Of a stretch of DNA of 45,055 nucleotides, positions 1-45,055 are shown piece after piece. Position numbers and translations under genes: made by a program. This stretch comes from Gemmataceae bacterium. GTDB lineage: Bacteria > Planctomycetota > Planctomycetia > Gemmatales > Gemmataceae. Where the stretch lies: contig JANPKP010000593.1 of the NCBI GenBank assembly GCA_031426095.1, positions 1 to 45,055 of the forward strand, in the 5' to 3' direction. The notes below the pieces were generated by a model, which ran no database searches, was not told where the DNA came from, and was given only the letters and a program-made list of their open reading frames with translations. Each line of letters begins with the position of its first letter. Within the stretch, counting starts at the first letter, position 1.

Positions 1-75
1 GGGCCCTCCCCCCCCCCCCCCCCCGCCCCCGGGCGGGCCCCCCCCGCCGGCCGGGTGGGTGTGCCCCCCCACCCG
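1..75. repeat. C-rich homopolymer block (G-rich on minus strand) just 3' of the M20 hydrolase gene
   Basis: Hand count: C17 at 8-24, C5 at 26-30, C8 at 38-45, C7 at 64-70, separated by short G runs. Confidence 0.9.
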
Positions 76-80
76 ACTTC

Positions 81-1310
81 TCAATGCCGGTCCAACTCCG
101 CTTCCAGGAAGCGGACCATCACCCCCAACGCGGCCCGCACGTCCTCGCGGCGGACGCTCTCGCCGGGGTGGTGGCTGACGCCGCCGGGGCTGCGCACGAA
201 CAGCATCGCCGCCGGGCAGAAGTCGGCCATCACGACCGCGTCGTGCCCGGCCCCGCTCACCACGGCTTCCGGGGGGTGGCCGCCGGCTTCGAGGGCGGCC
301 GCGAGGCGGGCCGTCAGGCCGGGGTCGCACGGCACCGCCGCCTGATCGAGCGCCGGCTCCACCGACCCGCCCACGCCGCGGCTTCGGCCGGTCGTCTCGG
401 CTTCAGCGAAGAGACCCGCCACCGCCCGCGCCCGCACCGCGTCGTCGGCGTGCCGCACGTCCACGCTCAAACGGACCTCGCCGGGCACCACGTTCCCCGC
501 GTTCGGCGACACGGTGAGGCTGCCCACCGTCGCCCGCAGCCCGGGCGTCGAACGGCCGCACGCCTCCACGGCCGACACGAAGGCGGCGGCGGCGGCGAGG
601 GCGTCGCGCCGCAGTTCCATCGGCTGGGTGCCGGCGTGCCCCGCCTTCCCGGTGAACGTGATCCACGCCCGCGTTTGGCCCATGATGGCCGGCACCACCC
701 CGAGCGACAACCCCTTCGCCTCCAGCACCGGCCCCTGCTCGATGTGGGCCTCGAAGTACCCCACCACAGACCCGGCCGGGTACGCCGCGTCCGGCACGTC
801 GGCCGGGTGCAGGCCGTAGGCGCGAATGGCGTCGGCCACCGTGAAGCCGTCCGCGTCCCGCCGGTGCAGCAACTCGTCCGTGAGCTTGCCGCACACCGCG
901 AGGCTGCCGAGGTACGGCGTGCGGAAGCGGACCCCTTCCTCCTCCGAGAACGCGGCCACGTCGAGCGTGTTGAGGAACGTGCGACCGTGCAGCGCCTTCG
1001 CCGCCGCGATGCCGAGGAGGACGCCGAGAACGCCGTCGTACTTCCCGGCGTCCGGTACCGTGTCGACGTGCGACCCGACCACGAACACGCGGTGCTCGCC
1101 GGCGCTCCCGAGGGTGCGGCCGATGACGTTGCCGACGGCGTCGAGCCGGGCGTGGAGGCCGGCCTTGAGCATCCACTCGGTGAGCAGGTCGTGGACGGCG
1201 TGGGCGGGCGGCTTGAGGAACGTGCGGGTGAGCCGGCCGGGCTCCTCGCTGAGCCGGCCGAGGGCGTCGCAGCGGTGCAATACCTCGTCGGCGAGGGCGT
1301 CCAGGTCCAT
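81..1310 (-). CDS. M20-family amidohydrolase (allantoate amidohydrolase / N-carbamoyl-amino-acid or AmaB-type beta-ureidopropionase group)
   Basis: ORF 81..1763 trimmed to the ATG at 1308-1310 (MDLDALADEVLHRCDALG...), 409 aa. Family-like blocks GSHVDTVPDAGKYDG, FSEEEG, GHAGTQPM, SGAGHDA. The discarded N-terminal part overlaps xdhA on the other strand. Confidence 0.85.
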   Translation of the reverse strand: MDLDALADEVLHRCDALGRLSEEPGRLTRTFLKPPAHAVHDLLTEWMLKAGLHARLDAVGNVIGRTLGSAGEHRVFVVGSHVDTVPDAGKYDGVLGVLLGIAAAKALHGRTFLNTLDVAAFSEEEGVRFRTPYLGSLAVCGKLTDELLHRRDADGFTVADAIRAYGLHPADVPDAAYPAGSVVGYFEAHIEQGPVLEAKGLSLGVVPAIMGQTRAWITFTGKAGHAGTQPMELRRDALAAAAAFVSAVEACGRSTPGLRATVGSLTVSPNAGNVVPGEVRLSVDVRHADDAVRARAVAGLFAEAETTGRSRGVGGSVEPALDQAAVPCDPGLTARLAAALEAGGHPPEAVVSGAGHDAVVMADFCPAAMLFVRSPGGVSHHPGESVRREDVRAALGVMVRFLEAELDRH

Positions 1311-1345
1311 GCGAGTCCCACGCGGTTGGAACGAGCGGCCGGCGC

Positions 1346-1373
1346 TTGTCGGGGGAGAGGATTCGTGTAGACT
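1346..1373 (+). promoter_or_regulatory. Putative sigma70-like promoter for xdhA (TTGTCG-16 nt-TAGACT)
   Basis: Hexamers at 1346-1351 and 1368-1373 in the 135-bp divergent spacer. Pattern match only. Confidence 0.3.
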
Positions 1374-1445
1374 ACCGTAATCCCCCACGCCGGCAACGGG
1401 CCACCCCCTCCCTTCGGGCCCGCTCCGCTCGGAGCTTCCCGCTTC

Positions 1446-2870
1446 ATGCGCGACCACGTCCGGTTCCACCTGAACGGCCGGCCGCACGCCGTCCGCGGCG
1501 GCGACGCCTTCGCCCCCCTCACCGACTACGTCCGCAACACCTGCGGGCTCCCCGGCACGAAGGTCGTCTGCGCCGAGGGCGACTGCGGGGCCTGCACCGT
1601 TCTCGTCGGCCGGCCCGACGGCGGCGGGGTGAAGTACCTCCCCGTCGATTCGTGCATCCAGTTCGTCTACCAACTGGATGGCACGCACGTCGTCACGGTC
1701 GAGGGGTTGCCCGAAACCGGCGACGACCTGCACCCCGTCCAGAAGGCGATGGTGGAGTGCCACGGGTCGCAGTGCGGGTACTGCACGCCGGGGTTCGTGA
1801 TGGCCCTCGCCGGGTGGGCCGAGGGCGGGGCGGACGCCGACCCCGCGGCCGTCCGCACCGCCCTCACGGGCAACCTCTGCCGCTGCACCGGCTACCTCCC
1901 CATCCTCGACGCCGCGAGTGCGATCAGCCGCACCCCGCCCGCGAGGCTGGCCGACCGCCCGGACGCGCCCGCTTTAGGGAAAGAACTGGCAACGCTGACC
2001 GCGGAGCCGCTGACGGTGGGCGACGGCCGGCGGACGTTCGTCGCCCCCACCACGCTCGCCGACGCCGTCGCCTTCAAGGCCGCGAACCCGGCCGCCGTGC
2101 TGGTGAGCGGCGGCACCGAACTCGGCGTCCTCCGCAACAAGCGCGGGTACGACCCCGACACGCTCCTGAGCCTCGCCCGCGTCCCCGGCCTCGACCGCAT
2201 CGAACATGACGGCGACCGCCTCCTCATCGGCGCGAACGTGACGTGGAGCCAGATCGAACGCGAAGTCGCGCCGCTGATTCCCGCGTTCGGCCCCATCGTC
2301 CGCCGCTTCGGCTCGCCGCAGATTCGCAACGTCGGCACCCTCGCCGGCAACGTGGTGAACGGCTCGCCCATCGCCGACTCGCTCCCGCTCCTGATGGTGC
2401 TCGACGCGGAAGTCGAGATCGCCGGCCCGAGGGGCACCCGCACCCGCCCGCTCGCCGGCTTCTACACGGGGTACAAGCAGAAGGACCTCGCCGCCGACGA
2501 ACTGCTCACACGCATCGTCCTGCCGCTCCCCACGCCCGGCGACCGGCTGCGGCTCTACAAGGTGTCGCGGCGGACCGACCTCGACATCGCCACCTTCGGG
2601 GCGGCGGTGCGAATCCGCGAGGCGAACGGCACCATCGAGCGGGCGGCGGTCGCCTACTCGGGCATGGCGGCCACGGTGGTGCGGCTGCCGAGAACGGAAG
2701 CGGCCCTCGCCGGCGGACCGTTCCGCGAGGCGACGTTCCGCCAGGCGGGCACCGTGGCCCGCGGCGAGGTGTCGCCGCTGACCGACGTTCGGGGCGGCCG
2801 AGACTACCGCGGCGAGTTGGCCGCGAACGTGCTGGTGAAGTTCTTCTTCGAGGAAGCCGGCGGGGATTGA
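1446..2870 (+). CDS. xdhA: Xanthine dehydrogenase small subunit ([2Fe-2S] + FAD-binding)
   Basis: 474 aa. Motifs CAEGDCGACTV and CHGSQCGYCTPGF/CRCTGY for the two 2Fe-2S clusters, followed by a FAD-binding/CO-dehydrogenase flavoprotein-like region. Confidence 0.9.
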   Translation: MRDHVRFHLNGRPHAVRGGDAFAPLTDYVRNTCGLPGTKVVCAEGDCGACTVLVGRPDGGGVKYLPVDSCIQFVYQLDGTHVVTVEGLPETGDDLHPVQKAMVECHGSQCGYCTPGFVMALAGWAEGGADADPAAVRTALTGNLCRCTGYLPILDAASAISRTPPARLADRPDAPALGKELATLTAEPLTVGDGRRTFVAPTTLADAVAFKAANPAAVLVSGGTELGVLRNKRGYDPDTLLSLARVPGLDRIEHDGDRLLIGANVTWSQIEREVAPLIPAFGPIVRRFGSPQIRNVGTLAGNVVNGSPIADSLPLLMVLDAEVEIAGPRGTRTRPLAGFYTGYKQKDLAADELLTRIVLPLPTPGDRLRLYKVSRRTDLDIATFGAAVRIREANGTIERAAVAYSGMAATVVRLPRTEAALAGGPFREATFRQAGTVARGEVSPLTDVRGGRDYRGELAANVLVKFFFEEAGGD

Positions 2871-2876
2871 TGTTCT

Positions 2877-2933
2877 TGTGGCACCGGCCTCTGGCCGGTG
2901 CGAGTCATGCACCGGCTAGTGGCCGGTGCCACA
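2877..2933. repeat. 57-nt compound palindrome (two sub-hairpins or one cruciform) in the xdhA-xdhB spacer
   Basis: TGTGGCACCGGCCtctGGCCGGTGCgagtcatGCACCGGCtagtGGCCGGTGCCACA. The outer arms and each half are self-complementary. Confidence 0.85.
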
Positions 2934-2956
2934 AATCAACGACCGCGGACCGACTC

Positions 2957-5350
2957 ATGCCCACCCTCGGCCAACCCCTGCCGCACGACTCCGCCGCCGA
3001 ACACGCCCGCGGCGACGCCGTTTACGTGGACGACGTGCCGCCGCTGCGGGGCGAACTCACCGTCGATTTCGTCGGCAGCCCGCTCGCCCACGGTACGATC
3101 ACCGCCGTCGATGTCGCGGACGCCCGCAAGGTGCCCGGCGTGGTCGCCGTCTTCACGGCCGCGGACGTGCCCGAGAACAGCACCGGCCCCGTCTTCCACG
3201 ACGAGGAAGTGTTGGCGTCGGAGGTCGTGCTGTACGTCGGCCAGCCGGTCGTCGCCGTCGCCGGGGAGAGCCGCGAGGCCGTCCACGCGGCGATGAAACT
3301 CGTGCGGCTGACCATCGAGCCGCTGCCGCCCGTCGTCACCATCGAGGCGGCACTGGCGAAGCGGCAGTTCATCGGCCCCACGCGGAAAATCGCCCGCGGC
3401 GACGCGGCCAGGGCGCTCGACGCGGCGGAACACCGGCTCACTGGCGAGTTCGTCATCGGCGGGCAGGAGCACTTCTACCTCGAATCCCAGGCGGCCGTGG
3501 CGGTGCCGGGTGAGGGGGGGGCGGTCGTCGTCCACTCGTCCACGCAGAACCCGACGGAGATTCAGTCCGTCGTCGGCCGCGCCCTGAAGATACCGCTCGC
3601 CCAGGTGGTGTGCGTCTGCAAGCGGATGGGCGGCGGCTTCGGCGGCAAGGAAACTCAGGCCGCTCTCCCGGCGATCCTCGCGGCGCTGGTGGCGAGCAAG
3701 ACCCGCCGCCCGGCCCGCATGGTCCTGCACCACGAGCAGGACTTCGCCGCCACCGGCAAGCGGCACCCGTACTTGTCGCGGTACGACGTGGGCTTCACGG
3801 CCGACGGCACGATCACGGCGTTGAAGGCCGAGTTCTACTCGAACGGCGGCTTCTCGGCCGACTTGTCGCTGGCGGTGATGGAACGGACACTCCTGCACGG
3901 CGAGAGCGCGTACTACATCCCGGACGTGGAGTTCACCGGGGCCGTGTGCCGGACGAACCTGCCGTCGAACACGGCCTTCCGCGGCTTCGGCGGGCCGCAG
4001 GGCGTGGCCGCGATGGAGAACGTCATCCAGGAAGTGGCGGCCTTCCTCCACCTCGACGCCCTCCACGTGCGGCGGGCGAACCTCTACGGCGGCGAGGGCC
4101 GAAATGTCGCCCCTTACGGCCAGGTGATCCGCAACAACCCGCTCCCCGCCATCCTCGACCGGCTCGCGACGACGAGCGAGTACGAGAAACGCCGCGAGGC
4201 GATCACAGACTTCAACGCCCGGTCGAAGACGCACCGCAAGGGGCTGGCGTTGACGCCCGTGAAGTTCGGCATCAGTTTCACCCGGCGGACGCTCAACCAG
4301 GGGAACGCCCTCGTCAACGTCTACCTCGACGGCACCGTGCAGGTGTCCAGCGGCGGCACCGAGATGGGGCAGGGTTTAACGACCAAGCTCCGTCAGCTCG
4401 TGGCGGATCGTTTGGGAATCGCCGCCGACGGCGTGCGGGTGATGGCGACCTCCACCGAGAAGAACAACAACACCTCGCCGACCGCGGCTTCGACCGGCAC
4501 CGACATCAACGGGGCGGCCGCGGTGAAGGCGGCCGACGCCATCCGCGACCGCCTCGCTGCCGTGGCCGCCCGTCACTTCGTACAGGACAACCTCGAAGCG
4601 GTGCCGGAGGCGGTCGATTTTGCCGACGGGTTCGCCTTCGACCGCCGCGACCCGGCCCGCCGCATCGCCTTCCCGAAGCTCGTGCAGGACGCCTACGAGA
4701 AGCGAGTGGACCTCGGGGCCCGCGGCTTCTTCGCCACCCCCGGCGTCGATTTCAACCGCGAGACGGGCCGCGGCACGCCGTTCAAGTACTACACCTGCGG
4801 GGCCGCGTGTGCCGAGGTGGTGGTCGATCGCTTCACGGGCGAACTGGCGGTGGAGCGCGTCGATCTGCTGATGGACCTGGGCCGCATGATTAACCCGGCC
4901 ATCGACCGCGGCCAAGTCGTGGGCGGGTTCGTGCAGGGGATGGGATGGGTGACGACGGAGGCCCTCGTGTACGGCCCCGACGGCCGGCTCTGGTCGGACT
5001 CGGCGACGACGTACAAGATTCCGAACGTGACCGACGTGCCGGCCGCCTTCCGGCTCGACTGGTTCGACGGCCCCGACGACCCGAACGCGGTGTGCGGCGG
5101 CAAGGCGGTGGGCGAACCCCCCTTATTGCTCGCGCTCGCGGTGTGGGCGGCGGCGAAGGACGCAGTGGCGACCGCCGCCCCCGGCCGCCGGCCGTCGCTC
5201 GACCTCCCGGCCACCGGCGAGGAGATGCTGCGGCGGCTGACCCAGGTGCAGACGCCCGCGGAGCATGACGTGCAACCGGACGGCCACCTGAACGGGGCGG
5301 AGCGCGTCCGCCCGGCGGTGGCCCCGGTGCCCTCGACGGCGGTGGTGTGA
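2957..5350 (+). CDS. xdhB: Xanthine dehydrogenase molybdopterin-binding large subunit
   Basis: ORF 2243..5350 trimmed to the ATG at 2957 (MPTLGQPLPHDSAAEHARGDAVYVDD...), 797 aa. Has GGGFGGKE, aldehyde oxidase/XDH a/b hammerhead and Mo-binding domain-like sequence. Confidence 0.9.
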   Translation: MPTLGQPLPHDSAAEHARGDAVYVDDVPPLRGELTVDFVGSPLAHGTITAVDVADARKVPGVVAVFTAADVPENSTGPVFHDEEVLASEVVLYVGQPVVAVAGESREAVHAAMKLVRLTIEPLPPVVTIEAALAKRQFIGPTRKIARGDAARALDAAEHRLTGEFVIGGQEHFYLESQAAVAVPGEGGAVVVHSSTQNPTEIQSVVGRALKIPLAQVVCVCKRMGGGFGGKETQAALPAILAALVASKTRRPARMVLHHEQDFAATGKRHPYLSRYDVGFTADGTITALKAEFYSNGGFSADLSLAVMERTLLHGESAYYIPDVEFTGAVCRTNLPSNTAFRGFGGPQGVAAMENVIQEVAAFLHLDALHVRRANLYGGEGRNVAPYGQVIRNNPLPAILDRLATTSEYEKRREAITDFNARSKTHRKGLALTPVKFGISFTRRTLNQGNALVNVYLDGTVQVSSGGTEMGQGLTTKLRQLVADRLGIAADGVRVMATSTEKNNNTSPTAASTGTDINGAAAVKAADAIRDRLAAVAARHFVQDNLEAVPEAVDFADGFAFDRRDPARRIAFPKLVQDAYEKRVDLGARGFFATPGVDFNRETGRGTPFKYYTCGAACAEVVVDRFTGELAVERVDLLMDLGRMINPAIDRGQVVGGFVQGMGWVTTEALVYGPDGRLWSDSATTYKIPNVTDVPAAFRLDWFDGPDDPNAVCGGKAVGEPPLLLALAVWAAAKDAVATAAPGRRPSLDLPATGEEMLRRLTQVQTPAEHDVQPDGHLNGAERVRPAVAPVPSTAVV

Positions 5351-5351
5351 C

Positions 5352-6395
5352 ATGCCCGCCCCGAGCCTGCTCGCGGAGATCGAAGCGGCGGCAGTGGCCG
5401 GCTTGCCGTGCGCGTGCTGCACCGTCGTCGCCACCCGCGGATCGACGCCGCAGAAGGCCGGGGCGACGCTCCTCGTGTACGCCACCGGCACCCAGAGCGG
5501 CACCCTCGGCGGCGGCTGCGTCGAAGCCGAGGTGCGGCGGCGGGCGCTCCACTCGCTCGCGGCCGGCGACGGCGGGCCCGCGTTCCACACCTTCACTCTC
5601 GACGACAACTACGGCTGGGACGACGGCCTCATCTGCGGCGGCCGCATGACGATCCTCGCCGACCCGCTCGACCCCTCCGCCGGCGATTACTTCGAGCTCT
5701 TGCGGGAACTCGCCGATGGCGGGGTCGGTCGCACGGAAGTGATCGCGTTGCCCGACAACCGCGCGGGCCTGACCGTCGGATCGCGGCACCTGTTCTCCGC
5801 CGACGGCCGCCCGGTCGCGTCTCGCAACGGCCCCGCCGCCGACCTCGCCGCACGCCTTCCGGCACTCACGTCGCGATCGAAGCCGACGGTTGCCGACGGG
5901 CTGGCGTTCCTCCCCACGCCGCCACGCATCCGCCTCCTGATCGTCGGCGGCGGGCACGTCGGGCAGGCCGTCGCCAGGCTCGCGGCCGAGGTGGACTTCG
6001 ACGTGTGGGTGGCCGACGACCGCGACTCGCTCGTGAGCGTTGAACGCTTCCCGCACGCCGCCCGCCGCCTCGCCGGCGACATCGGCCGGACGCTCAAGGC
6101 GCTCGTGCCGGGAGTCACGCCCTCGACGTACTGCGTGATCGTCACCCGCGGCCACAACCACGACGAGGAAGCCCTGTTCCACCTCGCCCCGACGGCCGCC
6201 GGGTACGTCGGCATGATCGGCAGCCGGCGGAAGGTGAGGCTCATCTTCGACGACCTGCGGGCGAAGGGCGTGACCGACGACGCGCTCTCCCGCGTCCGCG
6301 CCCCGATCGGGTTGAACATCGGCTCCGAGGCGGTGAACGAGATCGCCGTGAGCATCGTGGCCGAGCTAATCGCGCGGCGCAGCGGCACGCTTTGA
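5352..6395 (+). CDS. xdhC: XdhC/CoxI-family molybdenum cofactor insertion chaperone
   Basis: 347 aa. Starts 1 nt after the xdhB stop. N-terminal XdhC_CoxI-like CxxC region and C-terminal Rossmann LLIVGGGHVGQAVARLA. Confidence 0.85.
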   Translation: MPAPSLLAEIEAAAVAGLPCACCTVVATRGSTPQKAGATLLVYATGTQSGTLGGGCVEAEVRRRALHSLAAGDGGPAFHTFTLDDNYGWDDGLICGGRMTILADPLDPSAGDYFELLRELADGGVGRTEVIALPDNRAGLTVGSRHLFSADGRPVASRNGPAADLAARLPALTSRSKPTVADGLAFLPTPPRIRLLIVGGGHVGQAVARLAAEVDFDVWVADDRDSLVSVERFPHAARRLAGDIGRTLKALVPGVTPSTYCVIVTRGHNHDEEALFHLAPTAAGYVGMIGSRRKVRLIFDDLRAKGVTDDALSRVRAPIGLNIGSEAVNEIAVSIVAELIARRSGTL

Positions 6396-6419
6396 CACAC
6401 CCTTCACGCGGAGGCGTCC

Positions 6420-7889
6420 GTGGGCGAAACTTCACTCCCGTCCCTGCCCGACACCGACCCCCGGTACATCAACGCCGACATGGCCCCGGTCCCCCTCGCG
6501 GGCCGCAAGTGGGGCGTCCGCGACATGGCCGCCCTGTGGGTGTCGATGGCCGCGTGCATCCCCACGTACTTCAGCGCGTCGTCGCTCATCGCCGGCGGCA
6601 TGAGCTGGTGGCAGGCCGTCCTCACCATCTTCGCGGCGAACGTCATCATCCTCGTGCCGATGATCGTCAACGCCCACGCCGGGACCAAGTACGGCATCCC
6701 GTTCCCGGTCTACTGCCGGGCCGCGTTCGGGCTCCGCGGGGCGAACGTGCCGGCCCTCGTGCGGGCCTTCGTGGCATGCGGGTGGTTCGGCATCCAGACG
6801 TGGATCGGCGGCACCGCCGTCCACACCATCCTCGCCGTGTTCGCGCCAGATGTCCTGGCCCAGCCGAAGCTCGACGTCCTCGACATCACGGCCGCCGAAC
6901 TCGGCTGCTTCCTCGTGTTCTGGGCGGTCAACGTCTTCGTCATCGTCCGCGGCATCGAGTCGATCCGCATCTTGCTGAACATCAAGGCCCCGCTCCTGAT
7001 CGCCCTCGGGCTGCTGCTCCTGGCGTGGGCGTACTCGGCGGCCGGCGGCTTCGGGGAGGCGCTGAGCCGGCCGTCGACGCTCGGCCCCGACAAGTTCTGG
7101 CTCGCGTTCGCCGCGGGGCTGACGGCCAACGTGAGCTTCTGGGCCACCCTGTCACTGAACATCCCCGACTTCTCGCGGTACGCCCGCACCCAGCGGGACC
7201 AGGTCGTCGGGCAGGCGGCCGGGCTGCCGACCACGATGGCCCTGTACGCCTTCATCGGCGTCGCCGTCACGTCGGCCGCGTACATCATTTACCCGAACGC
7301 CGACCAGAAGAAGTTGTGGGACCCGATCTACCTGCTCAACCAGTTCGACAACAAGACGGCCCTCGTATTCTCCATGCTGGCGATCTGCCTGGCGACGCTG
7401 GCGACGAACATCGCGGCGAACGTGGTCAGCCCGGCGAACGACTTCGCCCACCTGTGGCCGCGGCGGATCGGCTTCCGCGCCGGCGGCGTCATCACGGCCG
7501 TCCTCGGCGTCCTCATCATGCCGTGGAAGCTCCTGGCCCTGCCGGGCGACTACATCATCGTCTGGCTCGTCGGCGTGTCGGTGCTGCTCGGGTCCGTCGG
7601 GGGCGTGCTGGCGGCCGACTACGTGGTCGTGCGGCGGGCGCGGCTCCACCTCGCCGGCCTTTACCGCCGCGAAGGCCCGTACTGGTACGGCAATGGGTCT
7701 AACCCGGTAGCCCTGGTGGCGATGGCGGTCGGCATCGCCCCGTGCGTGCCGGGGTTTCTGGAGGTGATTAAACTCGTGGAGGTGGGCGACCCGTGGACGA
7801 CGATCTACAGCTATGCGTGGTTCGTGAGCTTCGGGCTGGCGTCCGCGGTGTATGTGGTGGGGATGGCAATGAGGAAGCGCCCCGTTTAG
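6420..7889 (+). CDS. NCS1-family nucleobase/hydantoin/allantoin:cation symporter
   Basis: 489 aa, GTG start, multi-TM. NCS1-type N-terminus DLAPVPxxxRxW-like (NADMAPVPLAGRKWGVRDMAALWVSM). Confidence 0.85.
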   Translation: MGETSLPSLPDTDPRYINADMAPVPLAGRKWGVRDMAALWVSMAACIPTYFSASSLIAGGMSWWQAVLTIFAANVIILVPMIVNAHAGTKYGIPFPVYCRAAFGLRGANVPALVRAFVACGWFGIQTWIGGTAVHTILAVFAPDVLAQPKLDVLDITAAELGCFLVFWAVNVFVIVRGIESIRILLNIKAPLLIALGLLLLAWAYSAAGGFGEALSRPSTLGPDKFWLAFAAGLTANVSFWATLSLNIPDFSRYARTQRDQVVGQAAGLPTTMALYAFIGVAVTSAAYIIYPNADQKKLWDPIYLLNQFDNKTALVFSMLAICLATLATNIAANVVSPANDFAHLWPRRIGFRAGGVITAVLGVLIMPWKLLALPGDYIIVWLVGVSVLLGSVGGVLAADYVVVRRARLHLAGLYRREGPYWYGNGSNPVALVAMAVGIAPCVPGFLEVIKLVEVGDPWTTIYSYAWFVSFGLASAVYVVGMAMRKRPV

Positions 7890-7940
7890 TGACGCGACCG
7901 GCGGTCTCATCTGGCGACCGCCGGTCGCGGCGCTAAACGG
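7882..7940. repeat. Family-2 palindromic element (full copy); likely bidirectional terminator between permease and mmsA
   Basis: CCGTTTAGtgacGCGACCGGCGGTCtcatctggcGACCGCCGGTCGCggcgCTAAACGG. Perfect 13-bp inner stem (7894-7906/7916-7928) plus 8-bp outer stem. The permease TAG (7887-7889) lies in the left arm. Confidence 0.85.
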
Positions 7941-7950
7941 CATTCTGCAC

Positions 7951-9465
7951 TCACACCTTGCCCGTCTTCCAAATCGGGTCGTGCGACGACTCCCCGGCCG
8001 AGGCGAACCACCGCGTCATCGTCACCTTGTGCCGGGTGTAGAACTGGACGCCTTCGAGCCCCTGGACGTGGAGGTCGCCGAAGAACGACTGGTTCCACCC
8101 GCTGAACGGGAACCACGCCATCGGGGCCGGGACGCCCACGTTGATGCCGATCATCCCGGCGTTGAAGTGCTGCTTGAACTGCCGGGCCGCGTACCCGCTG
8201 CTCGTGAAGATCGACGCCCCGTTGCCGTAGGGCGAGTCGCGGCCGATGGCGAGCGCCTCGTCCAGGTCGCCGGCCCGCACCACGGAGAGAACGGGGCCGA
8301 AGATTTCGTCGCGGGCCACCCGCATCCCGGGGGCCACCTGATCCAGCACGCTCGGGCCGATGTGGAAGCCGTCGCCCTTCATGGCCGAGCGGCCGTCGAG
8401 GGCCACCGTCGCCCCCTCCTTCGCCCCGATGTCGAGATAGCTCGCCACCCGGTCGCGGTGTTCCCGGCTGATCACCGGCCCCATGTCCACGGCCGCCCCG
8501 GTGTCGGTCGGGCCGACCGTCATCTTGCCGGCCCGCTCGCACAGCAACTCCACGAGCGGGGCCGCAATCTTGCCCACCGGCACGGCCACGCTCCCGGCCA
8601 TGCACCGCTCGCCGGCACAGCCGAAGGCGGCAGCCTGGATCGCCTTCGCGGCCTGTTCGAGGTCGGCGTCGGGCATCACGATGAGGTGGTACTTCGCCCC
8701 GCCGGCCGACTGCACCCGCTTCCCGTGCCTCGCCCCCGTCTCGTAAACGTACTTCGCCACCGCCGTCGAGCCGACGAACGAGATGGCCGCGACGAGGGGG
8801 TGCGTGAGCAGGGCGTCCACGCACTCCTTGTCGCCGTGGACGACGTTGAACACGCCCGCCGGCAGCCCACACTCGGCGAGCAACTCGGCGAGCCGCACGG
8901 CCGACAGCGGCACCTTCTCCGACGGCTTCAGGATAAAGGTGTTCCCGCAGGCGATGGCCACCGGGAACATCCAGAGCGGCACCATCGCCGGGAAGTTGAA
9001 CGGCGTGATACCGACGCACACGCCGACCGGGTGGCGGACAGCCTCGCTATCCACGTTCGTGGCGATGTTCGGCAGCACCTGCCCCATGAGCAGGCTCGGG
9101 ATGCCGCACGCGAACTCCACGACCTCAATGCCGCGTTGGACCGACGCCCGGGCCTCGGGGAGCGTCTTGCCGTGTTCGCGGGTCACGAGGCGGGCCAACT
9201 CTTCGGCGTGGGCTTCGAGCTTGTCGCGGTAGCGGAACAGGACGCGGGCGCGTTCCACGGCCGGCGTCTCGGCCCACGCCGGGAGGGCGGCGGCGGCGGC
9301 CTTCACCACCTCGTCCACCTCGGCGGCCGTGCAGAGCGGGACGCGGGCGATTTCGCGGCCGGTGGACGGGTTGAACACGGCCCCGGTGCGGGTCGAGGAA
9401 CTCTCCCGCCACGTCCCGGCGACGAACAGAGGGACGGTCGGCGTGGCGGTGTCGGCGGCGGGCAT
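7951..9465 (-). CDS. mmsA: CoA-acylating methylmalonate/malonate-semialdehyde dehydrogenase
   Basis: ORF trimmed to the ATG at 9463-9465 (MPAADTATPTVPLFVAG...), 504 aa. ALDH fold with FGCAGERCMA catalytic Cys block and the MMSDH-typical C-terminus. Confidence 0.9.
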   Translation of the reverse strand: MPAADTATPTVPLFVAGTWRESSSTRTGAVFNPSTGREIARVPLCTAAEVDEVVKAAAAALPAWAETPAVERARVLFRYRDKLEAHAEELARLVTREHGKTLPEARASVQRGIEVVEFACGIPSLLMGQVLPNIATNVDSEAVRHPVGVCVGITPFNFPAMVPLWMFPVAIACGNTFILKPSEKVPLSAVRLAELLAECGLPAGVFNVVHGDKECVDALLTHPLVAAISFVGSTAVAKYVYETGARHGKRVQSAGGAKYHLIVMPDADLEQAAKAIQAAAFGCAGERCMAGSVAVPVGKIAAPLVELLCERAGKMTVGPTDTGAAVDMGPVISREHRDRVASYLDIGAKEGATVALDGRSAMKGDGFHIGPSVLDQVAPGMRVARDEIFGPVLSVVRAGDLDEALAIGRDSPYGNGASIFTSSGYAARQFKQHFNAGMIGINVGVPAPMAWFPFSGWNQSFFGDLHVQGLEGVQFYTRHKVTMTRWFASAGESSHDPIWKTGKV

Positions 9466-9510
9466 GGGGTGGCTCCCGGAGAGGTGACGGGGACAGTGTA
9501 GCGGGGCCAC

Positions 9511-9538
9511 TTGCCCCCGCCCACGGCCCTGCTATGAT
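9511..9538 (+). promoter_or_regulatory. Putative sigma70-like promoter (TTGCCC-16 nt-TATGAT) for the beta-ureidopropionase/aminotransferase pair
   Basis: Hexamers at 9511-9516 and 9533-9538. Followed by a C9 tract (9550-9558) and AGGAG (9572-9576) before the ATG at 9583. Confidence 0.3.
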
Positions 9539-9582
9539 CGACACTTCCTCCCCCCCCCACGCCCGAACACCAGGAGTCCGCC

Positions 9583-10452
9583 ATGCCGCGCGTCGTGCGG
9601 GGGGGCTTGATCCAGGCCACGCTCTGCGAGCCGGTCACGTCGCCCCTCGAGAAGGTCAAGCGGGCGATGGTCGACAAGCACGTCGCCCTCGTCACCGAGG
9701 CCGCCGGCCGCGGGGCCCAGGTCATCTGCCTCCAGGAACTCTTCTACGGCCCGTACTTCTGCGCCGAGCAGGAGAGCAAGTGGTACGACCTCACCGAGAA
9801 GGTGCCGGACGGGCCGACGACGAAGCTGTTCGCCGCCCTGGCCAAGAAGCTCGGCGTGGTGCTGGTGCTGCCGGTGTACGAGGAGGAGAACACGGGGGTG
9901 TACTACAACACCGCGGCCGTGATCGACGCCGACGGCACCTTTAAGGGCAAGTTCCGCAAGATCCACATCCCGCAGTGCGCCCCCGGGTTCTTCGAGAAGT
10001 TCTACTTCCGGCCCGGGAACATGGGCTACCCGGTGTTCGACACGGCCGTCGGTAAGGTCGGCGTCTACATCTGCTACGACCGCCACTTCCCCGAGGGGGC
10101 CCGGGCGCTGGGCCTCAACGGGGCCGAGGTCGTGTTCAACCCGTCGGCCACGGTGGCGGGGCTGAGCGAGTACCTGTGGAAGATCGAGCAACCGGCCCAC
10201 GCGGTGGCGAACGCCTATTTCGTGGGGGCGATCAACCGCCCGGGGTGGGAGGAGCCGTGGCGGATCGGCGAGTTCTACGGCCAGAGCTACTTCTGCGACC
10301 CGCGGGGCAAGATGCTCGCCGTCGGCAAGCGGGACGCCGACGACATCGTGATCGCCGACATGGACCTCGACCTGATCCGCGAGGTGCGGAACGTCTGGCA
10401 GTTCTACCGCGACCGCCGGCCGGAAACTTATGGGGCGCTGACCGCACCATGA
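9583..10452 (+). CDS. Beta-ureidopropionase / N-carbamoyl-beta-alanine amidohydrolase (nitrilase/CN-hydrolase superfamily)
   Basis: 289 aa. Glu-Lys-Cys triad contexts CLQELF, KFRKIHIP, VYICYDRHFPE. AGGAG SD 7 nt upstream. Confidence 0.85.
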   Translation: MPRVVRGGLIQATLCEPVTSPLEKVKRAMVDKHVALVTEAAGRGAQVICLQELFYGPYFCAEQESKWYDLTEKVPDGPTTKLFAALAKKLGVVLVLPVYEEENTGVYYNTAAVIDADGTFKGKFRKIHIPQCAPGFFEKFYFRPGNMGYPVFDTAVGKVGVYICYDRHFPEGARALGLNGAEVVFNPSATVAGLSEYLWKIEQPAHAVANAYFVGAINRPGWEEPWRIGEFYGQSYFCDPRGKMLAVGKRDADDIVIADMDLDLIREVRNVWQFYRDRRPETYGALTAP

Positions 10453-10526
10453 ACGTCGGGCAAAGCCCACCCGTCGCCACGGGTGGCTTGTTGGCGTTAT
10501 CCACATTTCGTCGGAGGTTCCCACCC

Positions 10527-11900
10527 ATGTCCACCGCCGCCCCGGCTCTCAAGCGCACCCCCCTTCCGATGGCCCCGCACACGCCGCAGCCTTACGACGG
10601 CCCTTCGAAGGCCGAGGTGATCGCCCTCCGCCAGCAGTACCTCTCACCCGGCCTCGTGACGTACTACAAGAACCCGCTGCTGATCGTCGAAGGGAAGATG
10701 CAGTACCTGTGGGACGAGACGGGGAAGCAGTACCTCGACGCCTTCGCCGGGATCGTCACCGTGTCCGTCGGCCACGCCCACCCTTACGTCCTGGACAAGG
10801 TCACGAAGCAGCTCGGCACGCTCCAGCACGCTACCACGATCTATCTGCACCCGACCGTCGGCCAGCTCGGCAAGAAGCTCGCGGACAAGATGCCGGCCGG
10901 GAGCGGGTTGAGCATGAGCTACTTCACCAACAGCGGCAGCGAGGCGAACGAGGTCGCCGTCCTCTCGGCCCGCGAGTTTACGAAGAACAGCGAGGTCATC
11001 AGTGTTCGCAACGGCTACCACGGCGGCACGTCGCTCCCGATGGGGCTGACGGCCCACGGCAACTGGAAGTTCAAGTCGAACGCCACCGTCAACGTCAAGC
11101 ACGCGACGCCGGGCTACTGCTACCGCTGCCCGTTCGGGCTGGAGTACCCGAGCTGCGAACTGAAGTGCGCCACCGATACGGAAGACCTCATCAAGTACGA
11201 GACCTCGGGCGAGATCGCGGCGTTCATCGGCGAGCCGATCCAGGGCGTGGGCGGCACGGTGACGCCGCCGAAGGAGTACTTCAAGATCGTGTACGACATC
11301 GTCCGCAAGCACGGCGGGCTGTGCATCGCCGACGAGGTGCAGACGGCGTTCGGCCGGACCGGCGACCACTACTGGGGGTTCCAGAACTACGGCGTCGTGC
11401 CCGACATGGTGACGATGGCGAAGGGCCTCGGGAACGGCGTCCCCATCGGGGCGATGACGACGCGGCCGGAGATCGCCGCGATGATGAAGAACCGCGTCCA
11501 CTTCAACACCTTCGGCGGCAACCCGATCAGCGTGACGCAGGGGCTGGCGACGCTCGACGTGATCGACGCCGACGGCATCCAGGCGAACGCCAAGGCGGTC
11601 GGCGGGCACCTGAAGGGCCGGTTGATGGAGCTTCAGGACAAGCACGCCCTCATCGGCGAGGTCCGCGGAATGGGTTTGATGCTCGGCGTCGAGTTGGTCC
11701 GCGACCGCGCCTCGAAGGAGCCGGGGAACACGGAGGCGGCGGCGGTCCTGGAGTTGTGCAAGGAGCGTGGCCTGATCCTCGGCAAGGGCGGCCTCTTCGG
11801 CAACACCTTCCGCATCAAGCCGCCCATGTGCGTCACGAAGACGGACGCCGACTTCCTGGTGGACACGGTCGTTGAGGTTCTGGAGATCGTGGGGACGTAA
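10527..11900 (+). CDS. Class-III PLP aminotransferase (AGXT2-like beta-alanine/3-aminoisobutyrate:pyruvate type)
   Basis: ORF 10176..11900 trimmed to the ATG at 10527 (MSTAAPALKRTPL...), 457 aa. Has SGSEANE, DEVQTAFGRTG and PLP-Lys block MAKGLGNG. Confidence 0.85.
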   Translation: MSTAAPALKRTPLPMAPHTPQPYDGPSKAEVIALRQQYLSPGLVTYYKNPLLIVEGKMQYLWDETGKQYLDAFAGIVTVSVGHAHPYVLDKVTKQLGTLQHATTIYLHPTVGQLGKKLADKMPAGSGLSMSYFTNSGSEANEVAVLSAREFTKNSEVISVRNGYHGGTSLPMGLTAHGNWKFKSNATVNVKHATPGYCYRCPFGLEYPSCELKCATDTEDLIKYETSGEIAAFIGEPIQGVGGTVTPPKEYFKIVYDIVRKHGGLCIADEVQTAFGRTGDHYWGFQNYGVVPDMVTMAKGLGNGVPIGAMTTRPEIAAMMKNRVHFNTFGGNPISVTQGLATLDVIDADGIQANAKAVGGHLKGRLMELQDKHALIGEVRGMGLMLGVELVRDRASKEPGNTEAAAVLELCKERGLILGKGGLFGNTFRIKPPMCVTKTDADFLVDTVVEVLEIVGT

Positions 11901-11902
11901 CC

Positions 11903-11955
11903 AACCCGACGCGTGAGCGTGGGCATAACGTATGCCCTCGCTCACGCGTCGGGTT
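11903..11955. terminator. 53-nt near-perfect hairpin at the convergent aminotransferase/preA junction (no U-tract)
   Basis: AACCCGACGCGTGAGCGtGGGCATaacgtATGCCCtCGCTCACGCGTCGGGTT. Pairing is 17 bp + 1 mismatch + 6 bp with a 5-nt loop (checked base by base). Confidence 0.7.
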
Positions 11956-11963
11956 AGTCCGCG

Positions 11964-13340
11964 TCACACGTGCACCGGCGGCTGTATCTTCTCGACCTTC
12001 CCCTCGGCGAGTAGCTTCTGATACTCGTTCCAAGACATCGGCGGCTTGCCGGTGTCGATTTCCTTCATCGTGATGCAATTCGAGACGGGGCACACGAGGC
12101 TGCACATGTTGCAGCCGACGCACACTTCCTGCTTGATGGTGAACTCGTTGACGATGCCGCCGCCCGCCCCGGGCAGCACCGTGAGCCCGCCCGAGCGCTT
12201 GGCGTGCCCGGCGTGGCCGTTCGACAGGTACTCGCCCTCGGCCACCTTGTCCCAGCGGATCGACTGGTGGGCCCCGTCCTCGCAGGCGATGTAGCAGAGG
12301 CCGCAGTGGATGCACTTCGTCTGGTCGATCTCCGCCACGACTTTGTAATTGAGGTCGAGGTCGCCCCAGTGCTTGATGCGGGGGACCGACTTGGCGACGA
12401 AATCGCTCACCTTGTCGAACCTCTTCTCACGCATCCAGTTCTCCAGCCCACTCGCCAGTTGTTCCACGATGCGGAAGCCGTAGTGCATGACGGCCGTGCA
12501 GACCTGCACCGACGTGGAGCCGAGGAGCATGAACTCGACCGCGTCCTGCCACGCCTGGATGCCGCCGATGCCGCTGATGGGAATCTTGATGGCCGGGTCG
12601 GAGGCGATGGCCGACACCATGTTCAGCGCGATCGGCTTGACGGCCGGGCCGCAGTACCCGCCGTGGCTCCCGAGCCCGCGGACGGCCGGCTTGGGGGCGA
12701 ACGAGTTCAGGTCGACGCCCATGATCGAGTTGATGGTGTTGATGAGTGACAGGCCGTCCGCCCCCGCCGCGGCCGCCGCCCGGCCGACGGCCGTCACGTC
12801 GCCGACGTTGGGCGTGAGTTTGACGATCACGGGGATGGTGGCGGCCTCCTTCACCCACCCGGTGATCATCCCGGCGTACTCGGGCACCTGGCCGACGGCC
12901 GCCCCCATCCCGCGCTCGCTCATGCCGTGCGGGCAGCCGAAGTTCAGCTCGAAACCGTCGGCCCCGGTGTCCTGGGCCTTCTTGACGATTTCGTGCCACG
13001 CCTCCCGGTTCGACTCGACCATGAGCGAAACGATCAGGGCGTGCTTCGGGTGCGACTTCTTGACGCGGGCGATCTCCTTGAGGTTCTCGTCCAGCGTGCG
13101 GTCGGTGATGAGTTCGATATTGTTGAGGCCGATGAGCTTCCGGCCGTCGTGGTCGAGCCCCCCATAACGCGAGGACACGTTCACGACGGGCTCGTTGCCG
13201 AGCGTCTTCCACACGGCCCCGCCCCACCCGGCGTCGAACGCCCGGCGGACCTGATACTCGGAGTTCGCCGGCGGGGCGCTCGCCAGCCAGAAGGGGTTAG
13301 GGGCCTTGATGCCGCAGAAGTCTATGCTCAGGTCGGGCAT
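11964..13340 (-). CDS. preA: NAD-dependent dihydropyrimidine dehydrogenase subunit PreA (DHOD-like FMN domain + 2x[4Fe-4S])
   Basis: Trimmed to the ATG at 13338-13340 (MPDLSIDFCGIKAPNPFWLASAPP...), 458 aa. NFGCPHGM. C-terminal CIHCGLCYIACEDG and CVGCNMCSLVCPV. Confidence 0.9.
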   Translation of the reverse strand: MPDLSIDFCGIKAPNPFWLASAPPANSEYQVRRAFDAGWGGAVWKTLGNEPVVNVSSRYGGLDHDGRKLIGLNNIELITDRTLDENLKEIARVKKSHPKHALIVSLMVESNREAWHEIVKKAQDTGADGFELNFGCPHGMSERGMGAAVGQVPEYAGMITGWVKEAATIPVIVKLTPNVGDVTAVGRAAAAAGADGLSLINTINSIMGVDLNSFAPKPAVRGLGSHGGYCGPAVKPIALNMVSAIASDPAIKIPISGIGGIQAWQDAVEFMLLGSTSVQVCTAVMHYGFRIVEQLASGLENWMREKRFDKVSDFVAKSVPRIKHWGDLDLNYKVVAEIDQTKCIHCGLCYIACEDGAHQSIRWDKVAEGEYLSNGHAGHAKRSGGLTVLPGAGGGIVNEFTIKQEVCVGCNMCSLVCPVSNCITMKEIDTGKPPMSWNEYQKLLAEGKVEKIQPPVHV

Positions 13341-13359
13341 GATGATGATCCAAGCAGGA

Positions 13360-13482
13360 GAATTAACCACCGGGTCACAGAGAACACCGAGCCGAGCCGA
13401 ACACGAGAGCAGAACAAAAATTGTGTTCTGAATTCTCGTGTGTTTCTTCCCTCGGTGTCCTCGGTGACTCGGTGGTTAATTC
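13360..13482. repeat. Family-1 ~122-nt palindromic intergenic element, copy 1
   Basis: Arms GAATTAACCACCGGGTCACAGAGAACACCGAG / CTCGGTGTCCTCGGTGACTCGGTGGTTAATTC (29/32 complementary). Inner stems ACACGAGA/TCTCGTGT and CAGAACA/TGTTCTG. Visibly less GC-rich than the flanks. Confidence 0.9.
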
Positions 13483-14810
13483 GATTTGAGCGATTGTGTA
13501 ATGCCCCACGCGGCGACCTTGCCGTCCTGGACGGCGTCCACAATCTCGCCGGCCCGGACGCAGTCGCCGCCGGCGAACAGCTTCGGGACCGCGGTCGCCC
13601 CCGTCGTGCGGTCGATAACCACTTTGGCCCCGTGTACGGCGAGGCCGGGGAGCGCCTTCAGGAGGCCGATCAGCGGCTCCTGGCCGAGGGCCTTCACGAC
13701 CATGTCGGCGGCGATTACGTACTCGGACCCGGGGACCACACCGGGGGCCCCGTGGCGGCCGGCGTGGGCGGCGGTGCGGGCGAACTCGACGCCGGCGGCC
13801 CGGCCGTCCGGGCCGGGCACCACCCGTAGCGGCTGGGCGAACCACTCGAAGCGGATGGCGTCGGCCTTCGCCAGCTCGTACTCGTAGGCGAACGCCGGCA
13901 TCGCCTCGGCCCCGCGGCGGTAGGCCACGATCACTTCTTCCGCCCCGAGCCGGTGGGCGGCGGTCGCCACGTCGACGGCCGTGTTGCCCCCGCCGATTAC
14001 GATCACGCGCTTGCCGATCTCGCACGCGGTGAACGGCTTCGTGTGCGTCTGGAAGATGAAGTCGAGGGCCTCCCACACGCCCGTGAGGTTTTCGTTCTCG
14101 ATGCCGAGGGGCAGCGTCCGCCCCAGGCCGACGCCGAGGAACACGGCGTCGTACTCGGCGAGTAACTTCACCACGCCGTCGGCGCCGACCGGGGTGTTGA
14201 GCCGGATGTCGACGCCGATCTCCTTGACACGCTCGACTTCCGACAGGCCGAACGGGGTGGAAATCTTGTACGCCGCGATGCCGAGGGTGTTGAGGCCGCC
14301 GGGCGTGTCGCGGGCCTCGAACACGACCACGTCGTGCCCGGCCTTCCGCAACTCGTGGGCGCACGACAGCCCGGCCGGGCCGGAGCCGACCACGGCCACC
14401 CGCTTGCCGGTCGGCGTGCCGGGCCGGAAGAACTTCACGCCGTGAGAGGTGGCCGCGTCGGTGGCGTGCCGCTGGAGGCGGCCGATCTGCACCGGCGATT
14501 TCAGCAGCGTGTTGTCCACGCACGCCCCCTCGCACAGCACTTCCGTGGGGCAGGCCCGGGCGCACGACCCGCCGAAAATGTTCGCCTCGAGGATGGTGGC
14601 GGCGGCCCCGAGGTCGTTGTGGTGGAGGATCTGGCGGATGAACTTGGGCACGTCGATGTGCGTCGGGCAGGCCCGGGTGCAGGGGGCGTCGAAGCAGTAC
14701 AGGCAGCGACTCGCCTCGGCGATCGCCTCGTCCCCGGCCAGCGGCGGCGGCAGGTCGGCGAACCGCTGGTGGAGGATGTCGAGGCTGTACCGCTCGCCGG
14801 CCAAAGGCAT
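13476..14810 (-). CDS. preT: NAD-dependent dihydropyrimidine dehydrogenase subunit PreT (GltD-like)
   Basis: Trimmed to the ATG at 14808-14810 (MPLAGERYSLDILHQRF...), 444 aa. CLYCFDAPCTRACPTHIDV, VAVVGSGPAGLSCA. AGGAG 7 nt upstream. The TAA stop (13476-13478) lies inside the copy-1 repeat arm. Confidence 0.9.
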   Translation of the reverse strand: MPLAGERYSLDILHQRFADLPPPLAGDEAIAEASRCLYCFDAPCTRACPTHIDVPKFIRQILHHNDLGAAATILEANIFGGSCARACPTEVLCEGACVDNTLLKSPVQIGRLQRHATDAATSHGVKFFRPGTPTGKRVAVVGSGPAGLSCAHELRKAGHDVVVFEARDTPGGLNTLGIAAYKISTPFGLSEVERVKEIGVDIRLNTPVGADGVVKLLAEYDAVFLGVGLGRTLPLGIENENLTGVWEALDFIFQTHTKPFTACEIGKRVIVIGGGNTAVDVATAAHRLGAEEVIVAYRRGAEAMPAFAYEYELAKADAIRFEWFAQPLRVVPGPDGRAAGVEFARTAAHAGRHGAPGVVPGSEYVIAADMVVKALGQEPLIGLLKALPGLAVHGAKVVIDRTTGATAVPKLFAGGDCVRAGEIVDAVQDGKVAAWGITQSLKSN

Positions 14811-14830
14811 TGTGTCGCTCCTATTGAAGA

Positions 14831-14952
14831 GAATTAACCACCGAGTCACCGAGAACACAGAGAGGGAAATACGCGAGAAGATCGAACCACCAGATTTATT
14901 CTTCTCAGTGTTTGGCTCGGCTCGGTGTTCTCTGTGACTCTGTGATTAATTT
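14831..14952. repeat. Family-1 palindromic element, copy 2 (internal part inverted relative to copy 1)
   Basis: GAATTAACCACCGAGTCACCGAGAACAC ... GTGTTCTCTGTGACTCTGTGATTAATTTC. The CACCGAGCCGAGCC(G/A)AACAC block is on the opposite side compared with copy 1. Confidence 0.9.
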
Positions 14953-16346
14953 CTGATCTCCCCCGCCTTCTCCCGTGGTAGCCACTTCCCCCAGCCGTCC
15001 TCGGCGACGCACTTTGAGTCGGCCACGACTTGACGGCCGCGGACGAACGTCTGCTCCGCGAAGCCGGCCAGCTCCCACCCCTGGAACGGGTTCCAGTCGG
15101 CCCCACCCTCCATCTTCGCGTGGTCCACCGTCGTCGTCGCATTCGGGTCGAACACCACGATGTCGGCGTCGCTCCCGGCCGCGAGGACGCCCTTGCGGGG
15201 GTAGAGGCCCATGACCTTGGCGGGATTGGCGCAGCACTTCTCCACGAACTTCGTGACCGGCATCCGACCGCCGAGCACGCCCTTCGTGTAGACGAGTGGG
15301 AGGAGCGTTTCGAGGCCCGGCATGCCCATCGGAATCTTCGTCCAGTCGCCCTCCCAGCGGGCCTTCTGGGCCTTCGTGAAGGTGCAGGTGTCGGTCGAGA
15401 TCACGCACACCTCGCCGTCATCCAGGCCTTTCCAGAGGCGTTCGATGTCCTTCGGCTTCTTGAGCTGTGGGCAGCAGGCGTACAGGTGGCCGTCGGGCTG
15501 TGCGAACACGGAGTCGTCCATCACGAGATATTGCACACAGGTTTCCGCATACACATCCACGCCGCGGGCGCGGGCGGCCTTGATGATGTCGGCCCCCTCG
15601 CCGGTGGACATGTGGACGACGTAGAGCCGGCCGCCTGTCGCCTCGGCCCACGTCACGGCCCGCTGGATGGCCTCCGCCTCGATGAAGTTCGGCCGCGTCA
15701 TGGCGTGGAGTTGGGCCCCGTACTTGTTCATCAGTTCGGGCGTGTGGTGGCGGGCGATGAGTTCGTCCAGCACCCGGCTCGATTCGGCGTGGACGAGCAA
15801 CATGCCGCCGAGCTGCTTGCAGCTTTCGAGGGCGTTGTAGATGGCCCGGTCGTCCGACTGCCACCCCTCGGCGGCGTAGATCATGAACTCCTTGAACGTG
15901 GGGCAGCCGCGGGCCACCATTGCCGGCATCTCGGGGCCGTGGCGGTCCCAGTTGGTGATCGCCATGTGGAAGGCGTAATCGACGCACGCCTTCGGCTCGG
16001 CCCGCTCCAGCCAGGCGTGGTAAGCGTCGTCGAGCGACTGCTCGCCGTAGGGGATGGCGAAGTCGATGACGGTGGTAACGCCGCCCATCGCCGCAGCCCG
16101 TGTGCCGGTCCGCCAGTCGTCGCTCGACACGGTGCCGCAGAAGGGAAGTTCGAGGTGGACGTGGACGTCGAGGCCGCCGGGAATGACGTACTTCCCGGAG
16201 GCGTCGAGGACGCGGGCCCCGTCCGGGGTGGCGGCCAGGCCGGGGGCGACGGCAACGATCTGTTCACCACGCACGGCCACGTCGGCCTTCGTGGTGCCTT
16301 CGGGGCTAACGACGGTGCCGTTGGCGATGATGAGGTCGTAAGCCAC
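14946..16346 (-). CDS. hydA: Dihydropyrimidinase / D-hydantoinase
   Basis: 466 aa, GTG start with GAGGAA upstream. Cyclic amidohydrolase signature DVHVHLE. TAA stop (14946-14948) inside the copy-2 repeat arm. Confidence 0.9.
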   Translation of the reverse strand: MAYDLIIANGTVVSPEGTTKADVAVRGEQIVAVAPGLAATPDGARVLDASGKYVIPGGLDVHVHLELPFCGTVSSDDWRTGTRAAAMGGVTTVIDFAIPYGEQSLDDAYHAWLERAEPKACVDYAFHMAITNWDRHGPEMPAMVARGCPTFKEFMIYAAEGWQSDDRAIYNALESCKQLGGMLLVHAESSRVLDELIARHHTPELMNKYGAQLHAMTRPNFIEAEAIQRAVTWAEATGGRLYVVHMSTGEGADIIKAARARGVDVYAETCVQYLVMDDSVFAQPDGHLYACCPQLKKPKDIERLWKGLDDGEVCVISTDTCTFTKAQKARWEGDWTKIPMGMPGLETLLPLVYTKGVLGGRMPVTKFVEKCCANPAKVMGLYPRKGVLAAGSDADIVVFDPNATTTVDHAKMEGGADWNPFQGWELAGFAEQTFVRGRQVVADSKCVAEDGWGKWLPREKAGEIRN

Positions 16347-16496
16347 GGGTGTTCCTCGCCTGCGAATCCGGGTTCGCGTTCGGGCCGCCGGCGGCCGTTC
16401 GTTGGGCCGGCCGGTCCGTGCGAAACCAGGGAAGAGGATGGGGGCCGCGTGCGCCGGGGAGGGGAAGACGGTCGGGCGTCGCGGTCATAAACCGTC

Positions 16497-16525
16497 ACAA
16501 TAGCCGGGTTCGTGGGCGATGGCAA
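16497..16525 (-). promoter_or_regulatory. Putative promoter of the hydA-preT-preA operon (minus strand TTGCCA-17 nt-TATTGT)
   Basis: Reverse complement of 16520-16525 is TTGCCA and of 16497-16502 is TATTGT. The adjacent palindrome GCGACtactGTCGC at 16526-16539 is a possible operator. Confidence 0.35.
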
Positions 16526-16633
16526 GCGACTACTGTCGCCAGGGCAGGTGTCGCATTATTGCGTGCGAAAGTGCCCTGTTTCGGAGCCGATTTGGGCGCG
16601 GACCGACTTTGTGTAATTTTTCACTTTGGCCCA

Positions 16634-16661
16634 TTGTGTTCACCCCACGCTCTCTTACAAT
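16634..16661 (+). promoter_or_regulatory. Putative promoter of the ACIII/cox supercluster (TTGTGT-16 nt-TACAAT)
   Basis: Located in the most AT-rich patch of the window (about 16540-16680), about 100 nt upstream of the ATG at 16760. Confidence 0.35.
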
Positions 16662-16759
16662 CCGTCTTTGCCAAGTCGAATCGGGCCGGGCCATCCGGCC
16701 CCGCGGCGACCGCGACGACGCCCGATCCACTCGTTCGGATTCGACGGCCGGAGGCAGAC

Positions 16760-17077
16760 ATGGACATCGCCCCCCACACGCCCGCCGCACCCGCGAACGT
16801 CCCGGCCGAGCGGCCCGAGACGAGCGTGGACCGCGGGATCGCGGTCGCGTCCATCAGCCTCGGGTTCTTCAGCATGGTGGTCTTCTTCTGGCACCCGTTC
16901 AGCACCTGCCTGTCGGCCGTCGGCCTGACGCTCGGCGTCATCTCGCTCCTGCGGGGCGTCCGCGGCGGGCTCCACGGCGAGCGGTTGGCCCTCGGCGGGA
17001 CGGCCCTGTGTGCCGTTAGCCTGTCGATCACGCTGACGCTCAACCAGTTCCTCCGCTTCGTTCAGTGGGACCACTGA
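16760..17077 (+). CDS. Small integral membrane protein (DUF4190-like, two or three TM helices)
   Basis: ORF 16349..17077 trimmed to the ATG at 16760 (MDIAPHTPAAPANVP...), 105 aa. Third-codon positions are almost all G/C from 16760 on but not upstream. Confidence 0.6.
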   Translation: MDIAPHTPAAPANVPAERPETSVDRGIAVASISLGFFSMVVFFWHPFSTCLSAVGLTLGVISLLRGVRGGLHGERLALGGTALCAVSLSITLTLNQFLRFVQWDH

Positions 17078-17092
17078 CCCTGGCCGTCCGCC

Positions 17093-17114
17093 GGCCGCCG
17101 AGAGTTCGGCGGCC
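17093..17114 (+). promoter_or_regulatory. 9-bp perfect GC hairpin between the small membrane ORF and actA (attenuator or processing site candidate)
   Basis: GGCCGCCGAgagtTCGGCGGCC. GGGAGG SD for actA at 17125-17130. Confidence 0.3.
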
Positions 17115-17135
17115 CACCGTTCCCGGGAGGCCGTT

Positions 17136-17921
17136 ATGCCGCAAATCTTCCCCAAGGGGCTCAACCCCGTCGCCCGGATGGTGCTGATCGCACTGCCCAT
17201 CCTCGCCGGCAGCACCGGCATCGGGCTGGCCGCGTTCTACCGCTCCAGTTACGCCACCGGCATCGGGGAGGAAGTCCCGCAGCCGGTCGCGTTCAGCCAC
17301 AAGCACCACGCCGGCGAACTCGGCATCCACTGCGCGTACTGCCACACGTCGGTCGAGACGAGCCACTTCGCCGGCATCCCGCCGACCCAGACGTGTATGA
17401 ACTGCCACCAGCAGATGTGGACCGGGGCCGACCTCCTGGAGCCCGTCCGCAAGAGCTGGAAGGAGAACTCGCCGATCGCCTGGAACCGCGTCCACAACGT
17501 CCCTCACTACGCCTACTTCAACCACTCGATCCACGTGGCCAAGGGCGTCGGGTGCGTGTCGTGCCACGGGCAGATCGACCAGATGAACCTCGTGTACCAG
17601 AGCAAGACACTCCTGATGGAGTGGTGCATCGCCTGCCACCGGGAGCCGGAAAAGCACCTCCGCCCGCGGAGCGAGGTGTACAGCATGACGTGGGCCCCGA
17701 AGGCGGGCGAGAAGTGGTCGCTGGCCGACTTCGGCGGGTCCGAGGTGGGTGCCGACGGGAAGCCCAACCCGGTCCTGAGCGACCCCAACTTTTACGACGC
17801 CGAGAAGAAGCAGTTCAAGGACCGGCCGGCCGACCAGGCCGGGATCGGCGAGTTGCTCAAGAAGCAGTACCACGTCCGCGACAAGGTGACGCTGACGAAC
17901 TGCTCGATGTGCCACCGCTAG
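17136..17921 (+). CDS. actA: Alternative Complex III subunit ActA (pentaheme cytochrome c)
   Basis: 261 aa. N-terminal TM. Five CxxCH motifs: CAYCH, CMNCH, CVSCH, CIACH, CSMCH. Confidence 0.9.
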   Translation: MPQIFPKGLNPVARMVLIALPILAGSTGIGLAAFYRSSYATGIGEEVPQPVAFSHKHHAGELGIHCAYCHTSVETSHFAGIPPTQTCMNCHQQMWTGADLLEPVRKSWKENSPIAWNRVHNVPHYAYFNHSIHVAKGVGCVSCHGQIDQMNLVYQSKTLLMEWCIACHREPEKHLRPRSEVYSMTWAPKAGEKWSLADFGGSEVGADGKPNPVLSDPNFYDAEKKQFKDRPADQAGIGELLKKQYHVRDKVTLTNCSMCHR

Positions 17922-17923
17922 GC

Positions 17924-18012
17924 AGTGATGCGTGGGGCGTGACGAGTGATGAGGCGGGACGGCCCGCCCTCGCCGCCACCCAGCACTCAGGACTCATCAC
18001 TCAGGACTGAGG
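17924..18012. repeat. Heptamer-periodic hairpin element in the actA-actB spacer
   Basis: Left arm AGTGATG CGTGGGG CGTGACG AGTGATG (17924-17951). Right arm ACTCAGG ACTCATC ACTCAGG ACTGAGG (17985-18012). A perfect 10-bp complement GAGTGATGAG/CTCATCACTC encloses GGCGGGacggCCCGCC. Confidence 0.75.
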
Positions 18013-18017
18013 CCGAC

Positions 18018-21000
18018 ATGCCGCCCGAAGCGAACGACGACCGGCAGCCCCCGCAGTGGAGCGGGCTCGACGAGTACCTCGACTCGGACGCCTTCCGCGA
18101 GGCGATGGCCGACGAGTTCCCCGAGGACGCGGCCGAGTGGACCGACCCGGTCACCCGCCGCGGGTTCCTGTCGCTCATGGGGGCGTCGCTCGCCCTCGCC
18201 GGGGCGGCCGGGTGCTCGCCGCGGCCGGCCTCGGGGCGGAAGATCCTGCCGTACACCTCCCAGCCGCTGAACATGACGCCGGGGGTGCCCCTCTTCTTCG
18301 CCACCGCCGCCCCGCTGGCCGGGTACGGGGCCGGCGTCCTCGTCCGCAGCCACGAGGGCCGACCGGTCAAGGTCGAGGGCAACCCCGACCACCCGTCGAG
18401 CCTCGGCGGCACCAGCGTCTTCACCCAGGCGTCGGTCCTCGACCTGTACGACCCGGACCGCTCCCGGCGGCCTCTCCACAAGGGCAACCCGGTCTCCTAC
18501 GAGGCGGCCGTCGATGCCGTCCGCAAGCGGCTCGAAGGGCTCAAGGCGAAGGGCGGGGCCGGGCTCCGCATTCTCAGCGAAACCGTGACCTCACCGACCC
18601 TCGCCGACCAGCTCGACGCGCTCCTGAAGGACTACCCCGAGGCCCGCTGGGTCCAGTACGATGCCGTCGGCCGCGACAACGTCCGCGAGGGCACGCGGAA
18701 GGCGTTCGGCAAGGCGGTCAACGTCACTTACGACTTCACGAAGGCCGACGTCGTCCTGTCGCTCGACGCCGACTTCCTCACCGTCGGCCCCGGCCAGACC
18801 CGGTACGGCCGCGACTTCGCCGCCCGCCGCAAGGTCCGCCAGAACAAGGCCGACGGCGGCACCCCGGAACAGATGAGCCGGGTCTACGCGGTCGAGTGCA
18901 TGCCCGGCCTCGTCGGCACCCAGGCCGACCACCGGCTGCCGCTGCTCGCCTCCCACGTCGAGTCGTTCGCCCGGGCCGTCGCCGCCGAACTCAAGGTGGG
19001 CGGGGCCCCCGCCGCGGGTACCCTGCCGGACGCCGCGAAGGCGTGGGTGGGGCCGCTCGCCGCCGACCTCCGGGCGCACACCGGCAAGGTGATCGTGATC
19101 GCCGGCGACCACCAGCCGGCCTCGCTCCACGCCCTCGCCCTGGCCATCAACTCGTCCCTCGGCAGCGTCGGCGAGAACCTCCCGGTCCGCGTCTGGGCCC
19201 CGGTCGAGGCCCGGCCCGACGGGAAAGTGATCGACCTGCCGACGCTCGTCGACCAGATGGCGAAGAAGCAGGTCGATACGCTCCTCCTGCTCGGCGGCAA
19301 CCCGGCGTACACCGCCCCCGTGGACGTGCCGTTCGCCGAGGCCCTGAAGAACGTCCCGGTCAAGGTCCACGTCGGCCTCTACGACGCCGATGAGACGGCG
19401 TCGCTGTGCGACTACCACGTCCCCACCACGCACTACCTCGAAGCCTGGGGCGACGTCCGCGGGCACGACGGCACCACGACCATCCTTCAGCCGCTCATCG
19501 CCCCCCTCTACGCCGCGAAGTCGCTCCACGAGTTCCTCGTCGATCTCGGCGGGGCCGGGGCACGCGAAGGCCGCGAGGTGGTGCGGGCGTACTGGAAGCG
19601 GCGCTTCACGGCCGACGGCCGGAGCGGCGAGTTTGAGGACTTCTGGCAGGAATCGGTCCGCAAGGGCGTGGTCGCGGACAGCGCCGCCAAGCCGGAAGCG
19701 GCCACACTCGCCGGCGACTGGAGTGCGAACGCGCCCCCGCCGCCCGCCGCCCCGGCCGACTTCGAGGTGAACTTCCGCCCCGACCCGACGCTCTACGACG
19801 GCCGGTTCGCCAACAACGGCTGGCTCCAGGAACTGCCCAAGCCGGTCAGCAAGCTGACGTGGGACAACGCCGCCTTCGTCAGCCCCAAGACCGCGAAAGA
19901 CCTCAACCTCAAGAAGTGGTTCGCCTGGACGGCCGGCGAGCGCGGCCGGGTCGAGGTGAGCGTGGTCGAGCTGGAGTTCCGCGGGCGGAAGGTGAAGGCC
20001 CCGATCTGGGCCTTGCCCGGCCACCCGGACAACGCCGTCACGGTCCACCTCGGGAGCGGGCGGGAGAAGGCCGGCCGCGTCGGCAACGTGGAGAGCGAGC
20101 CGAACGCCGAGGGGAAGCCGGTCCGCGGCTTCAACGCCTTCGCCCTCCGCGACAGCAAGAGCCCGTGGTTCGCCGGCGGCCTGAAAGTGACGGCGACGCC
20201 CGACGAGTACTATCTGGCGTGCGTCCAGGGCAACTGGTCGATGGTCGAGAAGGACCCGATTTCCGGGACCCCGCTCGACCGCCGCCCGGCCCGCCGCGGC
20301 ACCCTCGACCAGCTCAAGAGCGACCCGAAGTTCGCCAAGGTGCCGCCGGCGTCGCCGGGCGAGACGGAGCTGATCGACCTGAACGTGCCGGCCCCCGGCG
20401 ACCGCAGCCACGGCCTCCCGAACAAGGGGACCGGCGTCGCCCCGGACAACAAGCCGCACGACCACTCGAACAAGGACGCCACGCGGCACGGGGCCGACCA
20501 GGAGAAGCACGAGGGGCACGACCACCGGCTGACCCCGCTCACGATGTACAACCCGAACGAGACCCTGTACCCCAAGCTCGACGAGCAGCAGCGGCGGCGG
20601 TGGGGCATGGCCATCGACCTCCAGGCGTGCATCGGCTGCAACGCCTGCGTGGTCGCCTGCCAGAGCGAGAACAACATCCCGGTGGTGGGCAAGAAGGAAG
20701 TGACCCGCGGGCACGAGATGCACTGGATCCGCATCGACCGCTACTACAGCGGCGACCCGGCCACCGGGGCCGACCTCGACACGCACTTCCAGCCGGTCGC
20801 CTGCGTCCAGTGCGAGAAGGCCCCGTGCGAGATCGTCTGCCCGGTCGGGGCCACCGTCCACAGCGCGGACGGGCTCAACGACATGGTCTACAACCGCTGC
20901 GTCGGCACCCGCTACTGTTCGAACAACTGCCCGTACAAGGTGCGGCGGTTCAACTTCCTCACCTTCCAGGACTGGGCCACCGACACCATCAAGCTCGGCC

Positions 21001-21341
21001 GCAACCCGGACGTGTCCGTCCGCAGCCGCGGCGTGATGGAGAAGTGCACGTACTGCGTCCAGCGGATCCGCGGGGCCGAGATCGTGGCCGAGCGGGAGTA
21101 CGCCCGGGGCGAGCGGAAGGACCTGAAGATCATGGACGGCGAGGTGGTGACGGCCTGCCAGTCGGCCTGTCCAACGGCGGCCATCGTGTTCGGCGACCTG
21201 AACGACACGGCCAGCACGGTCAACCGCTGGAAGAGCGAGCCGACGAACTACGGCCTCCTCGCCGAGCTGAACACGATGCCGCGGACCTCCTACCTGGCGT
21301 CCCTGCGGAACCCGAACCCGGCCATGCCGGGGAAAGGATGA
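18018..21341 (+). CDS. actB: Alternative Complex III subunit ActB (fused molybdopterin-like B1 + FeS B2)
   Basis: Trimmed to the ATG at 18018, 1107 aa. Tat-type signal TRRGFLSLMGASLALAGAAGC. Ferredoxin motifs CIGCNACVVACQSEN and CVQCEKAPCEIVCP. Confidence 0.9.
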   Translation: MPPEANDDRQPPQWSGLDEYLDSDAFREAMADEFPEDAAEWTDPVTRRGFLSLMGASLALAGAAGCSPRPASGRKILPYTSQPLNMTPGVPLFFATAAPLAGYGAGVLVRSHEGRPVKVEGNPDHPSSLGGTSVFTQASVLDLYDPDRSRRPLHKGNPVSYEAAVDAVRKRLEGLKAKGGAGLRILSETVTSPTLADQLDALLKDYPEARWVQYDAVGRDNVREGTRKAFGKAVNVTYDFTKADVVLSLDADFLTVGPGQTRYGRDFAARRKVRQNKADGGTPEQMSRVYAVECMPGLVGTQADHRLPLLASHVESFARAVAAELKVGGAPAAGTLPDAAKAWVGPLAADLRAHTGKVIVIAGDHQPASLHALALAINSSLGSVGENLPVRVWAPVEARPDGKVIDLPTLVDQMAKKQVDTLLLLGGNPAYTAPVDVPFAEALKNVPVKVHVGLYDADETASLCDYHVPTTHYLEAWGDVRGHDGTTTILQPLIAPLYAAKSLHEFLVDLGGAGAREGREVVRAYWKRRFTADGRSGEFEDFWQESVRKGVVADSAAKPEAATLAGDWSANAPPPPAAPADFEVNFRPDPTLYDGRFANNGWLQELPKPVSKLTWDNAAFVSPKTAKDLNLKKWFAWTAGERGRVEVSVVELEFRGRKVKAPIWALPGHPDNAVTVHLGSGREKAGRVGNVESEPNAEGKPVRGFNAFALRDSKSPWFAGGLKVTATPDEYYLACVQGNWSMVEKDPISGTPLDRRPARRGTLDQLKSDPKFAKVPPASPGETELIDLNVPAPGDRSHGLPNKGTGVAPDNKPHDHSNKDATRHGADQEKHEGHDHRLTPLTMYNPNETLYPKLDEQQRRRWGMAIDLQACIGCNACVVACQSENNIPVVGKKEVTRGHEMHWIRIDRYYSGDPATGADLDTHFQPVACVQCEKAPCEIVCPVGATVHSADGLNDMVYNRCVGTRYCSNNCPYKVRRFNFLTFQDWATDTIKLGRNPDVSVRSRGVMEKCTYCVQRIRGAEIVAEREYARGERKDLKIMDGEVVTACQSACPTAAIVFGDLNDTASTVNRWKSEPTNYGLLAELNTMPRTSYLASLRNPNPAMPGKG

Positions 21342-21402
21342 AGGATGAAGGATGAAGGATGAAATCGACCGCATTCATCCTTGAGCCTTGATCCCTGATC
21401 CT
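21335..21402. repeat. Heptamer-repeat hairpin (AGGATGA)x4 - loop - 4 complementary heptamers, in the actB-actC spacer
   Basis: AGGATGA x4 (21335-21362), loop aatcgaccgcat, then TCATCCT TGAGCCT TGATCCC TGATCCT (21375-21402). 23/28 arm positions are complementary. The actB TGA (21339-21341) is inside the first unit. Confidence 0.85.
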
Positions 21403-21425
21403 TATTTGCGAAGGGGGCTTGAACC

Positions 21426-22868
21426 GTGGCGACCGCCGATCACCCGCCGACCCACCGCCGCCCGCCGGGGGCACCCGCGGCCGAGCTGCCGCTCGAACCC
21501 GAGATGTGGCCGCTCGTCCAGAACCGGCACGACCTCGTGAGCGTCGGCGACGCCATCGGCAACGTCGTCCTCACCCGCGTCCACCCGAAGCAGTGGTGGG
21601 TCGGCCTCCTGGCCGGCCTCATCATGCTCCAGTTCCTGGCCGTGTCGGTCGCCTGGCTCTTCTACAAGGGCGTCGGCATCTGGGGCATCAACGTCCCGGT
21701 CGCCTGGGGCTTCGCGATCATCAACTTCGTCTGGTGGATCGGCATCGGCCACGCCGGCACGCTGATCTCCGCGATCTTGTTGCTGTTGCACCAGAAGTGG
21801 CGGCAGAGCATCAGCCGCTTCTCGGAAGCCATGACCATCTTCGCGGTCATGTGCGCCGGCCTGTTCCCCCTCCTGCACATGGGCCGGCCGTGGTTCTTCT
21901 ACTGGCTCTACCCGTTCCCCAACGTGGCCGGCGTGTGGCCGCAGTTCCGCAGCCCGCTCACGTGGGACGTGTTCGCCGTCACCACGTACTTCACGTCGTC
22001 GCTGGTGTTCTGGTACATCGGCCTGATCCCCGACCTGGCGGCCCTGCGGGACCAGGCCGGGAAGCGGTGGCAGCAGCTCGTGTACGGCGTCCTCGCCCTC
22101 GGCTGGCGGGGGTCGGCCATCCACTGGCGGCGGTACGAGAAGCTGTACCTCATCCTCGGCGGCCTCTGCACCCCGCACGTGCTGTCCGTCCACACGGTCG
22201 TGAGTTTCGACTTCGCCGTGTCGATCGTCCCCCTGTGGCACGCCACCATCTTCCCGCCGTTCTTCGTGGCCGGGGCCATCTTCAGCGGGTTTGCGATGGT
22301 GGTGGCCATCGCCCTGCCGGTCCGCAAGTGGTACGGGCTCGAAGACTTCTTCACCGACCACCACATGGACATCTGCGGCAAGGTCATGCTCGCCACCGGC
22401 ATGCTCGTCTGCTACGGGTACTTCAGCGAGGTGTGGATGAGCTGGTACAGCCACAGCCTGTACGAGTGGGGGACCACCCTCGAACGCCTCTTCGGCCCCT
22501 ACGGTTGGTCGTACTGGACGCTCCTGTTCTGCAACTTCCTGGTCCCGCAGTTGCTCTGGTCGAAGCGGGTCCGGCAGAGCACGTTCTGGCTCGAAGTGGT
22601 CTGCATGGCCGCCCTCGTGGGCATGTGGTTCGAGCGGTACGTGATCGTCATCACGCTCACCCGGGATCAACTGCCGAGTAGCTGGGGCACCTACGCCCCG
22701 ACGATCTGGGACTACGCCACGATGATCGGGTCGATGGGCCTGTTCCTCACCCTGTTCTTCCTCTTCCTCCGCTTCCTGCCGATGATCTCGATCACCGAGA
22801 TGCGGGAGTTGCTCCCGAAGAAGCAGGGCGGCGGCGGCGGGCACTCGATCATGGAGAACGCCCCATGA
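21426..22868 (+). CDS. actC: Alternative Complex III subunit ActC (NrfD/PsrC-like quinol-interacting membrane subunit)
   Basis: 480 aa, GTG start. About 10 TM helices, NrfD-like. Confidence 0.9.
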   Translation: MATADHPPTHRRPPGAPAAELPLEPEMWPLVQNRHDLVSVGDAIGNVVLTRVHPKQWWVGLLAGLIMLQFLAVSVAWLFYKGVGIWGINVPVAWGFAIINFVWWIGIGHAGTLISAILLLLHQKWRQSISRFSEAMTIFAVMCAGLFPLLHMGRPWFFYWLYPFPNVAGVWPQFRSPLTWDVFAVTTYFTSSLVFWYIGLIPDLAALRDQAGKRWQQLVYGVLALGWRGSAIHWRRYEKLYLILGGLCTPHVLSVHTVVSFDFAVSIVPLWHATIFPPFFVAGAIFSGFAMVVAIALPVRKWYGLEDFFTDHHMDICGKVMLATGMLVCYGYFSEVWMSWYSHSLYEWGTTLERLFGPYGWSYWTLLFCNFLVPQLLWSKRVRQSTFWLEVVCMAALVGMWFERYVIVITLTRDQLPSSWGTYAPTIWDYATMIGSMGLFLTLFFLFLRFLPMISITEMRELLPKKQGGGGGHSIMENAP

Positions 22869-23473
22869 GCACCCCCTCGACGCTCCCCGGCGGGCCGGAC
22901 ACCCGGCCCGGCAGCGATATCAGCGGCCACGACGACACGGCCGCGCCGGCCGTGTACGGCTACCTCGCCGAGTTCCCCGACGGCGACTCGCTCGTGGCCG
23001 CCACCCGCAAGGCGAAGGCCGAGGGGTACACGCGGATGGACACGTTCAGCCCGTACGCGATCGGGGAGACGGCCGACGCCCTCGGCTTCCCGAAGTCGGA
23101 GATGGGCACGATCATGCTGATCGGCGGCCTCACGGGGGCTTGCTCCGGGTTCTTCATGCAGTACTGGTGCAACACCTACGGGTACTCGCTCAACGTCGGC
23201 GGGCGGCCGTACCTGAGCTGGCCGTCGTTCATCCCGATCACGTTCGAGATGATGGTGCTGACGGCCGTCCTGAGCGGGCTGTTCGGGTTCATCGCCCTCT
23301 GCGGGCTCCCGCGGTTCCACCACCCGCTGTTCAACTCGAAGGCGTTCGACCGGGCCACCCGCGACCGCTTCTTCCTGGTCGTCGAGGCCGTCGACCCGAA
23401 GTACGACGGGCCGGCCGTCCGGTCCTTCCTCGACACCTTGAGCCCGCTGTCGGTCGAGGAGGTGATGGAATGA
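22865..23473 (+). CDS. actD: Alternative Complex III subunit ActD (DUF3341)
   Basis: 202 aa. ATGA overlap with the actC stop. YGYLAEF...GYTRMDTFSPY DUF3341-type sequence plus two TM helices. Confidence 0.85.
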   Translation: MSTPSTLPGGPDTRPGSDISGHDDTAAPAVYGYLAEFPDGDSLVAATRKAKAEGYTRMDTFSPYAIGETADALGFPKSEMGTIMLIGGLTGACSGFFMQYWCNTYGYSLNVGGRPYLSWPSFIPITFEMMVLTAVLSGLFGFIALCGLPRFHHPLFNSKAFDRATRDRFFLVVEAVDPKYDGPAVRSFLDTLSPLSVEEVME

Positions 23474-24246
23474 CGACTCCCTTCCGCCACAAGCGGCCGA
23501 CCGCGCTGGCCGTCGGCGTGCTGGCCCTGGCCGCCCTCGGGACCGGCACCGGGTGCCAACAGAAGATGGCCCAGCAGCCGTACTACAAGCCGTACGAGCC
23601 GACCGAGTCGTTCCCCGACGGCCGCTCGAACCGGCCGCTGGAGCCGGGCACGATCTCCCGCGGCCAGCGGTTCGACAACGACCCGCTCATGACCGGGCTG
23701 ACGAAGGACGAGTGGAAGCGGTCCCGCGAGCAGGCGGCCGCCGCCCCGAAGGTGGACGTGCCGAACGACACGCAGAACCGCGAGACGGCCTTCGGGGCCC
23801 CCCGGTTCGACCCCAAGGGGGGCGACCCGAAGGTGTACGTCAGCGACTACCCGATCGCCATCGGGGCCCCGGAACTGAGGCGGGGGCAGGAAGTCTTCCT
23901 CCAGAAGTGCGCCATGTGCCACGGGCCGCTCGGCAACGGGAATGGCAAGATTCGGGAGCGGGGCTACCTGAACCCGACCTCGTTCCACACCGAGAAAGTG
24001 GACCCGAACGAGCCGAATGAGCCGACCGAGACGCCACTCGGGTTCTCCCGCGGGTACTGGCGGTGGGGCGTCCAGATCCCGCTCCGCGAGGTGCCCCCGG
24101 GGTACGTCTTCGAGGTCATCACGAAGGGGTACGGCGGGATGCCGAACTACGCGGCCCAGATCCCGCCGGCCGACCGCTGGAAGGTGACGGCCTACGTCCG
24201 CGCCCTGCAACTGAGCCAACACCCGGCCGCCGGGGGGAACCCGTGA
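23470..24246 (+). CDS. actE: Alternative Complex III subunit ActE (monoheme cytochrome c lipoprotein)
   Basis: Trimmed to the ATG at 23470 (ATGA overlap with actD), 258 aa. Lipobox LGTGTGC. One CAMCH. Confidence 0.85.
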   Translation: MTTPFRHKRPTALAVGVLALAALGTGTGCQQKMAQQPYYKPYEPTESFPDGRSNRPLEPGTISRGQRFDNDPLMTGLTKDEWKRSREQAAAAPKVDVPNDTQNRETAFGAPRFDPKGGDPKVYVSDYPIAIGAPELRRGQEVFLQKCAMCHGPLGNGNGKIRERGYLNPTSFHTEKVDPNEPNEPTETPLGFSRGYWRWGVQIPLREVPPGYVFEVITKGYGGMPNYAAQIPPADRWKVTAYVRALQLSQHPAAGGNP

Positions 24247-25616
24247 ACACCGTGACCGACTCCCGACCCCCGGCCGACGGCCACGCCGCGGCGGCCCTGC
24301 CGCCGCCCGACTGGACCGACTACAAGCGGGTCTCGTTCCTCGCGGCCGTGGTCGGCTTCGCCGCCTGGGCCGTCGTCGGCGGGATGAACTACGGCATGGC
24401 CCCGAACCACGAGGCGGGGATCGCACAGTTCTTCCTGTCGCTCGAAGTCGGGTTCGTCTACTGGATCAGCCTGCCGGTCGGCGGCATGGCCCTGCTGTTC
24501 ATCCACTACCTCGCCAAGTCGTCGTGGGGCTACCTCCTCAAGCGGCCGTTCGAGGCGGCCACGCGGACGCTGCCGCTGTTCTTCGCCCTCTTCATCGCCC
24601 TCGCGGTGGGGTCGACCCTCGGTAAGGCGTCGCCCTTCTGGTGGTCGGCCCCGGAGGCCCAGCACGTCGAGCACGCCCCGCTCCCGCCGCCCACCCCGGC
24701 CGGCGGCGACAAGCGGGACGAGGCCATCAAGGCCGGCAAAACGATGATGGAGCGGGCCGTCCTGAACGAGCGGTCGTACCGCGAGCACGGCACCCTCGGG
24801 TTCCTGTCGGTCCCCGCGTTCTTCGGCGTCGGGGTCTTCCTGTTCGCCGTCTGGGGCACGTTCATCTACTTCCTGAACAAGTGGGGCGCGGAGGCCGACC
24901 GGGACGTGAACGTGGTGTCGGCCCGGCTGGAGACGCTCAAGAACATGAGCGGCCCGTGGCTCATCACGTACGCCCTGACGATCACGGCGGCGGCCACCCA
25001 GTGGGTGATGTCGCTGGAGCCGGGGTGGGCGTCGACCATGTTCCCGGTCATCTTCGCCGTCAACCAGTTCCTCACCTGCTTCGCCTTCTGCCTGGCGATC
25101 TTCCTGACGATCGCCACCCGGCCGCCGGTCGCGGGCGTCCTGCGGGACAAGTTCCAGCTCGACATGGGCACCCTGATGCTCGCCTTCACACTGCTCTGGT
25201 CGTACACCTCGTTCAGCCAGTACATGCTCGTGTGGATCGGCAACCTGCCGGAGGAAATCCCGTTCTACCTCAAGCGGTCCGACGGCGGGTGGTGGTGGAT
25301 TTCGGCGGCCATGATCGTGTTCCACTTCGCCCTGCCGTTCATGCTCCTGCTGTTCCGGGACATCAAGCTGCACCCGAAGAAACTGCGGGTAGTGGCGGTC
25401 TACTTGCTGGTCATCTGCGCGATCGACGTGACGTGGTGGATCGAGCCGGCGAAGGACCACGAGGGGCAGTACCTGTTCTGGGTGATGGACGTGGCCGCCC
25501 TGGCGGGGGTCGGCGGGCTCTTCGGCCTGTACTTCTTCGCCAACCTGGCCAAGCGGCCGCTCCTGCCGGCGAACGAGCTGTACCAACTGCCGGAGGGCCA
25601 CGCCCATGACCACTAA
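24243..25616 (+). CDS. actF: Alternative Complex III subunit ActF (second NrfD-like membrane subunit)
   Basis: GTG at 24243 overlapping the actE TGA (GTGA), 457 aa, polytopic. Confidence 0.85.
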   Translation: MNTVTDSRPPADGHAAAALPPPDWTDYKRVSFLAAVVGFAAWAVVGGMNYGMAPNHEAGIAQFFLSLEVGFVYWISLPVGGMALLFIHYLAKSSWGYLLKRPFEAATRTLPLFFALFIALAVGSTLGKASPFWWSAPEAQHVEHAPLPPPTPAGGDKRDEAIKAGKTMMERAVLNERSYREHGTLGFLSVPAFFGVGVFLFAVWGTFIYFLNKWGAEADRDVNVVSARLETLKNMSGPWLITYALTITAAATQWVMSLEPGWASTMFPVIFAVNQFLTCFAFCLAIFLTIATRPPVAGVLRDKFQLDMGTLMLAFTLLWSYTSFSQYMLVWIGNLPEEIPFYLKRSDGGWWWISAAMIVFHFALPFMLLLFRDIKLHPKKLRVVAVYLLVICAIDVTWWIEPAKDHEGQYLFWVMDVAALAGVGGLFGLYFFANLAKRPLLPANELYQLPEGHAHDH

Positions 25617-26268
25617 CGACCAGAATCCGGGCGGCACCCAGCCCGGGGCCGGACCCCAGTGGCCGGGCGACGCCGGCCGCGGCAGCGCCGGGGACGACCA
25701 CGGCGGAGGCATGGGCGTCGACCCGACGGCCATCAAGCGGGGGTACGAGGACGACGTGAAGGACATCCGCGGCACGCTCGTCATGCCGCTGGCCGTCGTC
25801 GTCTTCTTCCTGATCGCACTCGGCACCGTGGCCACCCTGTTCGCCTTCTTCATGGGGTCCGACCAGCCCCGGCCGCCGCTCAACGACCGCATCGCGGACG
25901 TGGGCAAGGACCCCGGGTCGGCCGGCCCGCAGCCGCGGCTCGAAGCCATCCGCACCCGCGAGGCCGGCGACAACGCCTTCCCCAAGTTGGAACTCACGCC
26001 CCCCGGCGGGAGCCGGTACGCCAACTCGCCGGAGTACCACGCCGAGGACCTGCGGGCCGACCGCCAGCCGCTCCTCCAGCGGACCGAGGGCGGGCGGCTC
26101 CCGATCGACAAGGCGTTGGAGACGGCTGTGAAGGGCGGCTTGTTCCCGGCGCAGAAGGACGTGACGCCGGTGGCCGACATGATCCACTCGCCGACGGCGG
26201 CCAACGCCGGCCGCGGGGCCGGCGACGCCACCGCCCCCGAGCCGGACAAGAAGCCGGCCCACCACTAA
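25606..26268 (+). CDS. Hypothetical single-TM protein embedded between ACIII and SCO1/cox genes
   Basis: 220 aa. 11-nt overlap with actF. High GC3. Gly/Pro-rich N-terminus, one TM (LVMPLAVVVFFLIALGTVATLFAFF). No family recognised. Confidence 0.6.
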   Translation: MTTNDQNPGGTQPGAGPQWPGDAGRGSAGDDHGGGMGVDPTAIKRGYEDDVKDIRGTLVMPLAVVVFFLIALGTVATLFAFFMGSDQPRPPLNDRIADVGKDPGSAGPQPRLEAIRTREAGDNAFPKLELTPPGGSRYANSPEYHAEDLRADRQPLLQRTEGGRLPIDKALETAVKGGLFPAQKDVTPVADMIHSPTAANAGRGAGDATAPEPDKKPAHH

Positions 26269-26288
26269 CGAGAGTCCCGCGAGGGTCG

Positions 26289-27197
26289 ATGTTGAAGCCG
26301 TTCCTGCCAACCCTGTTCGCGGCCGCCGCCCTCGCGGCGGCCGCCCCCGCCGCCGGCCCCCCGCCGGTCGTTGGGGACGCGCCGAGCCACCGGGAGAACG
26401 TCGCCTTCGAGCAGCGGCTCGGCGAGCCGGTCCCGCTCGACGTGCCGTTCCGCGACGAGAACGAGCAGCCGATCACCCTCCGCCAGGCCGTCGGCGGCAA
26501 GCCGACGGTGCTGGTGCTCGCGTACTACCGCTGCCCGATGCTCTGCACGCAAGTCCTCAACGGCCTCACCGACGCCCTCCGGGAGATGCCGGCCGACTAC
26601 ACGGCGGGCGGCAAGTTCAACGTCGTCACGGTCAGCTTCGACCCGAAGGAGCACGGCAACCTGGCGAGCGAGAAGAAGAAGGCGTACCTTCAAAGCTACG
26701 GCCGCGAGGGGGCCGAGTGGCGGTTCCTGACCGGCCCGCAGGACTCGATCGTCGCCCTCACGAAGGCGGTCGGCTTCAAGTACGAGTACGACAAGTTCTT
26801 CAAGGACTACAACCACGCCAGCGGCCTCATCGTCCTGACGCCGGAGGGGAAGACCGCCCGCTACTTCCTCGGCCTCGGGTACAACGAGGAGTACAAGGTG
26901 CCGGGCGGGACCACGACGCTGCGGCTGTCGCTCGTCGAGGCGTCGAAGGGCACCATCGGGTCGGTGGTCGACCGCATCACCCTGTTCTGTGCCCCATTCG
27001 ACCACACGCAGAACCGCTACTCGCTCCGCATCTTCCGCGTCGTCCAGGCGGCCGGGGTCGTCACCGTGTTCGCCATCGCCGTCGGCACGGCGTTCCTCTT
27101 CCGCTCCGACCGGCGGAAGCGGTTCGCCGCCACCACACCCGCCACCACCACTGCCACTCTGGCGCACGACGGCCCGCCGTCGGGGGGGACCGCATGA
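26289..27197 (+). CDS. SCO1/SenC-family copper chaperone (paralog 1, C-terminal TM)
   Basis: Trimmed to the ATG at 26289, 302 aa. Signal peptide. Thioredoxin-like CPMLC with downstream His (YNHASG). C-terminal TM VVTVFAIAVGTAFLF. Confidence 0.85.
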   Translation: MLKPFLPTLFAAAALAAAAPAAGPPPVVGDAPSHRENVAFEQRLGEPVPLDVPFRDENEQPITLRQAVGGKPTVLVLAYYRCPMLCTQVLNGLTDALREMPADYTAGGKFNVVTVSFDPKEHGNLASEKKKAYLQSYGREGAEWRFLTGPQDSIVALTKAVGFKYEYDKFFKDYNHASGLIVLTPEGKTARYFLGLGYNEEYKVPGGTTTLRLSLVEASKGTIGSVVDRITLFCAPFDHTQNRYSLRIFRVVQAAGVVTVFAIAVGTAFLFRSDRRKRFAATTPATTTATLAHDGPPSGGTA

Positions 27198-28293
27198 ACG
27201 AGTCGCTGCCCTGGTTCCCCGAGCGGGCGTCCACCGCCGCCGTCGATTTCGAGTGGCTCTTTTGGTACATGATGGCCGTCACCGGCGTCGCCGGCCTGCT
27301 CGTGTACGCGGCGATGGCCGTGTTCTGCGTCCAGTACCGCCGCGGGGCCACGTCCGGCTCGACGCCGCGGATCCTGGGGTCGCACCGGCTCGAACTGATC
27401 TGGTCGATCATCCCCCTGTTCGCCTTCCTGTCGTTCTTCGCATGGGGGGCGTACGTGTACAACAAGGCGGTCAACCCGCCGCCGGACGTGGCCACCGAGA
27501 TCTTCGTGGTCGGCAAGCAGTGGATGTGGAAGGCCCAGTACCCGGACGGCCAGCGGGTCATCATCGGCGGCAACCCGGCGAACATGACGGAGGCCGAGCG
27601 GGCGTCGATCGGCAAGCTCGTGCTGCCCGTGAACCGGCCGGTCAAGATCACCCTCACCAGCGAGGACGTGATCCACGACTTCGGCATCCCGGCCTTCCGC
27701 CAGAAGATCGACGTGCTGCCGATGCGGTACACGACGACGTGGTACGAGCCGACCAAGACGGGCGAGTTCCACCTGTTCTGCGACCAGTACTGCGGGACGT
27801 GGCACTCGCTCATGGTCGGCAAGGTGAAGGTCGTGACCGAGGAGGAGTACGCCGACTGGCTCGAGGGGGTGAAGCCGCTCCAGGGGTCGGGCAACGCGGT
27901 CGACGGGTCGCCGGCCCGGGAGGGGGAGAAGCTCTTCCTCAAGCTCCAGTGCCTGAGCTGCCACTCGGCCAACCCGCAGGCGAAGGCCCCCGTGCTCGAA
28001 GGGCTCTACGGCACCCAGGTGCCGCTCCAGGGCGGGCAGACGGTGACGGCCGACGGGGCGTACATCCGCGAGTCGATCCGCAACCCGAAGGCGAAGGTCG
28101 TCCAGGGGTGGGAGGCGGTCATGCCCCACTACGACCGCAAGCAGGTGTCCGAGGACGACCTGAGTAACCTCGTCGCGTACATCCGGTCGCTCAAGCGGGG
28201 CGACACCCCGAAGCGGACCGAACAGTTCCCGGCCCCGGTCGGAGCCCCGACCACGCCGTCGCAGTCGCCGCCTCAGCCGGAGGGCAAGAAATA

Positions 28294-28294
<1 letters not shown>
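27194..28294 (+). CDS. ctaC: Cytochrome c oxidase subunit II with fused cytochrome c domain (caa3 type)
   Basis: ATGA overlap with SCO1, 366 aa. CuA block HDFGIPAF...[14 protein letters not shown]-terminal CLSCH. Confidence 0.9.
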
Positions 28295-30049
<1,755 letters not shown>

Positions 30050-30060
<11 letters not shown>

Positions 30061-30847
30061 CACCCACTCCCCGGTGCTGAAGCACCACTTCGAGGACCTC
30101 CACCAGCAGCACGCGTCCGAGCGGCTGGGCATGTGGATGTTCCTGGCGACCGAAGTGCTGTTCTTCGCCGGGCTCTTCGCCGCGTACACGATCTACCGGA
30201 TGCTCTACCCGGCCGAGTTCGAGTTCGCCAGCTCGAAGCTCCTCTGGTCGATCGCCGCCATCAACACCCTGTTGCTGGTGTCGAGCAGCTTCACGATGAC
30301 GATGGCCATCCGGTCGGCCCAGCTGGGCGACAAGAAGGCGCTCGCCCGCCGGCTCCTCATCACGGCCGCCCTGGGGTCCGGGTTCATGGGCCTCAAGGCG
30401 TTCGAGTACGCCACCGACTTCCACGAGAAGCTGGTGCCCGGGGAGCTGTTCCAGAGCGAGCTGGTGTCGGCCGACCTGGAGCTGAACGGGATGACCGCCG
30501 AACAGGCGGCCGCGTACAAGTTCGACGACGCCAAGCACGAACACTGGGCGCAGGAGTTGGCCAAGCACAACTTCGGCAAGGGGCCGGGCGACGAGGGGTT
30601 CATCAGCCCCGAGCGGGTGCAACTGTTCCTGATGTTCTACTACGTGATGACCGGCATCCACGGCGTGCACTTGGTCGTCGGCATCGGGTGCGTCCTGTGG
30701 CTGGTGGTCGAGACGTACCGCGACAAGATTCCGCCGGAGAACTACTCGACGGTAGAGATGGTGAGCCTCTACTGGCACTTGGTGGACGCCATCTGGCTGT
30801 TCCTCATGCCGCTGCTCTACCTCGCCGGGGCGGGGATGCACCACTGA
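30050..30847 (+). CDS. ctaE: Cytochrome c oxidase subunit III
   Basis: 265 aa. TTG start overlapping the ctaD end by 11 nt. [16 protein letters not shown] and [12 protein letters not shown] blocks. Confidence 0.9.
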
Positions 30848-30858
30848 CTCGGCAGTTG

Positions 30859-30893
30859 CGGGATTCGAATTTCGGATTGCGGACTTCAGACGG
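30859..30893. repeat. Tandem heptamers (CGGATTN-like x5) in the ctaE/subunit IV spacer
   Basis: CGGGATT CGAATTT CGGATTG CGGACTT CAGACGG. Contains the 8-nt palindrome ATTCGAAT. No complementary arm seen. Confidence 0.6.
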
Positions 30894-30897
30894 GACG

Positions 30898-31251
30898 ATG
30901 ACCACGAGGCTTCCCATGAGCGACCCGCACCACGCCCCGGCCGACCCGCACGGGGTGATCCACGACGTGGACAAGCCGGCCACCCTCCTCGGGGTGTTCG
31001 CCACCGTCCTCCTCGTGTCGGCCGTCAGCATCGGCATGTCGGTCGGCGTGCCCGGCCTCGGCAAGATGGCGCTGCCGTTGCAGATGACGTTCAGCACCAT
31101 CCAGGCGGTGGTGGTGCTGTACTTCTTCATGCACCTGAAGAAGGCCGACCGGGTCGTGCTGCTGTCGGCCGCCGCGTCGCTCTTCTGGATGGGCATCTTG
31201 TTCGTGTTGTTCCTCTCCGACTACCTGACGCGGGCGAAGTACACGTACTGA
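30898..31251 (+). CDS. Cytochrome c oxidase subunit IV-like small membrane protein
   Basis: Trimmed to the ATG at 30898 (alternative ATG at 30916), 117 aa. Three TM helices. Position after subunit III. Confidence 0.7.
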   Translation: MTTRLPMSDPHHAPADPHGVIHDVDKPATLLGVFATVLLVSAVSIGMSVGVPGLGKMALPLQMTFSTIQAVVVLYFFMHLKKADRVVLLSAAASLFWMGILFVLFLSDYLTRAKYTY

Positions 31252-31274
31252 CCCGCGGCGCGGCGGAGTGAACG

Positions 31275-32159
31275 TTGACTGTCGCACCGAGGTTGCTCGA
31301 AATCCTGAGGTGCCCCCGACACCACCTCGGGGGGCCGCTGGCGGAGGTCGGCGGGGCGCTGCGCTGCCCGGAGTGCGGCGTCGATTTCCCCGTCGTCGAG
31401 GGCATCCCGGTGCTGCTCGACGCGGGCCTGTTGGCCGAGCCGTTCTTCGCCGCCGAGCAACGGCAGTGGGACGCCCAGGCGGAAACTTACGAGTCGAACC
31501 GGGTGCGGGATGCCGTCTACATGGCCGGCGTCCGGAGTGCCGTCGCCAACCTCGGGGCGCGGCCCGGCGACCGCGTCCTCGACGCCGGGTGCGGCACCGG
31601 GTTGACCGTCCGGGCCTATCAGCGGCCGGGCGTCCGCACCGTGGCCCTCGACCTGTCGCTCCGCTCGTTGCTGTTCCTCAAGCCGCGACTCCGCGCCGGG
31701 GACGAGGTCGATCTGGTGTGCGGCGACCTGACGGCCCTGCCGTTCGCCGACGGGGCGTTCGACCGGGTGCTGTGTGCGAACGCCTTGCAGCACCTCCCCG
31801 ATGCCGAACGGCGGGGCGGGACCGTCCGCGAATTGGCCCGCGTCGCCCGCCCCGGGGGCCGGGTCGTCGTGTCGGCCCACAACTACTCCCGGGCGAAGGT
31901 CCGGGCGGGCTGGGCCAAGGAGGGCGGGGCCGGGCGGAGTTCGGACCCCGTCCAGTACATCCACCGGTTCGACGCCCCCGAGTTCGAGGCGCTACTCGGG
32001 CAGGCCCTGCGGGTTCGGAAGGTGACGGGGGCCGGCCTGCCCCTGTGGTACCGATACAAGTTGGCACCCCTGATGCGGCTGATCGAGCGCGTCGGGGCGA
32101 ATTCCCGGTTGAGTACCCGTTGGAGCAACATGCTGGTCGCCGTAGCGAGCCGCGGTTAA
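31275..32159 (+). CDS. Class I SAM-dependent methyltransferase with N-terminal Trm112-like zinc-ribbon
   Basis: 294 aa, TTG start. LLEILRCP...LRCPECGVDFPVVEGIPVLL, then motif I VLDAGCGTG and RPGGRVVV. Confidence 0.8.
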   Translation: MTVAPRLLEILRCPRHHLGGPLAEVGGALRCPECGVDFPVVEGIPVLLDAGLLAEPFFAAEQRQWDAQAETYESNRVRDAVYMAGVRSAVANLGARPGDRVLDAGCGTGLTVRAYQRPGVRTVALDLSLRSLLFLKPRLRAGDEVDLVCGDLTALPFADGAFDRVLCANALQHLPDAERRGGTVRELARVARPGGRVVVSAHNYSRAKVRAGWAKEGGAGRSSDPVQYIHRFDAPEFEALLGQALRVRKVTGAGLPLWYRYKLAPLMRLIERVGANSRLSTRWSNMLVAVASRG

Positions 32160-32356
32160 GGACGGACAGGCGGCCCGGTAGTGCGACCGACGCGGAAGTC
32201 GGCTTCGCGTACGGCGGACTGTGTGGCGTCGCCCCCACGCTATCGCATGATTTGGGCGAGACTCCGCGAATGCCCTTGGGCCGGCACTTGCGGAAAAATG
32301 ATGCGACAAAGCGTGGAGTATTCGGGGGCACTTCGATCAGGTTTCGAGGGTGTGGC

Positions 32357-33526
32357 GTGCGGTTCCGGGGCGTGACGCGGCGGGGGTGGGCCATCGGCCC
32401 GGCGGTCATCGCCGTCGCCCTGTCCGGCTGCGGCTCGCCCCCCGACTTCCCGGCCGAGATGCCGTTCGCCCCCCGGACCGACCGGCTCGTGCTGAAGGTG
32501 CCCGACCGCCAGCCGGCCGGCGGCAACGAGGGCGGCCGGCTCGACGAGGAACTGGCCGGCCTCGACGCCCTCGGCGGCCAGACGGCCGACCCGGCTTCGC
32601 TCCCGGCGGTCCCCCGACAGGCTCTGAACGCCTACCTCGCCGCCACCTTCGGCACCCCCGCCGCCCCGAAGATCGAGCGGGCCGACCCTGTGGTCTCCAC
32701 CCTGGGGCTGACGCCGGACCGGCTCGCGGAGGGCGGCCGGCTCTACCGCCGGCACTGCCTCCAGTGCCACGGCCTCGGCGGCGACGGCCGGGGGCCGACG
32801 GGTCTGTTCATCGACCCGCACCCGCGGGACTTCCGCCGCGGGTCGTTCAAGTTCACCTCCCCCGGCGGCGGCAAGCCCCGGCGGGCCGACCTCGAACGCA
32901 CCCTCGCCGCCGGCCTCAAGGGCACCGCCATGCCGGCGTTCGCCCTGCTCCCCGAAGGCGAACGCGACCTGATGGCCAGGTACGTCACGTTCCTCGCGGT
33001 CCGCGGGCAGGTCGAGTTTCAGACGCTCGCCGCCCTCGCCGCCGGGGGGGCCGACGGGGTGGACGGCGACGCGGCCGAGTTCGCCGCACAACGGCTGACG
33101 GCGGCCCTCTCCGAGTGGGCGCGGGCCGAAGCCGCTCCGCCCCCGTCACCCCCGCCTCCGGGGGCGGCCGAACGTGAGGGGGCCGACACCGAGGCCGCCG
33201 TCCGCCGCGGGCACGCACTTTTCGCGGACAAGGCCGGGGCCGGGTGCATAAGCTGTCACGAGGACTTCGGCCGCAAGGCGGCGCTCCGGTACGACGTGTG
33301 GGGCACGGTGGTCCGCCCGGCGGCGCTGACCGCCGGCGTCCACAAGGGCGGCGGCCGGCCGGAAGACCTGTTCGAGCGAATCCGCGGCGGCATCACCCCG
33401 TCCGGGATGCCGGCCCACCCGGCGCTGTCCGAGAGTCAGGCGTGGGACGTGGTGCGGTTCGTGCGGGCGCTGCCGCACCCGCCCGAGCTGCCGCCGGACG
33501 TGCGGGCGAAGGTTTACCCCGAGTGA
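32357..33526 (+). CDS. Diheme c-type cytochrome lipoprotein
   Basis: GTG at 32357 chosen because the in-frame codons 32270-32356 are rich in A/T third positions. Lipobox AVALSGC. CLQCH and CISCH. 389 aa. Confidence 0.75.
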   Translation: MRFRGVTRRGWAIGPAVIAVALSGCGSPPDFPAEMPFAPRTDRLVLKVPDRQPAGGNEGGRLDEELAGLDALGGQTADPASLPAVPRQALNAYLAATFGTPAAPKIERADPVVSTLGLTPDRLAEGGRLYRRHCLQCHGLGGDGRGPTGLFIDPHPRDFRRGSFKFTSPGGGKPRRADLERTLAAGLKGTAMPAFALLPEGERDLMARYVTFLAVRGQVEFQTLAALAAGGADGVDGDAAEFAAQRLTAALSEWARAEAAPPPSPPPPGAAEREGADTEAAVRRGHALFADKAGAGCISCHEDFGRKAALRYDVWGTVVRPAALTAGVHKGGGRPEDLFERIRGGITPSGMPAHPALSESQAWDVVRFVRALPHPPELPPDVRAKVYPE

Positions 33527-33555
33527 GTGCCGGCTTCGACGTGGATAACTGCACC

Positions 33556-34728
33556 ATGACCGACCCCGCGACGCCTACCCGCCCGGCCCCCCGCTGGCTG
33601 CACGCCTGGGCGGTCGGCACGGCCGCGGCCACGCTCGGGTTGCTCGTCCTCGGCCAGCTCGTCACCACCTTCCGGGCCGGGATGGCCGACCCCGTGTGGC
33701 CGACCGAGCCGTGGTACCTGGTGGACAACTACAAGGTCGATTTCGGCTACCTGATCGAACACGCCCACCGGATCGCCGGGTTCCTCATCGGCGGGCTGGT
33801 GGCGGTGCTGGCCCTCGGCGTCCTGGCCACCTCCCCCCGGCCGGCCACGCGGTGGGTGGGGCTGACCGGCGTCGTCCTCCTGCTCGCCGGGTTCGGCGAG
33901 TTCCACCGGGCGATGATGGCCCAGCGGGACGCCTTGCACCTCACGCTCCCGGTCGGCCCGGTGTTGTTCGCGGGGGCGGCCCTGGCGGTGGTCCTCTTCG
34001 CGGTGATGGCGGACGCGGCGAACGGCGTCCGCGGGGCCGGGTTGCGGGCCTTCGGGGTGGTCGTGTTGTTGGCCGTGATGACGCAGGGGCTCCTCGGCGG
34101 GTTCCGGGTGCGGCACCACGCCCTCTACGGCACCGACCTGGCGGCCGTCCACGGGGTGTTCGCCCAGGTGGTGTTCAGCCTACTCGTGAGCGTCGCGGTT
34201 CTCACCGCCGTTCGCCCGGCGGGCTTTACAGCGGCGTTGCGGAGCGTCCGCGTTCACACGCTCGGGCTGGTCGCCCTCGTGTTCGTGCAACTGGTGTGGG
34301 GGGCGATGGTCCGCCACGCCCCGACGCCGCTCGCCCAGCGGCTGCACTTTTTGACCGCCTTCTTGGTGGTGGCCGCCGTCATTCACCTGCTACAATCCGG
34401 GGCTCGCCTCGGGGCCGGCGGGTGGCTGCTCGGCGGGCTGATCGTTGTGCAGGTGACGCTCGGCGTCGAGGCGTGGATGGGGAAGTTCGGGAAGTACACG
34501 CTCCCCGAACTGGCCCCGGCGGTGACGCCCGGGGCGGCCGCCGTGCGGACCCTGCACACGCTCGTCGGCACCGGCGTGCTGGCCACGGCCGTGGCGCTGG
34601 CCGTGCGGGCGTGGGCCTTCCGGCCGGCGGTGGAGACGGCGGACGACGGGGTCGGGCGGGCGTGGGACGACGCGGGCGGGCGGGAGTTGGCGGCCGTCGG
34701 GGCCGGGCCACTGGGGGGGACGAGATGA
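33556..34728 (+). CDS. ctaA: Heme A synthase (COX15/CtaA family)
   Basis: Trimmed to the ATG at 33556, 390 aa. Polytopic with conserved His-containing helices (EHAHRIAGF, AVHGVFAQ). Confidence 0.85.
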   Translation: MTDPATPTRPAPRWLHAWAVGTAAATLGLLVLGQLVTTFRAGMADPVWPTEPWYLVDNYKVDFGYLIEHAHRIAGFLIGGLVAVLALGVLATSPRPATRWVGLTGVVLLLAGFGEFHRAMMAQRDALHLTLPVGPVLFAGAALAVVLFAVMADAANGVRGAGLRAFGVVVLLAVMTQGLLGGFRVRHHALYGTDLAAVHGVFAQVVFSLLVSVAVLTAVRPAGFTAALRSVRVHTLGLVALVFVQLVWGAMVRHAPTPLAQRLHFLTAFLVVAAVIHLLQSGARLGAGGWLLGGLIVVQVTLGVEAWMGKFGKYTLPELAPAVTPGAAAVRTLHTLVGTGVLATAVALAVRAWAFRPAVETADDGVGRAWDDAGGRELAAVGAGPLGGTR

Positions 34729-35702
34729 GGAAGGCGACCCTGACGGCCGAACCCGAGGTTTCGCCGCTCGAAACGTTCGTGGGGCCGCTCGCATCCCCGG
34801 CTTCGCCCGAGGCGGTGGCGGTGGCCGGGCCGACGCGGCTGGCCGACTTCAAGGAACTGACCAAGCCGCGGATCGCGGTCATGGCCCTGTTCACCGTCGC
34901 CATCGGCTACCTGCTCGGGGCCGGGCGGTCGGTCGACGGGGTGGTCTTGTTCAACACGCTCGTGGGGGCCGGGTTGGTGGCCGCCGGCGGCAGCGCCCTG
35001 AACCAGTGGCTCGAACGCGCCATCGACGGGCGGATGCGGCGGACCGCGAACCGACCACTCCCCGCCGGCCGGCTCACCCCCGGCGAAGCGCTGGCGTTCG
35101 GCGTCGGCCTCGGGGTGGCGGGGATGGCGTACCTCGCGCTCGTGGTCGGGCCGGAAGCGGCCGCCGTCGCCGGGGCCACGTTCGTCGCCTACGTCGGCAT
35201 TTACACGCCGCTCAAGACGGTGACGGCGTGGAACACCCTCGTCGGGGCGGTGCCGGGGGCGTTGCCGCCGGTCATCGGCTGGTGCGCGGCCCGCGGGTGG
35301 GGCGACCCGGCCGGGGCGGCGGCCCTGTTCCTGGTGCTGTTCCTGTGGCAAATCCCGCACTTCCTGGCCATCGCCTGGATGTACCGCGACGACTACGCCC
35401 GCGGCGGCCTGCGGATGCTCCCCGGCACCGACCCGTCCGGCCGGCTCACCGCCGCCGTGATGATCGGGACGTGCGTGCTGCTGCTCGCCTCCGGGCTGGC
35501 CCCCGTGTGGCTCGGCATGGGCGGCTGGCTCACGGCCGCGGGGGCGGTGCTGTTCGGCGTCCTGTTCCTCCGGCCGGCGGTGAAGTTCGCCACCCACCGC
35601 ACCGACCGCCAGGCCCGCAAGGTGCTGCGGGCGTCGCTCCTGTACCTGCCGGGCGTGCTGGGGTTGCTGCTCATCGACCACTTGGTCCGGCTCGTGGGGT
35701 AG
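34725..35702 (+). CDS. ctaB: Protoheme IX farnesyltransferase (heme O synthase)
   Basis: ATGA overlap with ctaA, 325 aa. UbiA-family blocks NQWLERAIDGRMRRTANRPLPAG and YRDDYARGG. Confidence 0.9.
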   Translation: MRKATLTAEPEVSPLETFVGPLASPASPEAVAVAGPTRLADFKELTKPRIAVMALFTVAIGYLLGAGRSVDGVVLFNTLVGAGLVAAGGSALNQWLERAIDGRMRRTANRPLPAGRLTPGEALAFGVGLGVAGMAYLALVVGPEAAAVAGATFVAYVGIYTPLKTVTAWNTLVGAVPGALPPVIGWCAARGWGDPAGAAALFLVLFLWQIPHFLAIAWMYRDDYARGGLRMLPGTDPSGRLTAAVMIGTCVLLLASGLAPVWLGMGGWLTAAGAVLFGVLFLRPAVKFATHRTDRQARKVLRASLLYLPGVLGLLLIDHLVRLVG

Positions 35703-35712
35703 GAATGAAAGC

Positions 35713-35833
35713 GAATTCACCACGGAGTCACAGAGAACACCGAGGGCGGAAACACGAGAGTCGGAAAGAACGGGATTCTTCTTCTCGGTGTTCGGCTCGG
35801 CTCCGTGTCCTCTGTGACTCCGTGGTTCAATTT
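35713..35833. repeat. Family-1 palindromic element, copy 3 (ctaB/SCO1 spacer, overlaps the SCO1 5' end)
   Basis: GAATTCACCACGGAGTCACAGAGAACACCGAG ... GTGTCCTCTGTGACTCCGTGGTTCAATTTC. Same orientation as copy 2. Confidence 0.9.
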
Positions 35834-36481
35834 CTCCTCTTTCTCTCGCTCCTCATCACCGGCTGCGGGCGGCCCGCCCCGACGCCCCACGCCCCCCCGC
35901 CGCGGGCCGAAGCCCCCGACCTCGACTACCCCGTCGGCACGTTCTCGCTCACGGAGCGGAGCGGGAAGACGGTCACGGACGCCGACCTCAAGGGGAAGGT
36001 GTGGGTGGCGTCGTTCGTGTTCACCCGCTGCACCGCCGGGTGCCCGCAGGTGGCCGCCACCGTCGCCAGGCTGCAAACCGAGTTCGCCGCCGAGCCCGAC
36101 GTGCGGCTCGTCACCTTTACCGTCGATCCGGCGCGAGACGATAAGGCCGAGTTGCAGAAGTACGCCACGCACTTCCACGCCGACCCCGCCCGCTGGCTGT
36201 TCCTGACCGGCGACGAGAAGGCGGTCCACACCCTCCTCGAACAACAGTTCAAACAGGGCGTGGGCGAACGCCCCGGGCCGGGGGTGAAGGCGGGCACCGA
36301 GTTCGCCCAGCACAGCACCAAGCTGGCGGTGGTGGACCGCAAAGGGGTGGTCCGCGGCATCTACGACGGCATCCGGGGCGATTCCCCGCCGGACGCCGAC
36401 GCCGGTTACGCCGACGAGCGATACGCGGACGCCTACCGCCGGCTGACGGCAAAGGTGAAGGCGCTGCTCCGGGAGCCGTGA
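35822..36481 (+). CDS. SCO1/SenC-family copper chaperone lipoprotein (paralog 2)
   Basis: CTAGCP CxxxC motif, downstream His (AQHSTK), lipobox LITGC. The only in-frame starts are GTG 35822 (inside the repeat arm) or ATG 35705 (reads through the whole repeat), so the start is uncertain. Confidence 0.75.
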
Positions 36482-36524
36482 CCGCCGCGCTTGGCACTCG
36501 GGTTGCATCCGTGATTCGACATGG

Positions 36525-36547
36525 GGCCGCCCGACGTTCGGGCGGCC
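36525..36547 (+). terminator. 9-bp perfect GC hairpin after SCO1 paralog 2
   Basis: GGCCGCCCGacgttCGGGCGGCC. No U-tract. Confidence 0.4.
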
Positions 36548-36575
36548 GGTCGGAACCGCTAACGGGAGGCGGACC

Positions 36576-36767
36576 ATGTCGCTTCTGAAATGGGCGCTCG
36601 TGTTCCTTGTGATCTCGGTGATCGCGGCCCTGTTCGGCTTCGGCGGCATCGCCGAGGGGACGGCCGACATCGCCAAGGTGCTGTTCTTTATCTTCGTGGC
36701 GATCTGCGTCGTGCTGTTCGTGATGGGGGCGTTCGTCTACCGCTCCATCGCCGGCCCGCCGGCGTGA
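36576..36767 (+). CDS. DUF1328/YtjA-like small membrane protein
   Basis: 63 aa. [26 protein letters not shown] motif. GGGAGG at 36564-36569. Confidence 0.8.
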
Positions 36768-36783
36768 CGTTTGTCGAAGTCAC

Positions 36784-36828
36784 GACGCGGGCCGGGCGGC
36801 GGGAACATCTCGTCGCCCGGCCCGCGTC
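36784..36828. terminator. 15-bp perfect GC hairpin at the convergent DUF1328/kinase junction
   Basis: GACGCGGGCCGGGCG-loop-CGCCCGGCCCGCGTC (extendable to 18 bp with a G-U pair). Overlaps the kinase TGA (36827-36829). Confidence 0.65.
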
Positions 36829-39800
36829 ATTTCGGGGCGGCCGCATCGCCGTCCCACTCGACCTTGCACTTCGGCCACGCGGCTCGGAGCCGCTTCACCC
36901 CGTCGGCCGTCACCTTCGTGCCTTTGAGGACGAGTCGCTTCGGCCCGGACGTCTTGGCCAGGGCGTCGACCCCGCCATCCCCGAACGGGCCGCCCTCGAC
37001 CTCCAAGACGGACAGCGTCGGGATGGCGGCCGCCGCCGCGACCCCGGCCTCGGGGTATTTGCACTTGTAAAGACCGAGGTGGATCAGCCGGGGGGACCGG
37101 CCGAGGGCCGTCAGGGCGTCGGCGTCCAGGTCGCACTCGTACAGGTTGAGGCGTTCGGTCAGTGTCGGCATGGCGGCGATCCGCGAGCCAGCCGCCGCGT
37201 CCAGCCCCTTGCAGCGCACCAGGGTGAGGCTCTGGAGGGAGAGGCCGGTGATAGCCCCCCAACCGGCTTCGCTGCCGATCATGTTCTCGATCTTCAAGTT
37301 CGTCGTGGTCGTCAGTTCCCCGAGCCGCGCGACGTCGGCCGCGCCGGCCCGACCGACCCGAAGGGTGAGTTCCGTGAGTTTCGGGAACGTCTTGAGGGCG
37401 TCGATCGTCGTGCCGGTCAGGGGGACGGGGCTGACCAATTTCACCAGCGTGTCGCGGCACGGGGCCGCGGCCAGCCGGGCCACGGCCGCCTCCGAAAACG
37501 CCAGGTTGGCGAACGGGTCGTAGACCGCTTCGAGCCCGGCGAGGGGGGCGACGGCCGGGACCAGGACGTCGTCCACGAACCCCTTTGGCGGGCTCGGCTT
37601 GGCCCGCGACAGAGCCGTCAGGGTGAACGGCCCGGCCGGGAGCGAGTCGCCAGACTTGACCGAGACGGATACCCCGGACGGCAACCGGACGCCGATCGAC
37701 TCGAAGTGCGGCAGCAGGGCCTCGGCCGCGGTGCGGTCGGGGTCAGCTTTCGGCTTCGCGTCGTACTCCTTCCAGAACTCGGCCGCCGGCTTCTGTCCGA
37801 TCGTCTTCAAAGACTTCGATTGCTTTAACGCCTTCTCGTCCTCGGCCGGGATGGTAAGGGCGCCCGCGACGGCGATCTCTTGAATGGTGTCCGCGAAGAA
37901 CCGCAGCCCGCGCACGTTGATGCAATACACCCACGTCAGGGGCGCACCCTTGAGTGGTTCGAGGTCTATCGAGTGTTGTACCGCGACCCCCAAGCGGGTG
38001 AGTGGCATCCCGCGGAGGGGGGACAAGTCTTTCACCTTCGTGACGGTGAGAAAGACGTGTTCCAACTCTTGCCCGGCCAGTGGGGAGAGGTCCGTCACGT
38101 CGGTGTAGCTCAGGTTGAGTTGCTTCAACCGAACGCCCTGGAGCGGGGTGAGGTCCGCAACGGGGTTGTTTGATACATTCAGATGCCAGAGTTTTCCGAG
38201 GCCGGCGAGCAGTCGGAGGTCGCGGAGTATGCCGCGTTCGGTAGGCGAGCGGCCCCAGGCGTGCAACTTCTCCAACTCGGGGAACGCCGCGAGCGGGGAC
38301 AGGTCGGCGACATTGGACGTATCGACTTTGACGACGAGAACCGTCCCGTCCGCGTGCCGCTTTTCGACCGTCAAGGCCGACTCGGACCCCGGGTTGCGGC
38401 GGACGAACTCGGCCGCGACCTCCTTCTCCTGCGCGTCCGGCGTCATCGCCCGCACCTTTGCCACCCACGCCGGGTCGAGCGGGGGCAGGGCGGGCGGCCT
38501 CGCGGCGTCGAACTCCTTCCAGAACTCGGCCGCCGTTTTGCCGTTGAGCCTCTTGAGCCCCTTGAGGCCGCGAACCAAGGCGGGGTCGGCGAGCGCCTCG
38601 GCCGGGACGTGGAGATCGTAAAGCTCGTCCATCCCACGTAGTACGTCCAGCCGGGTGACGGGGTTGCCGCTCACATAAAGGGCCCACATCCTTTTCCCTG
38701 CCAGCGGCGACAGGTCGGTGATTCGGTTGTTGAACGCATACAGCCGCCCGACCGGCATGGACTTGAGCGGTCGGAGGTCGGCCACCCGATTGTTCGGCAC
38801 CTCGACCCCATCGATCGGTAACCCGACGAGCGGCGACAGGTCGGCGAGGATGCCCTGCTTGCCGGCCGGTGGGAAGCAATCCAGTCTGAGGAGATTCGGA
38901 AACCCCTGGAGGGGGGAGAGGTCCGCGACCGAGTCGGACACGATCGTGACGTGGCCCTGGAAGTCGTTGGGCTTGAGGGGGTGGGGCGTGAACTTAATCG
39001 CACCGTCGTACCCCGGGTTGCGCCGCTTCAACTCGGCCACCACTTCCGCGGCCCGGGCGTCCGGCGTCATCACCCTCACCTTCGCCACCCAAGCCGGGTC
39101 GAGCGGGGGGAACGGCGACGGCGGGCGGGTGAGGGTGCCCGTGCCCGTGACTTCCGTCACCGCGAGCGAGTGGAGGACCGTGCCCGAGTCTTTGAGGCTG
39201 ACCCCGACGAGCGGTTCCGGGCGCGGGTCGTTCGCCTTACTCACTTGGGCCGATGTCCCCCGCCATGCGGTCACGACCCGGCCGTTCCACTCGGCCTCCA
39301 CGCCGCCCTTGCGGATCCGGACGACGACCCGATGCCGGCCGCGCGTCGACTTGTCCAAGTCGGCCGCGCCGGACCAGTCGGGGGACGACGGCCCCTTCCC
39401 ACCGATGGTCGTGAACCCCATCCGCCCAGTACTCGGGCGAATCATCCAGGTGAGTGGGCGGCCGTCCCATGCGAATTCGAGGGCGTAGTCCCCGCCGTCG
39501 GGCGGGAGGGTGAACTCGGCCGCCACGTCGTACTCGGCGGGCGGGGCGTAGGGGGCCAGGATCATCGACCGGGGGTCCGAGGACTTGTCCGGCGGGGTTC
39601 CGGCCAGTCCTAACGACCCCTTGGCCCAGATCCCGGAGACCGCGTCCTTGTCCGGGTCGATGAGCGGCAGCAGGTCGATCGTCACCGGCTTCGCCGGAAT
39701 CGCCGCCACCCCCTTCGGGTCCACCGTCGCCACCGGCTTGCCGTCCTTCTCGACCACCACCGTTGTGCCGTCGGGCACCGTGATGACCGTCTCCTTGCCG

Positions 39801-41173
39801 TCCTTGTCGCGGAGTTTGACCACGATCACCGCCCCCACCCCGGCCGCGAACAGGCCGAGCAGCCCGGCGGCGGCGATGAGGAGCTTCGACACGGGCTTAC
39901 GGCGGGCGGCGGCCGGCTTCGGCGACGGGACCGAAGCCGGTGCGGGCGTCGGGTCGACCGGGGGCGTGGTGAGGAGCGTCGGCGTCAGGCCGCTCTCGGC
40001 GGGCGGGCGGGCCGACTCCGGGAGGACCATCGGCCGGCTCAGGCTGGCGGCAGCCGGCGGCCGCGGCACCGGGATCGGCTGGCTGCCCGACAGCCCGGGG
40101 GCGGCGGACGCCTTCAGCTTCTTCTCGATGGCGAGGAGTTCGGCCAGCGCCGCCTTCGCGTTCGCCGGCCGGCCGTCGCGGTCCTTCGCCAGCAACCGGG
40201 CCACGAACGCCGCCAGGTCGGCTGGGAATGCCGGGTGGGCGGCGTCGAGCGGCGGGGGTACGTCCACGGCCAGCGACGTGAGGGTGCCCATGACCGTGTC
40301 GCGGGCGAACGGGCTCTGGCCGGCCACCATGCGATAAAGCACGACGCCGACGCTGAACAGATCGGCCCGGCCGTCCACCTTGCCGCCGTTGGCCTGCTCC
40401 GGCGACATGTACGACGGGGTGCCGACGACCGCCCCGTCGCGGGTGAACTGGTCGTTCCCGTCGGCCCCGCGGGTCAGCCCGAAGTCGAGCACCTTCACCC
40501 GCCCGGTCGGCCGCTCCAGCCACAGGTTCGACGGCTTGATGTCGCGGTGGACGAGGCCCTTGTCGTGGGCCGCCGCCAGCCCCCGGAGGGTGTCGCGGGC
40601 CACCTTCGCCACGACCGTGGGCGTGGCCGGGCCGGGGCGGGCCTTGAGCCAGTCGTCGAGCGTCGCCCCTTCGAGGTACTCCATCGCCAGGAACGGGACG
40701 CCGTTCGCCTCGCCGACCTGGTAGATGGTGGTGACGTGGTCGCTCTTGAGTGCGGCGGCCGCCCGCCCCTCGCGGAGGAAGCGTTCGGCCGCGAGCGGGC
40801 CGGCGGCGACCTCGGGCCGCATCACCTTGAGGGCGACCGGGCGGCGGAGGGCGTCGTCCTCGGCCCGGAAGACGAACCCCATGCCGCCCTCGCCGAGCAG
40901 CCGGACGACGCGGTACGGGCCGAGCATCCCGAGGGCGTCGGGGTCGTCCGACGGGGCGAGGAAGGCGTACCCCGGGCCGGTGACGAACGTCCGCGACGGC
41001 GGGTCGTGCGGCGGGGGCGGCGGGGTGCCGCCGTCGCCCTGGGTGAACGTCTCGTCCCGTCCGGCGCTGTGGACCGGGGCGGGGGTGGGCTTGGGTCGTT
41101 CGGGCATGCCGGCGTCCGGGCGTGGGCGGGGTCTTGGCGGCCCCATTATGCCCGCCGCCCGGGGCCGACGCAA
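36827..41173 (-). CDS. Giant transmembrane Ser/Thr protein kinase with leucine-rich-repeat ectodomain
   Basis: Up to 1448 aa (alternative ATGs at 41146 and 41107). Hanks kinase at about 40136-40915 (GEGGMGFV, ALK, HRDIKPSNL, DFG, GTPSYMSPE). TM at about 39818-39883. C-terminal DLSPL-type LRR blocks. Confidence 0.9.
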   Translation of the reverse strand: MRRPRAAGIMGPPRPRPRPDAGMPERPKPTPAPVHSAGRDETFTQGDGGTPPPPPHDPPSRTFVTGPGYAFLAPSDDPDALGMLGPYRVVRLLGEGGMGFVFRAEDDALRRPVALKVMRPEVAAGPLAAERFLREGRAAAALKSDHVTTIYQVGEANGVPFLAMEYLEGATLDDWLKARPGPATPTVVAKVARDTLRGLAAAHDKGLVHRDIKPSNLWLERPTGRVKVLDFGLTRGADGNDQFTRDGAVVGTPSYMSPEQANGGKVDGRADLFSVGVVLYRMVAGQSPFARDTVMGTLTSLAVDVPPPLDAAHPAFPADLAAFVARLLAKDRDGRPANAKAALAELLAIEKKLKASAAPGLSGSQPIPVPRPPAAASLSRPMVLPESARPPAESGLTPTLLTTPPVDPTPAPASVPSPKPAAARRKPVSKLLIAAAGLLGLFAAGVGAVIVVKLRDKDGKETVITVPDGTTVVVEKDGKPVATVDPKGVAAIPAKPVTIDLLPLIDPDKDAVSGIWAKGSLGLAGTPPDKSSDPRSMILAPYAPPAEYDVAAEFTLPPDGGDYALEFAWDGRPLTWMIRPSTGRMGFTTIGGKGPSSPDWSGAADLDKSTRGRHRVVVRIRKGGVEAEWNGRVVTAWRGTSAQVSKANDPRPEPLVGVSLKDSGTVLHSLAVTEVTGTGTLTRPPSPFPPLDPAWVAKVRVMTPDARAAEVVAELKRRNPGYDGAIKFTPHPLKPNDFQGHVTIVSDSVADLSPLQGFPNLLRLDCFPPAGKQGILADLSPLVGLPIDGVEVPNNRVADLRPLKSMPVGRLYAFNNRITDLSPLAGKRMWALYVSGNPVTRLDVLRGMDELYDLHVPAEALADPALVRGLKGLKRLNGKTAAEFWKEFDAARPPALPPLDPAWVAKVRAMTPDAQEKEVAAEFVRRNPGSESALTVEKRHADGTVLVVKVDTSNVADLSPLAAFPELEKLHAWGRSPTERGILRDLRLLAGLGKLWHLNVSNNPVADLTPLQGVRLKQLNLSYTDVTDLSPLAGQELEHVFLTVTKVKDLSPLRGMPLTRLGVAVQHSIDLEPLKGAPLTWVYCINVRGLRFFADTIQEIAVAGALTIPAEDEKALKQSKSLKTIGQKPAAEFWKEYDAKPKADPDRTAAEALLPHFESIGVRLPSGVSVSVKSGDSLPAGPFTLTALSRAKPSPPKGFVDDVLVPAVAPLAGLEAVYDPFANLAFSEAAVARLAAAPCRDTLVKLVSPVPLTGTTIDALKTFPKLTELTLRVGRAGAADVARLGELTTTTNLKIENMIGSEAGWGAITGLSLQSLTLVRCKGLDAAAGSRIAAMPTLTERLNLYECDLDADALTALGRSPRLIHLGLYKCKYPEAGVAAAAAIPTLSVLEVEGGPFGDGGVDALAKTSGPKRLVLKGTKVTADGVKRLRAAWPKCKVEWDGDAAAPK
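38391..38485. repeat. Intragenic 95-nt duplication within the kinase ectodomain (partner at 39015-39109)
   Basis: 77/95 identical by hand alignment. Encodes PPLDPAWVAKVR(A/V)MTPDA...RRNPG modules. Confidence 0.85.
39015..39109. repeat. Intragenic 95-nt duplication, second copy
   Basis: See 38391-38485. A further shared motif TCCTTCCAGAACTCGGCCGCC (AAEFWKE) occurs near 37769 and 38512. Confidence 0.85.
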
Positions 41174-41185
41174 CCGGCCGTTGGG

Positions 41186-41995
41186 CTATTCCCCGCAGCA
41201 CGGGCAGACTTCCGGCACCAGCACCGTGAGGGTGGCCGAGTACGCCACGGCGTCGTACCCCTTGGCCCCCGCCTCGGCCGGCACCTTGTGGCGGGCGACC
41301 GCGAGGTGGTACGTCCCCACCTTCGGGGTGTAGCTCGCCCGCCCGTCGGCGTCGGTCGTCCGCTCGAAGTCGGGGTCGGTCCCCTCCTTGAGCGTGGTGC
41401 CCCGGGGGACGAAGCTGACCTTCGCCCCGGCCAGCGGCTTGCCCCGGAAGAGCAGCCGGACCTTGAGCGCGACCCCCGGCCCCATCGGGGCGACCGGGCT
41501 GGCCTCGGGCACCAGCTCCAGGGCGTGGCCGAGCGGCTTGTCGAACCCGGGGGCGTCCTTCGCCACCTTGTCGAGCGTCGGGGTGGCGAGGAAGTACGCC
41601 TTCGCCCCCTTCACCGAGCGGACCGGGCCGGCCCCGTGGTTGACGACCCGGTCGGAGGTCTGCGAGACGACGTAGAGCCCGGCCGCCGCGGGCACGAACC
41701 GGGCCGAGTGGAACCCCTCCTTCGGGGCGTACCCGAGGTCGACCAACTCGGGCTTGAGGTCGTACACCTTGCCGCCGGGGGCGACGACCTCGAAGGCCGT
41801 CACCCCGGCCGGGTCGAGCTTGCCCGCCAGCTTGAAGTCGCGGTGGTCGTTCCCGTGGTTGCCGAGCATGAGGTCGACGTGGACGGCGTCCCCGGTGCGG
41901 ACGACGGCGGCGTTCGTCTGCACCCAGGTGTCGTGGGCCGGGGCGGGGGCGGCCAGGAGCAGGGCGGCCGCGAGGGCCGGGACGGTGCGGGTCAT
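41186..41995 (-). CDS. DUF4198-family secreted protein (NikK/CbiK-like Ni/Co-uptake-associated fold) with C-terminal CPCC tail
   Basis: 269 aa. Signal peptide ending APAPA/HDTWV (family-typical N-terminal His after cleavage). Transthyretin-like KVRLLFRGKPLAGAKVSF...TDADGRASY. Ends VPEVCPCCGE. Confidence 0.8.
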   Translation of the reverse strand: MTRTVPALAAALLLAAPAPAHDTWVQTNAAVVRTGDAVHVDLMLGNHGNDHRDFKLAGKLDPAGVTAFEVVAPGGKVYDLKPELVDLGYAPKEGFHSARFVPAAAGLYVVSQTSDRVVNHGAGPVRSVKGAKAYFLATPTLDKVAKDAPGFDKPLGHALELVPEASPVAPMGPGVALKVRLLFRGKPLAGAKVSFVPRGTTLKEGTDPDFERTTDADGRASYTPKVGTYHLAVARHKVPAEAGAKGYDAVAYSATLTVLVPEVCPCCGE

Positions 41996-42035
41996 GACGG
42001 AATCTCCGGGTGTGGTTGTGTGTCGGGCCTGGGGG

Positions 42036-43115
42036 TCAATACTCGCCGGGGCCTTCGCCCCCGTCGCGGGTGGCCGCGGCGAGCCACGCCTGGGGCTCGA
42101 CGGCGTCGCGGACGAACCGGACGGACCCGTCGCCGAACGCGGCGTTCACCCCGCCGGCGTGGTTGCTCCGGGCGGCGAACCATCCCCGCCCGTGGGCCCC
42201 GCAGTCGGGGGCCGGGTCGTTCGGCCGGAGGGTCGTGTTGAACACGCTGTTCCAGTCCCGCCCGCCCCAGAACCAGGTGCTGCCCCGCATCACCCCCCAC
42301 GCCCGGCCGGCGTCGTCGCACTCCGGCGGGCGGGCGGTCACGACCGCCCCGCCCTTGAGCCACCCGCCCGGGGGCGTGCCGTTGGACGCGAACGTGCCGG
42401 TGTTGAGCGAGGCGTAGTACCGGCCGGCGGTGCCCGGCGGGGTGCCCCCCGCGGCCGGGGCGGTCCCCCCCGGGCCGAGCAGGCACTCGGACGCGAGCAG
42501 GGTGTTCGACGCCCCGTCCGTCATGTCCTTGAACTTCGTCCGGGAGCCGTACCAGAACATCCCGTCGGTCGGGAACTGGGCGTCGTAGTAGGCGGCCGCC
42601 GCGGTCGCCCGCCCGGACCCCATGTTCACCACGTAGTTCGTCCCGGCCGTCTTGAACTCGTTAGGCGTGCGGGCCGTGCTCGTCCGGGTGAACACCGGCG
42701 ACTGCCCGTCGCTCGGGCACAGGTAGACCGACACGACCGCCCCGGCGGCCGCGTCGTGGACCGGGTTGATCGTCCCCCTGAAGCCGTCGACCGACGCGGG
42801 CTGGCTGAAGTCGATCAGCTTCTGCAGATTGGCCTGCTCGATGAACGGCAGGACGTTGGCCAGGACGCCGAACGCGTAGCTCGCGTTGACCGACCCGTTC
42901 GGGGCCCCGTCGGCCAGCCCGGGGAGGTACCCCTTGCCGCTCTCGTGGTTGTGGAGCCCGAGGGCGACCTGCTTGAGGTTGTTCGCGCACTTCATCCGGG
43001 CGGCCGCCTCGCGGACCTTCTGGACCGCGGGCAGCAGCAGCCCGATCAGCACGGCGACGATGGCGATGACGACCAGTAACTCGATGAGCGTGAACGCGCG
43101 GCGGTGGCGGCGCAT
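42036..43115 (-). CDS. HX9DG / DUF1559 protein with prepilin-type N-terminal cleavage/methylation signal
   Basis: 359 aa. RRAFTLIELLVVIAIVAVLIGLLLPAVQKVREAAARMKC. C-terminal HAGGVNAAFGDG (H-X9-DG). Confidence 0.9.
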   Translation of the reverse strand: MRRHRRAFTLIELLVVIAIVAVLIGLLLPAVQKVREAAARMKCANNLKQVALGLHNHESGKGYLPGLADGAPNGSVNASYAFGVLANVLPFIEQANLQKLIDFSQPASVDGFRGTINPVHDAAAGAVVSVYLCPSDGQSPVFTRTSTARTPNEFKTAGTNYVVNMGSGRATAAAAYYDAQFPTDGMFWYGSRTKFKDMTDGASNTLLASECLLGPGGTAPAAGGTPPGTAGRYYASLNTGTFASNGTPPGGWLKGGAVVTARPPECDDAGRAWGVMRGSTWFWGGRDWNSVFNTTLRPNDPAPDCGAHGRGWFAARSNHAGGVNAAFGDGSVRFVRDAVEPQAWLAAATRDGGEGPGEY

Positions 43116-43218
43116 GGTGAGAGGTTCCCCTGTGCGAGGCGTGTGCGGGCGGAAGCGGCGGGCGCACGACTGGCGCGCGGCGGCCGGAACGGTGTCGATG
43201 GGGGCGGCTCAACGCACT

Positions 43219-43268
43219 CCGTTTAGCGAAGCGACCGGCGGCCGCGCGAACGCCAAATGGGGCTAACG
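43219..43268. repeat. Family-2 palindromic element, degenerate copy (between the Cys-rich ORF and the DUF1559 gene)
   Basis: CCGTTTAGCGAAGCGACCGGCGGCC matches the 7882 copy at 22/25 positions. Right side is degenerate (..GCTAACGAG). Confidence 0.7.
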
Positions 43269-43278
43269 AGAACCCGCG

Positions 43279-43884
43279 TTAGAAGTGCGACGCGGCCCGC
43301 GGGGGCGGCGACTCGGGGACATCGACCGGGGAAGTGAACCGGACCTCGGCGGCAACAGCGTGGACCGCCGGCGCGAACTCGGCGTCCGCCCGCACGGGCT
43401 CCACCGGCGGGGCGGACGGCTCCTCGGCGACGACGCCGAGCGGCCCTTGACCGCGGCACGGGCGGGCGTTCGCGGCCAGCACCCACGTCACCGTCGGGCC
43501 GTCCTGCGCTTCGGCCGCCGCCGGGGCGGGCGTCGCCTTGTCCTTGCACTTGGGGCACGCGGCCGGGTCGGGCGGCGTGGCGTCCGGCCCGCAGCAGCAG
43601 ATGCCCGTCGGCCGGCCGCACGCCCCGCCCCCGGGCGCGGGGGTCGGTTTCGGGACGGGCTTGGTCGCACACGCCCCGCCGGCGGCCGGGTCGCAGCGGC
43701 ACCCCTCGGCGGCCATCGCCCCGCAGCCGCACACGCCGCCGCCGCACCCGACCCCCGTGGCCCCGGCCGCCCGCACCTGGGGGAAACCGATTGCGCTCAC
43801 GACGTGGGCCAGCACCAGGGCGAACGCGACCGCCCCGCGGAGCGAGCCGAGGCGGGTCGGTCGGCGGTGGCGGCGGAAACGCAT
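43279..43884 (-). CDS. Hypothetical Cys-rich membrane-anchored protein
   Basis: 201 aa. Basic N-terminus plus TM (AVAFALVLAHVVSAIGF). 13 Cys, 12 of them in residues 47-113 (GCGGGVCGCG, GCRC, ICCCG, CPKC). Third-codon positions are nearly all G/C in this frame. No family recognised. Confidence 0.55.
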   Translation of the reverse strand: MRFRRHRRPTRLGSLRGAVAFALVLAHVVSAIGFPQVRAAGATGVGCGGGVCGCGAMAAEGCRCDPAAGGACATKPVPKPTPAPGGGACGRPTGICCCGPDATPPDPAACPKCKDKATPAPAAAEAQDGPTVTWVLAANARPCRGQGPLGVVAEEPSAPPVEPVRADAEFAPAVHAVAAEVRFTSPVDVPESPPPRAASHF

Positions 43885-43962
43885 GGGTGGAGCGATCGGA
43901 CGCGGGGGCGGAGGAGAACGTCACACTAACCCGCGCCCGGCACGCGGGCAAGGGTCCGATCT

Positions 43963-44019
43963 CCGTTTAACGCGGCGACCAACGGTCGCCACTTGCGAGC
44001 GCGGGCCGCCGCGCTAACC
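43963..44019. repeat. Family-2 palindromic element copy (between the SMP-30-like gene and the Cys-rich ORF)
   Basis: CCGTTTAACGCGGCGACCAACGGTC matches the 7882 copy at 19/25. Inner hairpin GGCGACCaacGGTCGCC. The right arm GCGCTAACC contains the TAG stop (44014-44016) of the SMP-30-like gene. Confidence 0.7.
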
Positions 44020-44973
44020 AAACCGCACCACCTCCTGCACGGGGCACGCCTCCATGTCCGTGTCGGCGATGAACAAATCCCCCGACGCCGGGCAGGCGGC
44101 GAAGTCGGCGGCCGGCATCCCCTCGGTCGCCGTCGTGAGGACGAGCTTCACCCCGTCCGGCCGCTTCAGCAACAGCGGGCACGTCACCCGCGGGGCCCCC
44201 GGCGTCGTCCACTCCTCGACGGCCGCCCCCGTGGCGAGGTCGTACCGCACCGCCCGCCCGGCCGGCTTGATGGCGGGGTCGTAGAAGGCGACGATTGCGG
44301 TGCCGTTGCCGCCGTCCCGCATCCCGTCGGGGAACGCCGCCTCGCCCTTCAAGTCGATGGCGACCCCGTCGGGCGTCGCCGCCCGGGCGGCCACGTCGAG
44401 CCGGTAGCGGGCCACCGTCTTCGTCGGCGTGTCGATGTCGAACAGTACCAACCCCTTCGCATCGCGGGCGAACACCTTGCCGTTCGAGCAGACCTGCCCG
44501 TCCCGCAGCACGCTGATCTTCGCGTCGTCCACGGTGAACAAATACAGGTGGGCGATCGGCCCCTCGAACTTCGTGTCCTTGGTGCCGAACACGACCGCCT
44601 TGCCGCCGGGCACCACGTCGCCGTCGTTGATGATCGTCCGCGGACTGTCGTCCGGAATCGCGGCGAGCGGCACGAACTCGTTGGTCTCCAAATCGAGGGT
44701 GCCGACCTCCTTGCCCATGCCGACGAGCAGGACGCCCGGCCGGTCGGTGGGGGCGATGAACCCGGGCCGGCTCGGCAGGTTGTGGACGGCCAGCTCCCCG
44801 TCGTCCCAGAAGCGGAGATGGACGGCCCCGCGGGTGGCGTCGGCGGCCGTCTGAATGTTCACCCACGCCACGGCATCCCGCCCGCCCACGGTAACGGCCC
44901 GCGGCCCCTCGGGGAGGAAGCGGTCCTCGTCGTCGTCGGCCGTCACGAACGGGCGGGCGGGGGTCGAGCGCAT
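44014..44973 (-). CDS. SMP-30/gluconolactonase/LRE-like beta-propeller protein
   Basis: ORF 44014..45021 (GTG start). ATG at 44971-44973 preferred (MRSTPARPFVTADDDEDRFLPEGPR...), 319 aa. SGL-type blocks INDGDVVPGGK, SNG, PDGMRDG. Confidence 0.75.
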   Translation of the reverse strand: MRSTPARPFVTADDDEDRFLPEGPRAVTVGGRDAVAWVNIQTAADATRGAVHLRFWDDGELAVHNLPSRPGFIAPTDRPGVLLVGMGKEVGTLDLETNEFVPLAAIPDDSPRTIINDGDVVPGGKAVVFGTKDTKFEGPIAHLYLFTVDDAKISVLRDGQVCSNGKVFARDAKGLVLFDIDTPTKTVARYRLDVAARAATPDGVAIDLKGEAAFPDGMRDGGNGTAIVAFYDPAIKPAGRAVRYDLATGAAVEEWTTPGAPRVTCPLLLKRPDGVKLVLTTATEGMPAADFAACPASGDLFIADTDMEACPVQEVVRFG

Positions 44974-45055
44974 GGGTAGCCTCGGGCGTTGGGGGTGGCG
45001 AGCCGGCGGCTTTTTTATCACTCCGGGCGAACCCCGTCCCGTCAGGGCGGGGGTG

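Follow-up and report, generated by a model that had tools for sequence, protein, structure and literature searches.

Few components of bacterial genomes are as poorly understood as small palindromic repeats. The hairpins that REP sequences form near stop codons reportedly reduce translation of the upstream gene (Liang, Rudd and Deutscher 2015). To our knowledge, no small palindromic repeat of the type considered here has been described for Planctomycetota, and its arm sequence is presumably unrelated to the 26-nt inverted repeat of Correia elements. Among the better-known families, REPs and MITEs lie downstream of open reading frames (ORFs) and act as RNA hairpins (PMC3733652), and Correia elements are bound by RNase III, which cleaves or protects them, and alter the expression of neighboring genes (PMC2649163, PMC10969869). 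REP sequences carry an unpaired GTAG or CGTC tag at one end, and a CGTC tag is also found in RPEs (PMC3733652), which insert in frame into genes (PMC10969869). [quoted passage not shown]

A 45,055-nt stretch of a Gemmataceae contig (the window, meaning the whole of the DNA that was analyzed) contains three copies of a ~122-nt palindromic element that shares features with several of these families. Like MITEs such as Correia/CREE, ERIC (~127 bp) and Chunjie, the element is short (<300 bp), non-coding and AT-richer than its host, and its long TIRs allow the whole unit to fold into a stable hairpin. As in those families, its copies are dispersed in either orientation, here as three copies at unrelated junctions, lie in transcribed intergenic spacers, correspond to empty orthologous sites and in some cases overlap genes (PMC3184786, PMC10969869, PMC2649163). 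Unlike MITEs, it shows neither a target-site duplication nor a parent IS in the sequences searched, and its arms are built of tandem 8-nt units. It is not similar in sequence to those of the described elements that allowed a comparison. Correia elements have a TA duplication and an IHF site in the core, whereas the window element lacks the TA duplication. Compared by description only, Chunjie has 9-bp direct repeats and a length of 178-235 bp, against no such repeats and 122 nt here. A ~180-nt family in a Geobacter MAG has the arm module and no clear direct repeats, and Chunjie is a possible relative of these Geobacter members.

As with REP, BIME and REPIN sequences, the element and its relatives are extragenic, mostly follow an ORF between co-directional or convergent genes, form inverted pairs in long hairpins and are present in high copy number in some genomes (PMC3733652). 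This location applies to all three window copies and to 54 of 62 related hairpins with resolved context, the other eight being divergent. While a REP is an imperfect palindrome of 20-40 nt, the window arm is a purine-rich run of tandem CACNGAG units without self-complementarity; in addition, it has no GTAG or CGTC tag, no RAYT was present in any sequence examined, and the interior is conserved within the family. Copy 3, if translated from the ATG at 35705, resembles an RPE in being a palindromic repeat that lies in frame and stop-free in a coding region. It differs from RPEs in the lack of a CGTC tag and in its putative peptide, which matches none of 5.8 billion proteins where RPE peptides are conserved in many. 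A strong stem right after a stop codon, with A-rich and T-rich flanks, is also reminiscent of terminators and of intercistronic RNase III stem-loops, and the window stem exceeds 20 bp and is thus long enough to be a double-strand RNase substrate. In contrast to these structures, it has no uninterrupted U tract, is about five times longer and belongs to a homologous unit repeated at unrelated sites.

The first-pass annotation had likened the element to REP/BIME, Correia or MITE sequences without being able to name a described family. The likeness stands insofar as this is a dispersed, non-coding, AT-richer palindromic repeat inside operons, but a target-site duplication, a GTAG/CGTC tag and a RAYT or IS partner, which define those families, were not found in the sequences searched. 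No Rfam family reached its gathering threshold, either in the window or in 18 related loci; matches below threshold were plant miRNA-precursor models, which represent generic long-hairpin noise. A literature search by sequence string and by topic found no published description of the element. The element resembles a MITE or REPIN in behavior and is a demonstrable member of no named family. The focal family is ordinary in kind; what is unusual is its octamer-unit arm, the two polarities of that arm and its coding-competent ends.

Three homologous copies inside two operons

All three copies are present where the first-pass annotation had placed them, and they and their host genes are arranged as follows.

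Copy 1, 13360-13482, minus in family orientation: ~122-nt palindrome, sense to the hydA-preT-preA transcript
Copy 1 outer arm, 13360-13391, partner 13451-13482: GAATTAA plus three 8-nt units, CCACCGGG TCACAGAG AACACCGAG
Copy 2, 14831-14952, plus in family orientation: ~122-nt palindrome, antisense to the minus-strand operon
Copy 2 outer arm, 14831-14862, partner arm 14921-14952
Copy 3, 35713-35833, plus: ~122-nt palindrome, sense to the ctaB-SCO1 transcript
Copy 3 outer arm, 35713-35744, partner arm 35801-35833
preA, 11964-13340, minus: DHO_dh and 4Fe-4S domains
preT, 13476-14810, minus: Fer4_20 and Pyr_redox_2 domains
hydA-like gene, 14946-16346, minus: amidohydrolase of dihydropyrimidinase type
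SCO1/SenC-family lipoprotein gene, 35822-36481, plus: database gene call

The element is 121-123 nt long, has no autonomous ORF of its own and ends in GAATTAACCAC and GTGGTTAATTC. Its inverted arms span ~30-49 nt and are 80-94% complementary across the three copies; those of copy 1 are 49 nt long, 80% complementary and separated by 25 nt. The arm core GAGTCACMGAGRACAC occurs six times in the window, twice per copy, where 0.15 occurrences are expected by chance. Whichever strand is taken, each copy forms a single long hairpin (MFE -51 to -75 kcal/mol, z -4.9 to -11.2), and none of the shuffled versions folds equally well, which bears out the claim that the whole unit can form one hairpin. The copies were also said to be less GC-rich than their surroundings, and their GC content is indeed 0.47-0.49 against ~0.70 in the flanks, in a 70% GC contig.

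Aligned over their full length, the three copies have a mean column identity of 85%, with the arms more conserved than the interior. The alignment includes an asymmetric interior common to all three, GGCTCGGCTC on one side and GGGNGGAAA on the other, and because the match runs from end to end through this interior, the copies are homologous and dispersed, with a definable orientation, rather than local stems. Both the alignment and an nhmmer profile of the three copies place copy 1 in inverted orientation relative to copies 2 and 3. The profile has exactly three matches in the window, with ~130 bits each and no partial extras, and the reversed orientation of each copy scores only 54-70 bits. 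Outside the three copies, the 60-nt interior was absent from 0.97 Mb of related loci searched with the profile. The exact family was likewise missing from a metagenome scan with a subfamily-specific 25-mer, which returned three unrelated hairpins, from viral contigs (0 matches) and from plasmids, and the peptide encoded by the element has no homologue among the 5.8 billion proteins. The arms have a much wider distribution: they are kept in relatives and far beyond, so the copies are not the local duplications, without arm conservation, that the first-pass annotation had considered as a possible outcome.

Copies 1 and 2 separate hydA, preT and preA on the minus strand, and copy 3 lies on the plus strand between ctaB (UbiA family) and the SCO1-family lipoprotein gene, at the end of an alternative-complex-III/cytochrome oxidase cluster. 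The spacers holding the copies measure 116-135 nt. No sigma-70-like promoter was scored at any copy, nor was a canonical terminator on either strand, the latter because the T run is interrupted. Given the tight spacing and the lack of promoter and terminator signals, the elements must be transcribed within the operon mRNAs. Placement between co-directional operon genes, as first described, applies to all three copies, although copy 3 also overlaps the 5' end of SCO1. Similarly, copy 1 fills the preT-preA spacer roughly and not exactly, since it overlaps the last two codons and the TAA of preT and ends 19 nt before the preA ATG. In related loci, the neighbors include DUF1559, N-methyl and PSCyt-type genes, which are hallmarks of planctomycetes, and the best database hits carry the name Gemmataceae.

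The layout of the element, a GC-rich stem between A-rich GAATTAA and T-rich TTAATTC runs, could in principle serve as a bidirectional intrinsic terminator or attenuator. The symmetry of A tract, stem and T tract would suit this function, as would the long hairpins, related and unrelated, that occupy the space between convergent genes of the window and of related genomes. However, no copy has a terminator-like site and the T run is broken, and termination between preT and preA, two subunit genes of a single enzyme whose reading frames overlap in one relative, or within the start of SCO1 would be strongly polar. Termination is accordingly a highly improbable role for these copies.

The window holds other hairpins as well. 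The spacer between the genes for a 1131-aa Fe-S protein and an NrfD-like protein has one at 21338-21410, with a GC content of 0.51 in the 0.70 contig. Its 5' arm, (GGATGAA)x4, includes the TGA stop of the Fe-S gene and pairs with TTCATCC/TTGAGCC/TTGATCC/CTGATCC, a second and unrelated design of tandem units. Near-perfect GC-rich palindromes fill convergent-gene spacers at 7886-7940, 11897-11957 and 36790-36823, and at 11897 the stem begins with the TAA stop of an aminotransferase gene (TAACCAACCCGACGCG...CGCGTCGGGTTAG). Palindromes at convergent gene ends are also found in the related loci L118, L119 and L125. A hydrophobic 63-aa ORF right after SCO1 (36576-36767) may be a small membrane protein. 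A 117-nt direct repeat with 79% identity (38382-38498 and 39006-39122, 624 nt apart) lies inside a gene for a 1448-aa Ser/Thr kinase with leucine-rich repeats and probably reflects internal protein repeats.

Element ends, reading frames and the same junctions in relatives

Two features go beyond the first-pass annotation: the arms consist of tandem 8-nt units found across phyla, and the ends of the element supply stop or start codons. The codons concerned are listed here.

preT stop TAA, 13476-13478, minus: within the terminal AATTAA of copy 1
hydA stop TAA, 14946-14948, minus: within the terminal AATTAA of copy 2
preA start ATG (MPDLSID...), 13338-13340, minus: 19 nt beyond copy 1 in the direction of transcription, with orthologous starts
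preT start ATG, 14808-14810, minus: preceded by AGGAG, 20 nt past copy 2 on the transcript
ctaB stop TAG, 35700-35702, plus: 10 nt ahead of copy 3
ATG, 35705-35707, plus: 2 nt past the ctaB stop, stop-free in frame through the whole of copy 3 into SCO1
GTG, 35822-35824, plus: in the last unit of the copy 3 right arm, SCO1 start in the database gene call (219 aa)

The TAA of preT is the sole stop in its frame up to the preA ATG, 138 nt downstream and in phase, and the TAA of hydA is likewise the sole stop up to the preT ATG, again 138 nt downstream and in phase. In copy 3, the triplet corresponding to the terminal TAA is TCA. The in-phase pattern was noticed post hoc, with a chance probability estimated at roughly 0.004-0.01. 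A general rule that the downstream start lies in frame with the upstream stop was rejected, as only one of five comparable spacers in relatives is in frame and open, and the 138-nt pattern of the window stays a post-hoc curiosity. The hydA stop occupies the same codon position in the related loci L118 and L119 as it does in the window (...KAGEIRN*, ...KAGEIKY*, ...N*). This shared position suggests that the TAA may be ancestral and that the element abuts it rather than having brought it.

At the ctaB-SCO1 junction, the ATG at 35705-35707 is possibly the ancestral start of SCO1, judging from comparison with an empty site in a relative. With this start, copy 3 adds 39 in-frame codons between codons 3 and 4 of SCO1, and removal of 35714-35830 (117 nt) would give a canonical lipoprotein signal peptide that resembles the MPRFLLLLPL..GC of orthologues. 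A start at GTG 35822 instead loses the conserved Arg3 of SCO1 orthologues. Copy 3 may be translated as part of the SCO1 signal peptide.

Relatives show the same junctions in other states. In L126, only 5 nt separate the stop of ctaB from the start of SCO1 (TGA cgcat ATG CCC CGC TTT CTC), and homology between the window and this locus resumes at SCO1 codon 4 (TTT CTC onward). In one relative, preT and preA overlap by 4 nt. Other hairpins occupy the corresponding junctions in L118, L119 and L125: the hydA-preT junction of L118 has a stem of CACAAAG units, L119 has stems of CGCNGAG and CACNGAG units, and the preT-preA junction of L118 and the ctaB-SCO1 junction of L125 hold unrelated GC-rich palindromes. 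Further differences in the presence or absence of hairpins exist between L118 and L119. Since the junctions are empty or otherwise filled in relatives, the elements are insertions subject to turnover.

The preT protein of the window has no identical counterpart on record, and its closest relative (P0002, from a 1676-nt JGI contig) is 78% identical. Whereas the preT protein of the window ends in ...LKSN*, P0002 continues as ...LKSN-LATDEHR; its additional residues look like the translation of a hairpin arm (GCC ACC GAC GAG CAC AGA), and a 93-nt spacer precedes the next gene. From these letters, the orthologous junction may hold a related element whose TAA has been lost. In L126, the region that follows the SCO1 locus (9786-10862) holds a pair of small ORFs of 83 and 86 aa and, next to it, a second pair of the same sizes, which suggests a tandem duplication of a two-gene module.

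Mobility, RNA structure and selection

The first-pass annotation had observed that no copy is next to a transposase, and no gene for a transposase, Y1/RAYT protein or integrase exists anywhere in the 45-kb window. No autonomous partner gene was found in 0.97 Mb of related loci, and no protein family recurs within 2 kb of the motif across at least 117 loci, apart from the coding false positives in Actinomycetota and Streptomyces described below. A longer element with the same ends was found neither in the window nor in related loci, and the ORFs enclosed by distant arm pairs look, from their translations, like ordinary cellular genes. With no transposase, RAYT or longer element of this kind, the case for mobility is a comparative one. 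Among 82 related hairpins, abutting direct repeats of at least 3 nt occur no more often than they do when the flanks are shuffled. The 4 nt outside CCAC...GTGG form inverted pairs in relatives (CTAA/TTAG, GGAA/TTCC) and hence belong to the palindrome. The TTAA/TTAA flanks in the window are uninformative on target-site duplication because TTAA is itself palindromic, and the TTCA/TTCA flanks of copy 3 are a single case.

Integron attC-like sites that mark gene cassettes would account for mobility of a different kind. Related hairpins of 58-190 nt with variable centers fall in the right size range, the ends GCCTAAC...GTTAGGC of some relatives match the attC core and inverse-core consensus, and stop codons lie in TAAC, as in many cassettes. 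The ends in the window, AATTAAC/GTTAATT, nevertheless misfit RYYYAAC/GTTRRRY, and the near-perfect stems lack the extrahelical bases and the unpaired spacer that define attC. Moreover, copies 1 and 2 point in opposite directions within one operon, the window has no integrase, and the flanking genes are core metabolic genes that are syntenic in relatives. Orientation, structure and context effectively refute recombination sites of this type, which are left with almost no probability.

An alternative possibility is that the hairpins are RNA elements selected by the host to set the expression of hydA/preT/preA and ctaB/SCO1 through processing, decay or coupling, the repeats being a re-used design. 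Strong hairpins do occur at corresponding junctions in several Gemmataceae, and they begin at or near stop codons. In addition, the arms are the better conserved part, and the variable unit position is paired in 104 of 172 cases where 61 ± 6 are expected, which would suit a maintained stem. Yet 40% of these positions are unpaired, with G:T and A:C mismatches equally frequent, and no G·U advantage of the sense strand was seen: sense folds better than antisense in 19 of 41 related hairpins (the reverse in 22), and antisense folds slightly better in all three window copies. The alignment of these three copies, a small sample, has a single compensatory pair, and its covariation term is positive. 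A host-selected element is also difficult to reconcile with relatives that manage without any spacer, with hairpins that vary in sequence and length among species at one junction, with family members between divergent genes, and with the orientation of the window copies, of which 1 and 3 are sense and 2 is antisense to the operon. Selection by the host therefore seems unlikely, and an origin as a palindrome with largely neutral decay afterwards accounts for the pattern better than an RNA structure that is being maintained.

With slightly better than even confidence, the three copies are regarded here as a lineage-specific, small, non-coding and selfish palindrome of the MITE/REPIN/Correia kind, inserted at junctions inside two operons and tolerated in their transcripts. 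Survival at these sites would reflect tolerance, to which several properties may contribute. An in-phase TAA at the entering end, a stop-free frame across the element and a hairpin that draws a stop codon and the next start together would keep the neighboring genes expressible. By analogy with Correia elements, and in view of the REP hairpins near stop codons, a ~55-bp stem that begins at a stop codon would be expected to serve on the mRNA as an RNase III-type substrate or a 3'-end protector. It would also make the translational coupling of the two neighboring cistrons less tight, whereas it is not expected to terminate transcription efficiently. Against a selfish palindrome stand the lack of a target-site duplication, the lack of a transposase, RAYT or longer element in the sequences searched, the small number of focal copies, only three, the possibly ancestral TAA of hydA and an RNA-level selection signal that was not detected. 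Even so, no rival explanation fits the orientation, the polymorphism and the signal tests as well.

The 8-nt-unit arm across phyla

The arm consists of three, sometimes four or five, tandem 8-nt units of the form N-CAC-N-GAG. A 21-nt pattern of the arm was found at no fewer than 117 loci (one genome per species) against ~4 expected by chance, an estimate; the total is a lower bound from a scan of a genome collection that is biased by the search pattern. Gene contexts at most related loci come from rough ORF calling, the assignment of several MAGs may be incorrect, and some singletons may be mis-binned. Among the matches listed, ~20 are coding sequences in Actinomycetota and are false positives. 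The rest are non-coding and are found in Planctomycetota (~35), Acidobacteriota (~25), Geobacter/Desulfuromonadota, Chloroflexota, Gemmatimonadota and Myxococcota, plus singletons; the module is supported by multiple MAGs in Planctomycetota, Acidobacteriota, Desulfuromonadota, Chloroflexota, Gemmatimonadota and Myxococcota. The coding matches in Actinomycetota (L003, L007, L010, L012, L037, L054, L067, L071, L080, L086, L094, L103, L107 and L115) fall in a gene for a secreted, M4 protease-like metalloprotease with the motif HE(M/L)(S/T)HGVTENT, and five Streptomyces loci match a second conserved gene. These Actinomycetota and Streptomyces matches were rejected as arm elements, the protein motif coinciding with the search pattern.

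A unit array and its complementary array form hairpins with loops of 8 to 196 nt, and the interior differs by lineage, as in the 180-nt family of the Geobacter MAG. The module is also found as single unpaired arms. Among 105 related hairpins from the listed loci, 62 have a resolved context, with 41 between co-directional, 13 between convergent and eight between divergent genes, and half of the 105 start within ~25 nt of an upstream stop. In gene-anchored DNA, which had not been chosen by the motif, there are ~0.7 hairpins per 10 kb with a very uneven distribution: L119 has six in 21 kb (five found by regular expression plus the preT-preA hairpin), and L125 and L126 have none.

The polarity of the module is reversed in Acidobacteriota, where its CCAC end is next to the loop and the whole lies inside a larger palindrome. 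A simple model in which the arm is a transposon terminus leaves this opposite polarity unexplained. At the reversed loci (L001, L004, L021, L034, L047, L053, L056, L072, L083, L084, L090, L098 and L117), the hairpin runs from a CTCNGTG array through a 20-50-nt loop to a CACNGAG array, each arm having four units. The reversed module of Pyrinomonadaceae sits within a ~135-nt palindrome with outer ends of its own, AGTGGCCTAATTT...AAATTAGGCCACT, and in L083 and L084 two reversed modules bracket gene segments of 1.7 kb and 4 kb. Other arrangements include a 115-bp unit with one hairpin that is repeated 5.3 times in tandem at 96% identity in a KSB1 MAG (L039, 396-1004), and thirteen unit arrays in 8 kb of an Opitutae MAG (L055), among them hairpins of the variant units CGCCAAG/CTTGGCG and CGCAGAG. 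Families of unit variants may thus coexist in one genome.

The occurrence of a ~25-bp duplex in both polarities and as unpaired arms fits recognition of the duplex rather than of one hairpin. Together with the lack of strand asymmetry, it would be compatible with a site that acts at the DNA level, either as a cruciform or as a binding array of nucleoid, gyrase, IHF-like or uptake-type proteins, as proposed for BIMEs and inverted uptake sequences. No candidate protein is known, however, and the 8-bp spacing of the units does not match the helical repeat. Identity across phyla is unusual for species-specific binding or uptake signals, and a pure binding array would not need the interior that is conserved among the three copies. 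A DNA-level site is thus a very unlikely explanation of the window copies, and the selfish palindrome remains the preferred one. That arms of 8-nt units are common to the hairpins of many phyla does point to a widely available trans-acting factor. It is possible, although the proposal is a tentative and somewhat doubtful one, that the arms are an undescribed pan-phylum building block, with N-CAC-N-GAG stems in at least six or seven phyla implying a conserved unknown factor or a new way of spreading palindromes, and that the elements insert into genes in one fixed reading phase, which would let them function as a stop, a start or in-frame coding sequence.

Should the three copies prove typical, inserted hairpins that begin at a stop codon would be numerous in the operons of Gemmataceae. 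Such hairpins can take the place of a start codon or extend a signal peptide, with consequences for gene calling, for operon prediction and for the modeling of translational coupling in this family. The shared 8-nt-unit arm also makes for a testable question, namely what recognizes or spreads the duplex, and the answer could reveal a new mobilization system or a conserved RNA- or DNA-binding activity.

Follow-up and report, generated by a model that had tools for sequence, protein, structure and literature searches.

A Cys-rich membrane protein, a prepilin-type DUF1559 protein and a secreted DUF4198 protein are encoded side by side in a gene cassette that is conserved across Planctomycetota. 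In the stretch of DNA analyzed here, namely a window of 45,055 nucleotides from a Gemmataceae bacterium, ORF calls place the three genes (C, P and D) at 41186-43884, all on the minus strand and upstream of a receptor-like kinase gene (Table 1), as an earlier note on this DNA had described. That note had suggested gene-neighborhood statistics as a check on the grouping, and these bear it out. An ortholog of gene D is encoded at 234 genome loci, of which 80 were analyzed. A co-oriented DUF1559 gene lies within 600 bp of the D ortholog in 59 of the 80 (upstream in 42, downstream in 14, on both sides in 3), against an expectation of about 2% from the density of DUF1559 genes in the remaining 0.8 Mb of flanks. 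The family of gene C was found in 55 of the 80 loci, and C, P and D are all present in 38 of the 55 loci with enough flank to be evaluated. C stands ahead of its partner P and of D in all 38, six of which carry an extra DUF1559 copy upstream of C; the order of P and D after C varies, either way round. The three families are co-oriented neighbors across Gemmatales, Pirellulales and Planctomycetales. Look-ups seeded with C, using independent gene calls, returned C followed by an N_methyl plus SBP_bac_10 gene and a DUF4198 gene in three cases (P0124, P0141, P0150), and C followed by a prepilin gene and then the contig end in two (P0162, P0138). In the closest syntenic relative, locus L001, the order is SGL, C, P, D. 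D stands alone in 12 of the 55 evaluable loci, and thus can work without adjacent C and P. Clusters of DUF1501, sulfatase and kinase genes, found in 7-13 loci, were rejected as cassette members because these are abundant planctomycete families in mixed orientation.

Table 1. Features of the cassette and its surroundings in the window
Feature	Position	Strand	Basis
Gene C, Cys-rich bitopic membrane protein, 201 aa	43279..43884	-	ORF and family HMM
Gene P, prepilin-type DUF1559/HX9DG protein, 359 aa	42036..43115	-	PF07596, PF07963, TIGR04294
Gene D, secreted DUF4198 predicted metal-binding protein, 269 aa	41186..41995	-	PF10670
Receptor-like Ser/Thr kinase: kinase domain, TM, LRR ectodomain	36827..41173	-	Pfam Pkinase, LRR_4
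Candidate sigma-70-type promoter of the cassette, TTGCCC-17 nt-TAGTGT	43923..43951	-	Sequence reading
Decayed copy of REP-like palindromic repeat, C-P gap	43200..43278	-	Core motif, copy alignment
Better-preserved copy of the REP-like palindrome	43950..44020	-	Core motif, copy alignment, fold

Gene D scores 95.3 bits against the DUF4198 model (cut-off 34), with residues 18-236 covering profile positions 1-207 of 209. Its signal peptide, with the cleavage site predicted from the -3/-1 rule, ends in APA directly before His21, giving the mature N-terminus HDTW and making His39 the mature His19. Further features are a GNHGNDH loop, H120 and H157, and the ORF ends in ...VPEVCPCCGE, i.e., with the terminal CPCCGE previously noticed. 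The exact protein has no record in the contig collection; homologs number more than 1500 at 60-75% identity. Among 120 relatives, Ala or Gly at the end of the signal peptide followed by H[D/E]xW is found in all 120, the mature His19 in 112, the GNHGNDH loop in 114 and the CxCC tail in 119. An AF2 model of gene D (pLDDT 93.7, pTM 0.91) was compared with known structures using Foldseek. It matches Zcp (E 2e-16, TM 0.70-0.78) and Ni-bound IsDUF4198, 9GCB (E 5e-12, TM 0.58/0.67), after which the next match drops to TM 0.25. As modeled, gene D has the beta-sandwich fold of the solved Zn- and Ni-binding DUF4198 proteins. By sequence, only its C-terminal domain aligns with Zcp and IsDUF4198 (E 1e-5), and the N-terminal half has no detectable similarity to either.

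The association of DUF4198 with metals made in the earlier note agrees with experimentally shown periplasmic binding, of Zn by Zcp (PMC12663993) and of Ni by IsDUF4198 (PMC12537917). Zcp (NGO1049) of Neisseria gonorrhoeae, the first characterized DUF4198 protein (PDB 9MHI-9MHO), uses three His to bind Zn, Cu, Co and Ni, and captures metal with no role in import; its relatives have His-rich C-terminal tails near the pocket (PMC12663993). Gene D has in common with Zcp the PF10670 domain, the fold, a secreted soluble character and a length of about 270 aa, but the two are only 21-23% identical. Gene D has no HxH at its N-terminus, and its N-terminal domain cannot be aligned by sequence to the His29/His31/His142 triad of Zcp, which is not recognizable in it. 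Zcp, in turn, is monocistronic and Zur-regulated, without a CxCC tail and without a DUF1559 or Cys-rich partner. IsDUF4198 of Ideonella sakaiensis (PDB 9GCB), described as a "non-canonical histidine brace" protein, binds Ni with a Kd of 18 nM via its N-terminal His and His18 (PMC12537917). Gene D matches the layout of this Ni site, i.e., a signal peptide whose cleavage exposes an N-terminal His, with another His roughly 18 residues further along, so that His1/His19 would correspond to His1/His18. The fold is common to both, whereas identity is 22%, IsDUF4198 lacks a Cys tail, and its context is proteobacterial, with TonB receptors and NikR.

Gene P is the sole DUF1559 gene of the 45-kb window. 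The earlier note recognized it as encoding an HX9DG pseudopilin-like product, and profile matches confirm this: DUF1559/SBP_bac_10 (2.6e-54, 185.5 bits), N_methyl (33.2 bits) and HX9DG (37.5 bits), the last with the motif H319-x9-D329-G330. The class III signal RRA/FTLIELLVV, where the slash marks the cleavage site, has Glu5 and is followed by a long N-terminal helix; residue -1 is Ala where Gly is usual. With the domain, the N-methylation signal with Glu5 and H-x9-DG, gene P is a full member of the planctomycete DUF1559/SBP_bac_10 prepilin-type proteins. It was rejected as a GspG, PilA or ComGC protein proper, given NCBIfam scores of 20-30 bits against cut-offs of 75-400, over residues 4-66 only. 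PDB profile matches are likewise confined to the pilin N-terminal helix, the only confident part of a single-sequence structure run (pLDDT 36.9). Many planctomycete genomes have DUF1559 as their largest paralog family, with tens to about 100 paralogs per genome (PMC8567305, PMC10632474); Planctopirus limnophila has 68 copies, two of them essential (PMC10632474), and Tuwongella immobilis has 91 (PMC8567305). The proteins are detected in membrane fractions (PMC8567305, PMC10632474), and a search of the literature found no published function for any of them. The DUF1559 proteins that partner DUF4198 score a median of 232 bits against one another versus 119 bits against other paralogs. Judged by these scores, the subfamily of gene P is distinct among DUF1559 proteins at large, and travels specifically with a DUF4198 gene and a Cys-rich gene.

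The product of gene C has a basic N-terminus, a single TM helix at about residues 17-35, a VTWV..ARPCRGQG motif and the C-terminal tail ESPPPRA. The count of 12 Cys within residues 47-113 given in the earlier note is correct (residues 47, 52, 54, 62, 64, 72, 89, 96, 97, 98, 110 and 113), and a 13th, Cys143, lies outside that range. This Cys-rich region is predicted to sit outside the cytoplasm. No Pfam or NCBIfam model matched the protein. A single-sequence search found one homolog only, and a profile search of a word-indexed database only 6, low-complexity words having probably saturated the candidate list; the family surfaced through all-versus-all clustering of the flanks and an exhaustive search of a representative library, in which it comprises at least 284 clusters. 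We define it by a basic N-terminus, a TM helix, CxC...CC(C), ..C(R/Q)G, a PPPR-like tail and a position as first cassette gene. Common to its members are the TM helix, the CxC...CCC motifs (142 of 150 representatives) and the PPPR-like C-terminus (128 of 150). Gene C conforms to this definition, heads the cassette and scores 3.2e-24 against the family HMM built here. It is thus a divergent, Gemmataceae-type member of a family without an existing model. The reading in the earlier note depended on conserved cysteines, and conservation was found in C as in the CxCC tail of D: seven Cys are invariant across 39 family members, gene C sharing Cys52, Cys54, Cys64, Cys72, Cys97, Cys143 and the PPP tail with the 38 others, and seven (Cys47, Cys52, Cys62, Cys64, Cys110, Cys113 and Cys143) are invariant among its 8 closest homologs. 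Gene C lacks most of the canonical motif PFPCQxHxCGC..CW..CCCF..EKLAWA, including the PFPCQxH and EKLAWA segments, and this loss counts against a reading in terms of metal hand-off.

A candidate promoter of the cassette, read from the sequence, precedes the gene C ATG by about 40 nt. A scan of the region with a stricter consensus found none; an analogous sigma-70-like pattern, T[TC]GAC-N17-TAnnnT, precedes C in 13 of 41 related loci, versus 0.4 in shuffles. The sole terminator-like site in the region scan falls within the SGL gene, at its end. The core GGTCGCnnCGyTAAACGGAG of a palindromic repeat occurs in 4 copies in the window against 0.09 expected. The copy that directly follows the stop codon of the SMP-30/gluconolactonase gene upstream folds into a hairpin of -37.1 kcal/mol (z -2.8; none of 200 shuffles folds as well), and probably delimits the cassette on its upstream side. 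Another copy, at 43217-43236 in the 163-nt gap between C and P, is a decayed half of the palindrome and folds no better than shuffled sequence (z -0.7). The repeat element to which the earlier note had drawn attention is therefore real, but the evidence that it splits the transcription unit is weak, because the copy in the gap is degenerate and without an exceptional hairpin.

As to function, we propose with moderate confidence that C, P and D act jointly, outside the cytoplasm, to capture a transition metal and hand it on. D would capture the metal there at a mixed His/thiolate site; the His-brace precedent favors Ni or Co, and Zn or Cu would also be possible. At the inner membrane, the Cys-rich ectodomain of C would take over this metal or supply it, while P, held by its pilin helix, would serve as a scaffold or adaptor joining C and D. 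Thioredoxin-like redoxins beside the cassette may keep the thiols reduced. A co-oriented AhpC/TSA-Redoxin gene was found there in 8 of the 80 loci, in three of them 62-64 nt upstream of D. Such a gene also lies directly upstream of C in L089 and L090, and near C in L085. One locus (L064) has a metal-linked neighbor, a PepSY_TM gene between P and D. Neither a transporter gene nor a metal-responsive regulator box turned up within or beside the cassette, and inspection by eye of the region upstream of C in 41 loci found no shared Zur, Fur or NikR-like palindrome. The copper chaperones ScoI and PCuAC and the Csp copper storage proteins are examples of periplasmic, Cys-based metal handling with TlpA-type reductants. 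The proposed scheme resembles them in combining extracytoplasmic thiolate-rich proteins with a membrane-anchored thioredoxin-like reductant, and in the exchange of metal between a membrane-tethered component and a soluble chaperone. This likeness is one of analogy only.

In Cys-rich domains outside the cytoplasm, the cysteines often form disulfides instead of binding metal. The cassette might be a structural or adaptor unit of the general DUF1559 system, without metal trafficking, in which a secreted beta-sandwich protein, such as D, partners each DUF1559 pseudopilin, and in which the cysteines of C and D form disulfides, possibly as intermolecular tethers. We regard this as unlikely. It would fit the oxidizing character of the compartment, and the redoxin neighbors could equally serve disulfide isomerization. 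A proteomics study remarks that DUF1559 genes commonly have neighbors encoding type I or type II signal peptides (PMC8567305), and in the flanks examined here generic DUF1559 paralogs are followed by small lipoproteins with weak matches to the DUF4198 C-terminal domain or CarboxypepD_reg (E 0.002-0.08). The similarity of these lipoproteins to D is, however, sub-threshold, hhalign giving a 46% probability over 28 columns against the DUF4198 C-terminal domain, whereas D keeps the complete, predicted metal-binding N-terminal domain, including His1, His19 and a number of further invariant His. Vicinal CC and CCC runs, moreover, form disulfides poorly and are typical of metal sites, and the solved members of the DUF4198 family bind metals (PMC12663993, PMC12537917).

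The preference of thiolate-rich tails and CC/CCC runs for soft metals, and the recurrence of TlpA-like redoxins by the cassette, would also suit a role other than nutrient-metal supply, i.e., thiol-based detoxification, for instance by sequestering a soft metal such as Cu(I), Cd or Hg, or a flexible CxCC tail of D that swings as a carrier arm in the manner of the sulfur carrier SoxY. This appears very unlikely, in that the surroundings show no conserved efflux pump, MerR/CsoR-type regulator or sox gene, no sulfur-carrier protein is among the top 50 Foldseek matches of gene D, and the cassette promoter appears to be of a plain sigma-70 type.

Returning to metal capture and hand-off, the cassette ties one well-defined DUF1559 subfamily to a Cys-rich family newly defined here and to DUF4198, a family with biochemistry worked out in 2025. 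The question of DUF1559 function thereby becomes open to experiment, one member having been given a testable role, and P. limnophila is amenable to genome-wide transposon mutagenesis (PMC10632474). The DUF4198 family is also extended to a His-plus-thiolate variant outside Proteobacteria. A bolder generalization, which we consider distinctly unlikely, is that Planctomycetota use a pseudopilin-based transition-metal apparatus, in which a DUF1559 subunit couples a His-brace/thiolate DUF4198 metallochaperone to a Cys-rich inner-membrane protein. Such an apparatus would be a metal relay or uptake route without counterpart in model bacteria. Extended to the whole family, the idea would cast the tens to hundreds of DUF1559 paralogs as adaptors, each for a different secreted beta-sandwich binding partner.

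The kinase next door has its Pkinase domain at residues 87-339 of the ORF, followed by the LRRs. The distance of 12 nt from the gene D stop to the first kinase ATG given previously needs correction: gene D stops with TAG at 41188-41186, 12 nt leads to a TTG at 41173, and the first ATG, at 41146, is 39 nt beyond the stop. The earlier note's idea was that the three genes form a unit for capturing or sensing metal in the periplasm and feed a transmembrane kinase; in that case the LRR ectodomain of the kinase would read the state of the module. In its favor are this spacing on the same strand, no terminator-like site between the two genes, and a TM segment and large ectodomain in the kinase. The idea is highly improbable, since only 2 of the 80 loci (L008 and L020) have a co-oriented kinase gene that starts no more than about 1.5 kb downstream, where kinase density in the flanks leads one to expect about 1. 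The kinases at these two loci match that of the window at residues 71-348 only, i.e., in the catalytic domain. A kinase ORF within 5 kb in any orientation occurs in 13 of the 80 loci, the density expected for this abundant family, and the neighboring kinase in L001 is convergent and non-orthologous. Conserved linkage between module and kinase was thus not found over the 80 loci, and we conclude that the kinase is a chance neighbor outside the conserved cassette, although it may be co-transcribed with the cassette at this locus. At L020, a fragment resembling a CPCC tail lies at 11225-11293, in no ORF of at least 80 aa.

Three tandem ORFs on the minus strand of the window encode a Cys-rich membrane protein (C), a DUF1559-HX9DG prepilin-type protein (P) and a DUF4198 protein (D). 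An SMP-30/gluconolactonase gene (SGL) lies upstream of this cassette, and downstream of D is an ORF of 1448 aa that combines a Ser/Thr kinase domain with a transmembrane segment and LRRs.

Features of the window, with positions and main characteristics
Feature	Position	Strand	Characteristics
Gene C	43279-43884	minus	201-aa protein, Cys-rich
Gene P	42036-43115	minus	359 aa; PF07596 DUF1559/SBP_bac_10 (2.6e-54), N_methyl prepilin signal, TIGR04294 HX9DG
Gene D	41186-41995	minus	269 aa; PF10670 DUF4198, 95.3 bits (cut-off 34)
Candidate sigma-70-like promoter of C	43951-43923		TTGCCC-17-TAGTGT
REP-like full copy	7870-7950		very stable hairpin, -50.6 kcal/mol, z -5.8
REP-like copy	43950-44020		just 3' of SGL stop codon; z -2.8
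REP-like copy	43200-43278		between C and P; decayed, fold no better than shuffles (z -0.7)
Direct repeat in kinase ectodomain	38382-38498; 39006-39122		117 nt, 79% identity
Relatively AT-rich inverted-repeat element	13358-13482; 14829-14952; 35711-35834		three near-palindromic pairs, arms 80-94% complementary

A scan of species-representative genomes for the D ortholog yielded 234 loci, of which 80, from Gemmatales, Pirellulales, Planctomycetales, Isosphaerales and Tepidisphaeraceae, were analysed together with up to 10 kb of flanking sequence. At 59 of these 80 loci D has a co-oriented DUF1559 gene no more than 600 bp away (42 upstream, 14 downstream, 3 on both sides), as against a chance expectation of about 2%, calculated from how densely DUF1559 genes occur in the rest of the flanks (0.8 Mb). 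The D-adjacent DUF1559 proteins score a median of 232 bits to one another versus 119 bits to non-adjacent paralogs, and therefore constitute a dedicated subfamily; P is the sole DUF1559 gene in the 45-kb window. All-versus-all clustering of the flank ORFs identified a third conserved, co-oriented family ahead of the P/D pair, namely C, which is detected by HMM at 55/80 loci.

Gene order was assessed at the 55 loci whose sequence extends at least 3 kb upstream and at least 1.5 kb downstream. C, P and D are co-oriented within 4.5 kb at 38 of them, in the orders CPD (17), CDP (8), CPDP (6), PCPD (5), PCDP (1) and pCDP (1). That is, C stands ahead of its partner P and of D in all 38, six of which have an additional DUF1559 copy upstream of C; at 12 of the 55 loci D is alone. 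The reverse test started from the Cys-rich proteins and used independent gene calls and precomputed Pfam annotation. Three starting points (P0124, P0141, P0150) each led from C to an N_methyl+SBP_bac_10 gene and then to DUF4198; two (P0162, P0138) led to a prepilin gene and then the contig end, and one (P0135) to a gene for a small secreted beta-sandwich/TM protein followed by a redoxin gene. The earlier note had regarded the three co-oriented genes as a module, and both the neighbourhood statistics and the reverse look-ups bear this out: C, P and D form a phylum-wide cassette of three families. A sigma-70-like promoter precedes C at 13 of 41 loci, versus 0.4 in shuffles, and the candidate in the window is comparable.

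Proteins of the C family are about 200-230 aa long, with a basic N-terminus followed by one transmembrane helix (..LAYLhAAhGhPLP). They share the motif KDxSxPFPCQxHxCGCxxAExCWxxCCCFTxxEKLAWA, a variable CC-rich linker that leads to a VxWVxGxxAx[KR]CxG motif, and a C-terminal PPxPPPR tail. Neither canonical members nor the window protein matched any Pfam or NCBIfam model. The family HMM recognizes the window protein (3.2e-24), which retains the transmembrane helix, the CGC and CCC clusters, VTWVLAANARPCRGQG and ESPPPRA, and has Cys at residues 47, 52, 54, 62, 64, 72, 89, 96-98, 110, 113 and 143; it is a divergent, Gemmataceae-type member of the family. Many of the Cys positions are conserved in homologs, as the metal-capture unit proposed in the earlier note presupposes: seven are invariant among the eight closest homologs, and seven over 39 family members. 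An exhaustive search of 1.84 billion cluster representatives with the same HMM returned 284 clusters at E <=1e-3; among the best 150 representatives of these, 142 contain CxC...CC(C) and 128 a PPPR-like tail.

The orthologs of D are strongly conserved, with more than 1500 matching database proteins. The best 120 of these relatives are 61-75% identical, about 267 aa in length, and share a signal peptide whose last residue is [A/G], with H-[D/E]-x-W directly after it (120/120), a His at mature position 19 (112/120), a GNHGNDH loop (114/120) and a C-terminal CxCC (119/120); window D itself ends in VPEVCPCCGE. The AlphaFold2 model of mature window D is confident (pLDDT 93.7). Its top PDB match is Zcp from Neisseria gonorrhoeae (E 2e-16, TM 0.70-0.78) and the other is a Ni-bound DUF4198 protein from Ideonella sakaiensis (9GCB, E 5e-12), all remaining matches having TM <=0.3. 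By profile, fold and N-terminal His, window D is therefore a DUF4198 protein. At one locus without a DUF1559 gene, a second, strongly diverged DUF4198-like gene (L012:9041-9892, minus strand) is the neighbour of the CxCC-type gene, in divergent orientation.

The characterisation of both Zcp (PMC12663993) and IsDUF4198 (PMC12537917) dates from 2025. The periplasmic Zcp forms homodimers and uses three His to bind Zn, with Cu, Co and Ni bound as well; its role is metal buffering, not import, and its relatives have C-terminal tails that are rich in His and close to the pocket (PMC12663993). In IsDUF4198, the N-terminal His together with His18 binds Ni (Kd 18 nM; PMC12537917). D shares its fold and key ligands with these proven metal binders, and also has the conserved CxCC; this thiolate tail is an extra feature, described for neither protein (PMC12663993, PMC12537917). 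Planctomycetes, pilins and DUF1559 do not come up in either paper.

Thioredoxin-like genes recur next to the cassette. A membrane-anchored AhpC/TSA-Redoxin gene is co-oriented at 8 of the 80 loci; it lies 62-64 nt upstream of D at three D-alone loci, and immediately upstream of C at L089 and L090. Co-oriented, TlpA-like genes of this type sit directly beside C or D at L016:7079-7897, L031:4217-5050, L038:9022-9942, L042:8667-9452, L089:4105-4938 and L085:6475-7263, and some redoxin-bearing loci are without a DUF1559 partner. Elsewhere, a PepSY_TM protein (L064:5587-6987; PF03929, 2.2e-41) is encoded between the DUF1559 and DUF4198 genes; in Proteobacteria, proteins of this family are often encoded alongside DUF4198 and metal-uptake genes. 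Directly 3' of one cassette, and co-oriented with it, are genes for the Zn enzyme beta-carbonic anhydrase (Pro_CA), Cupin_2 and DUF2238 (L081:9224-11140, also L082), which may be a coincidence. Cassette contigs labelled as Alcaligenaceae, Acidimicrobiaceae and Opitutaceae MAGs (L006, L018 and L067) are probably mis-binned planctomycete contigs, given their DUF1559 content.

In the mechanism we propose, D would capture a transition metal at its His/thiolate site and, at the membrane, exchange it with the Cys-rich ectodomain of C; P would serve as an adaptor anchored by its pilin part, and the redoxin would keep the thiols reduced. The IsDUF4198-type His brace, together with N/S-type ligation, suggests that the metal is Ni or Co; Zn or Cu is possible. 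One main alternative is that the cassette is a purely structural, disulfide-linked unit, and an instance of a general pairing of DUF1559 proteins with beta-sandwich partners. Such a pairing is hinted at by genes for small lipoproteins (about 145-165 aa) that come after generic DUF1559 paralogs with no DUF4198 link (L065:17263-17757, minus strand; L028:15504-15971; L062:2457-2891); these lipoproteins contain a beta-sandwich motif, 'V.G.V..NG.P..G..V.F', and show sub-threshold matches either to CarboxypepD_reg or to the C-terminal region of DUF4198. The other main alternative is a role in soft-metal detoxification or as a thiol carrier.

Least supported is the sensor envisaged in the earlier note, in which the module feeds the adjacent transmembrane kinase. 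Of the 80 loci, only L008 and L020 have a co-oriented kinase whose start is no more than about 1.5 kb downstream of D, and there the match to the window kinase is confined to the catalytic domain; at L001 (SGL, C, P, D), the locus closest in synteny, the kinase is convergent and unrelated. Thus, we conclude that the kinase is outside the conserved unit. When orientation is disregarded, 13 loci have a kinase ORF within 5 kb, in line with the commonness of kinase genes. No terminator was found between D and the kinase in the window, and co-transcription of the two in this genome is therefore possible; because their arrangement lacks conservation, such co-transcription would not by itself restore the functional link. 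The spacing of 12 nt from the D stop to the kinase start, as first described, is right, but the codon there is TTG, and the first ATG is 39 nt away. The direct repeat in the kinase ectodomain corresponds to a duplicated 'PPLDPAWVAKVR.MTPDA...RRNPG' module ahead of each LRR block.

DUF4198 itself is of an already known kind. The searchable literature yielded no mention of the CxCC variant, of the seemingly obligate pairing between this variant and a DUF1559 subfamily, or of the Cys-rich family that lacks a model; the nearest statement there is that signal-peptide genes often flank DUF1559 genes (PMC8567305). With this cassette, the enigmatic DUF1559 expansion acquires a concrete foothold that can be tested.

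The element between C and P, which had been proposed to split the transcription unit, is a genuine repeat. It belongs to a REP-like palindrome family (GTTTAGCGCCGCGACCGGCGGTCGC ... GCGACCGCCGGTCGCGnCGCTAAAC), whose core occurs four times in the window versus 0.09 expected. The evidence for a split is weak, however, since this copy is decayed. The copies flanking C are progressively decayed, and gaps of 100-200 nt after C are typical of other loci too. The window also contains a second repeated inverted-repeat element, made up of GAGAATTAACCACCGGGTCACAGAGAACACCGAGCCGAGCCGAACAC and its complement.
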